DNA of 64,000 bases, taken from sequence record NC_133255.1. The stretch is one strand, 5' to 3'. Shown here piece after piece: positions 1-64,000 of the stretch. This DNA is from Escherichia phage vB_EcoS-26175I. The position numbers and the translations under genes are program-made. How positions within the stretch are numbered: the first letter of the stretch is position 1; the number at the start of each line of letters is the position of its first letter. The notes under the pieces are model-generated. The model saw only the letters and a list, made by a program, of their open reading frames with translations. It made no database searches and was not told the DNA's origin.

Positions 1-1848
1 GTGCTGTCCGCTCGCATAGAATACCAGAGATTTATATTATCAGATCTTGTTAATTGCCATGTATATTGTGCAACTCCATCTACGGTATAAATGTAGTTGG
101 CTACCGTACAGTCAGAGTTTTCAAGATGGGATAACTTGTTGTGTCTAACACCGTCTAACGACTCTTGGCTTTTTAGCTTTACAATTGTAGCAGTGTATGC
201 GTCAGAATTCCCAAAAAGTGCTCGAGCTACAAGGTTTGATTGTGTTTCTAATCCATTCTGTGGTAGTAAAGTCCCTGGTATATAAAGGTGTCCATTAGAA
301 TTAAAACGCATTACTGCTGTATTTGTTCCATGTGCTTCAACCCTTGCTTCGGTAATTCCATTTCCAATTGCTGCTTGTGCGTAGAAATCTGCACTAAAGT
401 TATCGGTAACTCCTACTTTATACTTTGAACTAACTCTGCCGCCACTTACTACAGTATTCACTGGAGGTAATACTGCATCGGCATTGTTAACACTCCAAGA
501 AGTATTTGCCGCAACAAAACCACCAGATGCACGAATAACCCAAACACCAACAAAACTACGGGGCAATATGTTGTTTTTTATTGAATATTTTCCATAGACT
601 CCATCACTGGCCCCAGCGTTAATTGTTAATACTGCGTTGTTTCTTACTCTGCTAAAAGTACCATCATTAGGTAAAAATGTATCTTCAACTGCAGAATTAT
701 ATCCGAAAGCTCCGCTTACAGCTTTAGGTGCTGGTTGCCAAACTTTTCCGCTTGTATCGTTTGCTGCCGTACCATAAATATTAGGTGCTGCCGCTTCATA
801 GACACGCCCATCTTCGGAAGAATTACCACCATCACCACGCCCAAAAAGACTTAACGTAGAATTTGGTTGCGCACCGTTCCGGTCAGGCACACGGAAGGTA
901 GTAGATCCGTTACCCGTTGAATACCTACCTCGTTTTTCTGGGTCAGCAAGCCATTCAGCATCGGAAATAGGCGATAACATTTGAGCGTATGCCCACAATT
1001 CAGGCCAGTCTGCGCGATTTAGCAATTGACCATCTGATAAGACTTCATATGGTTGAATATACGCACGACTATCACGAAGATGGAAATCACCAACGCCATA
1101 GTTCATTACACCATTCATTGTCGGGCCGACAGTGCCTGTATTTACAAGGTTTTGCACCCAACGTTTCGTCGCTGCATCATAATCGTTAACCGGATCACCA
1201 GACAGTGGAGTAGGACCTTGTGGCCTAACAACAGACCATAAAGCTTCCCTATTGGTTACTCCTGTACCTCCCTGTTCAACAGATAATGATATCCACTTGT
1301 TTTCTACGTCACTATACGCACCCCAAGCACCTGAATTCTGAATAGTTAACCTTGAGCTTTTATCTCCACTATACACTCGAGTTTCTGTTCCAAATTCCTG
1401 GCTAAATCTATCAAGTTCTAGTGCAGTTTTAGCCCCATCTACAGTAGAAGAACCAGTACCACCCTGAGCAATAGTAATAGCTTTGGTAAGTGAATTTAGT
1501 TCTGTAATATCGTTATTAGCACCCTTACCTGCTTTAGTATCTAGGCCAGTATTAATACTCTCAATGGATGTGTTAATACCACCCAAAGCAGAATTAATAC
1601 CCCCAATAGACTCGTTAATGCTACTAACAGACTCATTAGTATTGTTAATAGAAGTATCAATTCCACTTAGACGAGTGTTTAATTCTTGCTGATCTATATT
1701 ATACTTAGAGATTTGTAAGTATTTAGAAGTTAATACAACAGCACCAGCCTCTCCATCAACAGAGAAAACACCAGCAACAGCAGCATCTCTGTTAACTACA
1801 ATATATGGCGCCATTGCGCCAGATTTAGGCATTAAATTACGTGACATA
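1..1848 (-). CDS. L-shaped tail fibre protein, paralogue B (N-terminal 616 codons in window; C-terminus lies beyond window start)
   Basis: Open minus-strand frame from ATG at 1846-1848 (AGGA RBS 7 nt upstream) to window edge; N-terminus MSRNLMPKSGAMAPYIV; shares GGTG motifs and a ...PLxxDPVxxxDAATxxWV... segment with the 697-aa fibre at 2800-4893. Confidence 0.6.
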
Positions 1849-2246
1849 AGATTTCCTAATAAGATTAGAATTACTCCCTAATCTCTTGTAAACTTTTAGA
1901 GTAAAGTGCGAGTCCCTTCGCACAATAGGTTATTATGGAGTATTTTTTATTTTACTCACTTCTGTTTCAAGTGTGGACACACAGTTAACTAAAGCTAGAG
2001 CTTGATTTACTTCCGTAAGAAGTTTCTTAAGAGTAGTAATCCCTCCCTTTAAGCTATCAATTTCTTTTGCTTACTGGTCATTTTCATCCCTTAGCTGAAG
2101 AAGAGCTTCATGGTGTAGTACTCTGTCTTTTCATCGAACATGATGTTGTCCGCATATTGCCGAGTTTGATCGGACTGTATACTCACAACATCCGCGCGGA
2201 TGTAAAAACCCTGCAACAGCATGGTTTAGGAGGAATCCAAATGGTG

Positions 2247-2684
2247 TTACTTTTGTAACATCAGATTAACTAGTTCTTTAAGCTCTGCGACTTCTGACTT
2301 CAGCGTTTCGATTTCCGTATTCTTTCTCTGTAACTCCTGAACGACGGTTACTACATCCGCCATGACCGCGCGGTCATTTACGTTCATTATCTCAAATTCA
2401 TTACCGTCATCACCAAGAGCGGTCCCACCAAAGTAAGTATAGGTATCGTCGATATCAGCCATTTGCTGTGCAAGAAAACCGCGCTGACGGATTTTACTTC
2501 CGTTATAGTAAAATTCCATGACACCTATTTTAGCAATCCTTTCCGCTGCGCCATCCCTTGCAGGAGCAAAGCTATTCTTAATGCGGATATCAGATCCTTG
2601 GATGGCGACGCGCCCTTCAGGGGTGTACATCCCGTTATCTGCTCGGATCGAAAAATATTTAATATCAAGACCTGTTACGTCCAT
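2247..2684 (-). CDS. hypothetical protein with C-terminal coiled coil, between the two fibre genes (possible fibre assembly/attachment protein)
   Basis: 145-aa ORF; position between fibre paralogues; heptad-like C-terminus ...ELQRKNTEIETLKSEVAELKELVNLM. Confidence 0.4.
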   Translation of the reverse strand: MDVTGLDIKYFSIRADNGMYTPEGRVAIQGSDIRIKNSFAPARDGAAERIAKIGVMEFYYNGSKIRQRGFLAQQMADIDDTYTYFGGTALGDDGNEFEIMNVNDRAVMADVVTVVQELQRKNTEIETLKSEVAELKELVNLMLQK

Positions 2685-2799
2685 CCTTGTTACAAACTGT
2701 TGTTGTGAACCTCCTGGAGATACAAGATAGTGATATATTTTTGTTGTGTTATTTTCGACTTGGCTCAGATAGTTGACGTTATCCGCGTCCGACGACGAT

Positions 2800-4893
2800 C
2801 TATCCGCTTTTTTTTATTATGACCGCCGGGCCGAAAGCGCCATCACGGCCCGAAAATACGCGCCCCCGGGCTTCACTCTCACATGACATATTGCCATCAG
2901 AGTCTATCGCCAAAATAGCCTGTTTAAGTACGCCACCGATTCTGGATACTGCTGATATGCGAGTCACCACCACTGACGACCCTTTCGTCGCAGCCACGGA
3001 CATCGACGCATCGGCGATATTAACGCCGTTTTCGGATAGTCGGCTAGTCAGCCACCCGCCCGCCGTAGCCCCCGCAGGTAGAACAGTCTCCTTATGTACG
3101 ACCTGCAACGTGTCCTGGATATTAGGGTTAGTCACCTTTTCCAGAACCCAGCCACGCGTCGCGGCATCCATCTCGCTAACTGGATCTGCTGCTAACGGCG
3201 TGGCACCTATTGGGCGGACGTTAAGCCAAGCAGCGGCGCGGTCTGCGAGATCGCTCAAGTTATTTGCTTTCTTGAGTACATCTGAAGAAGCTGGAACTTC
3301 TAGGGCAGTTCTAGCCTCTTCTACTGTAGAAGCTCCGGTACCACCTTTATTTATCGGGATAATATCTTCGGTAGAAGCTTCTCCAAGTCCTAAAACTGAT
3401 CTTGCAGTTTCAATAGTAGAAGCTCCGGTACCACCTTTATTTATTGGGATAATATCTTCTACAGAGGCTTCTCCAAGTCCTAAAGCTGATCTTGCAGTCT
3501 CAATAGTAGAAGCACCAGTACCTCCTTTAGCTACAGGTAAAATTCCCTCAAAACTATCTGCAGAAATGGCAATATTAACAGAACCATCTGCAGAAGGTCC
3601 AATCCCATTAACCATAGTAATATACGGAATTTGTTCTTTAATAGCACCAGCGTTTTCCTCGCCTTTTGCAGCAGCACGGAATGCTTGACCCTGCATCATA
3701 TCAGGTAGACGGAAAGTAGTAGTACCATTACCAGTGGAGAAATAGAGAGTTGCACCAGCTTGCCATTGTTCCTCAGTAACCGAAGGGATTAAGCCAGCTT
3801 CAATAGCTTCCCAAGTATCTGGGTAGTCTACACGTAGAACCTCACGACCATCAGCAGGAAGAACACCAGGGTACCCAACGCCTGAATCCTTATCATAAGG
3901 GAACCAAGTAACTTCACCTAACCACAGAGAAGGATTACCACCAGGAAGAGTAATCTGTATGTTACCTACATCATCTGCACGAACGTTATTAATAGAAACT
4001 ATCTTTTGCTCTGCCTCTACTAACTCTAATTCTGGAGTCTCAGCAGTTCCAGCTACTTTGTACCACCCATATTTTGAGTCAGTTTGGTTCCATACTAGGA
4101 TCTTTTCACCTAGTGCGCGACTACTAACGTCAGTATCCGCTTCTTCTTTGGTCTTGTAGACTTTGATAAAGCCAGATATATCTTCTTTATCCAGTTTGCT
4201 ATCTACAATCTGAGATGCGCGATCGGCTTCAGCCTTAGCACGATTTGCCTCAGTAGTAGCAGTTTCAGCTTGGGTTTCCGCTTCCACTTCTGATGTTGCG
4301 GCATTGGTTTCAGAAGTTTTAGCATTTAATTCAGATTGTTTAGCGGCTGCAGCATGTTCCCCAGCAGTACTAGCTGATGCCTCAGCACTAGTTTCAGCTG
4401 TTTCAGCCCCAGTTCTTGCAGTCTCTGCCGCTATTTGAGCAGTTTGAGCAGCAGATTTAGCTTGTTCAGCAAGCCTACGACTAGTCTCAGCATTCTGAGC
4501 AGCTAGTTCAGCAGAATCTCTAAATCCTTTAGATTCTTCCGCAGATAGTGCGGATGCTTCTGCACTCTTCTGTGATAGTCCCGCTTGTCTCTCCGCTTCG
4601 GTAGCAGAAGCAGCAGACTGGGTTGCTGAGATTTCAGAAGCACCAGCATGAATACCAGCCTGAATTTCTGAATATTTAGCTTTATTCTCTGAGTCTTTAG
4701 CTGCTATTTCAGAATCTTCTGCTGCCGCAGCAGAAGCAGCAGAGGCTTCTACAGCAGCAGTTAATTCACCAGCAGTAATAGAACTAATAGAATTACCTAA
4801 AACTACTGTATATTTAGGATACTTACTAGCAGTAGTTGTAGTGTCATCTATGTTCAGAATCTGCTGTACAATAATTTTAGTTTTAAGTGCCAT
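2800..4893 (-). CDS. L-shaped tail fibre protein, paralogue A (Ala/Glu-rich coiled N-terminal region, tandem 34-aa repeats)
   Basis: 697-aa ORF; repeated IPINKGGTGASTIETARSxLGLGEAS units; start overlaps stop of upstream collar gene at 4893. Confidence 0.65.
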   Translation of the reverse strand: MALKTKIIVQQILNIDDTTTTASKYPKYTVVLGNSISSITAGELTAAVEASAASAAAAEDSEIAAKDSENKAKYSEIQAGIHAGASEISATQSAASATEAERQAGLSQKSAEASALSAEESKGFRDSAELAAQNAETSRRLAEQAKSAAQTAQIAAETARTGAETAETSAEASASTAGEHAAAAKQSELNAKTSETNAATSEVEAETQAETATTEANRAKAEADRASQIVDSKLDKEDISGFIKVYKTKEEADTDVSSRALGEKILVWNQTDSKYGWYKVAGTAETPELELVEAEQKIVSINNVRADDVGNIQITLPGGNPSLWLGEVTWFPYDKDSGVGYPGVLPADGREVLRVDYPDTWEAIEAGLIPSVTEEQWQAGATLYFSTGNGTTTFRLPDMMQGQAFRAAAKGEENAGAIKEQIPYITMVNGIGPSADGSVNIAISADSFEGILPVAKGGTGASTIETARSALGLGEASVEDIIPINKGGTGASTIETARSVLGLGEASTEDIIPINKGGTGASTVEEARTALEVPASSDVLKKANNLSDLADRAAAWLNVRPIGATPLAADPVSEMDAATRGWVLEKVTNPNIQDTLQVVHKETVLPAGATAGGWLTSRLSENGVNIADASMSVAATKGSSVVVTRISAVSRIGGVLKQAILAIDSDGNMSCESEARGRVFSGRDGAFGPAVIIKKSG

Positions 4894-5315
4894 TATTGAG
4901 TTACTCCATCGCTGATGTATACTTTACCTTCCATAATACGGAAAGAACTGACTTCAGAGCCAATTACATCACGAGTCATTAGGATATCATAATAACCAGC
5001 AAAACGTTGTCTTGGGTTATACTTATCACGTTCTTTAGATGCTTTTTCACCAATATTAGTAACGTCTGCAACGGAAAGACTAATTGCAGCAGCACCTTGA
5101 GCAGCATCAATAACACGAGTTTTAAAGTTAGCTAGAACCTCGGCGTTCTCATCTAAACTAGATTTAATAGTTCCTCGGAGTGAATACCCCGTCAAGTTAA
5201 CAGGAATTTCTGTTGGTGGATATACACTATCATTAACATCCATAAACTGCATGATAAGACCATAAGGTACTTTTTCATCAACAACAATATCAATAACTCG
5301 GTTTTCTGTACTCAT
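4893..5315 (-). CDS. tail collar protein (T5 p132-like)
   Basis: 140-aa ORF, same length and position as T5 p132 downstream of pb4. Confidence 0.55.
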
Positions 5316-5320
5316 TATAA

Positions 5321-7378
5321 TTACCTTATATGGATATACCCACTATTTAGGTCTATCTTCATCTTATAGTATGCTTCAGGGTTCCCTGATAACGCAGCAT
5401 TTCTATCATAGATTATATTAACACCGATTTGTGATAAGAAGGCATTTCCTGCCACAATCTTATCCGCAGTAACAGTTCCATTAACAATCATATTGCCATG
5501 AAGAACCATTGCAGGGTTAATCCATCCAACTCCGTTCCATTGACGGGTAAATGCTGTTTGCGGAGCATTACTGTTAAATTGTGTTAGAACATCATACTTA
5601 ACCGGAGGTTTTCCAAAGTTATTTTGGAAGAATGCATTAGCTTGTCCGTCATCCCAACCACCTAGTCCAGGAATACCCATGGAGTACATCCCAGGACCAC
5701 GCTGTCCATCGTGTCCTATAGTACCTTCAGTACCACTCCACTGAACTACATCAGACCAGCTAGTACCTTCAAGAAGTTTGTTAGTAACTGGATCAAGTGT
5801 ACCTGTAGTCGCATAGATATTTTGTGTCATATCTATACGATTAGGTGGAGTTTTAGACCAGCCTGGGGGTGGATAATCTTGTTCTAATGGTTTAGCTGGC
5901 AGAGATGTTGCTAACTTATAAACAAATACTGTTTGCTTACCTTGTAAACCAGTTCCAATATCTACGTCACCATTTGGTGTTCCAATTACTACACCACTAG
6001 AGATACGCAGAGTAGTACCGTCATAACGTATCCATTGTGTGGCGTTACCAATATCTAATTTAGCTTTGGCGGAGGTATTATCCATACCCATCCAAATACC
6101 AGAGTTATTATCTCCCCAAGATTTACCTTGAGTGTAAATTGCTGGATTATCTTTACCAGACAAGTTAGTCATAATAAAGTTCGCAGCATTAATATCTCTA
6201 GTAATTACTTTACCATCAACGTTAACAACACGATTTATAGGATCGAAAGAAATAGGTGCTTTTCCTTCTTCATCTAGCAGACCAATGTTAATAGCACCAG
6301 TAGCTGCATCAATTAGGAATGTCTGTCTCCAGATTTCCCCATCTTTCATACTACCCTTAATAAAGGCATAGTTAACATCAATACCCGTCTCATTGACAAA
6401 ACTGTTATCTAGAGGAGTATCCTCATTCAGAATAAATGTTACAGGAGCTGACTCTGTTATATCCTGTTTATTTGGCCCCCAGGCAATTGATGCTACCTTA
6501 AAAGTATGTTCAACTTTCCATGGGAATGATATAATCGTTGCAGCTCTAGCAGCCCCCACGTTTATCTTTTGAGCTTTAGCCCAGCCAGTCTTAGCGTATT
6601 CTTCGGAGTTTATATAAGTAACCAAGAACTCACGAACATTAGCACCAGCACCGCGTTCCCAATCCCACTCAATTCTAACATCATATCGTTCTTTACCATC
6701 AGCAATTCGTGCAGCTTTAAAAACAATATCGATAGGTGCAGTAGGAGGAACAAAATTATAAGCTACAGTTAGAATACTAGGGAACTCATAGTAACCAGAA
6801 GAATCAACTGTAACACCATCAGGCATAGTTACTTGACCAGATATTCTGATCTTATAATCTCCGATAGGAACTCCACCAAATTTAATAGTAGAACCTAAAG
6901 CCCCAATGTAATACTTAGTCCAAGGACTATCTTCCGTGGCTGTACTTTTTAACTCAATAGTACAGTAACTTGCTTCACCAGTAGTTTCCACAACAACTAT
7001 TGGAGCGCCCACCCCAACATCCACTGGTTCTGACTCAGATCTTGCTGCAACAATTATTGGCTTCTCTTTTGTTTTAAAGTTAGTTTCATTAGAGAGGTTA
7101 ATACCAATTTTTGCATTTAAAAGTTCTGAGTCAATAATTGAGTCATAAAAAGCTCCCTGAATCTGATAGGTTGTTGAGGGAGTTAAGTTATTGATCATAA
7201 CAAAGAAAGTGTCGATTCCAGTGAAATCTCTTCTATCCACTTCTTCGCCAAGTTTAAGCCAGAATGATCTACCGATAACATCGTAGTCGGTATAGATAGA
7301 ATGCTGGATATACGCCATAGTATACCCAGTCATAATACTATTTAAGACCATCTTGGCTGGTGCATTATTCGAAATCAT
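5321..7378 (-). CDS. baseplate/central tail-tip protein (T5 pb4-like)
   Basis: 685-aa ORF directly downstream of the pb3-like gene; size and synteny match T5 pb4 (688 aa). Confidence 0.65.
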
Positions 7379-10228
7379 TTAAATAGATGCCCAATCCACA
7401 GATTGCTCGCCATTATCACCTTCTGCTCGTATACGGAAGCGTAACTTCCTATTAATACCTAGAGCATCCTCGTTATGAAGAGCATAGTCTGCCTTATTGT
7501 ATATCAGTAGATAATCGTAGACATACTGATCTTCAATTCGTACACTTCTTAATAAACGATCTAGGTTATCGTAGATTTCGAGAGTGTAGAAGATTCCATC
7601 AATGATATCTTCTTCTGGAATTCTATCCCAGGCCAACTTAACGTCTGGTCCTACAAACTCCGATGCATCTCCTGAAGCTGTATTAGTAACTCTGAAGTTA
7701 CTAACGACGCTTAAGTTTTTAGCAGAGTTAAGTTCTACTGATAGTGTTACTGGAGAACTTCGTCTACCATTAATATCTACAGCTCTAATCTCAAATACTG
7801 CTAAACCAGCAGGTTCTCCAATAATTTCTTGGATCATTCGTAGATTTGGATTAGTTTCTAGTTGCTGTATGATATAAGGATTAGCATGTCCAGAGTGAAC
7901 GATGGAGTAATAAACAACGTTATTAGTTAAGCTAGGAAGCCAAGATAACTCACCATTCTTACCAATAGATCCTACTTGTCCACCCGGTGTTGGTGTATAC
8001 ATAAAGTCTCTAGGAGGCAGTACATTATTACTAACATCAGGGATATCGTTACCACTATTATCAACCTGCTCGGAGTTAATGAATACATCCTCACCATACT
8101 CTTGCAGTGTAATATTAATCTTACCTTCTCTAGAGTTTTCAACTTCATCAACTAGGAAGTATTTCTTATCCCAACCATAACGACCATAAGTAAAAGCAAT
8201 GGGGTCATTAGGCTCAATGCCTATGAAGTGATATGGTAATGAGAATGTGAGAGTTCGTGAGTAACGAGACTTTTTCAGTTCTCTATCTGCAAAACTACGG
8301 GCAGTATAGTAGTTAGTGATATTTGCAAAAGAAAGTTGAAGTTTTTTATCTAACCCTTTATCCTGTTCCTTAAATATAGAGTTAAAGAATGTAATGGAGT
8401 TAGTCTTCCAGCTTAATGCGGGATCTAATATAGAGGCTTGTACTGAGTTAAACTTATTTCTACCAGTAGTATCTGATAGCTCCAAATCACCATAAGTATC
8501 TAAGAAGTCAATCTCCAGTGGGGTGTTGGAGAACTTCTCAACAGTTATTCTATATTGCCCAGATAAGTTATTAATAGCACCACCATAAGACTCTATCAAT
8601 CCCTGCACATTTTTAAATACTGACTCAGAGGTATCAAGAATAGTGTTCATTTGAACTATTTGTCTATTCTCTCCTACAGCATCAGTCCACCCAACATATC
8701 TCCAATAGGGTTGCCAAGAAACCTGATAGGATTCATCAATTATATCCAGAATAGCTGCTTCTTGAATAAGTTGCTGGAGGGGGAACTGATCAATAGTGAT
8801 ATTAGCACCGTAGCGATCAGAGGTTAGGTAGTCCAGAGTTTGCCAGATACCGTTTAAGCTAGTCTTATCAGCAGTTACTCTACCATCTGAATGGTAGATT
8901 TTAGTCTTCTTACCTTGAACTTCAGCACTAACTTCTGGAATTTCTGTTCTGTTTTCGTTAATAGTAAAGCGAACAATAGCATAAGCAGTATCTAACAGTT
9001 TATAACGAGAGTCCCAGTATTCCGGTCCATTCTCATTCATGTTCTGTAGATAGAAACCTTTCTCTTTTGCAATGTTAACTAGAACATCCGCAGCAGATTG
9101 GTCTGCTCTACCATGGTAAGTCCAGATACGGATATCGCCATTACCATCATTATACCTATATTCCTGTCCATGAACAGAAGGTTCAGAGCTTGATTGACCA
9201 GAAGCAATACGTTGCATGGTATCTCCAGCTACTTTCTTAGTACCAAAGCAAGTACGAGACTTACTATCATTAGGATCAATACAGATCATTGGTACATCAC
9301 CAAAGTAGAAATCTAGAAATCCATCAATCTCACCCTCACAGAATGCATACACTATATATACAATATTAGGGTTATGCAGCTCAGTATCTGCGAATACGGG
9401 GATTCCAGGAATTTTCTGAGTTCCATACACTACCGGGAGGAACTTAGCTGCTAAGTTAAAATCGATATCAACTTCCTTAGTCACAGTCTCATAGTATTTC
9501 TTCATGCTATAGCTTCTAGAAAGACCAAATAACTTTTTCTTAGACTGTAACTTGTAGCGTTCTTCCTGAACCTGATACTTAGCAAGAATAGAGATACTCT
9601 TATTAGCGTGGAAGAATCCATAGTCCTCTTGATATTCAGGTCGCTTAGCACCGTTAGATGGAACTAATTGGCCAGCAACAATCTCAAGTCCCCTATGGGC
9701 AGCATCATCTGTGAAACGTCCGTTTACTCTATCAAAGTCATAGAATTGATTTGAACAGTTCCATGTGATAGTAGATGTGCTAATTCCAGAAGTACCAATG
9801 TTATCCTTAATACCTCCACCAGTAATTTTACCACGAAAGTAAAGTAAAGGACCATTAGTGTCTGAATCTACAGGAAGAATATTGCCTTCTTCATCAATAA
9901 CCGCTTGATGGATTGAGATAGACCTATCTAGGAAGGATACACCATTTTGGACTAGTTTTAATACTTCATCCTCCGCAGTACCTGTGATAGTAAAAGAAAG
10001 ACTACCAATGGAAAGATCTCTATTTTGTTTATGTGTTGTTATAGACTTAACCTTACCGGAGGTATAAAGAATACCATTATATCTTACATCTCTAAAATAA
10101 TCTGTAAGATATATGTATGCAGAACTTGATCCAGTAGAACCAGGCAATTCAAGAGTAATAAGACATGCAGTTTTTATTTTATTATGAGTTCTTAAATACT
10201 CTCTTGCACTGTCAAGAATTTTCTTCAT
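7379..10228 (-). CDS. baseplate hub protein (T5 pb3-like)
   Basis: 949-aa ORF, same length as T5 pb3; follows distal tail protein. Confidence 0.7.
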   Translation of the reverse strand: MKKILDSAREYLRTHNKIKTACLITLELPGSTGSSSAYIYLTDYFRDVRYNGILYTSGKVKSITTHKQNRDLSIGSLSFTITGTAEDEVLKLVQNGVSFLDRSISIHQAVIDEEGNILPVDSDTNGPLLYFRGKITGGGIKDNIGTSGISTSTITWNCSNQFYDFDRVNGRFTDDAAHRGLEIVAGQLVPSNGAKRPEYQEDYGFFHANKSISILAKYQVQEERYKLQSKKKLFGLSRSYSMKKYYETVTKEVDIDFNLAAKFLPVVYGTQKIPGIPVFADTELHNPNIVYIVYAFCEGEIDGFLDFYFGDVPMICIDPNDSKSRTCFGTKKVAGDTMQRIASGQSSSEPSVHGQEYRYNDGNGDIRIWTYHGRADQSAADVLVNIAKEKGFYLQNMNENGPEYWDSRYKLLDTAYAIVRFTINENRTEIPEVSAEVQGKKTKIYHSDGRVTADKTSLNGIWQTLDYLTSDRYGANITIDQFPLQQLIQEAAILDIIDESYQVSWQPYWRYVGWTDAVGENRQIVQMNTILDTSESVFKNVQGLIESYGGAINNLSGQYRITVEKFSNTPLEIDFLDTYGDLELSDTTGRNKFNSVQASILDPALSWKTNSITFFNSIFKEQDKGLDKKLQLSFANITNYYTARSFADRELKKSRYSRTLTFSLPYHFIGIEPNDPIAFTYGRYGWDKKYFLVDEVENSREGKINITLQEYGEDVFINSEQVDNSGNDIPDVSNNVLPPRDFMYTPTPGGQVGSIGKNGELSWLPSLTNNVVYYSIVHSGHANPYIIQQLETNPNLRMIQEIIGEPAGLAVFEIRAVDINGRRSSPVTLSVELNSAKNLSVVSNFRVTNTASGDASEFVGPDVKLAWDRIPEEDIIDGIFYTLEIYDNLDRLLRSVRIEDQYVYDYLLIYNKADYALHNEDALGINRKLRFRIRAEGDNGEQSVDWASI

Positions 10229-10839
10229 AGACTTTCCCTCAAGGAAAGTGAAATACCAGTATATGTACCATTGCTATTTAACGTAGAGCCGAAGCTATCT
10301 CCGTTCATTAACTTAGTTCTAAATAGAATACCATTAAATACTGGTTTCTCACTACCCGTAGTAGTAATGAATAGATCAGGGTAAACACTTATATTCCAAG
10401 TATTCCCTACTGTGTTGATGGAAGTGATTTTATACACTTTTGGGTGGCTAGACAATTTAAATAAATCACCTGGTTTAGGCAGTCCACGAAGTGTACCCTT
10501 AGTATCCATAATAACTATTGAACCTTTTTGTCCAGCAGGAATATTTACAGCACTAGTATCGCCATGAACTCGGAAGGCTTCATATTGTGGTAATAACACA
10601 TCAATATAGCCACCTGTTCTTTTATAATCTAGAATGAATGAGTCTAATTTAGCAAATTCATCTGGGAATAATTCTGGATAAGAGATATTAATACCCCAAT
10701 ATTGAGCAGACACCTTAACCTCCCTAACTTTACCATTAGGTAATTCATCACGAATCATAGGGTCATTGTCTACTAAGTTAACGCTTTCAAAACCTAACCC
10801 TGATAGCTCTGGGTTCGTGTATGGGTCTGGTAGTCTCAT
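10225..10839 (-). CDS. distal tail protein Dit (T5 pb9-like)
   Basis: 204-aa ORF immediately after tape measure gene; same length as T5 pb9. Confidence 0.65.
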   Translation of the reverse strand: MRLPDPYTNPELSGLGFESVNLVDNDPMIRDELPNGKVREVKVSAQYWGINISYPELFPDEFAKLDSFILDYKRTGGYIDVLLPQYEAFRVHGDTSAVNIPAGQKGSIVIMDTKGTLRGLPKPGDLFKLSSHPKVYKITSINTVGNTWNISVYPDLFITTTGSEKPVFNGILFRTKLMNGDSFGSTLNSNGTYTGISLSLRESL

Positions 10840-10904
10840 AGTTAATTTCTCCTCTTAATAACAATATTATAATAGGATTGGAAAATTTTATCAAGAAATT
10901 TTTA

Positions 10905-10941
10905 TTTTTCCATAAAGAAAAGGAGGACATAAAGTCCTCCT
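10905..10941 (-). terminator. rho-independent terminator after tape measure gene
   Basis: Hairpin AGGAGGAC-N5-GTCCTCCT with T-rich tail on minus strand. Confidence 0.55.
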
Positions 10942-10947
10942 CCAGTA

Positions 10948-13900
10948 TTAAGAATTACCAAGTGATTTCAGGGTGGTTCCATTCTCATTAAGAGCCTGTT
11001 CCACGGCATCCCTGAAAGCAGCACTGTTACTCGAAGCAAAGTCTCTGAAGCTAGCCGCATCCATCGTACTAATGTTCAGCACAATAGGTCTACCCGATGT
11101 ACCATTTGAAGATCCTTTTAGTTCATCAGTAGGAGTAGCCTTCATCGGAACCATAGGAGTGATTACTTCGGTACCATGCTCACCCATCTGGTAACTAACT
11201 CCAGGATACATATTACCACCTTCTGCACGAGGTACGAAAGAGTTCGCATTACCAATCCCTTGATCTCCTCGAATATAAGAAAGCTCACCTGCGTTAGCTG
11301 ACATAGAAACGTCTACGTTCTTCTGGCGTTCTCCAAGAGACAAGTATTGAGCTGTCTCAGTACCAGAGTCTCCAATAGAAGACATACCAGATGCAGAGGA
11401 TGCTTGTGCAAGAGACAACGCACCTGCAACACCTGCTGCAATCATAAGAGGGATAGACCACGGGTAAGGAACAGCTGTTGCTGCTTGCATCACCGCTACT
11501 GCCGTCTGAATTATGATCTGTTTCTTAGCTGCATCCTGCTGGATCTTAACCTTTTCCGCTTCCAGTTTCTTGAGCTTAGCTTTAGATGCTTCGGATTTAC
11601 CGTCACGTTTTTGCTCTGCTGCAATAGCTGCATCAATAGCACTTACCTGTTGACTAACACTATACTGAATCATTGAAGACACAGTTTGCATACCAGCCGC
11701 TACTAGAGAGGTAGTATCCAGAGATCCTTGAGAGAACTGGATCATAGCATTAGTTAGATTACCCATGCTTTGTGCTACAGCAGTTGCTTCGGAGTTCAAT
11801 TCAGACAGCTTAGAAATAGCCTGGTCATAGGATGCCATTCTATTCTGCATATCCGCGAAAGCTTTGTCATCTCCAGATAGTCCAGTTGTAGGTGTATATG
11901 TAGCTCCTACAGATGAACCTACTTGTTGTTGCATTTGAGCATTTCTTTGGGCTGCTAATGCGGACATTTGTGCTTGAGTTTTTGATATCTCAGAATTCCA
12001 TCGCATCTGTTCATCCGCATTACCTTTAGTAAACTCTTTCATTTGTTTATAGAATTCTAACTGCATTTCCATCTTTTGCATTTCCCCTGCTAGAGGGTAC
12101 ATGCCAGTTAATGTATTCTCAAATGCTTCCTGTCTTTTTGCTGCAACTCTGGATATATTATCTAACCTAGCTTTCCAGATTTCACGCTCAATCTGTGCCT
12201 GAGCACGTCTTGATTGTTCAGCATCCTTCTGTTTGTCGACCTGCTTAGAGTACCATGCATACTTCTCTTTCTCGATAGTCAGTTCAAGGTTCAACTGAGC
12301 TAACCTATACTGAGTATCTGTCATAGTACGGTTATTAAGCAGAGCAATCTCACGATCAACACCAAGGATTTTATCCGTGTAATCCTTAACCTTCTTCTGA
12401 GCTTCCATATCCTGATTGGCAATCTTGATCTTCTCTAACTGAATCTTAGCAATTTCATTTTCAATTGCTTTGTTGCCCTTGTTAGTTTCTAGTACACGCT
12501 TGAGAGCTGCTTCCTGTTCTTCTAACTGTTGAACTTCCAGATGTCTACCTGCTTCCTGTGCTTTTTCTTTATCCTTAGTCTGGTTGTATACTTCAGCAAT
12601 TTTCTGCTGAACCGCTAACTGATTCTTAGTTTCATCACCAGTCAGTTTCACATAACCAGCAAGTGCTTGAGAAGCAGTTTTCATTTCACTTAGAGTATTG
12701 TAACCTAAGTTTAGGCTCTTAACATACTCATCAGCACTTTTACCAGTACCGGCTGATAGTGATTCGATAGTCTTAATTGTATCTGATAAGGATGCGCTAG
12801 TTTTAGCCGCAGTATTAGTATTCTGAGCAATGTTCTGGATATCGTTAGCTAAATCACTAGCAGTTTTCTTAGCTTGATCATACGCTTTCTGCTGCTCCGT
12901 CAGTCCTTTCAGAGTTTCGGAGTTAAAGTCATAAACCGCATCAGGGTCATTCATATCCTTCTGCAGATTAATCTGCTTCTGAAATTCTGGATTAGCCTTA
13001 GCAGCCGCAGCACCAGCAGCTTGATACGCAGATTTCCAAGCATTAAGGTTTTCAGTAGAATCATCAACTTCTTTACCTAACCTTGCTACCTGTAGTCCCA
13101 TAGCTGCGGTTTCTTCCACAAACTTTTTATTAGCTTCGGAAGAACCTATGCGCACTCCCCCTACTTCAAATCCCCCAGCAGCTAATCCAACAGGCATTCC
13201 CTCACCTACTAATCTAATAGCGGAGGCAGTACTAGCATCTGCCTGGGACATACGTTTATCAAACTCAGTCTTTAGTTTATTACGCTTATCCAGAGACTCT
13301 TTATACATATCAAGAGCTTTATTATATCCTTCCTCGGAAGCGGAAAGACTTAAAGCTACAGCACCAACGTTAGTTGGGTCAATCTGACGGTTAGTTTCTT
13401 CCTGTGCTCTAGCAGCAGAAGCTGAGATAGATGCTTGAGAAGTATAGAATACTGCGTTGATAGAATCAATTACCGGCCCTAAATACTTAGCAGCAGCCTG
13501 TTGAATCTTTCTTAGTGCAGCATCAGCATTAGCAGCAAACTGCTCCCACGGAGTAGCACGTAAAACTTCATCTAAGTAACCAAAACGTTTAGTAGATTCT
13601 GCTATAACAGCATTAGCATACGCTTGCTGTTTCTGGAAAGTGGAAAGACTATTAATGTTATACGTAATACCTGTGTTAGCAGCATTTAACTGTTTAACGT
13701 AGTCAGCGTAAGCATCATTAAGACGAATAGTAACACCAAGTTCGTCCAGAAGTTCGATTTCTTGTTTAGATACACCCTTGATTACACGGTTAAGTGCATC
13801 AGTCATATCAACACCAAGAACAGCAGCAGCACGACGAGCTACTAGACCAAATTTATTAAGTTGTTCAGCATCAAATCCATATGCAGAGGCAGAGGATGCC

Positions 13901-14658
13901 TGTCTCATTGCTTCTTCAAACGAGATTGCATAACCAGCAGCCTCTTGTAGAGATCTAGCTAGAGTTTGTACAGGAGTACCTGTTTGAGTACCAACAATAG
14001 TACCAAACTTCTCAAGACGGTTTAACTGGTCGCCCATCTTAAGTTGTTCGAATGCAGATTGTAGAACGAACACGTTAGACGCAATAGCAGCATACATAAG
14101 AGGTAGAGAACCACCAACTTTAGCCATTGCTGCGAAGTCACGAGTAGCACCCCGTGCAGAACCAGAGGTATTACCTAGAGCACGACTAGCACGACCTGCG
14201 GATGTGGTAGTATCATTGAAGCCTCTAGTAGTACCTGACAAAGCACGGTTTGTATCGTATAATCTATCTTGAACTTTTTCAGTTGCAGCAGCTACATCGT
14301 TACCCATCGCCTTAACAGATTTACCAACATGTGTAAATCCAGACTCTAGCTTATCAGATACCTCAATCATAGCAATAGCAAGGTCATCTAACTTAGCACC
14401 AATACTATCCATAGATTTGGTGATGCCCATCATACCTCTGCTAGCCTGCATTTTTGTTAGACTTTTGGCTGCCCTATCTGCTGCCCTCTCAATGGAATAA
14501 AGAGTTTTGGGCATTTTTCCTAGCTGCTCATTAGTCAGTTCGGAAGCAGCAGCAGCGTTTTCTAACGCATCAGATACGTTTTCAATAGACTTTGCAGTAC
14601 GGGTTGCCCCTTTCTGCTTTACATCTATAAGTAGTTCTCGTATTAGCTTATCAGTCAT
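10948..14658 (-). CDS. tail tape measure protein (T5 pb2-like)
   Basis: 1236-aa ORF, long Ala/Gln-rich coiled-coil central region, position between chaperones and Dit. Confidence 0.85.
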   Translation of the reverse strand: MTDKLIRELLIDVKQKGATRTAKSIENVSDALENAAAASELTNEQLGKMPKTLYSIERAADRAAKSLTKMQASRGMMGITKSMDSIGAKLDDLAIAMIEVSDKLESGFTHVGKSVKAMGNDVAAATEKVQDRLYDTNRALSGTTRGFNDTTTSAGRASRALGNTSGSARGATRDFAAMAKVGGSLPLMYAAIASNVFVLQSAFEQLKMGDQLNRLEKFGTIVGTQTGTPVQTLARSLQEAAGYAISFEEAMRQASSASAYGFDAEQLNKFGLVARRAAAVLGVDMTDALNRVIKGVSKQEIELLDELGVTIRLNDAYADYVKQLNAANTGITYNINSLSTFQKQQAYANAVIAESTKRFGYLDEVLRATPWEQFAANADAALRKIQQAAAKYLGPVIDSINAVFYTSQASISASAARAQEETNRQIDPTNVGAVALSLSASEEGYNKALDMYKESLDKRNKLKTEFDKRMSQADASTASAIRLVGEGMPVGLAAGGFEVGGVRIGSSEANKKFVEETAAMGLQVARLGKEVDDSTENLNAWKSAYQAAGAAAAKANPEFQKQINLQKDMNDPDAVYDFNSETLKGLTEQQKAYDQAKKTASDLANDIQNIAQNTNTAAKTSASLSDTIKTIESLSAGTGKSADEYVKSLNLGYNTLSEMKTASQALAGYVKLTGDETKNQLAVQQKIAEVYNQTKDKEKAQEAGRHLEVQQLEEQEAALKRVLETNKGNKAIENEIAKIQLEKIKIANQDMEAQKKVKDYTDKILGVDREIALLNNRTMTDTQYRLAQLNLELTIEKEKYAWYSKQVDKQKDAEQSRRAQAQIEREIWKARLDNISRVAAKRQEAFENTLTGMYPLAGEMQKMEMQLEFYKQMKEFTKGNADEQMRWNSEISKTQAQMSALAAQRNAQMQQQVGSSVGATYTPTTGLSGDDKAFADMQNRMASYDQAISKLSELNSEATAVAQSMGNLTNAMIQFSQGSLDTTSLVAAGMQTVSSMIQYSVSQQVSAIDAAIAAEQKRDGKSEASKAKLKKLEAEKVKIQQDAAKKQIIIQTAVAVMQAATAVPYPWSIPLMIAAGVAGALSLAQASSASGMSSIGDSGTETAQYLSLGERQKNVDVSMSANAGELSYIRGDQGIGNANSFVPRAEGGNMYPGVSYQMGEHGTEVITPMVPMKATPTDELKGSSNGTSGRPIVLNISTMDAASFRDFASSNSAAFRDAVEQALNENGTTLKSLGNS

Positions 14659-14669
14659 TTATTTTTCCC

Positions 14670-14703
14670 AATAAAAAAGGCTCTGGGCAAATCACCCAGA
14701 GCC
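14670..14703 (-). terminator. rho-independent terminator immediately upstream of tape measure start
   Basis: Hairpin GGCTCTGGG-N6-CCCAGAGCC followed by T6 on minus strand. Confidence 0.7.
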
Positions 14704-14741
14704 AAGCCTCATCGTGGAACGCCCATTGGAGGAAACTTTTA

Positions 14742-15107
14742 CTAAGCTCGAGATCTAGCATGTGGTTTAATGTTCGGAGTACGACCATTAGGTTTACTAT
14801 GCTTCTCGGCTCTCTTACGAGCTGCATCTACAGCTTTCGAATCAAATATATTGATAATGTGTAGAACAAACTCTTTCTCTATAGGATCAGTAATCCCATA
14901 GATATCAAATAAAACACCTAGTGCACTTTTGTCTTTCCCTATAAATATAGGAAAGTCACCGGGTATGAAACAATCAATAAGACTATTATAAATATTCATA
15001 CTAGTAGATACAATAGGTGGAAAATCTTCGAGCTCAACAGGCATTGCCTTAGGATCAGGTTCAATACCTAGAGACTCACAAAGCATTAAATATTGTTGTT
15101 TTGTCAT
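14742..15107 (-). CDS. tail assembly chaperone (putative)
   Basis: 121-aa ORF immediately upstream of tape measure gene. Confidence 0.45.
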   Translation of the reverse strand: MTKQQYLMLCESLGIEPDPKAMPVELEDFPPIVSTSMNIYNSLIDCFIPGDFPIFIGKDKSALGVLFDIYGITDPIEKEFVLHIINIFDSKAVDAARKRAEKHSKPNGRTPNIKPHARSRA

Positions 15108-15168
15108 TTTAGATGCTGAGGATTTAATGCATTTATCTGCAAAATCGGCAACAGCATCTAGTAACTGC

Positions 15169-15573
15169 TTACGCTTTTGAGCTACGAAAAGTGTCTAAGT
15201 GGAACACTGTCTGGTTGATCCAAGAATCAAACGCAGCAGAGTTCTGCATAAGCATGATAGCATTATCGCGACTAAATGGAACTTCAGTAGTAGGATCAGC
15301 TTCAGTTTCGATAAGCATCAGCTTCTCAACATCTCCAATCGTCAAGCCAGTCCAGCCAGCAATTGCAGTATCAACGAAAGCTTCAATAAACTTATCATCG
15401 TCCTGAACCTGAATCATAGTACCATTAACCCACTCGTCACGCTTAGCAGAAGAGATAACACGCTTAGATGCAGCACGAGACATGTAGTTCAGTTGCAGCT
15501 TGAAGTTAGGCATACCTGGGTAAGCCAGCTCAATAGTACGAGTTTCAAGGGTAATATCTTTTAAATTGATCAT
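15169..15573 (-). CDS. tail assembly chaperone (putative)
   Basis: 134-aa ORF between p140-like and tape measure genes. Confidence 0.45.
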   Translation of the reverse strand: MINLKDITLETRTIELAYPGMPNFKLQLNYMSRAASKRVISSAKRDEWVNGTMIQVQDDDKFIEAFVDTAIAGWTGLTIGDVEKLMLIETEADPTTEVPFSRDNAIMLMQNSAAFDSWINQTVFHLDTFRSSKA

Positions 15574-16469
15574 TTCTTTATTTCTCCAAAGAAGTCGATT
15601 CTTACCGGATCAGAGTCTGCAGTAGGGATTACATCCCATTCAACTCTGTATATATCCGAGAATTGTAGGCGTTTTGTTATACGTGCTGAAGGAAAATCTA
15701 TCGAAATATGTTCATTTCGGATGGTTAATGGTATGTCAGTTTCGGGTTCAATATTATAAAACATATCACCAGCAAATCGCTTGGTGTAGTAAAATGCAAT
15801 TGTTGCCGAAGCATTCATCTCATTAACATAAGCTCTCTTATTATTATATATTTTGTTTATGTCAAATACGCTTTTATCTTCTCTCCAAGAACATTGTTGC
15901 TGGAATGACATAGAAGCAGATAAAAGAGCTGGTAAAACGTTACTATTGGTAGATACTCTAGGAGGACTATATGATATGACTTCACCCTGAATAATAGAAC
16001 CAGAGGGGGTAGAAGTAGATACCTCAGAGAACTTACCAGATTCAATTCCTACGTTTAAAATAGGAACACTTTTATCTAGAGAAAAGTCTATGGTAGATAC
16101 ATAGCAATTCTCAAAGTACACACAGTTATTATCTTTATTAACTATGTATATATTAAACATTGTTGGCTCAATATTTGTACTATAAAGTGGTAGTAAGAAT
16201 GTATGACCCTCTCGATCAAAGCCCATCCATTCAAAGAAGTTAGCTTCAGTAAGGGTATTACTAAAATTTATAGCCAGCGATATTGAAGATGGAGTTTGTG
16301 CGTTAATAATAGAGTCAGCATAATTGGTCCTACGATGGATAGTCCTACGAAGAGTTTTAAATTCCTCATAGGACGTATTGATATCGTAATTTGACAGAGC
16401 ATCAAAATGATAAGCCCTGCCATCATACTCAACTATAACTTTTGACTCCCTCATTAGAGAGTAGTACAT
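15570..16469 (-). CDS. minor tail protein (T5 p140-like)
   Basis: 299-aa ORF directly downstream of tail tube gene; size/synteny as T5 p140. Confidence 0.55.
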   Translation of the reverse strand: MYYSLMRESKVIVEYDGRAYHFDALSNYDINTSYEEFKTLRRTIHRRTNYADSIINAQTPSSISLAINFSNTLTEANFFEWMGFDREGHTFLLPLYSTNIEPTMFNIYIVNKDNNCVYFENCYVSTIDFSLDKSVPILNVGIESGKFSEVSTSTPSGSIIQGEVISYSPPRVSTNSNVLPALLSASMSFQQQCSWREDKSVFDINKIYNNKRAYVNEMNASATIAFYYTKRFAGDMFYNIEPETDIPLTIRNEHISIDFPSARITKRLQFSDIYRVEWDVIPTADSDPVRIDFFGEIKK

Positions 16470-16473
16470 TTAA

Positions 16474-17883
16474 TTAGCCACCAGAAGCAGTAACTGTAAT
16501 GCTCTTAGTACCTTCTACACCAGAACCATCTTTAGCTACGGCTTTCACAGTAACTGCACCAGTCTTAGAAGCATCAGCGGTCAGTAAACCAGAAGTTGCA
16601 TCAATAGTAGCAGCAGTACCGGAGGAAATAGACCAAGTTACTTCCTTATTAGTAGCTTCAGCAGGCAAAATATCTACAGTCATCTGAAGAGTTGCACTAT
16701 TATCAACGGAAGCTACATCACCCGCGGATTTAACAGTAATACCTGTTACTTTAACCGGAGCTGCTTTACCACCGTCACCAGTTGCAATCAGATTTGCAAT
16801 AGTAGTTTTAGTGTACTTATTAGAGAAACCAAGATAACCTTCATCACCAGTATCCAGATCAGTAGGAATTGCTTTGAACTCTACAGAAGTACCAAGTACA
16901 TCGTCAGTCTCAATAGTTGGGATGTTAACGTGAGCTTGCTTAGCAACTAGAACAGCGGCTGGGCGCTCATCATCATATTCACCACCAAGTACTAGAGCGA
17001 TTTCGAAACGGTTAACCACTTTAAGAGTCTTAATCAGATCTTTGTACAGATCCATAGAACCTAGAGCTTTATCGTTAAGATAAGCAGTCAGAGAACCAGT
17101 TAACTCGAATGCACCAGTAAATGAACCGATTGGGATGTTAACGCGGGACATGACGTTCGGAGTCAGATAGGTGATGTTGTTGTTGATTGTAAAGCTACCA
17201 CCAGTGATCGGAATGTCATATGCCTTACCAGTATCCATATCCTTAATTTTGAGGATAGTCAGTTTGTTCTTGATATAAGAACCCTGGATAGTCATGTAAG
17301 TTTCATCATCAATACCCACAGTATCAGGATCAAATGGAGCAGCGTCCAGAGGGATCAGCTGGTTACCATTACCTGACCAAGTTACACGACCGATATCTTC
17401 TATATCAACGTTTACTTCAGCCTGGTTGATCTGACAGGAATCAATGTAGCTCCATGCTTTATCAGTAAGGATGTAAATATGTAGCATTGCCAGCTGGTGG
17501 TATGCGTTATCCCTAAAGTTAACCATGAAGTTAGTTTCGTTAGTGTGAGCACCTGTATCACCATCTAGGTTGATAGGCTTACCACTAGAAAGAGCATGCC
17601 ACAGCATGTAGTCCGGAACGATCTGTTTACTAGTAGTCTTGTCTAAGTAAGGCAGGAGGTAAGTAGAGAAACTCCACTCAGCTGCGTTCAGGGAGTCGTT
17701 GAAACGTTTTGAACCACGAGTTGGACGCGGACCAGCTTCACTAACAGTAATATCGGTTGAGTTACTGTCCTGACCCCAAGAAATATCATCTTGAACTAGA
17801 ATCTCTTGCGTGTTGGTCTTATCGTGACCAGTCTTAACCGTAGACACGAAGATTCGAGTATTACGTAATAGTTGTAAAGACAT
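16474..17883 (-). CDS. major tail tube protein with C-terminal Ig-like domain (T5 pb6-like)
   Basis: 469-aa ORF; C-terminal ~90 aa has Big_2-like pattern (VTVKAVAKDGSGVEGTKSITV); synteny. Confidence 0.75.
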   Translation of the reverse strand: MSLQLLRNTRIFVSTVKTGHDKTNTQEILVQDDISWGQDSNSTDITVSEAGPRPTRGSKRFNDSLNAAEWSFSTYLLPYLDKTTSKQIVPDYMLWHALSSGKPINLDGDTGAHTNETNFMVNFRDNAYHQLAMLHIYILTDKAWSYIDSCQINQAEVNVDIEDIGRVTWSGNGNQLIPLDAAPFDPDTVGIDDETYMTIQGSYIKNKLTILKIKDMDTGKAYDIPITGGSFTINNNITYLTPNVMSRVNIPIGSFTGAFELTGSLTAYLNDKALGSMDLYKDLIKTLKVVNRFEIALVLGGEYDDERPAAVLVAKQAHVNIPTIETDDVLGTSVEFKAIPTDLDTGDEGYLGFSNKYTKTTIANLIATGDGGKAAPVKVTGITVKSAGDVASVDNSATLQMTVDILPAEATNKEVTWSISSGTAATIDATSGLLTADASKTGAVTVKAVAKDGSGVEGTKSITVTASGG

Positions 17884-17909
17884 TTATTTATATTCTCCTA
17901 ATCTGTAAC

Positions 17910-18395
17910 TTATCTGCGAAGTGCCCTACGAGGTGGCTGATACCTCACTGTTACATTTATTTCCGCTAAACCATATGGGGCCAGTAGACCCTCATCTGTA
18001 GCTACTGAAGTGATGCTCATATCAGTAGCCTCACATGGGAAGGTCGATCCATTAGGTTTACTAACAGTATATTCTAAATTTCCACCTGTGTCAATAACGG
18101 TTTTTATATCCGCTACGAGTTTTTCAAGTTGCTCTTGAATGTCTGTTTTCTCTTTATCATACACCAGGATCGGAAGTTCTAAAAACATCCACTGTTGGCC
18201 TGAGGGAAGATACTGCCCAGTTTCAGTTCCGATATGGACTGCCACATAAGGAAATTCTCGGATTTCCTCGAATTTATAAGTTTGACGAGAAACGTTTCCA
18301 TAAAGATTATTGAAATACTCGTCAGGTTGTGAACCATCCATTTGTGTGGCGATTCGGTCAACCACTGCTTGTGCAATACTTGTTCTGTGATCCAT
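17910..18395 (-). CDS. tail terminator protein (T5 p142-like)
   Basis: 161-aa ORF between tail completion and tail tube genes. Confidence 0.55.
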   Translation of the reverse strand: MDHRTSIAQAVVDRIATQMDGSQPDEYFNNLYGNVSRQTYKFEEIREFPYVAVHIGTETGQYLPSGQQWMFLELPILVYDKEKTDIQEQLEKLVADIKTVIDTGGNLEYTVSKPNGSTFPCEATDMSITSVATDEGLLAPYGLAEINVTVRYQPPRRALRR

Positions 18396-18398
18396 TTA

Positions 18399-19166
18399 TT
18401 AGGTTCCTTGATTAACCTTGATTTTATATCTAGAGTGAATCAGGTCTCTTGCAGCTTTTGCGATTGCTTCCCCAATAAGTTTTTGAGGGTTTCGAGCGCC
18501 AGGGTAAGGTCGTAGAGAAAGTCTTCGGTATGTAGAAACTGCGGGGTTGAACACAGAGTAAGGACGAACCATATAGTTATACGTCACATTCAGCTCTGGA
18601 GCACCTTTACTAGTTTCTGCATCACGTAGCATAACGTCTTTAATCTTTAAGGAGTTAGCGAAGCGACCAGTTCTGAACTTCAATGGTGCCCCTGCTTTTT
18701 TCATATCCTTAATTAAGTATTCCTTAGCAACTAATTCAAGAATAATACGCATGTTGCTATTTGATACAAAACGACCAGAAGCACCTGTTACTGCACCAGA
18801 ATAGCCATCTTCAGTATCTCTAGGATCTCCAAAGTTTACCTGAACCCTACCAGTAGAACGTTTTTTACCAACAGCAGAACGTTTGCCTGCGGTTGCTTGA
18901 ATCAGATTCTCTAGAGCGCCTAAATCACCAGAAAGATCTAAGTTAGAAGAGACAGCCTTCAGTATAGATGCTGTCCTAACATTTAATAAGTCTTGTGACA
19001 CTGGCTTTGAGAACTTGAAAGATACCTGTGCAACTGTACCGTCTCTTGTAGGATCTTTCAAACCAGTCTCAACTGTATATACAACAGTATTCCTATTATT
19101 CTCGGATCGTCCAGCAGTATCTAGCTGCTCTTTAATAATTTGTGTAGCTAGATCAGAAAGAGCCAT
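18399..19166 (-). CDS. tail completion / head-tail joining protein (T5 p143-like)
   Basis: 255-aa ORF, synteny. Confidence 0.5.
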   Translation of the reverse strand: MALSDLATQIIKEQLDTAGRSENNRNTVVYTVETGLKDPTRDGTVAQVSFKFSKPVSQDLLNVRTASILKAVSSNLDLSGDLGALENLIQATAGKRSAVGKKRSTGRVQVNFGDPRDTEDGYSGAVTGASGRFVSNSNMRIILELVAKEYLIKDMKKAGAPLKFRTGRFANSLKIKDVMLRDAETSKGAPELNVTYNYMVRPYSVFNPAVSTYRRLSLRPYPGARNPQKLIGEAIAKAARDLIHSRYKIKVNQGT

Positions 19167-19678
19167 TATACTCTCCTATATACTTCGACGATTGTACGAA
19201 TATGCTCTGGAATGCCAGACTTAGTACTATTAAACGTAATTGTCTCCCCGCCAATAGTCTTGGCTTGACGATAATCTTGTTTATGCCAATGGTCTACTAA
19301 CAGACATGCCGCTAGTTTAAGATCTTCAGGCATTGGATTGAAACCACCTTGAGTATATTCTACATCCATATATCCTTCTGGAGGATTGAACTTTAAGAGA
19401 ATAATACCATCAGGATACAGTTTAAACTGTTCTGGGTCTATTTCATTCTCGTTAATAGTCATCTTTGTAATAGATGTGGCTGAGGGGGAACTCAAAAAAT
19501 ATTTCCTACGGCTAGGTTTTGTGGTGATTAATTGATCTACCGCATCTGCATCATCCATACCTAGAAGGCTTGTAATCAGCGTATTGGCAGCTTTAATCAT
19601 CATCTCAACCTGAGTTTCCATATCAGGTCGCTTTGCGTTAGCATATAGTCTGTAGTCTTCAACAGTGATGATTTGCAT
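19166..19678 (-). CDS. head completion/adaptor protein (T5 p144-like)
   Basis: 170-aa ORF immediately downstream of major capsid gene. Confidence 0.5.
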   Translation of the reverse strand: MQIITVEDYRLYANAKRPDMETQVEMMIKAANTLITSLLGMDDADAVDQLITTKPSRRKYFLSSPSATSITKMTINENEIDPEQFKLYPDGIILLKFNPPEGYMDVEYTQGGFNPMPEDLKLAACLLVDHWHKQDYRQAKTIGGETITFNSTKSGIPEHIRTIVEVYRRV

Positions 19679-19689
19679 TTATTTTTCCC

Positions 19690-19718
19690 AATAAAAAAAG
19701 GAGAGCCGAAGCTCTCCT
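19690..19718 (-). terminator. rho-independent terminator after major capsid gene
   Basis: Hairpin GGAGAGC-CGAA-GCTCTCC followed by T7 on minus strand. Confidence 0.75.
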
Positions 19719-19738
19719 TATCGGCTGAAAAGCCTGTA

Positions 19739-21115
19739 TTAAGCGGCAGCGTAAGCACCAGATACAACGCCATTTTCGAAGTAACGTTGCAGGTTAACAC
19801 GCTGAGTAACGTAGTACGCGTCACGCTGTTTGCCAGCTTGGCGCTCACGTTCAACAGTAACAGCACGCTGACGCGGCATTACGAAGTTATCTTTGTAAAC
19901 GATAACTGCAAACTCTGCAGAAGCAGCTTTAGCTGGGAAGTACTCAGAAACTACAACCGGTAGACCGTAAATACGACCAACCTGACCCTGTAGTTTAACA
20001 GCATCGTTACCAACCTGGGCAACATCCTGCCATTCTTCATCTTCCAGCAGATCGTAGTAAGCATCCATAGATACGATCAGTACCAGTTTGCTCAGTTTCA
20101 GACCGTGACGGCCTAGTTTACGACGCAGCTTGGAGATAGTCTTAGCAGTTACCAGAACTGAACCGTCAGCTTTAGCTTCGGTAACAACCTTAGCACCATC
20201 ATCAGCAGCCAGTTTCAGCAGACCCTTAGGCTGACCAGTACCATTACCGGACATGAAAGCTTCTTCGATAGAAACAGCATGTGCTTCGATTAGACGCTTA
20301 CGCAGCAGAGGCAGCAGGGAGAAGATTGCATCTTCTTCAGTTTCATCAGTGATGAAGGACTTAGCAGCTAGCTTGTAAGTTTTGAAGCTGATTTCAGTCA
20401 GTTGACCTTTAACTTCGTCACCAACAGTTTCGTCAGTACCGAATTTGGAAGCATCTACCCAAGTAGCACGACCAGCTTCTGGTTCAACGAGCATAGTAAG
20501 GATTTTGCTGGACATTGGCAGTTCATCGAACAGTGCACCAACTACCAGTTCCTTCTGCAGGTCACGGATAATACGGGTAGAGAAGATAGTTTCATATGCT
20601 TCGCTAGACATGGAAACGGAAGAAGAACCGTTAACAGCTTTAACGTGAGCCTTACCATGCTCTGTTTCGAATACGTCCTTCTCCATCATATAAGACAGAA
20701 GAACCAGTTTCTCAACTTCATCTTCGAAAGCATCCTGAGTACCATAAAGAGCTTTAGCTACGCTATCACCAACGAAGGAACGACCTTCACGAGCTGCCAA
20801 CAGAGACTTGATTTCGTCCTGAAGACCAACGATGGTTTCCTGCTGCTTTTCTACAGTCTGTGCAAACAGTTCTGCGCTCTTCTTAGACTTCTCGTCCAGG
20901 TTCTTAACCAGATCCAGAGCTTCTTCCAGACGCTTACGGTCTTCACCAACAGCTTTAGATACTAGGTCATTCATACGAGACAGTTCTTTTTCTTCCTGCT
21001 CTTCACGCAGACGCTTAGCTTCCGCAGCTTTCTGAGCAGCAGTCAGACCTTCCAGAGATTTAGCCAGATCACCCAGACCAAGTTCTTCCTTCAGCTTATT
21101 AATATCAATAGTCAT
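19739..21115 (-). CDS. major capsid protein precursor (T5 pb8-like)
   Basis: 458-aa ORF (T5 pb8 is 458 aa); follows protease and decoration genes; strong terminator downstream. Confidence 0.75.
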   Translation of the reverse strand: MTIDINKLKEELGLGDLAKSLEGLTAAQKAAEAKRLREEQEEKELSRMNDLVSKAVGEDRKRLEEALDLVKNLDEKSKKSAELFAQTVEKQQETIVGLQDEIKSLLAAREGRSFVGDSVAKALYGTQDAFEDEVEKLVLLSYMMEKDVFETEHGKAHVKAVNGSSSVSMSSEAYETIFSTRIIRDLQKELVVGALFDELPMSSKILTMLVEPEAGRATWVDASKFGTDETVGDEVKGQLTEISFKTYKLAAKSFITDETEEDAIFSLLPLLRKRLIEAHAVSIEEAFMSGNGTGQPKGLLKLAADDGAKVVTEAKADGSVLVTAKTISKLRRKLGRHGLKLSKLVLIVSMDAYYDLLEDEEWQDVAQVGNDAVKLQGQVGRIYGLPVVVSEYFPAKAASAEFAVIVYKDNFVMPRQRAVTVERERQAGKQRDAYYVTQRVNLQRYFENGVVSGAYAAA

Positions 21116-21132
21116 TTTTAAATAATTCTCCG

Positions 21133-21765
21133 TTATTCTTTAACGTAGCCTAAAGCTATCGCAAGTTTTTCTAGTTCAGAAAGATTACGTTCTTGAGCTG
21201 GGACAGCCTTAGAACTTGTTGCAGTAAAAGATTTGCGCCATTCAGTGTAATCGTGACCATTCATACTCTTAGCGAGGTTGAACGTTGAGTCCTGATTACA
21301 AGGTACAGAGACTACCGAAACTTCGTATAGTTCTAAATCTTTAATAATAAATATGTCAGTAGCCTCATCCCATTCTGCATCTAGGCAGCGGAATCCGATA
21401 CTGAAGGTTTTCAGTACACCGTTTTTAATTAGTGAAAAGATAGCGGGATCAGAACTTTCATAAATCTCGCATTCAATTTCGAGACCCATTTCAGTAGGAT
21501 TAAGATCAATACACTTGCCGATTGGACGACGATGGTCGTGGCCGAAAAGAATAATCGGGTTTTTCATGTAGTTAGCAAGTGCATTAGACGTTTTCCATGC
21601 CGAAGCAGGAATTACGTCACCAGCGCGATCTTTACTAATTGTATTAGCGAATCCACGGATTTTTATAACACCCTCTTTGGATTCGCTATCAATAGACTTA
21701 ATGTAAGCGTCTAAATGAACCGGTGCTGATTTTAACTTGTTATAGTCAATAGCAGCATTTGTCAT
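21133..21765 (-). CDS. prohead protease (T5 pb11-like)
   Basis: 210-aa ORF between decoration and capsid genes. Confidence 0.6.
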   Translation of the reverse strand: MTNAAIDYNKLKSAPVHLDAYIKSIDSESKEGVIKIRGFANTISKDRAGDVIPASAWKTSNALANYMKNPIILFGHDHRRPIGKCIDLNPTEMGLEIECEIYESSDPAIFSLIKNGVLKTFSIGFRCLDAEWDEATDIFIIKDLELYEVSVVSVPCNQDSTFNLAKSMNGHDYTEWRKSFTATSSKAVPAQERNLSELEKLAIALGYVKE

Positions 21766-21768
21766 TTA

Positions 21769-22251
21769 TTAAGCCTCCGGCGCAGGGTTGATAGTTGTTA
21801 CACACTCATTAGAAGTAATGGAAGTAGATTTACTATCCGTTACAACAACTTTGTAAGTACCAGCATCTTCTGCAGCAGCTGTAGCTTTGTTGAAATTAGG
21901 GCCAGTAACACCACTTAGTGGAGAACCGTCTTTAGTCCAAGCATAGGTATATGGTGCAGTACCACCAGTAACTGTTACGCCCAGATTAATTGCTGCACCA
22001 GTATCAACAGCTAGAGTTTTAGCCAGATTCTTTGTGAAAGCTAGTGCCGGAACAACCGGAGCGGTAATTTCGTATGCTTCTTTGAACTTGTTCCAAACCT
22101 TGCGGTTGGTATGTGCAGTGGTCATTCCAAACTCTTTACGTAGAGTAGCGTAGTTTGGAACGAACTTGTGTGCTGCAACCGTAGCAAAGAAGATATGAGA
22201 TTCTGGCAGCTTTTCACCAAAAATGGCCTTTAGACCATCATAATCAATCAT
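21769..22251 (-). CDS. capsid decoration protein with Ig-like domain (T5 pb10-like)
   Basis: 160-aa ORF; C-terminal Ig-like pattern (GTYKVVVTDSKSTSITS). Confidence 0.6.
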   Translation of the reverse strand: MIDYDGLKAIFGEKLPESHIFFATVAAHKFVPNYATLRKEFGMTTAHTNRKVWNKFKEAYEITAPVVPALAFTKNLAKTLAVDTGAAINLGVTVTGGTAPYTYAWTKDGSPLSGVTGPNFNKATAAAEDAGTYKVVVTDSKSTSITSNECVTTINPAPEA

Positions 22252-23465
22252 TCTTTATCCCCATCGGCAGTGCCTTGCGGTCTACCACCTTCTTGACCAG
22301 ATACACCTGTTGCAGAACCAGCAACGTTAGCAGGAATACGAATCTTATTCATCTGCTCATCATCTAAAGGTTCAAGGTTAAGCTCTTCACGAGCTTCGTT
22401 ACCAGTCATGATACCGTTATTAACCAAAGAGGTTAAATGTTTAGCCTCAGCTTCTTTATCTGGCGTCAGTGCAGCTACTTCCTTAGTGTTAGGAGTAACC
22501 TTGTAGCCAAAGAAGAAAGTAAGAGAACTAGTCAGTTTGTTCAGCATAGGAATGATAGTCATGTAATAGAACAATTCGATGTTTGGTCGAATGTTAGCAT
22601 TATTACCACCATCAAGTAACACTTGCGGAACACCAAAGGCAAGACAGATGGATTTATTAAATCCTTCGATATCTTCCTTGAAGTCTAGATCTTTAAAAGA
22701 GGATATTTGGGAGTACGGTTTTGCTTTCATACCACCATCTAGAATCAGGACAGTAGACTGACCCGTACTAGGATTATAATCGAGTTGTAATTCTTCTTGT
22801 TTACGCTCACGCAATTTCTTGTTCAGGATTTCATCCGTCTCAAGAATAAGACCAATCACAGTGCCGTTATCGAGGAACTTCTCTTTAAAGTTAAGCATTT
22901 TAGAACGCTTCTCAAGAGAGTCAATAACTGTAGCAACACGAGATTGTCCAGAAATTTGGGAGTTTGTGCCACACACGTAACTGTTATCCTTTATAAAGAT
23001 AATCTCATCTACGCGATAGTCTATCTGGTTATTAAATATGAATTTTTTGATAAACTTATTGGCATCTGCCTCTACTTGCATTAGTGCAGCAGGGACATGG
23101 TAAAGTGCTGTGCCATCCCAATAGATGTATGCACAACCCTCAAAAAGTAGATCAGTGACTACAAGTCTACGGAATGTGCTTATATCCATGAATGGATTAG
23201 GTCGTACATTTAAGAGAGTGTCTAGAGTCTTTGCCTTGACGCCGTTAGCGTACGTGACAATATTATATTTATCTCCGACAGTATAAGAACACTCCGCCGC
23301 ACTATCGATAACCATGTTAGCAGTTCGGTTGAGAATCTCAATCTTACTGTAGGCTTGTCCAGTGGTAAATGGCTTACGGTTAGTGCGATGACTAACTGGT
23401 TCCATGTCTCTTATAATACGTTGACCCGGATTTAGCTTTTCAGTAATCCAGCTTTTTAAACCCAT
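22248..23465 (-). CDS. portal protein (T5 pb7-like)
   Basis: 405-aa ORF downstream of terminase/HNH; size and synteny. Confidence 0.7.
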   Translation of the reverse strand: MGLKSWITEKLNPGQRIIRDMEPVSHRTNRKPFTTGQAYSKIEILNRTANMVIDSAAECSYTVGDKYNIVTYANGVKAKTLDTLLNVRPNPFMDISTFRRLVVTDLLFEGCAYIYWDGTALYHVPAALMQVEADANKFIKKFIFNNQIDYRVDEIIFIKDNSYVCGTNSQISGQSRVATVIDSLEKRSKMLNFKEKFLDNGTVIGLILETDEILNKKLRERKQEELQLDYNPSTGQSTVLILDGGMKAKPYSQISSFKDLDFKEDIEGFNKSICLAFGVPQVLLDGGNNANIRPNIELFYYMTIIPMLNKLTSSLTFFFGYKVTPNTKEVAALTPDKEAEAKHLTSLVNNGIMTGNEAREELNLEPLDDEQMNKIRIPANVAGSATGVSGQEGGRPQGTADGDKE

Positions 23466-23989
23466 TATAAGAACCTTGCGAATCCTGATTTAGTTTCAGT
23501 CTTGACTTGTGTCTTTTCTTGAGGATTCTGTAGCTTTTCCTTTTGTTTAAGAACCCATACCTTCTGCTTATTAGCAGAGAAAAGGGGTGGTTCTTTAGTG
23601 TACACCTTATGTAATAGTTGGTGATGGTGGACACAAAGGGTAACAGTGTCATCTACTAGCTCATGCCTATATCTTTCATAGAATGCCGTCCTATTTGAGA
23701 GGACTGTTTCTTCGTCAGTGAAATCCAATTGGAGTTCTTTAGCAAATTTTTTAACTAGTAGAGACACTGTATGGTAATGATGAAGTTCTAATTCTTCACC
23801 ACAACCACAGATTTCGCAGCGATTGGCTTTTTTATATTGACTTTTTATACCGTCTCGCATGAGTGATATAGCATCACGTTTATATTTTACATTTCCTGCC
23901 ACAGTATTCTCCTCAACTGTATGAATATAGTATACATAATCATGTCGAATTTGTAAAGGGGATTTTAAAATGCAGGAATGGGATACCAA
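23465..23989 (-). CDS. HNH endonuclease (packaging-associated)
   Basis: 174-aa ORF; CEICGC...HHYH...CVHHHQLLH zinc/HNH motif; sits between terminase and portal. Confidence 0.7.
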   Translation of the reverse strand: MVSHSCILKSPLQIRHDYVYYIHTVEENTVAGNVKYKRDAISLMRDGIKSQYKKANRCEICGCGEELELHHYHTVSLLVKKFAKELQLDFTDEETVLSNRTAFYERYRHELVDDTVTLCVHHHQLLHKVYTKEPPLFSANKQKVWVLKQKEKLQNPQEKTQVKTETKSGFARFL

Positions 23990-24016
23990 CTGAGTAGTAT
24001 CCTATCCTATACTTAT

Positions 24017-25333
24017 TTATTTCCCACGGGAAATTGAGTAAATTCCATAACGCAGTGCATCACAAAGGTGAGAGTTCGCATCATGACGTGGTTTTTCACG
24101 TGATAATTTCTCTTCGCCTTCCTGGAAGTCCCACTTGTAGTTCGCTAGGGCGTGGATCAATGAGGTACATGAAGCATCTACGATGATCTTACCTTGCTGG
24201 AACAGTGCTTGCAGGCATGCCAGACCATCTAGGACAGATTTCTTAGCAGGAGCAGAAGCGATTTCATGTTCATATGCCAAGTCCTGACGGAACTGAGCAG
24301 CAGCGGAGTCTACAAATATACGATCAACATTATAACGATCTATGCAGTGCTGGATATAAGCAGCGTGTTGGGCTGTAGTCTTTTCAGCCTGCTGATACTC
24401 TTCTAGTATGTAATAAACATCAGTGTCATAGTGATACTTAATAGTAAGAACTGCCGTAGGATCACGATAACCAACGTCGATACCAAGTAATGTTTCGAAA
24501 GCCTCAGCATCTTTAAAGAAGTGACGCATACCTTTGAGATCTTTAACGTGCTCGATAGCATTGAAGGTATCAAAGATCTGACCTTCGAATACAGAGAAGT
24601 CAGCCTCATATTCTTGACGGAAATAGTTTTTACTAACAGTACGACGCGCTTCTTCGATATCGTTCAGGTCAGCACGTGGGTTATCACGATATGTACCATG
24701 AATAGATACCCAATTAGGTAGCGTTTCGTTAAATCCTTTCTCATAGAACTCTTTGAACCAATTACCCCCACGAGGAGTAGAGATAAATAGAGCTTTAGAG
24801 TTTGGCTTATCTAGGGTAGGACGTAACTGAATATCGAAAGCTGCACCACCAACGTCGGAAATCGCTGCTTCGTCAAAAATGATGAAGTCATATGAACGAC
24901 CAACCGCGGAGTCAGCCTGCGCCGCGGAAGCCAGTTTAAAGAGTGAACCATTCGCTAATTCAATCTCTTTATCTTTGGCGTTCTCACGTTCAGTCTGTAA
25001 TCCATACTTTTTAATAAGACCACGAATCTGTGACCAACCAATGTTAGCCAGTGAATAGTTAGGTGCTACTACTAGCACCTTTACATTAGGCTCCAGAAGC
25101 TTCAGAAACCCAAGAGTATATGCGATGAACGACTTACCTACACGACGTGATACACATGCAGTTACGAAACGGTGTCTTGGGTCTTCCAATGCATTAATAA
25201 TTGCAATCTGAGGGGCATTAGGTGTAATCCCCTCTTGAGCTAGAATGCTAGAGACTGGCAGACGGAAAAATCGTTTGTCAATACCAAAGTCAATAACATC
25301 TGTGGTGTTAATATAGTCTCTAGAGACTTTCAT
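24017..25333 (-). CDS. terminase large subunit
   Basis: 438-aa ORF; Walker A (VSRRVGKS) and Walker B (YDFIIFDEAA) motifs; C-terminal nuclease-like region. Confidence 0.9.
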   Translation of the reverse strand: MKVSRDYINTTDVIDFGIDKRFFRLPVSSILAQEGITPNAPQIAIINALEDPRHRFVTACVSRRVGKSFIAYTLGFLKLLEPNVKVLVVAPNYSLANIGWSQIRGLIKKYGLQTERENAKDKEIELANGSLFKLASAAQADSAVGRSYDFIIFDEAAISDVGGAAFDIQLRPTLDKPNSKALFISTPRGGNWFKEFYEKGFNETLPNWVSIHGTYRDNPRADLNDIEEARRTVSKNYFRQEYEADFSVFEGQIFDTFNAIEHVKDLKGMRHFFKDAEAFETLLGIDVGYRDPTAVLTIKYHYDTDVYYILEEYQQAEKTTAQHAAYIQHCIDRYNVDRIFVDSAAAQFRQDLAYEHEIASAPAKKSVLDGLACLQALFQQGKIIVDASCTSLIHALANYKWDFQEGEEKLSREKPRHDANSHLCDALRYGIYSISRGK

Positions 25334-25815
25334 TATCTCTTACCTCCTCCTGCTAGAGCGGTAATAAGATTCATATAGTTTTCGTCACCACTTCCAGCAA
25401 TAATATTATTCTGAATGTTAGTCTGGTTAGCTGGAGTACGGGCTGCTGCCTTCACTTTCTCCAGTTCTACCATCATTTTCATTTCTTCCATCTTCATCTT
25501 GTGCGCCTTCCAGAGAATATCCATGATATCCTGGTCAGAACCCATGCCAGTTTCTTCGAGTTCTTCCAACTTGCGCTTGATAACTTCATCAAGAACTCCG
25601 AATAAGCGGTCACGATTACGGAAGCCACTTTCCATAAAGATATCGTTGAGATAGTTTTTAACTTCCCCACGATTCATTATATCACGGAATGCAATCTCGG
25701 ACATTCCAAGACTACGAGCGGCGGCAGGAACATCACTACCGCACTGTAAATAGGCTTCAATAACATCCATGCCTTCGGGAGACATGAGATCGGGAACTAA
25801 TACATCATTTGCCAT
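25333..25815 (-). CDS. terminase small subunit (putative)
   Basis: 160-aa ORF overlapping start of large subunit; N-terminal HTH-like [15 protein letters not shown]. Confidence 0.55.
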
Positions 25816-25825
25816 ATATCCTCCT

Positions 25826-27598
25826 TTAGGTTAGGCGTTGAACTGTTACACGTAGTCTTGGTAAGAAAACAGCTGCCTGAGATCCAGCATGTATAATAAC
25901 ACCAAACTCAACGTTACCATTACCAAGGTTCTTTACTGTATAGATATATCCATTCCTACGAAATTCCATTTCTGGACTACTAGCCCATACTTGCCAATAG
26001 CTATAAGAAGAAGTCCCATGATAGGGTACTAGATGTCCGGGTGGTAAAGTCAATATTTGATGGAATACTCCGTCACCTGCAGTATAACTCTGCTGACGTC
26101 TACCCTGTACCTGCCACGCACTACCTGCATACGTACGAATTGGTTGTCCGGCAGTATTAATGTTACCCATGATAACTTCGCTAGTTAGGATGATAGTAGA
26201 ATGGGCATTAGGTAACCCTAACCAAACAGTTGATAGAGGAAGATAGTAATCTCCAGTACCGGGGTATGAAGGAGTAATATCATCTCCAACATACGTACTA
26301 GCCACGTTATTTGGAAATAATCGGAGAGGAACTGTACTTGGACTCCACACAGCCCCATGTTCATTACCAATAGAGTTAGTGTTAGTATCTACGTACCACT
26401 GCTTACCTGCGTTAAATTTGTAGATACTAATCTGGGAGGCAGCACCACCATAGTTTACAGGGGACCATAGACTACCATTATTAGACCCAATGAACTCACA
26501 TCTGGCGGTTGTATCGCCAAAAACTCCAGTATACGCGGCATTATTACCTACATACTCCATGTCGGGACGATAACCCAAGTTCCCAAAAGCATTCTGGTTA
26601 ATGAACTTATATCCAGTGTTAGGGAGACTAACTCCTTTAATAGTAAAGTTTGAAGGAGATATAAGAATATCAGAGCCAGTAAATGGGGTTCCAGAAACAC
26701 TTATATTACCATTTGAGTAACGTAGATTCAGTACATACCAAATAACTTTAGTCGGAGTGATATTATACCAATCCTGAACATAAACGGTGTTAACAGACTG
26801 ACTAGCCATGTTACTAGCGGACCCTCTACATGCATAAACTAGATTACTGGGATTGTAGAATACGTTGGTATTCGCAGGAACTTCTCTTTTCTTTCCGATG
26901 TAGCTACGAATGTTAGAGCTACATACATAAAAATGATTATGCCCCCTACCGGCAGACCCAATAGGGTTATACCAGTTAGGATCCCAGTATTTAGCATTTC
27001 CACCATCCAAAGGTACAGTACTAGACCCCTTAGGGAAGCCTAGTAAGTCATAAGCTCTCGCAATAGCTTCGCCTGCAGGTACAAAGCCACCTGGCCTTAC
27101 TATACCAAAATCAGAACCCTGAATTAGTGTACCCCCTGTACCTTGACGTGCTATAGATTCTTCATGACCTATTGAACTATTGTATATATAAGTACCACTA
27201 GCTAAACTATCCCCAATAGCAAAGGCGGAACTTAGTCCTACAGCAGCAAATGCTCGTGAGGGCTCTTCTGCAAAAGTAAGATACTGACCTACCTGCGATT
27301 GTGTACCATTGAGAAACCCCCTATGTGTACCATTAATCTCAATAGCAGTAAGGATTACTCTACCGGGATCATTAGACTTCATATTAATGATATCAGGAGG
27401 CATCGCACAAACAAAATACCCATTACCAGCGTTACCTAGAGCAGCCTCATATGTTCCATCTACTAGAACGAAGGGCATATCAGAGTGAAATATTGTGTTA
27501 CCCCCAGGACTGTAATGCTCATTGGTGTCTCCACCATTATTATTTGTTAGTGATAACACTGTTTTACCATCACTAAACTTTCCTGCGAAAAAACCCAT
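25826..27598 (-). CDS. receptor-binding tail protein (T5 pb5/Oad-like)
   Basis: 590-aa ORF at the position of T5 oad, divergent from an Llp-like lipoprotein gene. Confidence 0.6.
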
Positions 27599-27681
27599 AT
27601 AATCTCCTAAGTTAAAAATGTAGTTGCTCTGTTCCTATTATTTTGTTATAATATATTTATAAATTGAACTGGAGAACTAAA

Positions 27682-27948
27682 ATGAAAAAATTACTAATCG
27701 CTTTAGCTGCTGTAACGATGTTGTCTGGCTGTGCACCACAACCTAAACCATTTTGTGTAGCCTATGTAAAAACTTCATGGGCTACCGGAACACAGCACTA
27801 TAGCTTAACAATCCGAGATGTTCGTGAAGTAGGATATCGTTTCCCTAAAACTCAGTTACGCACTAAATTCGGTTGGTGGGACTTATCACAATTCGACTTA
27901 AAATACGGTGATTGTAAATTTAATCTCGAACAATCTGGATACTTGTAA
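27682..27948 (+). CDS. llp: Llp-like receptor-blocking lipoprotein (superinfection exclusion)
   Basis: 88-aa ORF from ATG 27682 (GGAG RBS); signal peptide MKKLLIALAAVTMLSGC with lipobox; divergent from RBP gene as in T5. Confidence 0.7.
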   Translation: MKKLLIALAAVTMLSGCAPQPKPFCVAYVKTSWATGTQHYSLTIRDVREVGYRFPKTQLRTKFGWWDLSQFDLKYGDCKFNLEQSGYL

Positions 27949-28275
27949 TTAGTATAAATTAAAAAGATCTCGAAGTAAACAAAAATTTTTATTTCTGGGA
28001 TGAGGTACAGGTAGCAAACACAAAGCAAGATGAAGAAAAGTCCTTTCAGGAACCTGTTAACTTTGAAATAGATCCCAGGACTAAAGCAATACATGATGCA
28101 GTTAACGAAATCATTCAAGACGTCATGGAAGATACAATAGAAGACGTGATGGGAACATCCTTCTTACTAGAAGAATCCGGCTTCGAGGAAGTAATGGATC
28201 TTATCGGGACAGTCATAATGGTTCGTGCAATTGCTAGGATATTCCAAATACCAGGACTACAGGAGAAGCAAAGAG

Positions 28276-28407
28276 ATGTCAGACGACAGAAGAAAGAACA
28301 GACGCGGGGAAGTGTACGAAAGTTGGATAAATAGTTTCGGATTCGGGACTGTGTTATTCTTTATCTTTGTACTCTTTTGGTTAGCGGCTATGGCGGGGTG
28401 GTTATAA
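28276..28407 (+). CDS. small membrane protein (43 aa)
   Basis: Internal ATG of ORF 28225..28407 with GGAGA upstream; hydrophobic C-terminus FGFGTVLFFIFVLFWLAAMAGWL. Confidence 0.35.
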   Translation: MSDDRRKNRRGEVYESWINSFGFGTVLFFIFVLFWLAAMAGWL

Positions 28408-28510
28408 TGGAAGTAGTGATTATTGCATTACTAGTTGTGGTAATTATCGGGCAGTGCATCTTAGATAACCATTTAGCTCGTATAGAACGTAAGCTGCGGG
28501 GGGATAAATA

Positions 28511-28705
28511 ATGGATTGGTTAGGACTTATTACACTTGTAGTATGGCTTGTCTGGATTGTTGGATATATGACGTCACACCGTAATCGCATACAGCGACTA
28601 GAGGATAAAGTCACCCAGCTGAATATTAATATGGATAAGTTACTGGACTCCCAACGTAATGATCGGGCACGTATTCACCAACTTGAGAGGGAATTAGATG
28701 TTTAG
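28511..28705 (+). CDS. small membrane protein
   Basis: 64-aa ORF, N-terminal TM helix WLGLITLVVWLVWIVGY. Confidence 0.45.
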   Translation: MDWLGLITLVVWLVWIVGYMTSHRNRIQRLEDKVTQLNINMDKLLDSQRNDRARIHQLERELDV

Positions 28706-28943
28706 CTTTGTAGCTATCTTCATTATCGGGGTGCTTGCTGGAATCTTCGGAACACTCGGGGCGATTAACAAACATCGTGAATATGTTGCGGGAGTATCGC
28801 GGGAGCTTTCGGAAAGAGAGCGGAGGTTTGCGGAGAAACGTGCGGAGTTTGAGCGAGAGTGGTCGGATGGATCTCGGGCGTCGCGGAGGAGATTTCGTAT
28901 GTCAGAATCAGGAGACAAGCCGGTAGACCGGTGTTCCTCCTAA
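28698..28943 (+). CDS. small membrane protein
   Basis: 81-aa ORF, N-terminal TM helix, Arg/Glu-rich tail; followed by terminator. Confidence 0.45.
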   Translation: MFSFVAIFIIGVLAGIFGTLGAINKHREYVAGVSRELSERERRFAEKRAEFEREWSDGSRASRRRFRMSESGDKPVDRCSS

Positions 28944-29057
28944 GTTAGCGCTAATTACCAATTCTCGAAATCTCATAAGATTACACATGCGGGTGGGCCC
29001 AGAGGTTCCCTAGATGAGAATGAGTCTCATTACCGCCCCGATACTTAGCAAGCTAAT

Positions 29058-29103
29058 AGTCACACCATGTTATCATTACACAGTGTGACTATTTTATTTT
29101 TAA
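29058..29103 (+). terminator. rho-independent terminator ending the llp-side plus-strand unit
   Basis: Inverted repeat agtcacac...gtgtgact followed by ATTTTATTTTTAAT. Confidence 0.5.
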
Positions 29104-29106
29104 TTG

Positions 29107-29841
29107 TTAGGCAACTTTTAATTTGTCGATGAATTGTTGCGGAGTGGTACTATATTCCGCGCGTTCTTCCTCGGTCATACCTTCCCAACACATTTTTAAA
29201 CGGTCGGCTAGGAATTGATAATCATTATCATCATCTAACGATTCATCAATAAAGGTTTCACCGATCAATGTTACGCCGATTGATAGGATATCATTAACGG
29301 CTTGAGCGTCCAGCGTTTTAAACCCAGCATTTGCTGCCGCTGATAATACACCTTTATGATCATCAATCATCGTAAAATCAGCATTAGGATATAGCTGCTT
29401 AAATAGTTCAAAGTAATAAGATTTATATACAGCATCTTTGCTGTGGTATATTTCGCTAACCTTATCCGCTTCAAAGTATTTATGTAATGTATCGCGGGAA
29501 AATACGCGGATATTACTATTTCCGCGCCCTCGCAAGCCTTGTTTGCGTAAATAAAAGTAATCACTTTTAGACATAAGGCGAGCGGTACAAATAATATTTA
29601 AAGTATTTGCATCATTCATACATTGGCGCATATATTCAACCAATGGCAATAAAGAATCCTGCATAATTAAATCATGCTTACAGGCTTCGCGGGAATATTT
29701 ATTTAAATCTAAATTCCCGTTATCATCAAAGCAAGGTGCTACACGATGGAAAGAATTTATAATCGTTCCATCTAAATCCCAAATCATAACGCGGGAAATA
29801 TGAGGGAAAGTGCGGGTAATATTCATGTTAACTTGATTCAT
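29107..29841 (-). CDS. dmp: 5'-deoxyribonucleotidase Dmp (HAD-family, pre-early)
   Basis: 244-aa ORF; HAD motif I WDLDGTII; size and first position in pre-early block as T5 dmp. Confidence 0.75.
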   Translation of the reverse strand: MNQVNMNITRTFPHISRVMIWDLDGTIINSFHRVAPCFDDNGNLDLNKYSREACKHDLIMQDSLLPLVEYMRQCMNDANTLNIICTARLMSKSDYFYLRKQGLRGRGNSNIRVFSRDTLHKYFEADKVSEIYHSKDAVYKSYYFELFKQLYPNADFTMIDDHKGVLSAAANAGFKTLDAQAVNDILSIGVTLIGETFIDESLDDDNDYQFLADRLKMCWEGMTEEERAEYSTTPQQFIDKLKVA

Positions 29842-29920
29842 TTGTTTCTCCTGTTAAGGGTAGTTAGTTCAATCTTGCCAGCTAATTATATTAGATTAGC
29901 TGGCAATGTTCAATTAACTA

Positions 29921-30313
29921 TTAGTTAGTGAGGCCATACGCTAGCGCGTCACCGATAAAGGAAAGGTCTTCACCATGTACACTAGAACGGATACCCGCGC
30001 AAGTATAAACCATTGCGCTAGCTTCGGGATTGCAGACCGGACACGGCTTAACAACCGCAAATGCTAGACCGGATTTAAGCGCATCAATAATGATTGTTTG
30101 CACTGTCAAAGTATCAGCGTAAACGCCTTTTGCTTTCGTATGGCTTGCCACTTTGCCGGTATCATAAGCAAAGGTAGTAACCTGCAAAGCATCGTTATAA
30201 TTCAGCAAATCGAAATTAACTTGCCCCGCTTCGACGTGATAACGCTCGCCGTTAGAATAAACTAGAACGATGGAAGAAGTAGCGCGGTCAAAAGGAATGT
30301 TTTGGTTTTTCAT
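29921..30313 (-). CDS. hypothetical pre-early protein
   Basis: 130-aa ORF in pre-early block. Confidence 0.45.
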   Translation of the reverse strand: MKNQNIPFDRATSSIVLVYSNGERYHVEAGQVNFDLLNYNDALQVTTFAYDTGKVASHTKAKGVYADTLTVQTIIIDALKSGLAFAVVKPCPVCNPEASAMVYTCAGIRSSVHGEDLSFIGDALAYGLTN

Positions 30314-30345
30314 GTTTATGACTCCAGATTATTTAATTACGGGAT

Positions 30346-30624
30346 TTATTGAAAAAATACATTTAAAGATAAATCAGTTTTACGAAAATATGTTTCGTCG
30401 CCGTCTTTCCTTTCTTGATTAAGGTAATCGCCTGTCATTACCTGAATAGAATCTTTTCCGAAAAAGATCATATTTTCGCCAATATTACTATCCCATACGG
30501 CGTACATTCCCGCGTACATTCCACGGGTAACTAAATAAACGCAACTATCAAAAGACATTTCCGACCATGCAATATCTTCTAAACAATTGCTATCAGGGAT
30601 AGATATATTAATTTTACTAGCCAT
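30346..30624 (-). CDS. hypothetical pre-early protein
   Basis: 92-aa ORF in pre-early block. Confidence 0.4.
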   Translation of the reverse strand: MASKINISIPDSNCLEDIAWSEMSFDSCVYLVTRGMYAGMYAVWDSNIGENMIFFGKDSIQVMTGDYLNQERKDGDETYFRKTDLSLNVFFQ

Positions 30625-30676
30625 TTAATAAACCTTTTATTAATGGCGGTATATTTCAACCGCCGATTAAATTTAA

Positions 30677-32479
30677 TTATGCAAAGAATTTACCGTTTTT
30701 GAAATCAATCAAAGTACGTTGCCCGTTTGCATAGGTAATTAAATGCGTTTGCGTCCAGCTACTAGCGCCAACGTTGTAGCCCATATCAAGGGAACCAGCA
30801 ACGCCAGCGGTATAAACGCCGCCGTAAATGCTAGCCGTGTGAGTGTGACCAGTGTTAAGGCGTCCCAACTTTTTAAACTGCTTAGGGTTGCCCCGACTGC
30901 CGTTAATGCCATTGTGACCATGTACGCCGCACTCAATGCCAGCGATTTTAAATGATTGGTCAGTAGTTAAGAAAATGGCGTTAAATACACATCCTGCAAC
31001 GTAGCGAAGGGCGTAATCCAATACGTTAAAGGTATCATTCTGTTTTGCAATTGCAGAGTAAATCGCAGCGTTTAAGCTGTGGTATAGTTCGGCGTTTGCG
31101 GGGTCGTCTTTAATGTTAGCGTTACGATCATCTAGCCAGCGTGAAAGAGCTAAATCATGGTTAGATTCAACAATGATTGTTTGAGAGAAATCACGCTCCA
31201 TTGATTCTAAAACGCGTCCAGTATCGATAAGATCATCTAAAACCTTGTCACGTCCTGCGGCGTACTGTTTAGCAAGGAATACACCACTTGCGCGGTTATG
31301 ATGATTGCGGGATGTAAAATCGTGTACGTCATGGATAAACTGATATTTCGGTTTAAGAATATCAAGCAAGCTGTTTTCACTAGCCCATGATGCAACGGCG
31401 CAATCATCATCTAATTTTTCGGCGTGAATATCGCCATATTGCAAGCCTAGAACATGATCGGACGTTTCAAAACATCCGGTAGGCATAGCGCAAACATTCA
31501 AATCATAGAACATTCCGCTTTCATCCATTGTTTCAAGCTGGCGCGCAAAAAATTCGCCGTCGTCGTCAAACTCCACCAGCAAAGCGCCGAAATTATGCAA
31601 CGCCTCAGCTTTTTGACCTGCTTTCTGCTGAATGTAGTTTTTAAGTGTAGCCGTTCCAGTTGAATACATACGGCGCACTACTTCACCTTTTAACGCTGGC
31701 ACACTTTCAGCGGTGATTTTAGCGTGACCAATTGCCAGACCTTCGATATTTAAAGCGGTGGCGGTTTCTGCGAATCCTGAAAGCGGATAATCAGCCGTGG
31801 GCAAAACGTTAATTTCAGCCATGAAAGCAAAGCGGCGGTTATTTAAAAATACGTTTTTATCACAAACATATTTATCAAATGCGGGATCGTATTTAATACC
31901 GTTTGCACCTTCCCCGTTCTGGAATCCATTTTTATTATAAATGAATTTACTGATTAGCAATTCAGCGCCGATATATTCAGCGAATTTTTCCAGACTTGCT
32001 AAAAAGTTTTTATGCGGGAAAGTATTATTTTGAACCGACGTTAGAATAAAACGGCGACCGGATTTAACTTCCCATTGTTCAACGGTACTAGAAACAATTC
32101 CCGCCGCTTCTGGACGATCATCATTTTTAATCGCCTTTTCAGCTTTTGCCGCTTTCGGTTTCGCTGGCTTATTTGCTTCCAGCCAGTCACAAATTGCGGT
32201 CGAATGTTTCGGCGTATCATAAACAGCTTTTGAAATATCGTCGCAAACTTCCAATTTAGTAGCGCGTAAACGCTTACCATAGAAATTAAAATCAGCGGCC
32301 ATTTTCAAAATTTGAGCTTGTTTTTCTGCGGAAATATTCATAACTAAATCAACTCCTATAAAGGGATAAATATTAATACTGGCAATATTGCCAAATATAA
32401 TGCCTTGCCCGAAGTGGGGACTTTTAAAGGCATTATAATTTGCAACATTATTCCGATAAAATAAATTGCACTTGTTCAA
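30677..32479 (-). CDS. A1: A1-like pre-early protein, calcineurin-like metallophosphoesterase
   Basis: 600-aa ORF; phosphoesterase motifs GDIHAEKLDDD and GHTHTASIYGG; position next to dmp and A2-like gene. Confidence 0.7.
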   Translation of the reverse strand: MNKCNLFYRNNVANYNAFKSPHFGQGIIFGNIASINIYPFIGVDLVMNISAEKQAQILKMAADFNFYGKRLRATKLEVCDDISKAVYDTPKHSTAICDWLEANKPAKPKAAKAEKAIKNDDRPEAAGIVSSTVEQWEVKSGRRFILTSVQNNTFPHKNFLASLEKFAEYIGAELLISKFIYNKNGFQNGEGANGIKYDPAFDKYVCDKNVFLNNRRFAFMAEINVLPTADYPLSGFAETATALNIEGLAIGHAKITAESVPALKGEVVRRMYSTGTATLKNYIQQKAGQKAEALHNFGALLVEFDDDGEFFARQLETMDESGMFYDLNVCAMPTGCFETSDHVLGLQYGDIHAEKLDDDCAVASWASENSLLDILKPKYQFIHDVHDFTSRNHHNRASGVFLAKQYAAGRDKVLDDLIDTGRVLESMERDFSQTIIVESNHDLALSRWLDDRNANIKDDPANAELYHSLNAAIYSAIAKQNDTFNVLDYALRYVAGCVFNAIFLTTDQSFKIAGIECGVHGHNGINGSRGNPKQFKKLGRLNTGHTHTASIYGGVYTAGVAGSLDMGYNVGASSWTQTHLITYANGQRTLIDFKNGKFFA

Positions 32480-32681
32480 TTACCGAAAGAATAAGCGCGG
32501 TAATAATAAAGAATCTAGCCAGCCATAAGGCGCTATTTTGAGACTGTAAAAGCCATTTAGTATTTGTAACACTAATTGCTTTATTAGCGTATTCAAGGCA
32601 AAGTGAACCGAATTTATATTCTAGAGTATAGAATAATGCCGCCATGAAATAACAAGCTAGAACTATATAAATGTTAATCAC
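32448..32681 (-). CDS. small membrane protein
   Basis: 77-aa ORF with two hydrophobic segments; 3' end overlaps A1 start. Confidence 0.4.
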   Translation of the reverse strand: MINIYIVLACYFMAALFYTLEYKFGSLCLEYANKAISVTNTKWLLQSQNSALWLARFFIITALILSVIEQVQFILSE

Positions 32682-32730
32682 TAAATTCTCCTTTAAGGGA
32701 TAGCGGGGAATAATCCCCGCTAATTAAAAT

Positions 32731-33147
32731 TTATTCACCTGCGGCCTGTTTTACTTCCTCCGCTACGCCTAACAATTGCGCTACGGCTTCCAGCGTTTCA
32801 AGTTTTGCACTTTCCAAACTTGCCAGATCATCGGCATCTTTAATAACGCCAGCATCAATGGCATGTTTAGCCATAACGCGCACATAGTGAGCTTTACGGA
32901 TTGAGCTACCGCCGCCAACTTTGCGAGGCTTGTCGCTTTTCTGATACGCTTTCGCGCTGGTCAGTTTAGAACGTACAGACACTGGACTAGCAGCGCCAAC
33001 GGCGGCGGCAATTTCTTTCAGGCCGTCACTGTTAGCAAATTCAATTCCGCTTTTAGCGACCATTTCAGAATACATAGAAACAGCTTTTTCGGTGTTTTCT
33101 TCGTTCCAAGAGAATTTTGCGGTTTTTTCGGTTTTAACGTTAGACAT
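32731..33147 (-). CDS. A2-like pre-early protein (putative)
   Basis: 138-aa ORF (GGAG RBS) immediately upstream of A1; assignment by size/synteny only. Confidence 0.45.
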   Translation of the reverse strand: MSNVKTEKTAKFSWNEENTEKAVSMYSEMVAKSGIEFANSDGLKEIAAAVGAASPVSVRSKLTSAKAYQKSDKPRKVGGGSSIRKAHYVRVMAKHAIDAGVIKDADDLASLESAKLETLEAVAQLLGVAEEVKQAAGE

Positions 33148-33454
33148 AGTTTAATACTCCATTCAATTATTAATTAAGGGATTATGATTAACTAAATGTT
33201 AATCGCTATATATTCTAATTAGATAATTAATATTACCGCTTTCGCTTAGACAATTAATTATTTAATACAGCTAGAATATATAACGGAAACATTTTATTTT
33301 TATTTCCTATTTAATGCCTTTTAGCGGCGACATTGTATATATACGCTGTCGATCTGATCACTATTACCCCATTCGACGGGAATCGTTAACGCTAGATTAT
33401 TCGAATCATCGTTATAGCCTGATTAAGCGTGATATGTTTAGTTACTACCGCTTA

Positions 33455-33706
33455 TTATGCGATAGCTTGCCATTTATCTTCCTTTTGAATGACCTTTACA
33501 ACGTCGCCAGATTTAACGCGAACGTTATAAATTGGCTTGCCGTTGTTACTGCGTTCCGTTTCAGCGTATACCGCTTCGATTTTATCGAAAGGAACAAGCG
33601 CCGCACCTTTAATACGTTCGGCTTTTCCGGTTAATTCATCCGTTTTAGTAACAAAAGGAATGAATACAGATTGACCTACTTTCGGCGCGGTAATAACGTT
33701 TTGCAT
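33455..33706 (-). CDS. hypothetical pre-early protein
   Basis: 83-aa ORF. Confidence 0.4.
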   Translation of the reverse strand: MQNVITAPKVGQSVFIPFVTKTDELTGKAERIKGAALVPFDKIEAVYAETERSNNGKPIYNVRVKSGDVVKVIQKEDKWQAIA

Positions 33707-33870
33707 TTTTAATACTCCGGTTTATTGGGGATTATTCCACAATAGCGCCTCGATACTTTGAAACGCTATTAGATTATAATCCGCTAGGAGTTAGCCTAAA
33801 CATTACCGTTATCCAAATTGTTAAAGAGCAGTTACTACGGGGAACATCTTAAAACCTATCGGCTAGCGTG

Positions 33871-34089
33871 TCAAGCGTTTTTTAAACTTTTTTCGATTTG
33901 ATGGGAGTTATATAAATCAATCATTATATTACGCCACACCATTTCCAGACCTTGCTGCTTGCCTTTCTTGTATTGCTTGAATCGGTATTTTACCGATCGT
34001 TGCGCTACTGTCAACAAATTTTTTGTTCTGCTATCTAATGCACTAGCAGGTTTCGCACTAATCACTAAAGCGTTTTTTGATTTGATCAT
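33871..34089 (-). CDS. hypothetical basic protein
   Basis: 72-aa ORF, Lys/Arg-rich; first minus-strand gene next to the divergent control region. Confidence 0.4.
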   Translation of the reverse strand: MIKSKNALVISAKPASALDSRTKNLLTVAQRSVKYRFKQYKKGKQQGLEMVWRNIMIDLYNSHQIEKSLKNA

Positions 34090-34465
34090 TATCGTCGATT
34101 CCTTATATTATATAAGTTTACCGCCGATAGGCTTTAAGATGTTCCCTAGTTTTTAAAGAGCGCGGCGGTAAACTTTCCCGCCGTGTAGTTCGTCATTGCC
34201 GCCCTACGTGATAAATAATAGGAGAATACCGAGAAGGGCGCAACCTTATTTTTGTAAAGAAACGTAAAGACAAACGCCACTGCACCACGTCCAGCGGCGC
34301 ACTAAATTTAATGAAACGGGCGCGCGAATAACACCAAAACAACCATTTTAGCAAGTAATTTTCTCATTTATATTTGCTTTGCCCTACTTGACAAAATCTA
34401 AAATCCTCGTGGTGAGGTTTTCTCGGTGTACCCCTTATGATTGCCTATCTTTTCCTTTGAGGCGC

Positions 34466-34492
34466 TTAGAATGCGTTACAGAGCGTTTTAGA
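34466..34492 (+). repeat. 27-bp direct repeat TTAGAATGCGTTACAGAGCGTTTTAGA (left copy)
   Basis: Identical 27-mer at 37806-37832; partial inverted copy near 34962 and partial direct copy near 38912. Confidence 0.9.
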
Positions 34493-34537
34493 CCCTGTTA
34501 ATAACTTATACAAAAAGCAAAAATGAAATTTAATGAG

Positions 34538-34546
34538 TTATCCACT
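34538..34546 (+). promoter_or_regulatory. DnaA-box-like 9-mer TTATCCACT (8/9)
   Basis: One mismatch to TTATCCACA. Confidence 0.4.
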
Positions 34547-34821
34547 TGATTTTTCAAAAAAGTATTTTCTGCTATTATTTTTCATTGACAAATAAGTTTA
34601 GACGTGCATTGATTGGTTAGCAGACTAACAATCGCTAGGATGATAATCACGCTGGTGGATTGTAACAGCTGAAACAGTTAGCAGACTATTAATACTCTAG
34701 AAACCTGTTAGCCAACTAACTATTTCATATTATATAATATACATATAAATTAATAAGAAATAATAACTATAAGAAACTATCAGCTAAGTGAGAACCACTA
34801 TCATTTAGGTTATTCACAAAG

Positions 34822-34830
34822 TTATCCACA
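34822..34830 (+). promoter_or_regulatory. DnaA box TTATCCACA
   Basis: Perfect match to the E. coli DnaA box consensus. Confidence 0.6.
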
Positions 34831-34870
34831 GCACAAAATAACTTGACGCAATAGGCGACGTTTTGGCGAC

Positions 34871-34879
34871 TTATCCACA
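34871..34879 (+). promoter_or_regulatory. DnaA box TTATCCACA
   Basis: Perfect consensus match, 40 bp from the previous box. Confidence 0.6.
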
Positions 34880-34899
34880 GACTTATATACAGGTTATCC

Positions 34900-34919
34900 T
34901 ACTGTATAAATATACAGGG
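34900..34919. promoter_or_regulatory. LexA (SOS) box-like palindrome TACTGTATAAATATACAGGG
   Basis: CTGT-N8-ACAG palindrome, core CTGTATAAATATACAG identical to right-hand copy at 37865-37880. Confidence 0.5.
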
Positions 34920-35166
34920 TAAATAGGTAGCAGTAACAACCGCAATCAAATTTAAGCGGCCTAGAACGCATTCTAAGCGATTTTCTCACTGCTACCCTTA
35001 TTATAATAAAGCCTTGTGTACGCTTACAGAGAGCTAGAAATAGAAAACGCGCGGTTATCATAAAAACAGGCAGTAGGCAAGGAATAAAAAACCTTTTCTT
35101 TTTTCTTGCCCCTAGCGAACAATTATCTATATCATTCACTCACCGATTAACGAGGGAGACAAAGAA

Positions 35167-36168
35167 ATGTCTACTGTAAGAATTGCAGTACCAGCAAACG
35201 CCACTATTATTAAGGGTAGTTTGCGCAACCTGCTAGACGGATCAAGTCCAGCAAGCCTACAACATACGGCGGCAATGGTTGAAAAGATTCACGATGATAT
35301 TTTAGATAATAATGATACTCATTATTGTTTAAGTGATTTCACACAACTACTAGACCCTACCCGCGTTCTAGTGCTTTACAACCGTGACTATCACATCATG
35401 CGAAATCAGCGGGGAAGCGATATTGATTTTATCATTGTAGGTCACGACGAAAAAAGCTATATTGCCCGTGGTTACAATGTACAAGAAAAGGAAATGGTTT
35501 TCGCTACTCGCGTAAATGGTATTAATTCCAGCGATGTAGAAGATTTACTATCTAGTATTTGGGGCGAATTGACAAGCGCCATTAAACGTGCTGATAGTGA
35601 CGCAATCGAAACAACTGGCGTATTGTGTTTTGAACGCGCTAGCGGTAACATGTTGATCCCTAACGATTATTTAGAGTATGGGAATGAATCAAACGTTGCA
35701 AACGCTGGATTTACACTTTTACCGCTTGACAATGTAACAAAACAGGCTGTAAGATCTAACACTCAAACTTCAAGCGCAAATGCGCAAACTACTGAAAATA
35801 AAGGAAATATTATGTCTAAAGTATCTTCTATCGTTGCTGCTAACAAATCTGCTGTTGTAAACGCTGCTAAACTGGAAGCGGGTAAAATTGCACTGACTCA
35901 AATCACAAAAGTAGCGGCGAAAAAAGCACCGTTTATGATTAAAGGGTATATTGATACGCCGATTGGTCGTGTAGTGATCGCTAACCTGCTGAGTGTAGCG
36001 GTTGACCAGTACGCCCCGACTAATGCGAAAGCGAAAGCGGTAGCAGGCGCGGCAATGGAAGCAGCAATGCTGGAAATGGTGCAGAGTTTCAATATTGCTG
36101 AAATGATCGATGAAATGGTAAAAGGCATTGACATTTCTACTTTTACCACTAACACCGAAAGCGAGTAA
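35167..36168 (+). CDS. hypothetical two-domain protein (first gene of plus-strand operon)
   Basis: 333-aa ORF, GGGAG RBS; N-terminal ~200 aa domain, Thr/Ser/Gln linker, Ala/Lys-rich C-terminal domain; no motif I recognise. Confidence 0.6.
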   Translation: MSTVRIAVPANATIIKGSLRNLLDGSSPASLQHTAAMVEKIHDDILDNNDTHYCLSDFTQLLDPTRVLVLYNRDYHIMRNQRGSDIDFIIVGHDEKSYIARGYNVQEKEMVFATRVNGINSSDVEDLLSSIWGELTSAIKRADSDAIETTGVLCFERASGNMLIPNDYLEYGNESNVANAGFTLLPLDNVTKQAVRSNTQTSSANAQTTENKGNIMSKVSSIVAANKSAVVNAAKLEAGKIALTQITKVAAKKAPFMIKGYIDTPIGRVVIANLLSVAVDQYAPTNAKAKAVAGAAMEAAMLEMVQSFNIAEMIDEMVKGIDISTFTTNTESE

Positions 36169-36194
36169 TAAATAGTCTAATGTAAAGTTTTGTA

Positions 36195-36223
36195 AAGGTC
36201 GCCCTAATCGGCGGCCTTTTTTG
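36195..36223 (+). terminator. putative rho-independent terminator/attenuator after first operon gene
   Basis: GC-rich hairpin followed by TTTTTT, then a TATAAT hexamer. Confidence 0.4.
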
Positions 36224-36287
36224 TTATAATGCCTTTACACCGAAACGGTGGACTGAAAATTTTCCCTAATTTCTAGGAGGCGTTAAA

Positions 36288-36437
36288 ATGGTTATTTTTC
36301 GATCTATTCTGGCTAGTATCTTGGGCGCTATTTTATCCTTGTTTGTAATAGCTTTCGGCGTTCACGTGGTTATTATTGGAGCAGGTATCGCGGGGTTTTC
36401 TTACTTGTTAGGCTGTATGACTGGTAAAGGGGAATAA
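36288..36437 (+). CDS. small membrane protein (49 aa)
   Basis: ATG with AGGAGG RBS; hydrophobic throughout (ILASILGAILSLFVIAFGVHVVIIGAGIAGF); below ORF-track size cutoff. Confidence 0.5.
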   Translation: MVIFRSILASILGAILSLFVIAFGVHVVIIGAGIAGFSYLLGCMTGKGE

Positions 36438-36439
36438 AA

Positions 36440-36652
36440 ATGTTAAAGAATGTTTCCCTTGCCCGTTCCAAAGGTTTTAAGCTGGTGGATGTTAACACGT
36501 TCGAGCGTCCAGATTGTAAAATCGAATATGTAGCACGCAACAAAAACGCTTTCCGTGTTACAGAAAAGAAATTTGACAAGCGCGGCAATTTGGTAGCCGA
36601 AACGGTCAAACACTTTGCCACCTTTTACGCTGCATTTCGTGGGGTATTATAA
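36440..36652 (+). CDS. hypothetical protein
   Basis: 70-aa ORF, basic. Confidence 0.45.
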   Translation: MLKNVSLARSKGFKLVDVNTFERPDCKIEYVARNKNAFRVTEKKFDKRGNLVAETVKHFATFYAAFRGVL

Positions 36653-36759
36653 TGGAAAGGGCAATTGTTAAAATGTTAACTTTTGTTTGTGGCGTGTCTA
36701 GTGCTACTCTGTTGATCACGCTAGTGATTATGATTATCCGTGACGCGAGGATCTTTTAA
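36652..36759 (+). CDS. small membrane protein (35 aa)
   Basis: Start overlaps upstream stop; single TM segment. Confidence 0.35.
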   Translation: MERAIVKMLTFVCGVSSATLLITLVIMIIRDARIF

Positions 36760-37103
36760 TGGTAATTTATGAGGGCAATCGTTTTGTTACTAATTGCCGT
36801 CCGGCATTATTAGCAAACTATTTAAATCAGCTTTCACCAGTTTATAAAGGCGTAGTTAATATCTATGAGGGCAAAGCACATTATAAGATTAATGCCATTG
36901 TTGCCCGTGAACTAGCGTTTCAATTTTTAACTTTCGGGTCTTGTGACGTTCAGGTTATGGGGGAAGCGTTAATAGCAGAAAATGAAAATGAATTTATCGA
37001 CATTTTCCGCAAAGTATATACAGAGCGCCTGATTATGAAAGGCGCGTATATTCAATCAACCGCTGAAAGTATCGAAACAGCGTTTCGAAAGGTGGCGCAA
37101 TGA
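36759..37103 (+). CDS. hypothetical protein
   Basis: 114-aa ORF; ATG overlaps previous stop. Confidence 0.5.
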   Translation: MVIYEGNRFVTNCRPALLANYLNQLSPVYKGVVNIYEGKAHYKINAIVARELAFQFLTFGSCDVQVMGEALIAENENEFIDIFRKVYTERLIMKGAYIQSTAESIETAFRKVAQ

Positions 37104-37285
37104 CTAGAAATGAAGCTGTTAAAGCTATGTTAGAAGGTAAAAAAGTAACTCATCGTTATTTTTCCATGCATGAATATTTATTCATGAAATATGAAGTGAT
37201 CACCACGGAGGATGGTTATAAATTTAATCATGAATTTTATAGCCGTGAAATGTTTAATGATGGCTGGCAGCTTTATTATGAATAG
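37100..37285 (+). CDS. hypothetical protein
   Basis: 61-aa ORF; ATGA overlap with upstream gene. Confidence 0.45.
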   Translation: MTRNEAVKAMLEGKKVTHRYFSMHEYLFMKYEVITTEDGYKFNHEFYSREMFNDGWQLYYE

Positions 37286-37415
37286 CTGGTGGCGTAAAAC
37301 GCAAAGTCACAAATCTAATAATACCGCTGGGAATGTTTCCCAGCGTTTACGATTTGGTAATGGCTTTACAATGATATTGATAATCATTCTCATTCTAGGA
37401 GCGATGGCGTTATGA
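37277..37415 (+). CDS. small membrane protein (46 aa)
   Basis: Internal start of ORF 37212..37415 overlapping upstream stop; C-terminal TM segment FTMILIIILILGAMAL. Confidence 0.35.
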
Positions 37416-37507
37416 GACTATATATTTTCGTGGGTAATATTAAGCCTGCTAATGATCCCAACGGTGGCGACAATATCCGCCGCTATTTTCAACAATACAT
37501 CTATTAA
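37412..37507 (+). CDS. small hypothetical protein (31 aa)
   Basis: ATGA start/stop overlap with upstream ORF; AGGAG 10 nt upstream. Confidence 0.3.
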   Translation: MRLYIFVGNIKPANDPNGGDNIRRYFQQYIY

Positions 37508-37522
37508 TAACGGGGCGTTACT

Positions 37523-37717
37523 ATGAGTGATAAAATTGTTATTCGTAAAACTAGTGTTACCGTGGATACATTCTATGTAGAAGATACAAAAGAAAACCGC
37601 GCAATTTGTGAGAATCAAGAGTATGACAAACTTATATATGATGAGTATGGTTACTACACTAATCTAGTAGATTCCTACGGTGAAAGCGTAGAGTTCTCCC
37701 ATCAAATACCGGACTAA
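37523..37717 (+). CDS. hypothetical acidic protein (last gene of plus-strand operon)
   Basis: 64-aa ORF followed by hairpin terminator. Confidence 0.45.
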   Translation: MSDKIVIRKTSVTVDTFYVEDTKENRAICENQEYDKLIYDEYGYYTNLVDSYGESVEFSHQIPD

Positions 37718-37723
37718 TAATAA

Positions 37724-37752
37724 CGGGGCGCAACTATCGGCCCCGCCTTTTC
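37724..37752 (+). terminator. rho-independent terminator ending plus-strand operon
   Basis: Hairpin CGGGGC-N10-GCCCCG followed by CCTTTTCT. Confidence 0.5.
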
Positions 37753-37805
37753 TGGCCTTCCTCAAATTTTCCCTTATTAAAATACCCCCTCCAAAAATAA
37801 ACGCG

Positions 37806-37832
37806 TTAGAATGCGTTACAGAGCGTTTTAGA
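37806..37832 (+). repeat. 27-bp direct repeat TTAGAATGCGTTACAGAGCGTTTTAGA (right copy)
   Basis: Identical to 34466-34492. Confidence 0.9.
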
Positions 37833-37862
37833 GCTATATTAGAGTTATTCACCACGCAGGAA

Positions 37863-37882
37863 TACTGTATAAATATACAGTA
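37863..37882. promoter_or_regulatory. LexA (SOS) box-like palindrome TACTGTATAAATATACAGTA
   Basis: 19/20 match to TACTGTATATATATACAGTA. Confidence 0.5.
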
Positions 37883-37890
37883 GAATAACC

Positions 37891-37911
37891 TGTTGATAAG
37901 TCTGTTGATAA
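37891..37911 (-). promoter_or_regulatory. two tandem DnaA-box-like 9-mers TGTTGATAA
   Basis: Each is one mismatch from TGTGGATAA (reverse complement of TTATCCACA); copies at 37891-37899 and 37903-37911. Confidence 0.4.
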
Positions 37912-37963
37912 CGCCTCAAAATCGCTAGGATTTTGTCAAGTCAAATCGTGCTGTTAATAAACC

Positions 37964-37972
37964 TGTGGATAA
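37964..37972 (-). promoter_or_regulatory. DnaA box (TGTGGATAA, reverse orientation)
   Basis: Perfect reverse-complement match to TTATCCACA. Confidence 0.6.
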
Positions 37973-38015
37973 CTTAAATAACAGTGTTTCTCACTTCCCT
38001 TTCTAAATGCAAATC

Positions 38016-38150
38016 ATTCTCATTATGCGACTCATTCGCATTCAACTCTGTAAATGATAACCATTCTCATTCCGCTTTCTAAACGCGAATCATTCTCATT
38101 CGCATTCAACTTCTCAAATGCGAATCAATCTCATTATCATTCGCATTTCG
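38016..38150. repeat. degenerate tandem repeats built from CATTCTCATT and CGCATTCAAC units
   Basis: At least five copies of (A)ATCATTCTCATT.CGC and three of TCGCATTCAAC(T)TCT within 135 bp. Confidence 0.7.
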
Positions 38151-38179
38151 GCAGGCAGGGCATTTTCATTTTTGCCCTG

Positions 38180-38790
38180 CGCTTTTGTGCAAATCCGACA
38201 TTTGCCCCCACGGATTACGTGCCAGCGTGCATGTGCGAATCCGACAATTTTTGGTAGTGTGCAAATCCGATGGGAAATATTTTTTATATGTGCGAATCCG
38301 ACAATGAATTTTCCTAAAAACTCCAGCAATCAACAACTGCGATGCAATCCAGCTGGATTTACTAGAATATGTGCAGATCCGACAAGTGTTAAGGTGTGCG
38401 AATCCGACAAGATTTTTGTGACTTCGATGAGAGGGTGTGTGATTGTGTGAGTTTGGGGAGAAGTGCGAATCCGATGAGATTTTGGGAGGAACTACGGAAG
38501 GAGCAGCGGTGTTGGTGCTTCAGCACCGGTTTGCTGCGTTTTTGGGGATAATGTGGGATGTTTTGGCTAGAATTGAGATTAGGGGAGATAAAGCGAAATT
38601 TTATTAGCAAAATGGGGCAGAATAGCTTGACAAGTGAAAATTCCTGTGGCTCTAAAAACTCAGGCAAATATGGGCCTTCGGCCCGAAATAATGCTGCTAT
38701 TTTCAGTGTTCCTAAAAACTTTGGAGACTCCTATCAATGTGCAAATCCGACCATAAATTTCTAGAAACATAATGTGCAAATCCGATAGCA
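38180..38790. repeat. iteron-like array: at least 9 copies of GTGCRAATCCGAYR with irregular spacing
   Basis: Copies near 38190, 38233, 38270, 38291, 38372, 38397, 38463, 38740, 38773, each followed by AT-rich tails. Confidence 0.8.
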
Positions 38791-38819
38791 ATTTCCAGAA
38801 ATGTGTTTTGGAAAAATGT

Positions 38820-38900
38820 CTTCTAGAAATAACCGCCCTCCCTATAACCGCCCTCTATAGGAAACCGCCCTAGGATATGTAACGTTGGAGAGAAACTGCC
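38820..38900. repeat. short direct repeats AACCGCCCT x3 plus AACTGCCCT
   Basis: aaccgccctccctataaccgccctctataggaaaccgccct...aactgccct. Confidence 0.7.
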
Positions 38901-39323
38901 CTAGAATGCGTGAGTTTTCCTAGAAACTTAGGAGTCTACTAGAAAGTGTTGTGCCATCCTAGCAGATGAGCGGCAACCGGTGTATCATCTTGAACGTTAA
39001 TTTATCTATTCAACAGTATTAGTTTTTATATAAGTATAAGATCCCCCAGGGTTCTCATATAGAGCTTTGCCCCCCGTCAGAAGGTCTCGTGATGTTTCTA
39101 GTAATCTTTACTAAATTACCTGTTGACTTGTCCTGTCGCTCCGTAACCTACGCTACAAGTCAGTAATTTAAGATTCCTGAACCACCACACCTTCTGTGTG
39201 GCAACTCTAAATGGTTAATTTTATTAACTCATAGAGTTATGATAACATACATTTAGTTATCTGTCAACGAGAGTTTGTATTTGAGTCTCGGTACAGGTAT
39301 TGTGCACCGAGACATGCAGGATC

Positions 39324-40211
39324 TTACAGTAACTCTTGGTATGCTTTTTGATACGCCTCAGTGTTAGTAGGTGTATCTTTTGCAATAGCTATTAATTCAT
39401 CTGTGATCTGAATATTTGTATTATAACGTGTGTGGAACTCGTCAGGAATTTCTAAATATCTATTGATGAATGCTGCAGCAAGCGGTGAAGCTATACCCAT
39501 TTCTAGAACCCATCCAACTTGTTTCTCAAACTTCAGATAAGGAGATTCTGTTTGAGTAGTAGAAGTTTTGGTTTCCTTGACTTCTTTAGTTGGTAGAATT
39601 GGATTTTCATAACGTGCTTCTTCTGGAATAGCAGATCTACGTTCTTTATAAATATAAGTTTCTAGATCCGATGCTTTAGACCCTGAGTACACTGCAAAGA
39701 CACTTGCTTTACCTTGTGATGCTCTAATTGGAAGATAACAATTTGGATAGCTTCTTAAGGCATCATGGAACGGGCTTCCAGAATATTGATAACGATCTCC
39801 ATATAAATCATCAATATTCATTCGTTCATCTTCAAAGATGTGGAATGCACTAAATGAAGGTAGCGTAAAATATTCTGTCTCTAGCGCACGAATTAAGAAA
39901 CGATGTGCATATGCACTAATCTTAATAACTGTGTAAGGTTTTTCTCCTTCTTTAAGAGCGTTACCCTTAGATGTAACTTGATAACGTTTCCCAAAGAACT
40001 CTACTAAACGTTTCTCATTTAACGAGAGCGTAGAGTATAAACGTCCATTCAGTCCTAGCAAAGTATCAAACATAAATGCTAGCTTATCTTTTTCTTCTTG
40101 GGTTAGTTCAGGGAACGGTAGGATCTTAGCATTTGGAATATTATTTGTTTCCTTAGCTTTTCCTTTGCCAGCATTTTGTCTCAGTTTGTCTTTAAAATTA
40201 TATGTACTCAT
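39324..40211 (-). CDS. hypothetical early protein (last gene of early transcription block)
   Basis: 295-aa ORF. Confidence 0.55.
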   Translation of the reverse strand: MSTYNFKDKLRQNAGKGKAKETNNIPNAKILPFPELTQEEKDKLAFMFDTLLGLNGRLYSTLSLNEKRLVEFFGKRYQVTSKGNALKEGEKPYTVIKISAYAHRFLIRALETEYFTLPSFSAFHIFEDERMNIDDLYGDRYQYSGSPFHDALRSYPNCYLPIRASQGKASVFAVYSGSKASDLETYIYKERRSAIPEEARYENPILPTKEVKETKTSTTQTESPYLKFEKQVGWVLEMGIASPLAAAFINRYLEIPDEFHTRYNTNIQITDELIAIAKDTPTNTEAYQKAYQELL

Positions 40212-40280
40212 TGTGTTTCCTTTTTAAGGTCAGATGACCTGCTTTTTATTTTAAAGCCTCCGTAGAGGCTTGTGTATTAG

Positions 40281-40529
40281 TTACTTTTTATTACGTGGTA
40301 TTACATCTACGCATACTAAACCTAACTGTTTGATAAGACCTGCTAGATAACAGTGATGCAAGATCGCTTCTTTTGGTATTTTACTTATTAACTCAATAAT
40401 AGTACGTAGATCTTGTTGATTAGCAAAGAAAACATGCCTGATTTCTTCTTTTAAGTAAATACCGAACGTATCAGTATTAACAAGTTTTATACTAAAATCT
40501 TCATGTTCATAGGAGAGTAGTATATCCAT
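40281..40529 (-). CDS. hypothetical protein
   Basis: 82-aa ORF. Confidence 0.45.
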   Translation of the reverse strand: MDILLSYEHEDFSIKLVNTDTFGIYLKEEIRHVFFANQQDLRTIIELISKIPKEAILHHCYLAGLIKQLGLVCVDVIPRNKK

Positions 40530-41140
40530 TAACGACCTCTAGCCTTATCTGCATCAATAGCTTCGAATACTTTCGTTAACATTTCTTCAAGCTCACCTTC
40601 TTTGCTAGGATTGCTCAAACGAATAGTATATGAGTTCCTAGAAACTCCGGAGTCTTCCTGTGCTCCGCGATCTTTAGCAAAGCTCATCATTGTAACGCCA
40701 GCTTTATTCCACTCGTCTACGCTAGACGCTTCCCCAAACTTATATGATTGCGTATTACTCACCACGCCACCACAAGGAATATTGTGCATATCCGACATTA
40801 ATCTTTTATCGGAGTTATTCAGCATTGCGATTGGTCCCGACTGCCACGGATCTCTAATAGTCACTGGAGTACTAGGGCGATTCACCTCAGTCTTCACGAG
40901 TTTGTACCCCGCATCGATCAGTGCATTAATCAGATTATCAGCCGGGATGCGAGCTGTGCCAAAGATAGCACGAGCATTCATGAGTTTAGCCTGAAATTCC
41001 TTGCAACCTTGAAGATCAGTGTGCAAAAACGACAGTTGCATAGATTTAAACTGTACTGTAGCAGTCAGATCTTTAAAGCTGTAATCCCATGTGTCGAGTT
41101 CATGATCTGCTACTACTTTAATGGTTTGTTGTGTAAACAT
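40529..41140 (-). CDS. hypothetical protein
   Basis: 203-aa ORF. Confidence 0.55.
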   Translation of the reverse strand: MFTQQTIKVVADHELDTWDYSFKDLTATVQFKSMQLSFLHTDLQGCKEFQAKLMNARAIFGTARIPADNLINALIDAGYKLVKTEVNRPSTPVTIRDPWQSGPIAMLNNSDKRLMSDMHNIPCGGVVSNTQSYKFGEASSVDEWNKAGVTMMSFAKDRGAQEDSGVSRNSYTIRLSNPSKEGELEEMLTKVFEAIDADKARGR

Positions 41141-41325
41141 TATTTATTCTCCAGTTTATCTAACAGCTTACGAGCTGCGATATTATGTTGTTTAAGTTCA
41201 CGATTGAGAATCTGGTTCTCACTAATTAATTCTAGATTCTTGGTATTAAGACTACTACAGCAAACCACTAATCCTAGAACTGCCACTAGAGACGCTACTA
41301 ATATAACGAGAAATAATATTTCCAT
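41140..41325 (-). CDS. small membrane protein
   Basis: 61-aa ORF, N-terminal TM helix, coiled C-terminus. Confidence 0.45.
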   Translation of the reverse strand: MEILFLVILVASLVAVLGLVVCCSSLNTKNLELISENQILNRELKQHNIAARKLLDKLENK

Positions 41326-41558
41326 TATTTAATTCCCATGTATCTTTTTAGGTATTCGATGAAGTCTTCAGCTTTATGCTCTTGACTGCCCTGAGCCACG
41401 AATAACTTTAGAACCTCACGCTGTTGTTTAAGAACAGAGACTTCTCTCCGCAATTTCACAGTATCGTCAATGATCTGGTTAGCATAACGAGTCTTGCGCA
41501 CAGCGGTATTGATAGCGAAGACTAGTGCGATTAGTAAAATAATTAATACATATTCCAT
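41325..41558 (-). CDS. small membrane protein
   Basis: 77-aa ORF, N-terminal TM helix. Confidence 0.45.
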   Translation of the reverse strand: MEYVLIILLIALVFAINTAVRKTRYANQIIDDTVKLRREVSVLKQQREVLKLFVAQGSQEHKAEDFIEYLKRYMGIK

Positions 41559-41845
41559 CAGTTACTCCAGATTAGCATCCAGCTCTTGTCGAACGTGGCT
41601 GCTCTGTTAATTAATTCGCCCATAGAAACGTTATTGTTGTCTATGGCTTCTTGTACAAACTCTTTACCGAAATCATCTACTAGGTATTCTGTACCATTTA
41701 TAATAATCTTGTAGAGAGTTGGGACTAAAGGATGTTGATGATTAAGAGGACTCTCGTTAACAATTATCTCATTCCTTCCCCACGTCGTCTTGAACAGTTT
41801 GTGGGAGAGTAGAGCTAATGGGTTTGACCAGACTACGTACTCCAT
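41558..41845 (-). CDS. hypothetical protein
   Basis: 95-aa ORF; 5' end overlaps upstream gene, so the true start is uncertain. Confidence 0.4.
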   Translation of the reverse strand: MEYVVWSNPLALLSHKLFKTTWGRNEIIVNESPLNHQHPLVPTLYKIIINGTEYLVDDFGKEFVQEAIDNNNVSMGELINRAATFDKSWMLIWSN

Positions 41846-42311
41846 CTTTCTTTAACTCCTGCTTTAACTTTTGATCTTTATTATACCAAATTATATGCTC
41901 ACCGTCAACTACAAATTTGTGGAAAGGTGCTGGTACGGTGTACACTCCATATTCTGTTAAGCGTGTCACAACTTTATGAGCGCATAATCGGCAACCATGT
42001 CCTTCTAAGTGAGACCGTGCAGTTTGCAAGAAGTAACCATCGTGATCTGGGCAATAGATCTCAACCTGCTGCTGCATAGTTCTATACTTAACTCTCTCAT
42101 ACCCAAAGAACTTACCATGTGCTTCTACAGCTCTCCTAATAAAAATAAGATTAAGTGCGTCTTGCTGGAAGTCTGGATGAAGTTGTTTAAGTTTAGTTCT
42201 ATTAATAGATCCATCTGATTTAGTGAATCTATTTATGGGGAATTGTAATGATTCCTCATAAAGTAATTCGTTTATTTTATCTCTCATAGTATACACGAAA
42301 GGCCAGAACAA
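41769..42311 (-). CDS. hypothetical protein with Cys/His cluster
   Basis: 180-aa ORF; CPDHDGYF...HLEGHGCRLCAH suggests metal binding. Confidence 0.5.
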   Translation of the reverse strand: MFWPFVYTMRDKINELLYEESLQFPINRFTKSDGSINRTKLKQLHPDFQQDALNLIFIRRAVEAHGKFFGYERVKYRTMQQQVEIYCPDHDGYFLQTARSHLEGHGCRLCAHKVVTRLTEYGVYTVPAPFHKFVVDGEHIIWYNKDQKLKQELKKDGVRSLVKPISSTLPQTVQDDVGKE

Positions 42312-42331
42312 TTAAGTCCTGGCCTCTAGGA

Positions 42332-42715
42332 TTAGTGAAGTTGCTTGCCGTTTAAGGCCATATCAGCAGTTTCCAGAAGAGATTCAGTAATCTCACGAGA
42401 AACTAGATATTCATCAATTGAGTGGCGGCGTTTATAGGCATAAGCATTAACAATCAGATCTAGAGCACCGAGAACATCATGAACAGTTACTTCTTCATCA
42501 TTATCTAGCTCTTCTTGGGTAATCTCGATTAACTGGCCAACTGCCATTAAAAGCCCAAGAATATCTGCTGTTTCACCTGCCACCAGCGGATTAGCACATC
42601 CTACTGTAAGATCGAAAGCATGATTGACAATTGACTGCCCATCAACGCTTCCTTCTTCAATCTGCTTCTCCAACTGCTTCATCTGCTCTAGCACTGGATT
42701 TTTCTTTTGTGTCAT
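42332..42715 (-). CDS. hypothetical acidic protein
   Basis: 127-aa ORF. Confidence 0.5.
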   Translation of the reverse strand: MTQKKNPVLEQMKQLEKQIEEGSVDGQSIVNHAFDLTVGCANPLVAGETADILGLLMAVGQLIEITQEELDNDEEVTVHDVLGALDLIVNAYAYKRRHSIDEYLVSREITESLLETADMALNGKQLH

Positions 42716-43124
42716 GGTAAAGATTTCCTGTATCAGTTGGAAGGAATGCCGACTGTGCCTTCGGCGGATGTTGTTTAGCGATCCAGTTGAAGATCAGTAC
42801 ACGGCTAGGAACGATATCAGTGTTATACCAGAAGTCATGAACCCAATGTCGTGCATCTTCGAACTTACCGAACTTATACGCTTTCTTAAACAGTTCAAAA
42901 CCAAAACAATCAGGTGCAAAATCTACATCACGATAAGGAATTACCTTAGAACCGGTGAGATCTTGAATCGCTGCATTAATCTCTGTATGCGAGAACTTCG
43001 TCTCATGGAAAGTATTAAAGAAGCGGTAATTAAAACGTCCGTTCGTTTCGACAAACAACTGGATGAATAAATCATTAAATTGGTCATCAAACCAGTAATT
43101 CTGTAATCTTTGCAGTGCTGTCAT
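42657..43124 (-). CDS. hypothetical protein
   Basis: 155-aa ORF, Phe/Trp-rich; 3' end overlaps downstream gene. Confidence 0.5.
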   Translation of the reverse strand: MTALQRLQNYWFDDQFNDLFIQLFVETNGRFNYRFFNTFHETKFSHTEINAAIQDLTGSKVIPYRDVDFAPDCFGFELFKKAYKFGKFEDARHWVHDFWYNTDIVPSRVLIFNWIAKQHPPKAQSAFLPTDTGNLYHDTKEKSSARADEAVGEAD

Positions 43125-43321
43125 TTACGAACTCCATTAATTGCTGCGATAACGCCTTCATACATGAAAGGAAGAGTTTGTGAAATGTGGAAATCTTGAA
43201 CTGTCCAACCAGCTTCTTGATACATAATGTTAATGATTGCATAACTTAACGTAAAAGCTGGTAGAATTATAAAGTAATCCCACGTTGCTTTTTGCAAGTT
43301 AGGGTTATAAAAATTAATCAT
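43121..43321 (-). CDS. small membrane protein
   Basis: 66-aa ORF. Confidence 0.4.
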   Translation of the reverse strand: MINFYNPNLQKATWDYFIILPAFTLSYAIINIMYQEAGWTVQDFHISQTLPFMYEGVIAAINGVRK

Positions 43322-43422
43322 CTATTTTTTAAGTCTCCGTATTACTTTGGCCTGCTCAACGATTATGAAAACGGCAACCACTAAACCGAAGATTAGGATT
43401 GCCGTAACAGTTGTTAAATCAA

Positions 43423-43755
43423 TCAAGGTAGACGCCAGACGTAATCTTTAGTCCACAATGGTTCAGGTTCATCATCATGTTCTAACAGTACAAACTCTGG
43501 AGAGTAGCTAGAGGCCAGTTCACGACGAACCATCTCACGTTCTTCACCAGATTGAATATTTTTAACAATCACTTTCATATTAAGAGGAGTTAACTCAGAA
43601 AGCGGTCGCCATAAGTCTTCCAGATCTATTTTAGTTTTATTCTGGATAGATTGAAGGACTTCTAGTGTCTGGTGGTCTACGTTAATAAATCCACGTTCAG
43701 TAACAAAACCTAGAAACTCGTCCAGCAGGGTTAATTCACTAAAATTAAGCTTCAT
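43423..43755 (-). CDS. hypothetical protein
   Basis: 110-aa ORF. Confidence 0.5.
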   Translation of the reverse strand: MKLNFSELTLLDEFLGFVTERGFINVDHQTLEVLQSIQNKTKIDLEDLWRPLSELTPLNMKVIVKNIQSGEEREMVRRELASSYSPEFVLLEHDDEPEPLWTKDYVWRLP

Positions 43756-43990
43756 CTTTCAGAATATCCTCGATCAGGTCAGAAGATTGCTGTAGTTCGT
43801 CTACAATGCGTTTAACGTCGGTTTTTGTTACTTTACCTGCCAACATCGTGAACAGCATAGCAACGATGATGATAGGAACTGGCAGAACAAACAGTGCTAC
43901 TTTACCAATGTTCTTCGGAGTCCATGTATGATACTTAGTAACCAGAATACCAACAATAACCAGATAAAAAGCTAAGATAATTAACATCAT
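43745..43990 (-). CDS. membrane protein
   Basis: 81-aa ORF, two TM helices. Confidence 0.45.
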   Translation of the reverse strand: MMLIILAFYLVIVGILVTKYHTWTPKNIGKVALFVLPVPIIIVAMLFTMLAGKVTKTDVKRIVDELQQSSDLIEDILKDEA

Positions 43991-44283
43991 TTCTTAATCT
44001 CCGTGATTACCTGAGCGCGCAGGACTTTAATAGGAAGTTTAGTATTACCAACAAGAGCTTCAACATTCTTTAGCTTTTCTTTAAGAAGATCTGAACGTCT
44101 TTGTGTATCCTCGATATCTTTTTCAGCAGCTATATATTTTTCCCAAAGCGCATTGTTGGTAGCCTTCATTGCTTCCATATTTTTACTAGCATTAAGAATG
44201 CCAATGATTCCTCCAATTGCTGCTAAAGTAGTAAGAACCAGCAATCCAATTAAAATTTCTGTAATCATTAAGTGCTCCTGCAT
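43987..44283 (-). CDS. membrane-anchored coiled-coil protein
   Basis: 98-aa ORF, N-terminal TM helix. Confidence 0.45.
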   Translation of the reverse strand: MQEHLMITEILIGLLVLTTLAAIGGIIGILNASKNMEAMKATNNALWEKYIAAEKDIEDTQRRSDLLKEKLKNVEALVGNTKLPIKVLRAQVITEIKK

Positions 44284-44428
44284 TTTTCATTATCTGGGAT
44301 ATTTTTGCACATTTCTACTTTTAATTCCTTCACTGAATCCTCTAAATGGGACACTTTACCATGAATAAATCCTAATACCATTGCTTGGAAAGCTAGTACT
44401 ACTACTAATATAGCTAGTTTAGCTTCCA

Positions 44429-44698
44429 TTATTTCTTACCTTTCAGTTGCTTAACTTCACGCTCAAAAGATGCTGCACGACGTTCGGCAGTTGCCTGATG
44501 CTCTTTCGCAAAACGTGCTTCCTGTTTTGCTAGGTTGAATGCCATAGCATTCTTGTTCAGAGAATCATACATCTTTTTCATTGCCGGAATAGACATCTTC
44601 ATGAGCTGACCTTCAAACCCTTGCATGTCCAGCAGGATAGCCAATACGTTTGCCATTTCAGTTTTAGTCATGTTTTCCATTTGAACTTCCTCTCTCAT
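44429..44698 (-). CDS. hypothetical protein
   Basis: 89-aa ORF immediately downstream of an early promoter. Confidence 0.5.
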   Translation of the reverse strand: MREEVQMENMTKTEMANVLAILLDMQGFEGQLMKMSIPAMKKMYDSLNKNAMAFNLAKQEARFAKEHQATAERRAASFEREVKQLKGKK

Positions 44699-44712
44699 TA
44701 ATTTATAATTAT

Positions 44713-44741
44713 ATTATATAAGATTTCTGGACATTTAGCAA
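44713..44741 (-). promoter_or_regulatory. sigma70-type early promoter (TTGCTA-17-TATAAT)
   Basis: Minus strand: TTGCTA at 44741-44736, 17-bp spacer, TATAAT at 44718-44713; conserved downstream ATAATTATAAATTAATG. Confidence 0.75.
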
Positions 44742-44754
44742 GTAAATTATTTAT

Positions 44755-45186
44755 TTACCAATCGTTAACGAAACCTGAGAACTCCGAAGCAAATACTAAC
44801 TCAAATTTCTCAGCAATTTCAGGATAATCCTTACAGATCAGTTCGATGCACTTCTCAGGTTCCATACCGTCTTCTTCAGGATCACCGTAATACTTGTCCC
44901 AAAGATCATCTGGAATAACTTGCTCGGCTATATCTTGGAAGTTCACTAACTGATAGCGTGGAGTATCTTCATTAATAAAGATCTCCTGCAATTCCTCAGA
45001 TACTTCTCCCCTATAATCGGAAATTAGCAGAGCATTGCAAGTAAAACATTCCCACATCATCAAACGCTCAGAAATCGGGTTCGATCTGTCTTGAACATAG
45101 GACTGAAAGACTGCCTTAAAAGTAGCTTTAACTTGCTCAAACTTATCTGCTGTTGCGATTAAAAGTGCTTTATCAATCTTTTGCAT
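44755..45186 (-). CDS. hypothetical acidic protein
   Basis: 143-aa ORF. Confidence 0.5.
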   Translation of the reverse strand: MQKIDKALLIATADKFEQVKATFKAVFQSYVQDRSNPISERLMMWECFTCNALLISDYRGEVSEELQEIFINEDTPRYQLVNFQDIAEQVIPDDLWDKYYGDPEEDGMEPEKCIELICKDYPEIAEKFELVFASEFSGFVNDW

Positions 45187-45216
45187 TTTGATTCCTTCTC
45201 ATCAATTTATAAAGTA

Positions 45217-45245
45217 ATTATACAGAAAACTAAGCATTTTAGCAA
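45217..45245 (-). promoter_or_regulatory. sigma70-type early promoter (TTGCTA-17-TATAAT)
   Basis: Minus strand -35 TTGCTA, 17-bp spacer, -10 TATAAT, conserved TTTATAAATTGATGAG downstream. Confidence 0.75.
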
Positions 45246-45347
45246 ATGAAGTTTTAAAATAAAAGGCCTAAGCCTAGGCCCGTAAAGAAAGAGATAAGAA
45301 CTACTATCCCTATTGCTATAAATATCTCACGAGCCATGCCATCAAAA

Positions 45348-45938
45348 TCAAACATTAATATCTCCCCTTAATACTGCTGCCACATCTTCACCGATTTGGA
45401 GTACTTCACCAGTAGTGCAGTTAACCACTTTATCATAGCTTGTGAACTTGCCAGACACAATATCTTCTAGAGGAATAGGAGTCTTACTCATCTCAAAAGA
45501 GACGTTGATATAATGTGGGTCACGCACAGAATTGGTGTGCACATGTCCGTGAATATTTAGCTTACCACGAAGTTCTGCTTCGTGCAATGGACAGTGTGAC
45601 AGCCAAAACTTCTTGCCACCACCTGTTTGCTTACCTAGAGCCTGAATATCATCATAAACGTCTACAAGATCTTTAATACGCAGACCCTGACGTTCAGCAT
45701 CGTGGTTGCCCATGATTAACTGGTTAGGCACATTGTGGATAACCGACTTTAATTTAGCCAACCCTTCACGCCCCACGGCAATATCCCCTAGCAAGACGAG
45801 CTTAGTACGCTTGCCAATGTGCTTGGACAAAGTATCTAGGATATATTCATCATGTTCTTTCATGTTCTTAAACCACGGACGGAAGCGAAGAGTTCCAGGG
45901 TGGTCTAAGTGCAAATCCGACCAGAATTTAACTTTCAT
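45348..45938 (-). CDS. calcineurin-like metallophosphoesterase
   Basis: 196-aa ORF; motifs DLHLDH, GDIAVG, GNHD, GHVH. Confidence 0.8.
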   Translation of the reverse strand: MKVKFWSDLHLDHPGTLRFRPWFKNMKEHDEYILDTLSKHIGKRTKLVLLGDIAVGREGLAKLKSVIHNVPNQLIMGNHDAERQGLRIKDLVDVYDDIQALGKQTGGGKKFWLSHCPLHEAELRGKLNIHGHVHTNSVRDPHYINVSFEMSKTPIPLEDIVSGKFTSYDKVVNCTTGEVLQIGEDVAAVLRGDINV

Positions 45939-46144
45939 TATTTATTCCTTACACATGTGGATGTAATAGTATAACTATCGTAGAATATACCTTTTGTGAG
46001 TCCAATTTGAATACTGGAATAATCTAGCTCACCTCCAGCTACATCACATAAGTGTTTTGTATCTTCTGCAGTAAATCTCATATTATCATCGTAGGAATCA
46101 CATCCAGCTAGTATTAGTACTGATAATAGTAGTAATCTCTTCAT
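45938..46144 (-). CDS. small lipoprotein
   Basis: 68-aa ORF; signal peptide MKRLLLLSVLILAGC with lipobox. Confidence 0.6.
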   Translation of the reverse strand: MKRLLLLSVLILAGCDSYDDNMRFTAEDTKHLCDVAGGELDYSSIQIGLTKGIFYDSYTITSTCVRNK

Positions 46145-46511
46145 TACAGAACTTCCTCCGCATATTTATTCCAACCCTGACAATAACTACTAATACCACG
46201 AAGTTTGAATATTTCATCATGAATCTCATGATGTTCTTTTTGCTTCTTGATATCCTTTGTCAAGTTCTTCTTGTCGTGCTTGCTCAAAATCAACACGATT
46301 CTCTAGCATTTTCCAGACTTCTTCATACTCTGGCCAGTCATGCTCTACCACAACGGTTTTGAGATCCTTTTTCCACGTTGTGCTCGACTATACCAGAGCT
46401 TAGTTAGTATATGTTCCAAACTAACTATAGTACTATCACTGATATGCCCTAATTCTAGGGCTTTCTCAATATCAGACAACTTTATTACTACATAACGTTC
46501 TTCACGTTCCA

Positions 46512-47390
46512 TTATAGAATCCTCTGTACACCACAGCTATCATTTTTATCTGTGGTAAATGTCAAGATCTTACCAGCTTCATCATTAACTTGCGCAACCG
46601 TCAACTGCCCATTGAAAACACCGCCAGTATCGAGATAAACACGGTTCTTGTACAGAATTGGGTAAGGAACACCAGTGTGACCATGGAATACGAAATCTAC
46701 ACTTTCAACTTCTGGCACTTCCACAGTCAGTTCATCTTTAAATCCTGCATAACGCTGGAAATAGGGGTGCTCTGCACCTTGCTTAGACAGATGAAAACCA
46801 ATTTCCTGAATTACATCACGATCCCATAGATATGGCTCAATGTAATAACTAGGATGATCATTAGGATCATTTTCACTTGCAGCGATATGATCAATAATAT
46901 CATCCCAATTAGGTGTATGTACATCGAATCCCGCATCTTTATATTGGAATGGTATTCCACCATGAACAACACCATATTTCTTGCCACGATGGAGTACAGT
47001 CATGAATACTGGCATTTTAACTGCCATATCTTCTGCGATACCTTTAATTGTATCGGTATCTAGATCATTCATTGCCCACATTCCACCATTATACATCCAG
47101 TTGGCGTAGTCACCAGCAATCATAAACTGATCATGGTTGCCACGAACGCTGCGGAAGCGTGGGTTATATAAGAATTTGGCTAGAACCTGTAAGTTCTGCG
47201 GGCCACGGTCGATCAGGTCTCCAACACAGACAACATAGTCACGCTTTTCTTTATACCCTGCTAGTTTAAGAGCATCTTCCAACATATCATTACAGCCGTG
47301 AATATCTCCTACGAAGAACAGGTTAACATCATCTGGTACTACTAACATTTCATGCAGGTTAACTTCTTTTTTCATTATCGAGTCATCCAA
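46512..47390 (-). CDS. Ser/Thr protein phosphatase (PPP family)
   Basis: 292-aa ORF; motifs GDIHG, GDLIDRG, GNHD. Confidence 0.85.
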   Translation of the reverse strand: MDDSIMKKEVNLHEMLVVPDDVNLFFVGDIHGCNDMLEDALKLAGYKEKRDYVVCVGDLIDRGPQNLQVLAKFLYNPRFRSVRGNHDQFMIAGDYANWMYNGGMWAMNDLDTDTIKGIAEDMAVKMPVFMTVLHRGKKYGVVHGGIPFQYKDAGFDVHTPNWDDIIDHIAASENDPNDHPSYYIEPYLWDRDVIQEIGFHLSKQGAEHPYFQRYAGFKDELTVEVPEVESVDFVFHGHTGVPYPILYKNRVYLDTGGVFNGQLTVAQVNDEAGKILTFTTDKNDSCGVQRIL

Positions 47391-47755
47391 TTAGTGTGTT
47401 TTTCAGCTTCTGTATCATTTGGCTCAAAGACAACATGACAGTCTACTACTTCCCAGAAGCATTCACGGATAATAGCATTTTGCTCTGCAATATCCAGCTC
47501 TTCCCACTCTTCCATTGTTTCTAGGTCAGTATCAACTTCGGTATCAGCCCCAACCAAGCCCAAAGTAACAACAATAGTAACGCTACCTTCACGTTCTTCG
47601 GGATAAGCTTCAGCATATTCCCAAGCAGCTTGTTCAACATAATATTCTTGTTCCTTTTCAGTCAGTGACTTATACTTTTCTTCTGTGATCCCCATTTCTA
47701 CAGCACGAGTACCACAGACCACGTTGTTATGTATTATAAGATATGCGTAATTCAA
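47375..47755 (-). CDS. hypothetical acidic protein
   Basis: 126-aa ORF downstream of an early promoter. Confidence 0.5.
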   Translation of the reverse strand: MNYAYLIIHNNVVCGTRAVEMGITEEKYKSLTEKEQEYYVEQAAWEYAEAYPEEREGSVTIVVTLGLVGADTEVDTDLETMEEWEELDIAEQNAIIRECFWEVVDCHVVFEPNDTEAEKHTNWMTR

Positions 47756-47786
47756 TGTGATACTCCTCTCATCAATTTATACATAT

Positions 47787-47815
47787 ATTATATCAAAATT
47801 TTTAGCAGAAAGCAA
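47787..47815 (-). promoter_or_regulatory. sigma70-type early promoter (TTGCTT-17-TATAAT)
   Basis: Minus strand -35 TTGCTT, 17-bp spacer, -10 TATAAT. Confidence 0.75.
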
Positions 47816-47819
47816 GTAA

Positions 47820-47851
47820 TAAAAAAGCCTAGTCAGCTAAGACTAGGCTTT
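47820..47851 (-). terminator. rho-independent terminator
   Basis: Hairpin AGCCTAGTC-N6-GACTAGGCT followed by T6 on the minus strand. Confidence 0.7.
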
Positions 47852-47856
47852 GGGTG

Positions 47857-48147
47857 TTAATCCCTTGGATTATCTTCCAAGAAGTTTTTGATTGCATCGT
47901 GCATAGTTTCTTTACGAAGTTGACGACCAATCAGAATGTGGTTGGCTTCCACACGACCATTAGGGAGACGATCGGCTAAAACTACTACAGGTACTTGTCT
48001 AACACCGAACTTCTGCATAAGTTCTGTGTTATCAGTCTCTTTATGAACTTCTAGACTGTAGTCCTGTACTACTTTATCAAATACAGGCTCGAAAAGTTTA
48101 CAAGGATTGCAGGTAGATCCCTTCAGTAGATATACTAATTTACTCAT
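47857..48147 (-). CDS. thioredoxin/glutaredoxin-like protein
   Basis: 96-aa ORF; CxxC active-site-like motif CNPC near N-terminus. Confidence 0.55.
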   Translation of the reverse strand: MSKLVYLLKGSTCNPCKLFEPVFDKVVQDYSLEVHKETDNTELMQKFGVRQVPVVVLADRLPNGRVEANHILIGRQLRKETMHDAIKNFLEDNPRD

Positions 48148-48550
48148 GTTTATTAATGGCCTCCAAAAATGCCTTCATCACTTTAACAGTTGCAGTGCTA
48201 AGATCTAATGTAACACCTAAGCACTCGGATACAGCAGCTTGATAAGGGGCTTTTAGCCTGCCTTCCGGTACTTGTACTTTCTTATAGGTTTTCTTCTTGA
48301 CTTTATCCAGCATCGTTTCAAGAACATTGAGAGGCAACTTCTGACCTTCAATATTCACGCCAAGCTCTTCCATTAGCATGGTATTTAAGTCAATACGAGT
48401 AAGTTTCTTGCCCTTGCTAGACATACGAATTCCCGCCTTTTTCTCAAGTTTTGCACGCTCTGGTGAATCGAGGTCACGTAATGCGATGTTCAATTCATAC
48501 GGAGCCATATTGTAATGGTTAGCCATCTGAGTATAGTAACGATCTGACAT
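48140..48550 (-). CDS. hypothetical protein
   Basis: 136-aa ORF downstream of an early promoter. Confidence 0.5.
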   Translation of the reverse strand: MSDRYYTQMANHYNMAPYELNIALRDLDSPERAKLEKKAGIRMSSKGKKLTRIDLNTMLMEELGVNIEGQKLPLNVLETMLDKVKKKTYKKVQVPEGRLKAPYQAAVSECLGVTLDLSTATVKVMKAFLEAINKHE

Positions 48551-48583
48551 TTGTGAAACTCCTCTGATTCAATTTATACAAAT

Positions 48584-48612
48584 ATTATATAAAAATTTCA
48601 GCGGAAAGTCAA
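48584..48612 (-). promoter_or_regulatory. sigma70-type early promoter (TTGACT-17-TATAAT)
   Basis: Minus strand -35 TTGACT, 17-bp spacer, -10 TATAAT. Confidence 0.75.
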
Positions 48613-48625
48613 TTACTTTTTTATA

Positions 48626-49042
48626 TTAATGTGCTTGATGTGGGAATCTCTTCCTAACTAAGTACATAGTTATTGGATATACTGAATACATAAGTATAGG
48701 GGAGAAAAGGGTGAAATAAGCCGTGACTCCCCCAGCTAACATTAGTGGTATCAATGCTAGAGTAAGGGCCATAAGAATCATACCGAATGAGACAGCCAGG
48801 GCTACTGTGATGCAGTTTTCTAACTCCATCCAAAGCCAACAATATTTCGTATTTCTCTGGCAGTTGCATTTGCAAACGCCGAATGTGCCCATAATTATAT
48901 ACTCTAGCCCATGAATGACTTTCTTTAATGTATCATTTTGGGTAGCTAGTGCGACAACAGTGAGAATTATCATTAAGATGAAAACTACTAGGCTTATTTT
49001 CCATATTCCTAGTAATATCATGGTGAATAGTTCTGCAAACAT
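48626..49042 (-). CDS. integral membrane protein
   Basis: 138-aa ORF with at least three hydrophobic helices. Confidence 0.5.
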   Translation of the reverse strand: MFAELFTMILLGIWKISLVVFILMIILTVVALATQNDTLKKVIHGLEYIIMGTFGVCKCNCQRNTKYCWLWMELENCITVALAVSFGMILMALTLALIPLMLAGGVTAYFTLFSPILMYSVYPITMYLVRKRFPHQAH

Positions 49043-49082
49043 GGCTTTCTCCTATCATTAAGTTTTTAAAGCCCCCTTTTGC

Positions 49083-49108
49083 TTTAAAAGGCGGGGTAAC
49101 TCCCGCCT
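49083..49108 (-). terminator. putative terminator after endolysin gene
   Basis: Hairpin GGCGGG-N6-CCCGCC followed by CTTTTAAAG on minus strand. Confidence 0.45.
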
Positions 49109-49118
49109 TGATTTATTA

Positions 49119-49532
49119 TCAGGCTAATTCTACGTGACCACCGTCGTAAGTACCACGATCGATCTCATCATGATAATCACCAGAACTATTCCAGTCGGCA
49201 CCAAAACGAAGTTTGATACCAAGTTCCTTACCAGCTTGTTCAAAAGCCTTCTTAACAGCCCAAAATGCTTCCAGATCTTTCCAATCAATCTTACCATTAA
49301 TATATGGTGCAAAATCTATAGCATCTCCAGTTACATGCTTACTTTTGCTAGGGTCTTTCAAGAATGAAGTACCATTAGCAATATTTTGGGCACTTTGTGC
49401 TACTGTACGAATACCTTGTACGATTGTGAAATCGTATGGGGATAGTTCTAAAGCCCTACGAGCTACCTTTTGTAGCTCGGGCTTAACAGTTGCTAATTGT
49501 TTTTCACTATTTTTACCAAATTTAAAACTCAT
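49119..49532 (-). CDS. lys: endolysin, L-alanyl-D-glutamate peptidase
   Basis: 137-aa ORF; sequence MSFKFGKNSEKQLATVKPEL...GDAIDFAPY...DYHDEIDRGTYDGGHVE matches my recollection of T5 endolysin almost residue for residue. Confidence 0.85.
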   Translation of the reverse strand: MSFKFGKNSEKQLATVKPELQKVARRALELSPYDFTIVQGIRTVAQSAQNIANGTSFLKDPSKSKHVTGDAIDFAPYINGKIDWKDLEAFWAVKKAFEQAGKELGIKLRFGADWNSSGDYHDEIDRGTYDGGHVELA

Positions 49533-50185
49533 ATAGATCTACCTAATGATCTCCGTTGTGGGGAACAGAGCTTTGCTAAGTACTCATTAAATTGTTCCGA
49601 ATCAGCTGTATCTACGGGTTTATCCTTCCATGCAATACCTATGTATCCAGCATAGATATTATTTAGGTTGAAATATGGACAAGTGTAGACGTAATTAAAA
49701 GTAATGTTCTTAAATGCTGGTATATTTGACCCCGTATACTTATTTACTTTTACACTTAAATCCGCAGCGTAGTTAAAGCCTTCCAGGTGACGTCTATAAA
49801 GTTCAGACGTCTTATTTACTGCTTTATCGGCCAAGTCAGCCCTATCCAATTGCGCATTGCTTTCCCATGCAATAATGTTTGAATAATCATTTATAGCATC
49901 TGGTTTATACTTTACTACAAAAACGGCATCCGCACCAGTCTGGGAGAAAAGAACCATACTCTTTTCTCGTGCTACATTAGGAAAGTTATCTATCCTTTGG
50001 GTTTGAACATCCTGTAAAACCGAAGACGTGGAGAAAGTCTTTAAAAATGACATCACCTCGCTAGTGTTACTTACAAACAAGAAAATAATGACAGCAACTA
50101 AGATAGTTAGCAGACGTTTTAGTAGCGAAGCTGGATCTTTCGCTTCTTGTAGCAGTATCGTTAATAGTTGTATAAACTTTTCCAC
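49529..50185 (-). CDS. holin (putative)
   Basis: 218-aa ORF immediately upstream of and overlapping endolysin start; N-terminal TM helix. Confidence 0.6.
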   Translation of the reverse strand: MEKFIQLLTILLQEAKDPASLLKRLLTILVAVIIFLFVSNTSEVMSFLKTFSTSSVLQDVQTQRIDNFPNVAREKSMVLFSQTGADAVFVVKYKPDAINDYSNIIAWESNAQLDRADLADKAVNKTSELYRRHLEGFNYAADLSVKVNKYTGSNIPAFKNITFNYVYTCPYFNLNNIYAGYIGIAWKDKPVDTADSEQFNEYLAKLCSPQRRSLGRSI

Positions 50186-50209
50186 TTGTAACCTCCTCTA
50201 ACCACTACC

Positions 50210-50238
50210 ATTATACTAATTCTAGAGTAAAATTACAA
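50210..50238 (-). promoter_or_regulatory. putative promoter upstream of holin (TTGTAA-17-TATAAT)
   Basis: Minus strand -35 TTGTAA, 17-bp spacer, -10 TATAAT. Confidence 0.45.
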
Positions 50239-50299
50239 TGTGTTTTTTAAGATCACTTCTGGAGCACAATTTTTTGTCGTTGTCAAGAAGAATTTTAGG

Positions 50300-50332
50300 C
50301 AAAAGAAAAGCCAGAGTCGTTAAACTCTGGCT
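50300..50332 (-). terminator. rho-independent terminator
   Basis: Hairpin GCCAGAGT-N6-ACTCTGGC followed by TTTTCTTTT on minus strand. Confidence 0.65.
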
Positions 50333-50341
50333 TAAAACTAC

Positions 50342-50941
50342 TTACACTTCTCCATGTTCTTCTGGATGCGGGGCTTGAGCTTTACTACACTGCTCTTTAC
50401 GATAATTCGCCAAAATTTCAATACGCTTATTGATTTCTTTGCTGTTGAGATAGATATTCTTATTCTCTTTTACCATGTCCTCGATTTCGTCGACAGAGAA
50501 GAACGGAAAGTAAATATCTAGCATCATATCTTCTACAAACTGGTTGTAGGATTCATAGGCTTTCTTGATTTCTTGACCTTTCTCGCAGAATCCGCCAGAG
50601 AACGTATGTCCCATAAGCGTAGCATGTGGATGTACAACCCAACCGTGGCAAGATAGGAAGATTGTGCAGTAAGCAGAAGCACTAGGACCGAGCAGGTGCC
50701 CAATAACCGTTCCACGACAGTTAGCTATTAGGTTAGATAGCTGTGCAGCAGTATCAACGTAACCACCAGGCCCATTAATCATCAGATTAATTTCATCATC
50801 TTCACTAGCCTGCATCAGTATCATTGATAGATCACGATACTCATCCGGTGAGCCTAACTCTTCGTCAAAGAAAAAGGTATACTCATTAGATTGGCGAACA
50901 GTGTGAAACAGGTTAGTCTTTTCTTCTTTCTTATTAGTCAT
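50342..50941 (-). CDS. ClpP-like serine protease
   Basis: 199-aa ORF; LMINGPGGYV resembles the ClpP INSPGG motif. Confidence 0.65.
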   Translation of the reverse strand: MTNKKEEKTNLFHTVRQSNEYTFFFDEELGSPDEYRDLSMILMQASEDDEINLMINGPGGYVDTAAQLSNLIANCRGTVIGHLLGPSASAYCTIFLSCHGWVVHPHATLMGHTFSGGFCEKGQEIKKAYESYNQFVEDMMLDIYFPFFSVDEIEDMVKENKNIYLNSKEINKRIEILANYRKEQCSKAQAPHPEEHGEV

Positions 50942-50953
50942 AGTGATCCTTAA

Positions 50954-51706
50954 TTATCCAACTAGTGGTTCTAGCTCTAAGTCACAGAAGTGGTACACAT
51001 CGGTACGAAGTGCATCAAGTCCATTGAAGGTATTCTCAAATTTATGAGAAATGTATTTTTCAGGAATACCGCTTTCAGACGGATGATCTGTCTCGATGCG
51101 ATACTTATTAGTAATACCAGATTCAACCTTAATAAGTATGGAATCCATATCTAGAGTATTGGTTTCCATGATTAGCTCTCCCTCATTGGGAAAACGCACA
51201 TCGGTAACGATTGCGACGTCTGGGTCGTCTTTATCGATGGATTGCTCCAGAATTATGAGCCAAATGCGTTCATGCACCAGCTGCCTTCCTAACTCAGTAC
51301 CTACAAGCTGTAGCATTTTTCTTGGGGAGATAAATACGCTATACAGCGCATCATCAGCTTGCCCAATTAACTGCTGAGGATCAAGGTATTTTCCTTCAAA
51401 AATCGGCCAAACGTACGAGAAGTCCTCAAACTTATCGATACCATACTTAAACCATACGTCTCTAGCTCGCTCCAATTGAGATTGTGTGACCGTAAACCAT
51501 TGGTCAATCTCTTTTCCCCTGCGCTCTCCCAGAAACTCTGGAGTTACCCCGAGGATTACGGATGCAAGTTCGTAAACGGGTTTAGCAAAACTGTAACGAC
51601 GAGATAAACACGTTGGGAACGTGTCATTACACCAATCAATCATTAATTCTGCAACGGTATCTTTTCCCGCACCAGCCTCACCATGTAAACCGACTAATAC
51701 TGACAT
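50954..51706 (-). CDS. dnk: deoxynucleoside monophosphate kinase
   Basis: 250-aa ORF; P-loop GEAGAGKDT at N-terminus; size as T5 dNMP kinase. Confidence 0.75.
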   Translation of the reverse strand: MSVLVGLHGEAGAGKDTVAELMIDWCNDTFPTCLSRRYSFAKPVYELASVILGVTPEFLGERRGKEIDQWFTVTQSQLERARDVWFKYGIDKFEDFSYVWPIFEGKYLDPQQLIGQADDALYSVFISPRKMLQLVGTELGRQLVHERIWLIILEQSIDKDDPDVAIVTDVRFPNEGELIMETNTLDMDSILIKVESGITNKYRIETDHPSESGIPEKYISHKFENTFNGLDALRTDVYHFCDLELEPLVG

Positions 51707-52059
51707 TAATCTTTCCTATTTGTAATGGGTGGATAATAAACTAAGCAACGTTTTTCTTGTAAATCTTGACGATAGAAGCAAACCATACCGGTCAGTCGTG
51801 AAATGTAAGAGTAAACTGCTTCCTCGCATTTTGCTTTTGCATTCCAATCTTTGTAAGGTACAACAACTACTACGCCATCTTCACCATTTGTAGCTAATTT
51901 CTTTTCGAATTTGAAATCAAAGCTACACGGCTGAAGTCCTTTAGGCCAATCTATATGAGCTTGCTTTAACTCATGGGATGGCTCCGGTTTTATTTCTTCT
52001 GCACAGCCTGTGATTGTGATTGCGGCTGCGAGCAGTACTCCAAGTTTCCAGTTAAACAC
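51706..52059 (-). CDS. outer-membrane spanin lipoprotein (putative)
   Basis: 117-aa ORF; signal peptide with lipobox LAAAITITGC; overlaps 3' end of upstream TM/coiled-coil ORF. Confidence 0.45.
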   Translation of the reverse strand: MFNWKLGVLLAAAITITGCAEEIKPEPSHELKQAHIDWPKGLQPCSFDFKFEKKLATNGEDGVVVVVPYKDWNAKAKCEEAVYSYISRLTGMVCFYRQDLQEKRCLVYYPPITNRKD

Positions 52060-52439
52060 GCTAATCTTTCCTCGAACTCTTTATTCTGCTTTTTAGCAAT
52101 TAATGTTACCAATCCAGGCTTTGCAGCGATAACATCTTGACGACTAAGAGCTTTATCTAACTGCTTAATCTTTTTGTCTAGATCTGCTTGCGAAATATTA
52201 TTCATTGTGAAATACTGGTTCATTCGAGTCTCACGAAGTTCACTCTCAGTTTTCACTTTATTAAGAGAAGTCTCTAGAGTGGAGATCTTTTTAGTCGCAA
52301 CTGCAAGATCACCTGCTAGAGTCTCAACCTTATTAACTAAGTGATAAGCACCGAACCCGATGCCTATCGCTAGACCTGCTCCCAGGATATACCACTTACC
52401 TTGCCATATTCCTGAAAGAAGTTTTTGTATCAAATCCAT
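51990..52439 (-). CDS. inner-membrane spanin (putative)
   Basis: 149-aa ORF; N-terminal TM helix then coiled coil; overlaps lipoprotein gene. Confidence 0.45.
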   Translation of the reverse strand: MDLIQKLLSGIWQGKWYILGAGLAIGIGFGAYHLVNKVETLAGDLAVATKKISTLETSLNKVKTESELRETRMNQYFTMNNISQADLDKKIKQLDKALSRQDVIAAKPGLVTLIAKKQNKEFEERLACLTGNLEYCSQPQSQSQAVQKK

Positions 52440-53094
52440 GTGCTGCTAACCTGTCTTTATCTGATACGGTAATCATATCAGGCTCACCAGTTCCTAGTAC
52501 ACCGAAGATATACTGTTCGAGAACTTGGTGTAAACGGTATAAGTTACTTTCAATTTCCTGCCACGGAATACCTGACTGGTGGAAACGAATGTTTGTCTGA
52601 ATTACGAAGTTACGAACATCATCGTTATCGTTCTTCTTAATACCTTTCACATATGCAATTGGTACGCGCAGTTCAGATAAGATACGTTCTGCTTTAGGTT
52701 TTGCTTCAACCAACATATCTCGCATGGTTTCACGAACATCACCACGATTCTTGTCTAGTAAGTAAGAACGGGCATGTAATCCCATTTCTTCCATTTTATC
52801 AAATACAGCATCGATGTTGAACGTTTTGAAACTGAATGCCGGATGCCAGCAGGACAGCTCATGTAACCAGTAAACTTCACCTGCAATAAACAGCGGATTT
52901 ACTGAGTATTCGAAATCACCACGGAAGGATAAGGAACCTTCACGAAACACCTGACGATTATGAACAATATTCTTTTCTACATCGTCGGTTACTTTTACTA
53001 GCAGCTCTTCAGTTTTACGCTCCCAGACACGATCTGGATCAAATAAACTATTCTGCAAATCGTATACATCATTGAACTTTGAAATGATTCTCAT
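52396..53094 (-). CDS. hypothetical protein
   Basis: 232-aa ORF downstream of an early promoter. Confidence 0.55.
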   Translation of the reverse strand: MRIISKFNDVYDLQNSLFDPDRVWERKTEELLVKVTDDVEKNIVHNRQVFREGSLSFRGDFEYSVNPLFIAGEVYWLHELSCWHPAFSFKTFNIDAVFDKMEEMGLHARSYLLDKNRGDVRETMRDMLVEAKPKAERILSELRVPIAYVKGIKKNDNDDVRNFVIQTNIRFHQSGIPWQEIESNLYRLHQVLEQYIFGVLGTGEPDMITVSDKDRLAAHGFDTKTSFRNMAR

Positions 53095-53125
53095 AAATTA
53101 TCCTTTTGCCTCAATCTATAAACAT

Positions 53126-53154
53126 ATTATACAATACTTGTGGCATCTGAGCAA
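53126..53154 (-). promoter_or_regulatory. sigma70-type early promoter (TTGCTC-17-TATAAT)
   Basis: Minus strand -35 TTGCTC, 17-bp spacer, -10 TATAAT. Confidence 0.7.
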
Positions 53155-53169
53155 CTGAAATTTTATTAC

Positions 53170-53204
53170 AAAAATAGCCCAGTCGCAAAATTGCAGGCTG
53201 GGCT
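53170..53204 (-). terminator. rho-independent terminator
   Basis: Hairpin AGCCCAG..CTGGGCT followed by T-run on minus strand. Confidence 0.6.
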
Positions 53205-53239
53205 TTGTCATTATTATTCTTGCTAGGAGGTGATTATCA

Positions 53240-53629
53240 TCACTCTTGTTTACTTAATTCTCTAGCACGACGTAGCGATCCAGCGGTTCTCCATAGTTTA
53301 ATGTCGTCAACAACTTCTTTGTAGGGAGCAATAGTAAGACCTAGCGGCCCCGCTACCAACAGTCCAAAGAAACCAATTACACGCATGTAAAGCAAGCATT
53401 CTTTGGGAGTCATTGACTGGACAGCCTGTCTTTCCTCAGCACTGTCGAACTCGTGTTCTTGATCGTCTAAACGTAGGTACTTAATAAACCATTCAGCAGA
53501 ATATTCATCCAGATGACGAATAACTGCAATAGCATAGCCTAAACCAATAATAAACCATGCTGCTACAATGAATAAAATAAAGCTCATGATATCTCCAGTT
53601 AAAGTTGAGGTCAGCGACCAACTCACCAC
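53240..53629 (-). CDS. membrane protein
   Basis: 129-aa ORF, two TM helices. Confidence 0.5.
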   Translation of the reverse strand: MVSWSLTSTLTGDIMSFILFIVAAWFIIGLGYAIAVIRHLDEYSAEWFIKYLRLDDQEHEFDSAEERQAVQSMTPKECLLYMRVIGFFGLLVAGPLGLTIAPYKEVVDDIKLWRTAGSLRRARELSKQE

Positions 53630-53703
53630 TTACCGCACTAAGGGGCACGACTCCCTTATCCGTAACAGTTGCAGGTGACGCAACTCGGTCCTACGCGAGT
53701 TCT

Positions 53704-53988
53704 TTACTTGCTCTGCATTTCAGCACGGAACTTTTTCATCTTACGAGTTTTACGGAAGAAGAAATAAGTAGCTACTGGCCCGAACAAGGTGTCCATAATA
53801 AGCATACCTGACATAATGAATTTGAACATCTTTTCATCGTCAAATTCTGCTAATTCTGGCGGACGATATTTGTTTATAACATAAAGAATAACATCTTTAT
53901 TTTTAGAGATATACAGATCATCAATCAGACTGTAAATCGCGACAACTGCACCAATAACAAACCACAAAGCAAATGGAGAGATAATCAT
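53704..53988 (-). CDS. membrane protein
   Basis: 94-aa ORF, two TM helices. Confidence 0.45.
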   Translation of the reverse strand: MIISPFALWFVIGAVVAIYSLIDDLYISKNKDVILYVINKYRPPELAEFDDEKMFKFIMSGMLIMDTLFGPVATYFFFRKTRKMKKFRAEMQSK

Positions 53989-54278
53989 TTAAGATCCTTT
54001 TCGTCAATTAGAATAGTAACAAACAATGGTATACAACCTGGGCACAAATATTTACCAAACTTTTCCATCACATCCCAAAGTGGTAAAGTAATCAGACCAT
54101 TCTTAACTCTAGGATCTGTATACTCAGCTATTCGTTTATTTGCAAAATCAGTAGCTAAATCTGAGTTATGCTCGTAGCTATAATCAGTCCAGAATTTAAC
54201 ATGATCCTTTCTAAGATATTCTAGTACAGCATCAGTTGCTGGAATCTGTACTAGACTGTTGAGATTTAGCTCTTTCAC
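53985..54278 (-). CDS. hypothetical protein
   Basis: 97-aa ORF. Confidence 0.45.
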   Translation of the reverse strand: MKELNLNSLVQIPATDAVLEYLRKDHVKFWTDYSYEHNSDLATDFANKRIAEYTDPRVKNGLITLPLWDVMEKFGKYLCPGCIPLFVTILIDEKDLK

Positions 54279-54729
54279 GTTCTTCTCTCCGACGTTTGCG
54301 TTCTTTCATCATGTAAGCTGCTACAACTTCATGGTAGTAGTCGTTAATGTTACCTTCAGGTAAGAAATGCTTAATCGTTTCTAGCTGGCAGACAACACGG
54401 TAAAGATGTTTATTTGGTAAACATAATTTCATGCCCATAACAAATCCAGAGAAGCCTGGAACACTGAACATGGGTTGGGCTTCTACGTTGCCCTCTGGGT
54501 TGATACTAAGTTCAATCGAGATGCCCATTTTCATGCTATAAAGCTGACAGCCTTCACCATTGCCAAATCTTGACCAAACAGTGAAGTCCTCATCTATCTG
54601 ATCTTGGATTTCTTCGACTGCATGTTTAATTCTAGGGTCTAAATTACTCATCTTCACCTTCAAAGCCGCAGTCATAACGGCAAGTAAAAGAATCAGAACT
54701 ATTAGTACGTTGAGTAGTGATTTCACCAC
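54232..54729 (-). CDS. membrane-anchored protein with basic C-terminus
   Basis: 165-aa ORF, N-terminal TM helix, C-terminal KERKRRREERERAK. Confidence 0.5.
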   Translation of the reverse strand: MVKSLLNVLIVLILLLAVMTAALKVKMSNLDPRIKHAVEEIQDQIDEDFTVWSRFGNGEGCQLYSMKMGISIELSINPEGNVEAQPMFSVPGFSGFVMGMKLCLPNKHLYRVVCQLETIKHFLPEGNINDYYHEVVAAYMMKERKRRREERERAKSQQSSTDSSN

Positions 54730-54949
54730 GTTTACTAACAGTAATAGCCGGAGTAGAGAAGTTTTTATTAGTATAGATTTCTACTTTGCCATTACGTTCT
54801 TTAACATCACGTACTTTACCATATTCGGTGGTAATGCCGTTCTGCTGAACTTTAACATTACCATTTTTCATAGAAACTTTGGTAGATGCCAGAGAACCGA
54901 AACTAACTGCTGAGATTACTAGAGCAATAATAAACTTATTCATCTTCAT
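54644..54949 (-). CDS. secreted/periplasmic small protein
   Basis: ORF 54644..55009 trimmed to internal start MKMNKFIIALVISAVSFGSLAS (signal peptide). Confidence 0.45.
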   Translation of the reverse strand: MKMNKFIIALVISAVSFGSLASTKVSMKNGNVKVQQNGITTEYGKVRDVKERNGKVEIYTNKNFSTPAITVSKRGEITTQRTNSSDSFTCRYDCGFEGEDE

Positions 54950-55217
54950 CGTCCTCTTCACAGTCACGGCATACATCATAATCATTGAAAGAATGTTCGT
55001 GAGCTTCACACCACCAAGAACAAGAATCGCACAAGAAAATTTCTGTTTTCTCTATTGCCTGTCCAAGCAGTTCGTCTGCTTCATCTTCGGTGATTTTCAA
55101 ACTACAAACATCAGCAACACGTTTAACAATCATTTTACCTGCTTCATGATAAGACATACAAGTCCCAACAACATCATGCTCAAGTACGTGAACAGCACAG
55201 TCTAGGCGAGTTTTCAT
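54936..55217 (-). CDS. Cys-rich acidic protein
   Basis: 93-aa ORF; CDSCSWWC...CRDCEEDDEDE; downstream of early promoter. Confidence 0.45.
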   Translation of the reverse strand: MKTRLDCAVHVLEHDVVGTCMSYHEAGKMIVKRVADVCSLKITEDEADELLGQAIEKTEIFLCDSCSWWCEAHEHSFNDYDVCRDCEEDDEDE

Positions 55218-55247
55218 TTCAAAGCCCTCTCATCAATTTATATAAAT

Positions 55248-55276
55248 ATTATATCAAAAGGAGAGGGTTTTAGCAA
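55248..55276 (-). promoter_or_regulatory. sigma70-type early promoter (TTGCTA-17-TATAAT)
   Basis: Minus strand -35 TTGCTA, 17-bp spacer, -10 TATAAT, conserved ATTTATATAAATTGATGAGAGGG downstream. Confidence 0.8.
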
Positions 55277-55293
55277 ATGAATTATTTACGAAA

Positions 55294-55689
55294 TTAGTCG
55301 TAGCACCACCATAACCCACGCTTACGCAGATCATGATCGCGATTATAGTCGTAATTTTCTGGATCTTTCATCACACGATGAAGTTCGCGACGGTTTCCCT
55401 GACGAACCATTTTGTTAGAATGCCACTTAACATTCCTACTAACAGAATCCCACCAGTGCCCATCTTTCTTCTCGTTACGGATGATATTTTCCTGAATCTC
55501 CTTCTCAATTTCATCCCAAGTTTTAGCCCATGCTTCATTGGATCGAACTTGATAATACTTCCACTGCTTACCATCCCTATCCGTGTAGATATACGGAATA
55601 CGGATATTAGTGCTATGAAAATTATAAGTAGAACGATGTGCATCACGCCAGTGACGATCACCAGATTGTTTACGATATGTACGGCTCAT
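55294..55689 (-). CDS. hypothetical basic Trp-rich protein
   Basis: 131-aa ORF. Confidence 0.5.
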   Translation of the reverse strand: MSRTYRKQSGDRHWRDAHRSTYNFHSTNIRIPYIYTDRDGKQWKYYQVRSNEAWAKTWDEIEKEIQENIIRNEKKDGHWWDSVSRNVKWHSNKMVRQGNRRELHRVMKDPENYDYNRDHDLRKRGLWWCYD

Positions 55690-55747
55690 ATTACCTCCAT
55701 TAAGTCTTTTAAATTAACTTAATGTGGGCGAACTTCAAAATATAACA

Positions 55748-55933
55748 TCAGTAATCTCCGTTGTCGTTGTATACTACCCCACTGCTCGGGAGTTCTTCTA
55801 CTGTCACATCCTCGAATTCTATAGAACTTCTATGGTTTCTAGCCAGTTCGATTGCTTCTTCTGCAGTTTCTGCAACGACAATAGCTGTACCACCTAACCA
55901 CAGGCCGCTATAGTTCACTTTAAAAATTTTCAT
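55748..55933 (-). CDS. hypothetical protein
   Basis: 61-aa ORF. Confidence 0.4.
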   Translation of the reverse strand: MKIFKVNYSGLWLGGTAIVVAETAEEAIELARNHRSSIEFEDVTVEELPSSGVVYNDNGDY

Positions 55934-55997
55934 TTCGAAAATCCTACATACAAGAAAACCCCAGACTACCTATTCAATAGCTGGGGTTTATTATTAA

Positions 55998-56297
55998 TTA
56001 GATAATTTCGACAATATCCTGAGTTACAAAACCGTCGAATTCATCAGAGATACCACCTGTAAAGGTGATGCCCATAATCATTGCATCCATCTTTTTAATC
56101 TCCGAGATTTTCATACCTGCTTTACTATTCTTATAGTATTTGCGAGGATTCCCACACATCCAACAAGAACAGATGCAAGGAGTGGTAGTGATAATGCCTA
56201 ACCGCTTAGGACTTTCTTCATGTGGGAAGACTGTCCAATACTTTTTGCGATTGTTTTTCACACGTTGCCGGTGATGGCGTCTTAATGCTCGATCCAC
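55998..56297 (-). CDS. hypothetical protein with Cys cluster
   Basis: 99-aa ORF; CICSCWMCGNPRKYY. Confidence 0.45.
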   Translation of the reverse strand: MDRALRRHHRQRVKNNRKKYWTVFPHEESPKRLGIITTTPCICSCWMCGNPRKYYKNSKAGMKISEIKKMDAMIMGITFTGGISDEFDGFVTQDIVEII

Positions 56298-56378
56298 ACA
56301 TTTCTCCTAAAACTTGGGAGATAAATGGAGTTTGCTCGACTACCTTGCGTAGCTGGGAGAAATCGTATCCAAATCCCA

Positions 56379-56747
56379 TTATATCGCCTGAGTAAATGTA
56401 CGACTAATAACGTCGTTCTGTTGTTCACGCGTCAATGCGTTAAATCGAACAGCATAGCCAGAGACACGGATGGTCAACTGAGGATATTTTTCAGGATGTT
56501 TCTGTGCATCCAAAAGCTGATCACGGCTTAACACATTGACATTTAGGTGCTGACCACCCTCGACTTGAGGAACCACTTCCACATCTACAATGCGAAAGGC
56601 CTCAGGGTCAAAGTGAGGTGTGATACCTTCTAGATCTTCGACTAGAACTTTCTGTTTAAGTTCACCATCTTTAGAATATAGTTGAATGATCTGATTGTTA
56701 TGAACAATGTTAATTACGCCAGACTTAAGACTTTGATATGCTTTCAT
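56379..56747 (-). CDS. autonomous glycyl radical cofactor GrcA/YfiD-like protein
   Basis: 122-aa ORF; C-terminal [12 protein letters not shown]...[35 protein letters not shown] matches my recollection of E. coli GrcA including the RVSGY glycyl-radical motif. Confidence 0.8.
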
Positions 56748-57111
56748 TAGATCTCCCTGATGTTAGAATTTGGCTCAGCTTTTTGTTAACCCAGAAGCAA
56801 GATAAAAACTGGAAGGCAGGCTTGCTTATTAAGTGAATACCCGATAATCGCTCGTAGTCCGGCTTGTGGATTGATAGTCCCATTCAGTTTAATAAGCACA
56901 GGAGCTTTGATTTTAACGTTGCGATCTCCTGGTCTGTTGCAACTACGTGATTGCTCACGCTAAGACAATGGCTATCTAAAGTCCTAGCTTCTACATTTAT
57001 ACTCCTGGATAGCATGGAGTTGCAGTCTACTTCCTGCTGTCACGCCCGGCCATTTATAGAATGTGGACTCTCTTCTCAGCAGGATCTGGTACAAAGACCT
57101 GATCCTCTGTT

Positions 57112-57187
57112 TGGTAGTTAGTAGTGGATTTGAACCACTGTAGTCGCCCCGTATGAAGGAGGTGCATAACCACTCTGCCAACTAACT
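57112..57187 (-). tRNA. tRNA with anticodon CAT (Met or Ile2)
   Basis: Hand fold: acceptor AGTTAGT/ACTAACT, T-arm AGTGG-TTCAAAT-CCACT, anticodon loop TTCATAC, CCA encoded. Confidence 0.7.
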
Positions 57188-57193
57188 ATAATT

Positions 57194-57269
57194 TGGTACT
57201 CCGAGTTGGAATCGAACCAACGTTTGACGATTATCGGTCGCCCGTTCTAACCTATTGAACTATCAGAGC
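57194..57269 (-). tRNA. tRNA-Ile (anticodon GAT)
   Basis: Hand fold: acceptor GCTCTGA/TCGGAGT, T-arm GTTGG-TTCGATT-CCAAC, anticodon loop CCGATAA, CCA encoded. Confidence 0.7.
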
Positions 57270-57270
57270 A

Positions 57271-57537
57271 TTAATACGGGTACTTGGCTCTTTTCACTGC
57301 TCTTTCAAATTCTCTAATATGTTCTCTAGAGAGTGCAGATAAATCAAAGGCACAAGATACTAAACGTTCTTTCTTGAAGAATCCTAAATAAAAGGAGGCT
57401 GTTATACATTGCGTAGGTCTAGCAAAGATCTTGTAAACTCCGGATTTAGGGATTCCCATACCCTTTTGATAATTACTGCCATTTGTAGGCCCAGCCATTA
57501 AGTTTTTGGGTACTAAGTCAAAACGTATTTTAATCAT
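57271..57537 (-). CDS. hypothetical protein
   Basis: 88-aa ORF between tRNA genes. Confidence 0.45.
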   Translation of the reverse strand: MIKIRFDLVPKNLMAGPTNGSNYQKGMGIPKSGVYKIFARPTQCITASFYLGFFKKERLVSCAFDLSALSREHIREFERAVKRAKYPY

Positions 57538-57827
57538 CGCATAATATCCAAATAAGATTCATAACGATAGTCTGTTAGGCCTTCCTCCGTCACCGTAACC
57601 TTCACTGGAGGTACCCGACGAACTAAACCATGAATCATCTTGTACTGAATAGACTTAGATGGTTCGTGATCTTTTGGAAATACTTGTTTAACCGTTACTA
57701 CTTTGAAGCCTTCACGAGGTGTTAGCACAACAACTTGATCACCTTCTTTTATTTTCCAAGACTCAGGAAATTCGTAAGTATAGCGTTGACCACCAGTTTG
57801 GAACACGACAGAAAGATAACGTTTCAT
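57534..57827 (-). CDS. hypothetical protein
   Basis: 97-aa ORF downstream of early promoter. Confidence 0.5.
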   Translation of the reverse strand: MKRYLSVVFQTGGQRYTYEFPESWKIKEGDQVVVLTPREGFKVVTVKQVFPKDHEPSKSIQYKMIHGLVRRVPPVKVTVTEEGLTDYRYESYLDIMR

Positions 57828-57857
57828 TTGGTTTCCCTCTCATTAATTTATATAAAT

Positions 57858-57886
57858 ATTATAACAAGAAATAAGAGAGAAGGCAA
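57858..57886 (-). promoter_or_regulatory. sigma70-type early promoter (TTGCCT-17-TATAAT)
   Basis: Minus strand -35 TTGCCT, 17-bp spacer, -10 TATAAT. Confidence 0.7.
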
Positions 57887-57905
57887 ATGAATTTTTTAAA
57901 TTTGA

Positions 57906-57977
57906 TGCTCCCACCAGGAATCGAACCCAGTTCAGATGCTTACAAGGCAACTGCATCGCCAGCAATGCTTTAGGAGC
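57906..57977 (-). tRNA. tRNA-Thr (anticodon TGT)
   Basis: Hand fold: acceptor GCTCCTA/TGGGAGC, T-arm CTGGG-TTCGATT-CCTGG, anticodon loop CTTGTAA; CCA not encoded. Confidence 0.7.
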
Positions 57978-58143
57978 ATTAACCCGTTATTTCAACGGGA
58001 TTTCTTTTTCATATACAGGAGACTTATCAGACATTACTGTCCTAGCCAACTGCTGTAGAAATTCGAAGGAGAGTTTTAAACGTTCTTCACCCAACTCAAC
58101 CTCAACGCACTTCATTTGTTTATCAACCTTTAGCTTTAGATTA

Positions 58144-58365
58144 TCAGCCATCTTCGGATTCTCTTTGCTCAGCTATTGCTAGCCAGTTTGGTAAAAGAAA
58201 CTTCGTACGAAATTCTTCATATGTTTCTTCTGGATGAAAGCTATAACCTTGCTTTTCATCATTTAATAAAACCGAACCGTCTTCCTGTTCATAAGCTCGG
58301 TATGTTTCACCAATAATTAAAACTCGTCTATTAGGATTTTTATTACGAAACTCAAAAACGTGCAT
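58144..58365 (-). CDS. hypothetical protein
   Basis: 73-aa ORF. Confidence 0.45.
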   Translation of the reverse strand: MHVFEFRNKNPNRRVLIIGETYRAYEQEDGSVLLNDEKQGYSFHPEETYEEFRTKFLLPNWLAIAEQRESEDG

Positions 58366-58379
58366 AACGTTTCCTTAAA

Positions 58380-58455
58380 TTGGTGCGGGATACGAGAGTC
58401 GAACTCGTGTCTACTGGTTGGAAGCCAGTTATTCTAGCCACTGAACTAATCACGC
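58380..58455 (-). tRNA. tRNA-Gly (anticodon TCC)
   Basis: Hand fold: T-arm ACGAG-TTCGACT-CTCGT, anticodon stem ACTGG/CCAGT with loop CTTCCAA, CCA encoded; one acceptor mismatch. Confidence 0.7.
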
Positions 58456-58461
58456 ATGAAT

Positions 58462-58537
58462 TGGCTGGAGAAGGAGGAATCGAACCTACCATTAACGGAG
58501 TCAAAGGCCGTTGTGCTAACCGTTACACTACTCTCCA
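58462..58537 (-). tRNA. tRNA-Gln (anticodon TTG)
   Basis: Hand fold: starts with T1 and G73 discriminator as in E. coli tRNA-Gln; anticodon loop CTTTGAC; CCA encoded. Confidence 0.7.
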
Positions 58538-58543
58538 AGTATT

Positions 58544-58619
58544 TGGCTGGGATGCCACGGATCGAACGTGGAACCTTCGGAGTCAGAGGCCGACGATCTG
58601 CCAATTGATCTACATCCCA
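58544..58619 (-). tRNA. tRNA-Gln (anticodon CTG)
   Basis: Hand fold: acceptor TGGGATG/CATCCCA, T-arm CCACG-TTCGATC-CGTGG, anticodon loop CTCTGAC, CCA encoded. Confidence 0.75.
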
Positions 58620-58627
58620 ATAATTTT

Positions 58628-58828
58628 TTATTCTACAGGAACCGTGGCGATTGGATCAGGTTCTTCTAGACGTTTACCATTATGATCAACACGAATAATA
58701 CCACAACCCTCACAGATTACAACAGCACCATAGCCTTCTTTAACTTCGGCTTCTGTAATCAGCCCAGAAAGATCACCAGTATCTTTTCCCCACATATCAA
58801 TGGAACATTCTTTGCAGAAATCAGCCAT
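58628..58828 (-). CDS. small zinc-ribbon-like protein
   Basis: 66-aa ORF; CKEC...CEGC cysteine pairs. Confidence 0.45.
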   Translation of the reverse strand: MADFCKECSIDMWGKDTGDLSGLITEAEVKEGYGAVVICEGCGIIRVDHNGKRLEEPDPIATVPVE

Positions 58829-58852
58829 ATTTTATTTCCCGTTTAAGTTAGT

Positions 58853-58927
58853 TGGTGCATCCTCAGGGAATCGAACCCCGATCGTAAAGTTCGTAGCTTT
58901 ACATTCTTTCCATTGAAATAAGGACGC
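58853..58927 (-). tRNA. tRNA-Arg (anticodon ACG)
   Basis: Hand fold: acceptor GCGTCCT/AGGATGC, T-arm CGGGG-TTCGATT-CCCTG, anticodon stem TAAAG/CTTTA loop CTACGAA, CCA encoded. Confidence 0.7.
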
Positions 58928-58933
58928 AATATT

Positions 58934-59010
58934 TGGGGTGACTAGTGGAATTCGAATCCACATAGGCCTGATTCACAATCAGGATCATTAACCAATTATG
59001 ATATAGCCAC
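58934..59010 (-). tRNA. tRNA-His (anticodon GTG)
   Basis: Hand fold: acceptor GTGGCTA/TAGTCAC, discriminator C73, anticodon stem CCTGA/TCAGG loop TTGTGAA, T-arm GTGGA-TTCGAAT-TCCAC, CCA encoded. Confidence 0.8.
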
Positions 59011-59191
59011 AATTGAAATCTCTAGTTATCCCTTTCGTAGGGGCTAAAGGGCGATACCCATCCTAAAGACTTCAATTGTGGCGGCTCTCCGAAACTCATC
59101 ACACTAACAACTAGTTGATTACTTCTGGATTCTCGCCCAGAAAATTCTCTAGAAAGGTGCACCGTTACTCTTTGAGCCATTGAATATCAAG

Positions 59192-59300
59192 AAGTAGAAG
59201 GACTCGAACCTTCACGAGATAGACCATTTATCTCAGCCTCGTTTTCGGGTATCTTATGAGGAGTGGATGTTCCCCTTACGCCCTTTAGGAAGCCCCGTCT
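59192..59300 (-). ncRNA. tRNA-like element, unresolved (~107 nt)
   Basis: Contains a canonical T-arm (GAAGG-TTCGAGT-CCTTC) and a Leu/Tyr-type D-arm (GCCGGAATCGGTAGACGG) closed by a 6-bp terminal stem GAAGTA/TACTTC, but I could not place a canonical anticodon arm. Confidence 0.4.
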
Positions 59301-59305
59301 ACCGA

Positions 59306-59395
59306 TTCCGGCATACTTCAAGATTTGGCAGAAGATAATGGAGTCGAACCATCACCGTATCACTACAGCGGGCCGGTTTTCAAGACCGGTTACGT
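59306..59395 (-). tRNA. tRNA-Ser (anticodon TGA), long variable arm
   Basis: Hand fold: acceptor AGAAGAT/ATCTTCT, anticodon stem CCGGT/ACCGG loop CTTGAAA, 19-nt variable arm, T-arm GATGG-TTCGACT-CCATT, CCA encoded. Confidence 0.75.
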
Positions 59396-59413
59396 ACCAC
59401 TACGTCCTATCTT

Positions 59414-59770
59414 CTATTGTTCGTATATTACAAAGTTTACAGATTCAGAGTAATAACCATTACTAGAACCATGCCATTTAACGGTTACACAGCCTTTAGC
59501 TGTGGCAAACTTATACCATGTATGGGTTACTGAATCCCAATCTTCTGTAGCGTGTGTGATTACTTCCTCTGCTTCTATGATTGGATAACCTAAAAGGTCA
59601 TGTAAATCACCAATAATATCATCTATATGAACATCTTCACAGCAGTCCTGCTCATGATAAAACTTATAGTTCTTACCATCAGTACAAATGAAGATAAGAG
59701 TATCTTGGTCTTGGCATACATTAGTAAAAATTTTGCCAAGCATTTCATTATAGATTGTCACTTCTGACAT
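59414..59770 (-). CDS. hypothetical acidic protein
   Basis: 118-aa ORF. Confidence 0.5.
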   Translation of the reverse strand: MSEVTIYNEMLGKIFTNVCQDQDTLIFICTDGKNYKFYHEQDCCEDVHIDDIIGDLHDLLGYPIIEAEEVITHATEDWDSVTHTWYKFATAKGCVTVKWHGSSNGYYSESVNFVIYEQ

Positions 59771-59792
59771 ATTAGTTTCCTAGTAAGTTGTT

Positions 59793-59882
59793 TGGCGGAA
59801 GAAGAGAGATTCGAACTCTCAAGCCGTTTTACCAGTCAGCCACTTTCCAAGCGGTTTTCGTCACCTATCGATTTGCTCTTCC
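59793..59882 (-). tRNA. tRNA-Ser (anticodon GGA), long variable arm
   Basis: Hand fold: acceptor GGAAGAG/TTCTTCC and 3' end GAGAGTTCGAATCTCTCTTCTTCCGCCA closely resemble E. coli tRNA-Ser; anticodon loop TTGGAAA. Confidence 0.65.
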
Positions 59883-60056
59883 GTAGATCTCAGGATTAAA
59901 TCATAAACTTCATTAGCGGATACTGGAAGTATGAGATTATACATCTTTTGGTCATACCTCTGACCATACTCTATAAACACATACTCTTTAGTTAATGTAT
60001 TAACAGCTAACCAGATATCAGTTATAGGAGTTTTCATCATGAGTTAATCCAATGTT

Positions 60057-60137
60057 TGGTAGGGATGGAGGGACTCGAACCCACACCCGAAGACTAGAAC
60101 CTAAATCTAGCGCGTCTGCCAATTTCGCCACATCCCC
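60057..60137 (-). tRNA. tRNA-Leu (anticodon TAG), long variable arm
   Basis: Hand fold: Leu-type D-arm GCGAAATTGGCAGACGC, anticodon stem CTAGA/TCTAG loop TTTAGGT, T-arm TTCGAGT, CCA encoded. Confidence 0.75.
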
Positions 60138-60144
60138 ATTTTAT

Positions 60145-60363
60145 TTAGTTAGAAATAAATAATAATCCCGCAACAATAGAACCTACGCCACTGAATACCA
60201 TTATCAGCATAGCTTCTAAGCTGATAAAGCGGACAGTATATGGAGCGCCCCAAGAATAATCAGTAAAGAAAGTTTTCTTTTCTTTAGCTAAATCTTTAAT
60301 AGTTCTAAAATAGATAGCTAGTGCTAAAGCTGCAAGAACTACAGAGGCTGCTAAGAATACCAT
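60145..60363 (-). CDS. small membrane protein
   Basis: 72-aa ORF with two hydrophobic helices. Confidence 0.45.
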   Translation of the reverse strand: MVFLAASVVLAALALAIYFRTIKDLAKEKKTFFTDYSWGAPYTVRFISLEAMLIMVFSGVGSIVAGLLFISN

Positions 60364-60382
60364 ATTATTTCCTTAATTTGTT

Positions 60383-60458
60383 TGGTGGAGTCACTCAGAA
60401 TTGAACTGAGTTCCACTGCTTGCAAGGCAGTAAGTTTAACCAAATAACCTATGACCCC
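60383..60458 (-). tRNA. tRNA-Ala (anticodon TGC)
   Basis: Hand fold: acceptor GGGGTCA/TGACTCC with G3:U70, anticodon stem ACTGC/GCAGT loop CTTGCAA, T-arm CTCAG-TTCAATT-CTGAG, CCA encoded. Confidence 0.8.
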
Positions 60459-60463
60459 GAATT

Positions 60464-60542
60464 TGGTGGAGAATAAGAGATTCGAACTCTTCTGATATCC
60501 TCGGTGCAAGCGAGGTGTCCACTCCAAGCAGACCCATTCCCC
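60464..60542 (-). tRNA. tRNA with anticodon TGC (Ala-like, G3:U70) and atypical 7-nt variable region
   Basis: Hand fold: acceptor GGGGAAT/ATTCTCC, D-stem GTCT/GGAC, anticodon stem CCTCG/CGAGG loop CTTGCAC, T-arm AAGAG-TTCGAAT-CTCTT, CCA encoded. Confidence 0.6.
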
Positions 60543-60551
60543 AAAATTTAT

Positions 60552-60815
60552 TTATTCTCTATACATATCGAGAACAGTTGCTACAATCTGAGCTTCTAGC
60601 CTAGCAATATCTTTATTCACTATATCAGATTCTACTACTAAGTGATTATATATTGCTTCAGTTTTAGCAAGATCTATATCAGATAGTTTATTAAGACTAT
60701 TATAATACTTAGCATTATTGCAACGTTTCTTCATATCGGAAACTCGTTTATGGAGGGTTCTTTGTTGATAACGTTGCGACATTAGTTTCTTAGCCATATC
60801 TTTAAGATCAAACAT
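60552..60815 (-). CDS. hypothetical basic protein
   Basis: 87-aa ORF; 230-nt untranslated leader between its start and promoter at 61081-61109. Confidence 0.45.
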   Translation of the reverse strand: MFDLKDMAKKLMSQRYQQRTLHKRVSDMKKRCNNAKYYNSLNKLSDIDLAKTEAIYNHLVVESDIVNKDIARLEAQIVATVLDMYRE

Positions 60816-61080
60816 AGATATTCCTTCTAGTTTACTAAGGCTATTAGCTCGGTGTGCGTATTACCCTCAGACATTAGCCAGTAGAGGATAACCGCTCTTC
60901 ACAAACCCGATACACTATTCAGTTGCCGCTGAATCTAGTGGACTAATCTAGAACTTATTGCAAAGTATCCCCTGCCATTAGGGGTCTAATTGCAATTGTG
61001 CTTTTTGGCAGCCAGTCCTAGGTCGAGCTAATACCTTAGTGAACTTTGATGAGGATTTCTCCTCATCAATTTATATAAAT

Positions 61081-61109
61081 ATTATAACAAGAAATTAAGC
61101 ATCAAGCAA
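61081..61109 (-). promoter_or_regulatory. sigma70-type early promoter (TTGCTT-17-TATAAT)
   Basis: Minus strand -35 TTGCTT, 17-bp spacer, -10 TATAAT, conserved ATTTATATAAATTGATGAGGAG downstream. Confidence 0.75.
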
Positions 61110-61461
61110 GTACATTTTTAGCGATTTCTTGTAGTTCCTTAACGTCGCTAACGAAAAGGTAATCAGAGCTTCCAGAGTGCATACTCTGCATAACCACACC
61201 ATCCTCTGGTGCATCTTCCTTCAAAGTAAGTCCTAACCAGAACTTGGCAAAACCAGGTGTTACCTCACCTTGACTTGCCTTGAACACATCGCCTTCTGTG
61301 ATCTCTTGACCAGTAGAGAGTCCCATGTATGGTACGTTCAGATCAATATCTTTGTAGAACTCAGCTAGATCTTGCTCGAAATCCCAACCTTTAGAGATAG
61401 CGAACTCCATTGTTACATGACCGAAATAGCCTTGAACCTTGCTTGATAATTGCATTTGCAA
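61102..61461 (-). CDS. hypothetical protein
   Basis: 119-aa ORF. Confidence 0.5.
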   Translation of the reverse strand: MQMQLSSKVQGYFGHVTMEFAISKGWDFEQDLAEFYKDIDLNVPYMGLSTGQEITEGDVFKASQGEVTPGFAKFWLGLTLKEDAPEDGVVMQSMHSGSSDYLFVSDVKELQEIAKNVLA

Positions 61462-61480
61462 TTCCTTATTTTGAGTTAAT

Positions 61481-61554
61481 TGGTACTCGGTGATAGAATC
61501 GAACTATCGCAACCGCCGTGTAAAGACGGGGTTCTCCCATTAAACTAACCGAGT
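61481..61554 (-). tRNA. tRNA-Val (anticodon TAC)
   Basis: Hand fold: acceptor ACTCGGT/ACCGAGT, anticodon stem CCGTC/GGCGG loop TTTACAC, T-arm GATAG-TTCGATT-CTATC, CCA encoded. Confidence 0.75.
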
Positions 61555-61558
61555 AATT

Positions 61559-61636
61559 TGGTGGATTGCCTGGGATTCGAACCCAGAACTGACGGATTAA
61601 AGGTCCGCTACTCTTATCCAGTTGAGCTAGCAATCC
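61559..61636 (-). tRNA. tRNA-Lys (anticodon TTT)
   Basis: Hand fold: acceptor GGATTGC/GCAATCC, D-stem GCTC/GAGT, anticodon stem GCGGA/TCCGT loop CCTTTAA, T-arm CTGGG-TTCGAAT-CCCAG, CCA encoded. Confidence 0.7.
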
Positions 61637-62100
61637 AATTTTTCTACTAATAATTTAAAAGCATCTAGTACAGGTACTTCAAACCATTCTCCAGATACTC
61701 TATAATCTTTAAGAAGATTATGTAATTCTTTCTCTGTACGTCTTTTATCAGACGAAAATCTGAAATGGTATAGCTTGTAGTCTCTATTAGGTGAATAAGT
61801 TTGATAACTTGCTAACCTCTCATTCACATCTATAGTCATACCTATTTTATACATGCCTGGCCATGCTGGATTACCAATTACATATACAAAACCTTCCGTT
61901 ATAGGTATTTTATGCTCCCTTTTATACTTTAAGAGATTTAAGGCTGCCATTCGATAACAGAATCTAAACTCTGAAGTTTTTAACTTACCTTCTTTACCCG
62001 AAATTTCGTTATATTTGCTCATATAAGCTCTTATGAGCTTATCATCTATAATGAAGTTATCAGGAAGGTTTAAGGCAGCTAAAACTTTATTAATTAGCAT
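61627..62100 (-). CDS. GIY-YIG-type nuclease (T5orf172-like; putative homing endonuclease)
   Basis: 157-aa ORF; GFVYVIGNPAWPGMYKIGMT resembles the GIY..YIG motif; embedded in tRNA island. Confidence 0.6.
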   Translation of the reverse strand: MLINKVLAALNLPDNFIIDDKLIRAYMSKYNEISGKEGKLKTSEFRFCYRMAALNLLKYKREHKIPITEGFVYVIGNPAWPGMYKIGMTIDVNERLASYQTYSPNRDYKLYHFRFSSDKRRTEKELHNLLKDYRVSGEWFEVPVLDAFKLLVEKLDC

Positions 62101-62285
62101 AGACTTCCTTAATAGAATAAACTTTTAAGTAAGGGTGATTAATACCAAATTCCGCCATCACTTCGTTTTCATCTTTACCGTAATGGGCTAGTGGATACTT
62201 CTTACGATCTTTGCTAGAACGTAGATCACTTACTTTTAAACGAAATAATTTCATTTCGAAATCCTTCTATTAAATTGGAAGCGGG

Positions 62286-62363
62286 TGCAGGAATCGAACC
62301 TACCTCTTTCTAGCTTATGAGACTAGCGATCTCTACCAGAGATCTAACCCGCAATTGTTTGGT
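62286..62363 (-). tRNA. tRNA with anticodon CAT (Met/fMet or Ile2)
   Basis: Hand fold: D-stem GATC/GATC, anticodon stem CTAGT/GCTAG loop CTCATAA, T-arm GTAGG-TTCGATT-CCTGC, unpaired 1:72, CCA encoded. Confidence 0.7.
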
Positions 62364-62369
62364 CTCCGT

Positions 62370-62447
62370 GGGAGGATTTGAACCCCCGACCCTACCGCCC
62401 CAAACGGAACGCTCTGGCCAAACTGAGCTACACGGAGAATATTCTTT
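62370..62447 (-). tRNA. tRNA-Pro (anticodon TGG)
   Basis: Hand fold: C1-G72 start as in E. coli tRNA-Pro, D-stem GCTC/GAGC, anticodon loop TTTGGGG, T-arm GGGGG-TTCAAAT-CCTCC, CCA encoded. Confidence 0.75.
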
Positions 62448-62469
62448 GTTAACTCACTTTATAAAATAT

Positions 62470-62498
62470 ATTATACAGATATTTAAGCATAATAGCAA
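62470..62498 (-). promoter_or_regulatory. sigma70-type early promoter (TTGCTA-17-TATAAT) driving the tRNA-Pro/tRNA-Met unit
   Basis: Minus strand -35 TTGCTA, 17-bp spacer, -10 TATAAT. Confidence 0.75.
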
Positions 62499-62749
62499 AT
62501 GAGTTTTTAATAAATTTACTTATTGCGTAGGCCACCTCACGCTTCAAACGCTCTGCTGACAAAGAAGTTTGCGAGACTTCTCTTAAATGCCAGAATAGAC
62601 CCGCCGATCTATCGGAACCTACTCAATAAGTAAACTTTCGTTTACCTACACCTACCTGGTCGGGAGGATTTTCAGCGACTAGAACCGGCCGGAAACTCAT
62701 CGCCTTGTTTATCTAGGAGTCCGTTCTCTAGGAAGCAGAAACCTAAATT

Positions 62750-62823
62750 TGGTGCGGTCGGAGGGAATCGAACCCTCAACTTCTGGTTGGCAACCAAAAA
62801 TTATACCTTTTAACTACGAACGC
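62750..62823 (-). tRNA. tRNA-Gly (anticodon GCC)
   Basis: Hand fold: T-arm GAGGG-TTCGATT-CCCTC, anticodon stem TTTGG/CCAGA loop TTGCCAA, CCA encoded; one acceptor mismatch. Confidence 0.7.
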
Positions 62824-62961
62824 ATAATAAGTCAATCTAGGCAGGACTTGAACCTGCTATCACTTGTGCGGATTTACGAGAACCATTCTTTCACTCGAAT
62901 CGAACGAGCTTCTACCCTCGGCAAGCTGGTGTCCCCTCTCCACCACGCTAGAATGTTTAAT
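62824..62961 (-). ncRNA. two tRNA-like elements, unresolved (138 nt)
   Basis: Two T-arm signatures (GCAGG-TTCAAGT-CCTGC and GCTCG-TTCGATT-CGAGT) between tRNA-Gly and tRNA-Lys; no canonical 7-bp acceptor stem found for either; terminal complementarity CTAGATT/CTAGAAT spans the whole element. Confidence 0.35.
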
Positions 62962-63039
62962 TGGTACACCTGCTGAGATTCAAACTCAGGATCTTCCGAT
63001 TAAGAGTCGGTTGCTTTAAGTCAACTAAGCTACAGATGC
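62962..63039 (-). tRNA. tRNA-Lys (anticodon CTT)
   Basis: Hand fold: acceptor GCATCTG/CAGGTGT, D-stem GCTT/AAGC, anticodon loop CTCTTAA, T-arm CTGAG-TTTGAAT-CTCAG, CCA encoded. Confidence 0.65.
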
Positions 63040-63579
63040 ATTTATATCTTTATAGGACTTACCAGCCAGTCTTGTATAGCGTTTTCGCAAACCATTATCT
63101 GACATGCCCAATTCTCTAGAAGCTCTAGACCATGAGTAATTTTTAACCCAGTACTCTATTTGTTCTACAGTAATTTCTTGTGGATTTTGACAGTGCTGTT
63201 TGCAGTAACTAGCTCTTTTAGCTATTTCTTTGTTGCAAATAGGACAGAAATTTTTATCTGAACTTAATCCACGTTCTTCTATAGTTTTGAGAATATGATC
63301 AGCTTTACTTCGTACAATCAGATTTTCAAGAGAGAAATTTAGTTTATTTGTATCATCATGATCTACTTCTAAGTCAGAACTCAAAGATGGTAGATCTTTG
63401 TATACTCTCGCTAATACTCTGTGTAATAGAAGATGTTTTGATTTTCCATTATGTTGAACAGTAAAGAAAGGATACCCAGAAGTATTAATCTGTATTGAAA
63501 GTATACGATTAACTTTAGTACTAAATACTTCCCCAGTCTCACTTATTAAGTATTCTGGATATTCGGGTATTTCTTTCAT
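63025..63579 (-). CDS. HNH homing endonuclease
   Basis: 184-aa ORF; HRVLARVY...EVDHDDTNKLNFSLENL HNH motif, C-terminal CPICN..C..HC zinc motif and HTH-like tail; 3' end overlaps tRNA-Lys. Confidence 0.75.
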   Translation of the reverse strand: MKEIPEYPEYLISETGEVFSTKVNRILSIQINTSGYPFFTVQHNGKSKHLLLHRVLARVYKDLPSLSSDLEVDHDDTNKLNFSLENLIVRSKADHILKTIEERGLSSDKNFCPICNKEIAKRASYCKQHCQNPQEITVEQIEYWVKNYSWSRASRELGMSDNGLRKRYTRLAGKSYKDINASVA

Positions 63580-63596
63580 TACTGTTCCTTATAATT

Positions 63597-63673
63597 TGGC
63601 GCGACCGATGGGATTCGAACCCACATTCTCTCCCGTGACAGGGGAGTACCATTACCAAGCCAGCCCCGATCGC
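63597..63673 (-). tRNA. tRNA-Asp (anticodon GTC)
   Basis: Hand fold: acceptor GCGATCG/CGGTCGC, anticodon stem CTCCC/GGGAG loop CTGTCAC, T-arm GTGGG-TTCGAAT-CCCAT, CCA encoded. Confidence 0.7.
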
Positions 63674-63682
63674 ATAATTTGT

Positions 63683-63868
63683 TTACTCAGCTTTGAGTTT
63701 TTCGATAGCTTCCTCAACCTCTTTTAGAGCTTCACGACGCTCTACTTGACCTTGAAGTTCTTCAAGAAGTTCAGCTTTCAGAGCCTTAATAATATTACCA
63801 CGAACCTTAATATTATTAATCAGATTATCACGATCAGCTTCTAGTCGAGCAATTGCACGAGTTGTCAT
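63683..63868 (-). CDS. small coiled-coil protein
   Basis: 61-aa ORF. Confidence 0.4.
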   Translation of the reverse strand: MTTRAIARLEADRDNLINNIKVRGNIIKALKAELLEELQGQVERREALKEVEEAIEKLKAE

Positions 63869-63895
63869 ATCTATTTCCTCAGTTGTTAGTGAAAT

Positions 63896-63981
63896 TGGCG
63901 GGCCGTGTAGGAGTTGAACCTACTTTATCCTTGCGGATACGGATTAACAGTCCGGCGCTTAAACCGTTCAGCCAACGGCCC
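63896..63981 (-). tRNA. type-II tRNA (long variable arm) with anticodon GTT
   Basis: Hand fold: perfect acceptor GGGCCGT/ACGGCCC, 3-bp D-stem with 10-nt loop, anticodon stem CCGGA/TCCGT loop CTGTTAA, 15-nt variable hairpin ATCC-GCAA-GGAT, T-arm GTAGG-TTCAACT-CCTAC, CCA encoded. Confidence 0.6.
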
Positions 63982-63988
63982 TAAAATT

Positions 63989-64000
63989 TGGACGACCGCA
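63989..64000 (-). tRNA. tRNA 3' end, truncated by window edge
   Basis: TGG (CCA on minus strand) followed by acceptor-like sequence running off the window. Confidence 0.3.

What the first reader, a model, noticed from the sequence alone, without database searches (positions are those of the whole stretch)
62824..62961. Two adjacent tRNA-like elements lacking canonical acceptor stems
Two clear T-arm signatures lie in the 138 nt between tRNA-Gly(GCC) and tRNA-Lys(CTT), but neither yields a 7-bp acceptor stem at the expected distance. End-to-end complementarity (CTAGATT with CTAGAAT) instead spans both. Possibly tRNA pseudogenes, permuted/split tRNA-like RNAs, or a structured processing element within the polycistronic tRNA transcript.
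Basis: seen in the sequence. Interest (0 to 1): 0.5.

Follow-up and report, generated by a model that had tools for sequence, protein, structure and literature searches.

The report
T5 RNA2: one tRNA-shaped RNA
The two "tRNA-like elements" are one 122-base gene for the tRNA-shaped stable RNA that phage T5 records call RNA2: a transfer-RNA body whose anticodon loop is replaced by a conserved 55-base folded module, so it cannot read codons, and its function is still unknown.

Summary
Window 62833-62954 (minus strand) is the ortholog of "RNA2, tRNA-like stable RNA with unknown functions", annotated in T5 (AY543070) and BF23 (NC_042564). It is 91% identical to BF23 rna2. It is left unannotated, or called a CDS or tRNA-Arg, in most of about 436 phage records.

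Comparison of 55 relatives gives a clear fold:
- a 7-bp acceptor stem (one U·U mismatch in this phage);
- a D-arm;
- a 5-bp anticodon stem;
- a 4-nt variable loop;

All five tRNA-type helices covary strongly (covariation score 0.80 against 0.18 in shuffles).

The module is more conserved than the scaffold. It also occurs in T4-like Acinetobacter phages and in uncultured phage contigs of 310-363 kb. No Rfam family covers the window's element.

Only 6 of 55 members encode CCA, against 353 of 386 neighbouring tRNAs. No stable anticodon exists. I read it as a non-decoding tRNA mimic that is cut out by tRNA-processing enzymes.

The entity is already known. The fold and the family range appear undescribed in what I could search, and the function remains open.

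The parts
62833..62954 (-). Whole RNA2 ortholog, 122 nt from acceptor position 1 to the discriminator G. The BF23/T5 annotation adds 1 nt at the 5' end and 3 nt at the 3' end, which corresponds to 62830-62955.
   Evidence: CM R1 hit of 135.8 bits, E 2.3e-31. 91.3% identity to BF23 rna2 over 125 nt. GenBank misc_RNA rna2 in NC_042564 and AY543070.
62948..62954 (-). Acceptor stem, 5' strand, ATTCTAG.
   Evidence: Pairs with 62834-62840. All 7 pairs show double-sided changes across 55 relatives.
62927..62945 (-). D-arm: TGGTG / GAGAGGGGA / CACCA. The loop carries the GG.
   Evidence: All 5 pairs covary, e.g. TGGTT/AACCA, TGGCT/AGCCA, TGACT/AGTCA.
62922..62926 (-). Anticodon-stem equivalent, 5' strand, GCTTG.
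   Evidence: Pairs with CAAGT at 62862-62866. All 5 pairs covary, e.g. CCCAT/ATGGG, TCGCT/AGCGA, CTCGT/ACGAG. Rfam's tRNA model aligns the same stem in relatives.
62867..62921 (-). 55-nt module in place of the 7-nt anticodon loop: CCGA-GGGTAG-AA-[T-arm 1]-GAAAGAATGGTTC-T-CGTAA-ATCC-GCA.
   Evidence: Most conserved part of the family: invariant GGG, G, GTTC.ATTC, GG, CGTAA, TCCGCA. In relatives, Rfam's tRNA model places a 51-56 nt insert exactly in the anticodon loop.
62914..62917 (-). P2, 5' strand, GGGT. Pairs with ATCC at 62870-62873.
   Evidence: G-C 55/55, G-C 55/55, G·U 53/55. Fourth pair U-A 25, C-G 10, unpaired 20. Support is moderate only.
62911..62912 (-). P3, 5' strand, GA. Pairs with TC at 62878-62879.
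   Evidence: G-C 55/55. Second pair U-A 20, A-U 13, G-C 12, U·G 2, C-G 1, other 7. This pair was found by mutual information and was not part of the model that made the alignment.
62893..62909 (-).
   Evidence: The stem covaries, e.g. TACGG/CCGTA, GTTGG/CCAAT, TTCTG/CAGAT; the loop TTCGATT is nearly invariant.
62883..62885 (-). Conserved YGG (TGG) in AATGGT, flanked by a short GAA/TTC mini-stem. Proposed D-loop-like partner of T-loop 1.
   Evidence: GG is invariant in 55/55, with a flanking A-U pair in 43/55. The tertiary role is inferred, not shown. RNAalifold proposes an alternative AUG/CGU pairing here.
62874..62877 (-). GUAA bulge between P3 and P2.
   Evidence: CGTAA is invariant in all aligned members.
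62862..62866 (-). Anticodon-stem equivalent, 3' strand, CAAGT.
   Evidence: See the 5' strand.
62858..62861 (-). Variable loop, GATA.
   Evidence: Relatives carry the textbook AGGTC here, e.g. L101 and L089.
62841..62857 (-). T-arm 2, the true T-arm of the scaffold: GCAGG-TTCAAGT-CCTGC. It is directly followed by the acceptor 3' strand.
   Evidence: The stem covaries, e.g. GGAGG/CCTCC, ACAGG/CCTGT, ATTGG/CCAAT.
62834..62840 (-). Acceptor stem, 3' strand, CTAGATT, with a U·U mismatch at pair 2-71.
62833..62833 (-). Discriminator G, followed by ACT rather than CCA.
   Evidence: Discriminator across the family: A18, T17, G12, C8. CCA is encoded in 6 of 55 members.
62955..62961 (-). 7-nt spacer ATTAAAC after the CCA of tRNA-Lys(CTT).
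62824..62832 (-). 9-nt spacer ACTTATTAT before tRNA-Gly(GCC).

Best explanation
Window 62833-62954 (minus strand) is one gene. It is the ortholog of phage T5/BF23 RNA2, annotated as a tRNA-like stable RNA. It sits in the polycistronic tRNA cluster between tRNA-Lys(CTT) and tRNA-Gly(GCC).

Shown here: the RNA keeps a complete tRNA scaffold. This comprises a 7-bp acceptor stem, a D-arm with GG, a 5-bp anticodon stem, a short variable loop and a canonical T-arm stacked on the acceptor. Its 7-nt anticodon loop is replaced by a conserved 55-nt module. The module consists of helix P2 (GGGU/AUCC), a GUAA bulge, a 2-bp helix P3, a second canonical T-arm, and a conserved UGG segment.

Inferred: the intact acceptor/T minihelix lets RNase P and the 3' tRNA-processing enzymes cut the RNA out of the tRNA transcript and stabilise it. 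In effect this is a natural 'tRNA scaffold' carrying a cargo domain. The UGG segment probably docks on T-loop 1 as D-loop G18-G19 docks on the T-loop in tRNA. That would give a second elbow-like knob at the position where the anticodon should be.

The RNA cannot decode, because it has no anticodon loop and the flanks of the insert are variable. It is probably not aminoacylated, because CCA is rarely encoded and the discriminator varies. My best guess for function is a tRNA mimic that binds a widely conserved tRNA-body-recognising or elbow-recognising component of the host translation or tRNA-processing machinery. I rate that at only about 0.35. A decoy for an anticodon-loop nuclease seems less likely, because the loop such nucleases cut is exactly what is missing.
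For: Identity:
- 91.3% identity over all 125 nt of BF23 rna2.
- GenBank features 'RNA2, tRNA-like RNA with unknown functions' (NC_042564) and 'tRNA-like stable RNA with unknown functions' (AY543070; also AY692264).
- The gene order matches BF23: rna2, then tRNA-Gly, then RNAIV.

Fold:
- On 55 relatives, 93.6% of cells are paired against 59.6% in shuffles.
- The covariation score is 0.796 against 0.178 in shuffles (0 of 500 reach it) and 0.05-0.13 when partners are slid by 1-3 columns.
- Every pair of the acceptor, D and anticodon stems shows double-sided changes.
- RNAalifold recovers the same helices on its own.
- The P3 pair was not in the model and covaries: UA 20, AU 13, GC 12.

tRNA scaffold:
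- Ordinary tRNAs hit the same model end to end with the insert deleted, at 34 bits or less.
- Rfam's tRNA model passes its gathering threshold on relatives L101 (50.6 bits) and L089 (47.9 bits), with a 51-56 nt insert in the anticodon loop.

Not decoding, not charged:
- The nucleotides flanking the insert differ between close relatives: CCGA, GCGA, GCTA, GCT, TCGA, GCTT.
- CCA is encoded in 6 of 55 members, against 353 of 386 neighbouring tRNAs.
- The discriminator varies: A18, T17, G12, C8.

Cargo logic:
- The module sequence is nearly invariant while the scaffold sequence is freely replaced.
- Every genuine module occurrence found in the pattern scans lies inside a tRNA-type scaffold; the remaining pattern matches lack the module and look like chance.

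Range: Demerecviridae of Escherichia, Salmonella, Yersinia, Erwinia, Pectobacterium, Enterobacter, Serratia, Providencia and Proteus; T4-like Acinetobacter phages; uncultured phage contigs of 310-363 kb.
Against: No expression data were examined here. 'Stable RNA' rests on the depositors' annotation.

The nearest-neighbour energy of the proposed fold for the window sequence (-25.6 kcal/mol) is worse than the MFE (-32.4). The interval as a whole folds no better than shuffled sequence (z = -0.05). The fold therefore rests on comparative evidence.

P2 has only one variable pair, and that pair is unpaired (U·U) in 20 of 55 members.

The UGG/T-loop 1 contact is inference, and RNAalifold offers a competing AUG/CGU mini-helix.

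Alignment A4 was fitted to the model's structure and leans towards it.

No conserved protein neighbour points to a partner.

The RNA lies inside the 30661-38625 deletion of the viable strain T5Mos, so it is dispensable in the laboratory (PMC11464382).

The host CCA-adding enzyme could still add CCA after transcription, so lack of charging is not proven.
Confidence: 0.8

Rival explanations
1. It is an interrupted but functional tRNA gene. On this reading the ~50-nt insert is an intron-like element that is removed, or tolerated, to give a decoding tRNA.
For: Rfam's tRNA model accepts relatives L101 and L089 as tRNAs with a 51-56 nt insert in the anticodon loop. The scaffold keeps the acceptor, D, anticodon-stem and T features. 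ARAGORN called the 5' 70 nt of the KKP_3711 homolog tRNA-Arg(CCG).
Against: The residues left after removing the insert give no constant anticodon. Among close Demerecviridae with the same scaffold the 5' flank reads CCGA, GCGA, GCTA, GCT, TCGA or GCTT, and it lacks a conserved U33 and purine 37. About 50 nt is too small for a group I intron, and no intron or ribozyme family matches. The insert is more conserved than the supposed exons. CCA is encoded in 6 of 55 members, against 91% of neighbouring tRNAs. The depositors list the full 125-nt species as the stable RNA.
Confidence: 0.07
2. It is a cis-acting structured punctuation or processing element of the polycistronic tRNA transcript. It would recruit RNase P or 3' nucleases to help mature the neighbouring tRNAs, with no function of its own in trans.
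For: It lies within tRNA arrays with tRNA-like spacers of 7 and 9 nt. It is dispensable in the laboratory. There is no selection for CCA.
Against: A processing signal would not need a nearly invariant 55-nt module with its own T-arm across unrelated phages. Several relatives have no tRNA within the DNA held for their locus, e.g. W16/L027, L038, L054, L101, L108, L111 and L129. It is annotated as an accumulating stable RNA.
Confidence: 0.08
3. It is two decayed tRNA pseudogenes, or a recombination scar between tRNA genes, with no function.
For: tRNA finders fail on it. There are two T-arm motifs. There is a U·U mismatch in the acceptor stem. The thermodynamic z-score is unremarkable.
Against: Compensatory changes occur in every helix. 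The element is conserved in 436 phage records and in distant phage lineages. The mismatch variant alone is shared at 99% identity or more by 127 records.
Confidence: 0.02
4. It is a decoy or sponge specifically for an anti-phage tRNA anticodon nuclease, such as a PrrC-, PARIS- or PtuAB-type system. This is a narrower version of the mimic idea.
For: T5 tRNAs are known to counter tRNA-cleaving defences (PMC11464382; bioRxiv 10.1101/2023.03.15.532788). The RNA is tRNA-shaped and cannot be cut at an anticodon loop.
Against: The anticodon loop that such nucleases recognise is the part that is missing. The PARIS-suppressing T5 fragment reported (31885-32870) ends before rna2 at 32959. The module is conserved across hosts whose defence repertoires differ, which points to a universal partner.
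Confidence: 0.1

Closest known systems
Phage T5 / BF23 RNA2 (gene rna2), 'tRNA-like stable RNA with unknown functions' in GenBank AY543070, AY692264 and NC_042564
   Same: It is the same gene. Identity to BF23 rna2 is 91% over 125 nt. The place in the tRNA cluster is the same, upstream of tRNA-Gly(GCC) and RNAIV as in BF23. The length is the same.
   Different: This phage has G14-C24 and other D-arm substitutions and a U2·U71 mismatch in the acceptor stem. It also has tRNA-Lys(CTT) plus an HNH-motif ORF inserted upstream. The source-like record MK907268 does not annotate the RNA.
Canonical elongator tRNA (Rfam RF00005)
   Same: Acceptor stem of 7 bp, D-arm with GG, 5-bp anticodon stem, short variable loop, T-arm with the GTTCRANYC loop, and tRNA-like spacing in a tRNA operon. 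Distant members pass Rfam's tRNA threshold.
   Different: The anticodon loop is 55 nt instead of 7, with no anticodon, U33 or R37. There is no encoded CCA. Position 8 is C. The window copy gets no RF00005 hit even at E<=10 and no ARAGORN call.
Engineered 'tRNA scaffold' for recombinant RNA expression in E. coli, in which the RNA of interest is inserted into the anticodon stem of a tRNA (method as described in PMC3753655)
   Same: The architecture is the same: a tRNA body with the anticodon loop replaced by a structured cargo, relying on tRNA-processing enzymes for excision and stability. This is an analogy drawn from the architecture established.
   Different: This one is natural, phage-encoded and evolutionarily conserved. 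Its cargo is a specific T-arm-containing module of unknown function. Processing was not tested here.
tmRNA tRNA-like domain
   Same: An acceptor/T-arm minihelix whose anticodon arm is replaced by an extension carrying other structure.
   Different: There is no mRNA-like reading frame and no pseudoknots. The pair 3-70 is not G·U (UA 15, CG 14, GC 9, AU 8). CCA is not conserved. ARAGORN's tmRNA search finds nothing in the window. Rfam tmRNA gives only 15-nt T-loop fragments in relatives.
Bacterial Y RNA-like YrlA (Rfam RF02553), a tRNA-mimicking ncRNA
   Same: A non-decoding RNA with a tRNA-like T-arm/D-arm elbow, also found in some phages (PMC4201824, listed).
   Different: There is no RF02553 hit in the window. 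A relative gives only a sub-threshold 23.8 bits against a gathering score of 69, and that match only partly overlaps the element. The ends here form a tRNA acceptor stem rather than a Ro-binding helix. No Ro/Rsr context was seen.
Phage T4 species 1 and species 2 RNAs (rnaC, rnaD)
   Same: Small stable RNAs of unknown function, of similar size (139 and 119 nt), encoded at the end of a phage tRNA cluster.
   Different: They are not homologous by this test. The family covariance model hits only the T4 tRNAs, not rnaC or rnaD.

Membership tests
T5/BF23 RNA2 (tRNA-like stable RNA) | Sequence homology to annotated rna2 over its full length | tested here: met
   BLASTN gives 91.27% identity over query 1-125, window 62955-62830, E 2e-46. 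CM score 135.8 bits.
T5/BF23 RNA2 (tRNA-like stable RNA) | Same position and strand in the tRNA gene cluster | tested here: met
   BF23 order is rna2, tRNA-Gly2, RNAIV, P13a, tRNA-Pro. Window order is the element, tRNA-Gly(GCC), an RNAIV homolog at 62524-62622, a promoter-like site at 62498-62470, and tRNA-Pro.
T5/BF23 RNA2 (tRNA-like stable RNA) | Accumulates as a stable ~125-nt RNA in infected cells | not testable with these tools
   This rests on the depositors' annotation only. No RNA data were available.
Canonical tRNA | 7-bp acceptor stem adjacent to a 5-bp T-stem with a GTTCRANYC loop | tested here: met
   ATTCTAG/CTAGATT (6 of 7 pairs) is adjacent to GCAGG-TTCAAGT-CCTGC. All pairs covary in the family.
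Canonical tRNA | 7-nt anticodon loop with U33, an anticodon and purine 37 | tested here: not met
   The loop is 55 nt. Its flanks vary between close relatives and lack U33.
Canonical tRNA | Detected by tRNA finders or Rfam RF00005 at threshold | tested here: not met
   ARAGORN finds none. There is no RF00005 match even at E<=10 in the window. Two distant family members do pass, as insert-containing tRNAs.
Canonical tRNA | 3' CCA, encoded in this phage's other tRNAs | tested here: not met
   The discriminator G is followed by ACT. 20 of 21 window tRNAs have CCA. Across the family the figures are 6 of 55 members against 353 of 386 tRNAs.
tRNA pseudogene(s) | Neutral decay: no compensatory substitutions and patchy conservation | tested here: not met
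   Covariation score 0.796 against 0.178 in shuffles, with 26 of 31 pairs showing double-sided changes.
Permuted or split tRNA | 3' half encoded upstream of the 5' half, or the halves on separate transcripts | tested here: not met
   The arms are colinear with a standard tRNA.
Group I intron-containing tRNA | Intron of about 200 nt or more with a group I core, inserted in the anticodon loop | tested here: not met
   The insert is about 48-55 nt. There is no intron or ribozyme match in Rfam at E<=10 (window) or E<=1 (relatives).
tmRNA | tRNA-like domain with G3·U70, plus a tag reading frame and pseudoknots | tested here: not met
   ARAGORN finds no tmRNA. The 3-70 pair in the window is U-A. The total length is 122 nt.
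YrlA / Y RNA-like | Match to RF02553 and a Ro-binding terminal helix | tested here: not met
   No hit in the window. A relative scores 23.8 bits against a gathering score of 69.

The most novel reading that the evidence does not exclude
RNA2 may be the founding member of an RNA class not found in Rfam 15 or in the open literature I could search. In this class a tRNA scaffold has its anticodon loop replaced by a sequence-invariant module of about 50 nt: helices P2 and P3, a GUAA bulge, a second T-arm and a UGG loop. The module would fold into a second tRNA-like elbow. The resulting 'double-elbow' RNA is shared by unrelated phage lineages, namely T5-like siphoviruses, T4-like Acinetobacter phages and uncultured phage contigs of 310-363 kb. 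It would target a universal elbow-reading machine such as the ribosome, RNase P or a tRNA-modification or quality-control enzyme. Other inserts in tRNA scaffolds were seen in the same kind of locus: T5 rna1, L109 1967-2098, L038 8968-9094 and L112 5111-5225. These hint that phages may use tRNA bodies generally as expression scaffolds for small functional RNAs.
Probability: 0.35. Interest if true: 0.75.

Novelty: already known. Interest (0 to 1): 0.45.

Why it matters
Phage-encoded tRNAs are now known to act as countermeasures to tRNA-cleaving bacterial immunity, yet the non-decoding tRNA-like RNAs in the same clusters have no assigned function. This work shows three things. First, RNA2 has a precise, strongly covarying architecture. 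Second, its conserved part is the module that replaces the anticodon loop. Third, the same module is kept in phages of very different hosts.

Together these turn a vague annotation ("tRNA-like, function unknown") into a defined RNA family with testable predictions: processing by RNase P, no aminoacylation, a second elbow, and a conserved host partner.

There is also a practical use for annotation. Most of about 436 phage records either miss this gene or mis-call it as a hypothetical CDS (for example phiR2-01 g056) or as tRNA-Arg(CCG) (KKP_3711).

Tried and rejected
1. Single-sequence folding of the interval gave an MFE of -34.1 kcal/mol with z = -0.05. It did not recover the comparative fold and was not informative.

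2. My first reading was a tRNA-Arg-like 5' half (stem CAGCY/GGTTG, loop NCG) joined to a second tRNA fragment, that is, a partial duplication. I dropped it once distant relatives showed that the 5 nt after the D-arm pair with the 5 nt after TCCGCA, which is the true anticodon stem. The apparent 'NCG anticodons' are parts of the conserved module junctions.

3. I considered a YGG/CCG pairing (AATGG with TCCGCA). I set it aside in favour of P2 (GGGY/RUCC) and P3, because the P3 pair covaries.

4. Homology to T4 rnaC and rnaD: no model hit.

5. A conserved neighbouring protein: none was found. One Acinetobacter phage has an RF-1-domain gene downstream, but this is not general.

6. MAFFT alignments of diverse members misaligned the 5' third and shifted T-arm 1 by one column. 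I used a covariance model to realign them.

7. Broad pattern scans:
- The genome-contig scan gave 21 hits, of which only 2 are real (L059, L078).
- The metagenome scan gave 55 stretches. Those that failed the covariance-model threshold and were inspected (L093-L134 subset) are chance matches in other sequence.
- A looser viral scan gave 59 new loci, of which only 3 are real.

8. Literature searches for a published structure or function of T5 RNA2 in the held library found nothing beyond GenBank annotations and the T5 deletion-mutant data. The older T5 stable-RNA papers from the 1980s, which I recall from my own knowledge, are not in the library.
Full report
**What is there.** The window is a T5-like phage. 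The 401 bases around the finding are 100% identical to Escherichia phage vB_EcoS-26175II, MK907268. Its tRNA cluster runs on the minus strand; ARAGORN finds 21 tRNAs. The finding's interval, 62824-62961, lies between tRNA-Lys(CTT) at 62962-63039 and tRNA-Gly(GCC) at 62750-62823. ARAGORN predicts nothing in the interval. Rfam 15 gives no match there even at E<=10.

Read on the minus strand, the interval holds two textbook T-arms: GCTCG-TTCGATT-CGAGT at 62893-62909 and GCAGG-TTCAAGT-CCTGC at 62841-62857. The outermost 7-mers, ATTCTAG (62948-62954) and CTAGATT (62834-62840), pair in 6 of 7 positions.

**Conservation.** The 131-nt core matches 436 phage records, 416 of them over at least 80% of its length. 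It often matches as an isolated block even where the flanking tRNAs differ. Most records annotate nothing under it. Some place a "hypothetical protein" over it, for example g056 of Yersinia phage phiR2-01. Enterobacter phage KKP_3711 annotates its first 70 nt as tRNA-Arg(CCG), and ARAGORN reproduces that call.

I fetched divergent copies from Yersinia, Erwinia, Pectobacterium, Enterobacter, Salmonella and Acinetobacter phages. Pattern scans of IMG/VR, GTDB genomes and JGI metagenomes added more.

**The fold.** Laying the sequences side by side showed that the acceptor pairing is kept while its sequence is completely replaced. Examples are AGACAAT/ATTGTCT in Erwinia phage KEY, TACGGGG/TCCCGTA, GATTGAA/TTCAATC, GACTTTG/CAAAGTC and CTAGTGT/ACACTGG.

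The decisive point is the anticodon stem. The five nucleotides right after the D-arm always pair with the five right after the invariant TCCGCA:

| Source | 5' strand / 3' strand |
|---|---|
| window | GCTTG/CAAGT |
| T5 | ACTTG/CAAGT |
| My1 | GCCAT/GTGGT |
| L037 | CTCCA/TGGAG |
| L038 | CCCAT/ATGGG |
| L046 | TCGCT/AGCGA |
| L059 | CTCGT/ACGAG |

This helix is followed by a 4-5 nt variable loop (GATA here, the classic AGGTC in several relatives), then the second T-arm, then the acceptor 3' strand. The molecule is thus one tRNA-shaped RNA.

**Statistical support.** I built a covariance model on this structure and searched the held loci.
- The window element scores 135.8 bits (E about 2e-31).
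- All true relatives score 35-142 bits at full length.
- Ordinary tRNAs hit the same model end to end at 34 bits or less, with the insert deleted. This shows the scaffold is genuinely tRNA-like.
- T4 rnaC and rnaD are not hit.

On the 55-member alignment:
- 93.6% of cells are paired, against 59.6% in shuffles.
- The covariation score is 0.796, against 0.178 in shuffles (0 of 500 reach it) and 0.05-0.13 for slid partners.
- Every pair of the acceptor, D and anticodon stems shows double-sided changes, as do 4 of 5 pairs in each T-stem.

RNAalifold recovers the same helices independently. The alignment was fitted to the model, so it leans towards the structure. However, the helices were first seen in unaligned sequences. 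One further pair that was not in the model emerged from mutual information: the nucleotide after GGGYWG pairs with the nucleotide 5' of CGUAA (UA 20, AU 13, GC 12).

Thermodynamics alone does not favour the fold. It scores -25.6 kcal/mol against an MFE of -32.4, and the interval has z = -0.05. That is not unusual for tRNA-like RNAs held together by tertiary contacts, but it is a weakness.

**The module.** Window 62867-62921 reads CCGA-GGGU-A-GA-A-[T-arm 1]-GAAAGAAUGGUUC-UC-GUAA-AUCC-GCA. Its parts are supported to different degrees.
- Helix P2 (GGGU/AUCC). Two pairs are invariant G-C, one is G·U in 53 of 55, and the fourth pair is U-A 25, C-G 10, unpaired 20. Support is moderate.
- A GUAA bulge.
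- Helix P3, 2 bp. One pair is invariant G-C and one covaries.
- T-arm 1, whose stem covaries and whose loop UUCGAUU is almost invariant.
- An invariant GG in A-Y-G-G-U, flanked by a weak mini-stem.

I infer that the UGG docks on T-loop 1 as G18-G19 docks on the T-loop in tRNA, giving a second elbow. That contact is not shown, and RNAalifold proposes a competing AUG/CGU mini-helix.

The module is far more conserved in sequence than the scaffold. Every genuine module occurrence found in the pattern scans lies inside a tRNA-type scaffold. The remaining pattern matches lack the module and look like chance hits in unrelated sequence.

**Identity.** GenBank already names this gene.
- NC_042564 (BF23 tRNA gene region) has misc_RNA rna2, 5701-5825, "RNA2, tRNA-like RNA with unknown functions". 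This coincides with the model hit at 5704-5824.
- AY543070 (T5) has rna2, 32959-33083, "tRNA-like stable RNA with unknown functions".
- AY692264 (T5 st0) has the same feature.
- AY587007 (T5, ATCC strain) leaves it unannotated.

BF23 rna2 aligns to window 62830-62955 at 91.3% identity over all 125 nt. The local gene order is that of BF23: rna2, then tRNA-Gly(GCC), then RNAIV, then a promoter, then tRNA-Pro.

The T5Mos strain lacks 30661-38625, which includes rna2, and is viable. The RNA is therefore dispensable in laboratory E. coli (PMC11464382).

**How it probably works.** What is shown is the scaffold, the replacement of the anticodon loop, and the conservation pattern. Several lines bear on function.
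- Rfam's own tRNA model passes threshold on two distant members, L101 at 50.6 bits and L089 at 47.9 bits, with a 51-56 nt insertion in the anticodon loop. The RNA therefore derives from a tRNA.
- It cannot decode. There is no 7-nt loop, and the residues bordering the insert change between close relatives that share the same body: CCGA, GCGA, GCTA, GCT, TCGA, GCTT. They lack U33 and R37.
- It is probably not charged. CCA is encoded in only 6 of 55 members, against 353 of 386 ARAGORN tRNAs in the same loci (20 of 21 in this window). The discriminator is A18, T17, G12, C8. The 3-70 pair is not G·U.
- The strictly kept 7-bp acceptor plus 5-bp T-stem is what RNase P, RNase Z/BN and the CCA-adding enzyme read. 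That is established tRNA biology and was not tested here.

I therefore infer that the RNA is cut from the polycistronic transcript like a tRNA and is stabilised by its tRNA body. This is the same principle as the engineered "tRNA scaffold" used to express recombinant RNAs in E. coli.

The module's invariance extends across phages of Enterobacterales, Acinetobacter and uncultured hosts, and includes contigs of 310-363 kb. That points to a universal host partner rather than a lineage-specific defence system. My best guess is tRNA mimicry aimed at a machine that reads the tRNA body or elbow, at roughly 0.35. A decoy for anticodon nucleases is less attractive, because their target loop is absent.

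**Rivals.**
- An intron-containing functional tRNA is unlikely, at about 0.07. There is no constant anticodon, the insert is too small for group I, the insert is more conserved than the "exons", there is no CCA, and the full-length RNA is annotated as the stable species.
- A purely cis-acting processing element is possible, at about 0.08, but it does not explain the invariant module or the copies with no tRNA in the DNA held around them.
- Pseudogenes are excluded by the covariation.

**Verdict.** The finding is real and is correctly flagged as tRNA-like. It is one RNA, and it is the already-annotated T5/BF23 RNA2. What appears to be new is the explicit fold, the recognition that the conserved unit is a module replacing the anticodon loop, the contrast in CCA encoding with neighbouring tRNAs, and the occurrence outside T5-like phages. 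I found none of this in Rfam 15 or in the searchable literature. The older T5 papers are not in the library, so I cannot exclude that the secondary structure was drawn before.

Noticed in passing
window 59179-59322 (-): Homolog (80.7% identity over 144 nt) of BF23 rna1, 'tRNA-like RNA with unknown functions'. It has a tRNA-Leu-type D-arm (GGAATCGGTAGAC), a long variable-arm hairpin (GAGATA-AATGGTC-TATCTC) and a canonical T-arm, but a large insert in the anticodon region. This is a second tRNA-scaffold RNA with a different cargo in the same cluster.
   Followed up: partly
window 62524-62622 (-) and 60899-61033 (-): Homologs of two other annotated T5/BF23 'stable RNAs with unknown functions': RNAIV (89% identity, just downstream of tRNA-Gly) and part of RNA2H (78.5%). 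No homolog of BF23 RNAI, RNAIII, rna3 or RNAX was found in the window at E<=1e-5.
   Followed up: partly
window 63025-63579 (-): A 184-aa ORF with an HNH-nuclease-like motif (EVDHDDTNKLNFSLENL). Its 3' end overlaps the first 15 nt of tRNA-Lys(CTT). Neither this ORF nor tRNA-Lys(CTT) is annotated upstream of rna2 in T5 or BF23, which suggests a homing-endonuclease-associated insertion. No domain search was run.
   Followed up: partly
L024 401-470 (Enterobacter phage KKP_3711); L025 386-532 (Yersinia phage phiR2-01 g056): Likely mis-annotations of the RNA2 homolog in public records. One is a 'tRNA-Arg(CCG)' that uses the internal T-arm and has no pairing acceptor 3' strand. The other is a 147-nt 'hypothetical protein' CDS lying over the RNA. 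Many other records carry 'hypothetical protein' over it.
   Followed up: partly
L112 5111-5225; L109 1967-2098; L038 8968-9094 and 9119-9229; L090 1367-1490: Other RNAs of 110-130 nt in distant phage contigs hit the tRNA-scaffold part of the model weakly (21-25 bits). They carry unrelated or only partly related inserts in the anticodon region. L112 5111-5225 has a nested T-arm plus AATTGGT but lacks CGTAAATCCGCA. This suggests phages use tRNA bodies with inserts repeatedly.
   Followed up: no
L027/L040 (Acinetobacter phage vB_AbaSt_W16) and L039 (a 159,801-bp viral contig that I take, from memory and unverified, to be Acinetobacter phage 133): These Acinetobacter phage copies keep the module but have a degenerate scaffold. 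The D-arm is shortened or absent, the acceptor pairing is poor, and in W16 the motif reads GACCATA instead of TCCGCA. In W16 the RNA lies immediately upstream of a 76-aa 'RF-1 domain peptide chain release factor' gene.
   Followed up: partly
L109 1300-1373 and 2473-2546: The metagenomic contig carrying a family member also encodes tRNAs with CTA and TTA anticodons (amber and ochre suppressor types). This hints at a phage that recodes stop codons.
   Followed up: no
L129, downstream of 382-502: One family member is followed by an ORF that, by eye only, resembles a GatB/YqeY-domain protein (MIDEIQKRIVEAMKEGNKELVSVLRDIK...). This is a single case and no domain search was run.
   Followed up: no

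What the first reader, a model, noticed from the sequence alone, without database searches (positions are those of the whole stretch)
63896..63981. Type-II (long variable arm) tRNA carrying anticodon GTT
Architecture (3-bp D-stem, 10-nt D-loop, 15-nt variable hairpin) is that of bacterial Tyr/Leu/Ser tRNAs, yet the 7-nt anticodon loop reads CTGTTAA, one base away from the Tyr loop CTGTAAA. This would be an Asn-reading anticodon on a Tyr-like body: a possible missense-decoding tRNA, a recently mutated tRNA-Tyr, or a sequencing error.
Basis: seen in the sequence. Interest (0 to 1): 0.55.

Follow-up and report, generated by a model that had tools for sequence, protein, structure and literature searches.

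The report
Phage asparagine tRNA with extra arm
This is a real, conserved asparagine tRNA gene of a T5-like phage that carries an extra hairpin arm normally seen only in leucine, serine and tyrosine tRNAs, and the same odd design recurs in many unrelated phages but almost never in cellular genomes.

Summary
On the minus strand, 63981 to 63896, lies an 86-nt tRNA (ARAGORN tRNA-Asn GTT; Rfam tRNA, 56.9 bits). It has a 3-bp D stem, a 10-nt D loop, a 15-nt variable hairpin (AUCC-GCAA-GGAU-AAA), discriminator G73 and an encoded CCA.

The interpretation mostly fails.
- **Not an error or a recent tRNA-Tyr mutant.** The window is 100% identical to Epseptimavirus phages that annotate this gene as tRNA-Asn. 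Those phages also carry a separate tRNA-Tyr(GTA). In every homologue I read the anticodon is GTT.
- **Identity points to Asn.** GUU plus G73 is the E. coli asparagine identity set, and nt 28-45 equal host tRNA-Asn. G73 disfavours TyrRS and LeuRS.
- **The body is a mosaic.** The acceptor/T arm is Lys-like, the D arm is Ser-like in sequence, and the variable arm has Tyr-type geometry.

The extra arm belongs to a family. I found 85 distinct long-arm tRNA-Asn sequences in viral contigs. Most have G73 and U1-A72 and a GNRA-capped arm whose stem covaries. Only about 14 occur across 185,579 cellular species, mostly inside tRNA arrays.

Most likely this is a working Asn decoder charged by host AsnRS. 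The role of the arm is unknown. Serine mischarging is not excluded.

The parts
63896..63981 (-). Complete tRNA-Asn(GUU) gene, 86 nt, class-II-like architecture, CCA encoded
   Evidence: ARAGORN; Rfam RF00005 at 56.9 bits; annotated tRNA-Asn(gtt) in the 100% identical phage MK907268
63975..63981 (-). Acceptor stem 5' strand GGGCCGU (tRNA nt 1-7), pairing with 63900-63906
   Evidence: All 7 pairs covary across 21 homologues. 6 of 7 pairs equal the E. coli tRNA-Lys acceptor GGGUCGU/ACGACCC.
63957..63972 (-). D arm (nt 10-25): 3-bp stem GCU/AGC, G13/A22 unpaired, D loop with G18 G19
   Evidence: Read directly, U8 to nt 26 matches the same stretch of E. coli tRNA-Ser(UGA) at 14 of 20 positions (sequence verified) and E. 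coli tRNA-Tyr at 9 of 20.
63939..63955 (-). Anticodon stem-loop (nt 27-43) CCGGA-CUGUUAA-UCCGU
   Evidence: nt 28-45 (CGGACUGUUAAUCCGUAU) are identical to E. coli tRNA-Asn.
63946..63948 (-). Anticodon GUU (reads AAC and AAU)
   Evidence: Invariant in all 21 aligned homologues.
63924..63938 (-). Variable arm (nt 44-58) AUCC-GCAA-GGAU plus an AAA spacer
   Evidence: The helix is 100% paired, with changes on both sides at all 4 pairs. GNRA loops cap 62 of 93 family members that form a hairpin.
63907..63923 (-). T arm (nt 59-75) GUAGG-UUCAACU-CCUAC
63900..63906 (-). Acceptor stem 3' strand ACGGCCC (nt 76-82)
63899..63899 (-). Discriminator G73
   Evidence: G in 81 of 85 long-arm Asn tRNAs. Part of the E. 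coli Asn identity set (PMC9976931).
63896..63898 (-). Genomically encoded 3' CCA

Best explanation
This is a functional phage tRNA-Asn. It is transcribed from the minus strand as part of the T5-like tRNA array. It is most likely charged with asparagine by the host asparaginyl-tRNA synthetase, which in E. coli reads the GUU anticodon and G73. It then decodes AAC and AAU, codons the phage uses heavily. The extra arm is not an accident of this genome. It is a conserved structural module: a 3-5 bp stem, usually a GNRA tetraloop, and a 3-4 nt 3' spacer. It defines a widespread, largely virus-restricted lineage (or repeated invention) of class-II-shaped tRNA-Asn.

Shown here: the gene, its fold, its conservation, its identity nucleotides and its distribution.

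Inferred: charging by AsnRS and use in translation.

Speculative: what the arm does. My preferred guess is that it changes the face of the tRNA core next to the upper anticodon stem. Host or competitor tRNA-targeting nucleases would then handle the phage copy poorly, while the host-identical anticodon arm keeps AsnRS recognition and anticodon-loop modification intact.
For: - **Bona fide tRNA.** Rfam 56.9 bits. The universal positions U8, A14, G18 G19, A21, U33, A37, U54 U55 C56 and A58 can be read in the sequence.
- **Structure under selection.** 99% of cells are paired, 17 of 24 pairs have changes on both sides, and 0 of 500 shuffles reach the observed score.
- **Conservation.** Four genomes are 100% identical, 587 phage records hold a homologue, and these are annotated tRNA-Asn. 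Orthologues occur in Epseptimavirus, Priunavirus, T4-like Karamvirus, Moonvirus and Klebsiella phages, and Phapecoctavirus.
- **It is the only tRNA-Asn in the phage**, which has a separate tRNA-Tyr.
- **Identity.** GUU plus G73 is the E. coli Asn set, and it is transferable onto a tRNA-Lys body (PMC9976931). This tRNA has a Lys-like acceptor; CC31's acceptor and T stems are identical to E. coli tRNA-Lys. Its anticodon arm is host-Asn-identical.
- **Family pattern.** Of 85 distinct long-arm Asn tRNAs in viral contigs, 81 have G73 and 55 have U1-A72, the tRNA-Asn signature required by GatCAB. 30 have C2-G71, an anti-determinant for SerRS (rules).
- **Demand.** Asn codons are 5.6% of long ORFs in the window, with AAT at 32.7 per thousand.
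Against: - No aminoacylation or expression data for this tRNA type were found in the searchable literature.
- Class IIb synthetases approach tRNA from the variable-loop side (established structural knowledge, recalled, not tested here), so a 15-nt arm could interfere with AsnRS.
- This particular member also carries G1-C72, G2-C71, G73, C11-G24 and a Ser-like D arm, so SerRS could compete.
- The 27:43 pair is a C.U mismatch.
- The nuclease-shield idea has no direct support. The anticodon arm keeps the U36-A-A-U-C|C41 sequence at which PARIS AriB cuts E. coli tRNA-Asn (PMC12409363). The only PARIS data on a T5 relative's own Asn tRNA concern a class-I gene (Bas34).
Confidence: 0.72

Rival explanations
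1. Missense decoder. The long arm, G73, G1-C72, G2-C71 and C11-G24 make it a substrate of seryl-tRNA synthetase, or the Tyr-type arm plus G34 U35 make it a substrate of TyrRS. Asn codons would then be partly read as Ser or Tyr during infection.
For: [quoted passage not shown] G1-C72 and G2-C71 are conserved in bacterial tRNA-Ser, and G73 contributes (PMC9976931).
- The same logic was used to predict Ser identity for allo-tRNAs with a long arm and G73 (PMC5389517).
- U8 to nt 26 matches E. coli tRNA-Ser(UGA) at 14 of 20 positions (sequences).
Against: - The arm geometry is not the serine type. Here the stem is 4 bp with a 3-nt 3' spacer. Phage tRNA-Ser in the same loci usually have 5-7 bp and a 1-nt spacer, and E. 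coli Ser(UGA) has 5 bp and 1 nt.
- Close relatives keep the arm but vary at 2:71 (A-U 6, U-A 1, C-G 1 of 21). Family-wide, 55 of 85 have U1-A72 and 30 of 85 have C2-G71. The arm is therefore not retained for SerRS.
- G73 is an anti-determinant for TyrRS, and A36 is missing.
- It is the phage's only Asn tRNA.
Confidence: 0.12
2. Non-translational tRNA-like RNA. It would act as a decoy or competitive inhibitor for tRNA-Asn-directed nucleases or other tRNA-binding factors, and would be poorly charged or not charged.
For: - The host-identical anticodon arm would attract enzymes that recognise tRNA-Asn.
- The authors of PMC12409363 raise the possibility that overexpressed viral tRNAs inhibit AriB by competition.
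- T5 arrays contain several tRNA-like stable RNAs of unknown function.
Against: - The full set of elongator features, the encoded CCA, the canonical 7/5 acceptor/T helix and the conserved G73 and GUU all point to aminoacylation.
- The phage would otherwise lack any Asn tRNA while using Asn codons heavily.
Confidence: 0.08
3. Recently mutated tRNA-Tyr (GTA to GTT), or a sequencing or assembly error at the anticodon.
For: One base separates CUGUUAA from CUGUAAA. The arm geometry is Tyr-like. In a few other phage lineages, long-arm Asn and Tyr share their D, anticodon and variable domains (L013 with L340, L104 with L313).
Against: - The sequence is identical in independent isolates, and GTT is present in every homologue I read.
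- A separate tRNA-Tyr exists in the same genome.
- Discriminator G73 and an Asn-type anticodon stem.
- No special sequence similarity of this tRNA to Tyr: best identity is 0.66 to Tyr against 0.67 to Ser, and the nearest bodies are Lys and Cys.
Confidence: 0.01
4. A working tRNA-Asn whose extra arm is a neutral, tolerated insertion inherited with a mobile phage tRNA gene, with no function of its own.
For: - Phage tRNA sets break the class I/II rule in both directions. Short-arm Leu account for 18 of 61 and 49 of 124 genes, and occasional long-arm Cys, Thr, Met, Trp, Ile and Glu occur.
- T5 itself manages with a class-I Asn in the same slot.
Against: - The stem is maintained by compensatory changes, and its geometry and GNRA cap are conserved across very different bodies.
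- Asn is far more often long-armed than other class-I isotypes: 14 of the 80 listed rows of a length-blind scan, against about 3% for other isotypes.
Confidence: 0.3

Closest known systems
E. coli tRNA-Asn(GUU) (asnT/U/V/W)
   Same: The anticodon loop and nt 28-45 are identical (CGGACUGUUAAUCCGUAU). Both have G73, CCA, and A37 after U36.
   Different: The host tRNA is class I: a 5-nt variable loop AUGUC, a 4-bp D stem and a U1-A72 acceptor UCCUCUG. The phage tRNA has a 15-nt hairpin arm, a 3-bp D stem and the acceptor GGGCCGU.
Bacterial class-II tRNA-Tyr
   Same: A 3-bp D stem with G13/A22, and G34 U35. The variable-arm geometry is shared: a 3-4 bp stem and a 3-nt 3' spacer.
   Different: tRNA-Tyr has A73 and A36, a different anticodon stem, and mostly UUCG-type rather than GNRA arm loops (GNRA in 5 of 55 Tyr against 62 of 93 Asn). 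There is no specific sequence similarity, and the phage has its own Tyr.
Bacterial tRNA-Ser
   Same: Long arm, G73, G1-C72, G2-C71, U8 G9, C11-G24, a similar D-arm sequence and GNRA arm loops.
   Different: tRNA-Ser has a longer stem (5-7 bp) and a 1-nt 3' spacer. Here the anticodon is non-serine. The family lacks conserved G1-C72 and G2-C71.
T5 tRNA-Asn (T5t17) and other phage anti-defence tRNAs (T5 tRNA-Lys, Thr and Asn against PARIS; phage tRNA-Tyr against retron Eco7)
   Same: Same genomic slot between tRNA-Cys and the T5.068 homologue and tRNA-Asp, and the same array. These are phage-encoded copies of tRNAs that host nucleases attack (PMC12409363, PMC11555353).
   Different: T5's Asn is a 78-nt class-I tRNA with substitutions around the AriB cut site. 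The window's tRNA keeps the host sequence there and differs instead by the extra arm.
Non-canonical V-arm tRNAs: bacterial allo-tRNAs and nematode nev-tRNAs
   Same: A long variable arm on tRNAs whose anticodons are not Leu, Ser or Tyr (PMC5389517). nev-tRNAs are cited from memory and from that paper's reference list.
   Different: Those tRNAs carry Ser or Leu identity and are thought to mistranslate or be non-translational, and allo-tRNAs have 8/4 or 9/3 acceptor/T helices. Here the helix is a canonical 7/5 and the identity nucleotides match the anticodon (Asn).

Membership tests
tRNA (Rfam RF00005) | Cloverleaf covariance-model score above the gathering threshold | tested here: met
   56.9 bits against 29; all 71 model positions matched
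tRNA (Rfam RF00005) | Base pairs maintained by compensatory change in homologues | tested here: met
   99% of cells paired, 17 of 24 pairs with changes on both sides, 0 of 500 shuffles as high
Class II (type 2) tRNA architecture | Variable region longer than 10 nt that forms a stem-loop | tested here: met
   15 nt: 4-bp stem plus GCAA loop. All four pairs covary.
Class II (type 2) tRNA architecture | 3-bp D stem with positions 13 and 22 unpaired, and an enlarged D loop | tested here: met
   GCU/AGC stem, G13/A22, 10-nt loop by ARAGORN. Some close relatives have a 4-bp D stem.
tRNA-Asn identity (E. coli AsnRS) | G34 U35 U36 anticodon | tested here: met
   Rule from PMC9976931.
tRNA-Asn identity (E. 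coli AsnRS) | Discriminator G73 | tested here: met
   G in 81 of 85 family members.
tRNA-Asn identity (E. coli AsnRS) | Actual aminoacylation with asparagine | not testable with these tools
   Needs a biochemical assay. No published data found.
tRNA-Tyr identity (bacterial TyrRS) | Discriminator A73 | tested here: not met
   The discriminator is G73, which is listed as an anti-determinant against TyrRS.
tRNA-Tyr identity (bacterial TyrRS) | GUA anticodon (U35 critical) | tested here: inconclusive
   G34 and U35 are present, but position 36 is U, not A.
tRNA-Ser identity (bacterial SerRS) | G1-C72 and G2-C71, with G73 | tested here: met
   Met in this member. Not conserved in the family: U1-A72 in 55 of 85 and C2-G71 in 30 of 85.
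tRNA-Ser identity (bacterial SerRS) | Serine-type long arm (length and orientation) | tested here: not met
   Here 4 bp plus a 3-nt 3' spacer. The Ser mode is 5-7 bp plus a 1-nt spacer.
tRNA-Leu identity | Discriminator A73 | tested here: not met
   G73. Rule.
allo-tRNA | 8/4 or 9/3 acceptor/T-stem configuration | tested here: not met
   Canonical 7/5. Definition from PMC5389517.

The most novel reading that the evidence does not exclude
Long-arm tRNA-Asn is a virus-specific structural class of elongator tRNA. The GNRA-capped, Tyr-geometry extra arm would be an adaptive module. It would sterically protect the phage's asparagine tRNA from host or rival tRNA-Asn-directed nucleases (or give a phage factor a handle), while leaving the host-identical anticodon arm available to AsnRS and the modification enzymes. 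That would be a route of immune evasion different from the anticodon-loop and anticodon-stem substitutions described so far.
Probability: 0.25. Interest if true: 0.8.

Novelty: new variant of a known kind. Interest (0 to 1): 0.55.

Why it matters
Textbook rules say that only Leu, Ser, bacterial Tyr and Sec tRNAs have a long variable arm, and that the arm is a recognition feature for their synthetases. Here a tRNA whose identity nucleotides say 'asparagine' carries such an arm.

The design is common in phages. It accounts for 14 of the 80 listed rows of a scan blind to arm length, and about a quarter of those that sit in tRNA clusters. It is nearly absent from 185,579 cellular species.

If these tRNAs are charged by AsnRS, a class IIb synthetase tolerates a large arm on the face it binds. 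If they are not, phages carry a hidden missense or decoy tRNA. Either result bears on tRNA identity rules, on the annotation of viral tRNAs, and on the current question of how phage tRNAs counter tRNA-cleaving defence systems.

The experiments are simple. The host (E. coli or Salmonella), the phages (for example BASEL Bas29 SuperGirl, 99% identical over this region) and the enzymes are all standard.

Tried and rejected
- **Sequencing error or recent Tyr mutant.** Rejected on conservation and on the separate tRNA-Tyr.
- **A Tyr-derived body for this tRNA.** The nearest-neighbour search over about 2,400 phage tRNAs gave Lys and Cys, not Tyr. The same-locus paralogue ranking showed no consistent partner. 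The best identities to Tyr, Ser and Leu are indistinguishable.
- **A homologue in E. coli genomes or prophages.** None of 5,426 genomes has a full-length match. Only the anticodon arm of host tRNA-Asn hits.
- **Linking the PARIS experiments to this tRNA.** Bas34 (SelmaRatti) turned out to encode a 77-nt class-I Asn, so those data do not apply. T5 itself also has a class-I Asn.
- **Literature on long-arm phage tRNA-Asn.** Seven text searches found nothing describing it. The library lacks most 1980s T5 tRNA papers, so an early description cannot be excluded.
- **A ratio of long to short Asn in cellular genomes.** Not obtainable, because only one genome scan is allowed.
- **The single-sequence MFE fold.** It mis-folds the D arm and was not used as structural evidence.
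- **The Rfam plus-strand hit to Plastid-ycf2.** At 24 bits against 65.7 it is noise.

Full report
**What is there.** The window comes from a T5-like phage. The 405 bp around the finding are 100% identical to four Escherichia phages of the vB_EcoS-26175 series (genus Epseptimavirus, family Demerecviridae) and 99% identical to Salmonella phages S114, S133 and rutana and to the BASEL phage SuperGirl.

The last 7 kb of the window hold 21 tRNA genes, all on the minus strand. The finding is the last of them, running from 63981 to 63896.

ARAGORN calls it tRNA-Asn(gtt), 86 nt. Rfam's tRNA model scores it 56.9 bits against a threshold of 29 and treats 12 nt of the variable region as an insertion.

The cloverleaf is:
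- acceptor GGGCCGU/ACGGCCC, then U8 G9;
- a 3-bp D stem GCU/AGC with a 10-nt loop holding G18 G19, then G26;
- anticodon stem CCGGA/UCCGU, with a C27.U43 mismatch at the top, and loop CUGUUAA;
- a 15-nt variable region AUCC-GCAA-GGAU-AAA;
- T arm GUAGG-UUCAACU-CCUAC, discriminator G73 and an encoded CCA.

**Not an error and not a recent tRNA-Tyr mutant.**
- The 86-nt sequence finds 587 phage records by blastn. Wherever an annotation was listed under the match it reads tRNA-Asn, apart from one weak partial hit labelled tRNA-Lys.
- I read orthologues from Epseptimavirus (S133, SIY1lw), Priunavirus (Providencia phage PSTCR5), T4-like phages (CC31, Merlin, Klebsiella phage Roth04) and Phapecoctavirus (tuntematon). 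All have the loop CTGTTAA, G73 and CCA.
- The phage identical to the window has its own tRNA-Tyr(gta) 1.1 kb further along the array, and it has no other tRNA-Asn.
- In an alignment of 21 sequences the cloverleaf is paired in 99% of cells. 17 of 24 pairs show changes on both sides, and no shuffle of 500 reaches the observed covariation score.
- The variable-arm helix is paired in 100% of cells, and all four of its pairs change on both sides. For example, AUCC/GGAU here corresponds to GUUC/GAAC, GAGC/GCUC and GUCA/UGAC in relatives.

**Which amino acid?** The identity rules come from the review PMC9976931.
- E. coli AsnRS depends on the three anticodon bases and G73. This set confers Asn identity when grafted onto tRNA-Lys.
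- TyrRS needs A73 and U35, and LeuRS needs A73. G73 is listed as an anti-determinant against both.
- SerRS ignores the anticodon. It relies on the long arm and tertiary shape, helped by G73 and by the conserved G1-C72 and G2-C71.

The window's tRNA has the complete Asn set. Its nt 28-45 are identical to E. coli tRNA-Asn, whereas E. coli tRNA-Tyr has a different stem, GCAGA/UCUGC. Its acceptor stem matches E. coli tRNA-Lys at 6 of 7 pairs, and in CC31 the acceptor and T stems are identical to E. coli tRNA-Lys. That is the framework on which the Asn transplant experiment worked.

Against this, the tRNA also has G1-C72, G2-C71, G73 and C11-G24. Its stretch from U8 to nt 26 matches E. coli tRNA-Ser(UGA) at 14 of 20 positions, against 9 of 20 for tRNA-Tyr (read). 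Serine mischarging therefore has to be considered.

Two observations argue against it.
- **Arm geometry.** I compared the variable arms of about 400 phage Ser, Leu, Tyr and long-arm Asn tRNAs from the fetched loci. The 3' spacer is typically 1 nt in Ser, 2 in Leu and 3 in Tyr. Ser stems are 5-7 bp. Long-arm Asn has 3-4 bp and a 3-4 nt spacer, which is the Tyr geometry.
- **Family variation.** Relatives keep the arm while varying pair 2:71. Across the wider family, U1-A72 (55 of 85) and C2-G71 (30 of 85, an anti-determinant for SerRS) are common.

What the family shares is the Asn set, not the Ser set. U1-A72 is the feature that the GatCAB amidotransferase requires of tRNA-Asn. It is present, for example, in the 90-nt long-arm Asn of the Micromonospora tRNA arrays.

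**The wider family.** A pattern that demands the Asn anticodon arm, 14-30 nt of spacer and a standard T loop found 117 viral contigs. These yielded 115 tRNA-Asn(gtt) of at least 81 nt, 85 of them distinct. The contigs range from 5 kb to 476 kb. D arms and acceptor stems differ widely. Variable regions are 11-22 nt, with a mode of 15, and the arm loop is GNRA in 62 of the 93 that form a hairpin.

A scan blind to spacer length listed 14 long and 66 short in its first 80 rows. Among genes with at least two other tRNAs within 2 kb the split is 11 long to 30 short. Other class-I isotypes in the same loci carry long arms in only a few percent of genes.

The same long-arm pattern hit only 25 stretches in one genome for each of 185,579 bacterial and archaeal species. 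About 14 of these are real long-arm Asn tRNAs. Most sit in dense tRNA arrays (32-36 tRNAs in 8 kb in Micromonospora and Verrucosispora) or on tRNA-rich MAG contigs. No E. coli genome of 5,426 has a full-length homologue.

The pattern undercounts the family. The CC31-type T loop is not matched by it.

**Origin.** For this tRNA there is no detectable kinship with tRNA-Tyr. With the anticodon and variable arms excluded, the nearest non-Asn bodies are a phage tRNA-Lys and the adjacent tRNA-Cys, which shares 20 of the first 26 nt. The best identities to any phage Tyr, Ser or Leu are 0.66, 0.67 and 0.59. In some other lineages a long-arm Asn and a Tyr do share their D, anticodon and variable domains (L013 with L340, L104 with L313). 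A deep Tyr-to-Asn switch, or domain exchange, is therefore possible somewhere in the family.

**Context in T5-like phages.** T5 itself has something different in this slot: a 78-nt class-I tRNA-Asn with an altered anticodon stem, a 'tRNA-like' RNA3 and an extra ORF. Recent work shows that the PARIS nuclease AriB cuts E. coli tRNA-Asn at U36AAUC|C41, and that T5's Lys, Thr and Asn variants carry substitutions there and rescue infection (PMC12409363).

The window's tRNA keeps the host sequence at that site. If it evades such nucleases, it must do so by another means, and the arm emerges 3 nt from the cut site. This is a hypothesis only. The one T5 relative discussed in that paper as encoding its own Asn tRNA, Bas34, has a class-I gene.

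**Demand.** In 33 long ORFs of the window, Asn codons make up 5.6% of codons, with AAT at 32.7 and AAC at 23.6 per thousand. From memory, E. coli uses about 18 and 22 per thousand. A supply role would fit.

**Verdict.** This is a real, conserved, almost certainly functional phage tRNA-Asn with a class-II shape. The gene is already annotated in GenBank. I could not find its architecture or its virus-restricted family described in the searchable literature. The older T5 papers are not in that library.

I put charging by AsnRS and normal Asn decoding at about 0.7, Ser or Tyr mischarging at about 0.1, and a non-translational role at below 0.1. Whether the arm is adaptive (about 0.25 for a nuclease shield or handle) or a tolerated passenger remains open.

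Noticed in passing
window 60057-60137 (-); L001 11455-11531 and 10459-10539: The same phage has a short-arm tRNA-Leu(tag) of 81 nt, a class-I-like tRNA-Leu(taa) of 77 nt and a tRNA-Tyr(gta) of 81 nt with an unstructured variable region of about 10 nt. The class I/II rule is broken in both directions. In the fetched viral loci, 18 of 61 and 49 of 124 tRNA-Leu genes are short-armed.
   Followed up: partly
viral loci L002-L263; L121 and L130: Other class-I isotypes occasionally carry long variable regions in phage tRNA clusters: Cys 10 of 49, Thr 11 of 55, Met 11 of 91, Trp 8 of 42, Ile 8 of 66, Glu 7 of 58. There are also tRNA-Lys(ttt) of 88-90 nt, tRNA-Ile(tat) of 93 nt and tRNA-Glu of 89 nt.
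   Followed up: no
window 63989-64000 (-), continuing beyond the window end: The tRNA-Cys(gca) gene starts 7 nt upstream of the Asn gene and is cut by the window end. It shares 20 of its first 26 nt with the Asn tRNA, which suggests a shared 5' half or an old duplication.
   Followed up: partly
L266 (T5, NC_005859) 7878-8030 (-): In the slot homologous to this gene, T5 has a 78-nt class-I tRNA-Asn with a poorly paired anticodon stem, the annotated 'tRNA-like' RNA3 and an inserted ORF T5.069. The Asn allele has therefore been swapped between Tequintavirus and Epseptimavirus.
   Followed up: partly
L122, L123, L126 (Verrucosispora and Micromonospora chromosomes): Arrays of 32-36 tRNA genes within 8 kb include a 90-nt long-arm tRNA-Asn with U1-A72 and G73, and several short-arm tRNA-Leu. 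They look like mobile or phage-derived tRNA arrays.
   Followed up: no
L001 17648-17721 (-), outside the window: A 74-nt 'tRNA-SeC(tca)' call has several mismatches in an 8-bp acceptor stem and no CCA. It could be an opal-suppressor-like tRNA or a pseudo-tRNA.
   Followed up: no
window 59793-59882 and 60464-60542 (-): ARAGORN finds 21 tRNAs in this part of the window but Rfam finds 19 at gathering score. The tRNA-Ser(gga) and the 79-nt second tRNA-Ala(tgc) fall below threshold, so their structures are unusual.
   Followed up: no
L143 2935-3018 (MAG contig assigned to Bacilli): A long-arm tRNA-Asn has nt 9-43 (D arm plus anticodon arm, 35 nt) identical to the window's tRNA, while its acceptor stem and variable arm are quite different. 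This hints at modular exchange between tRNA halves.
   Followed up: no
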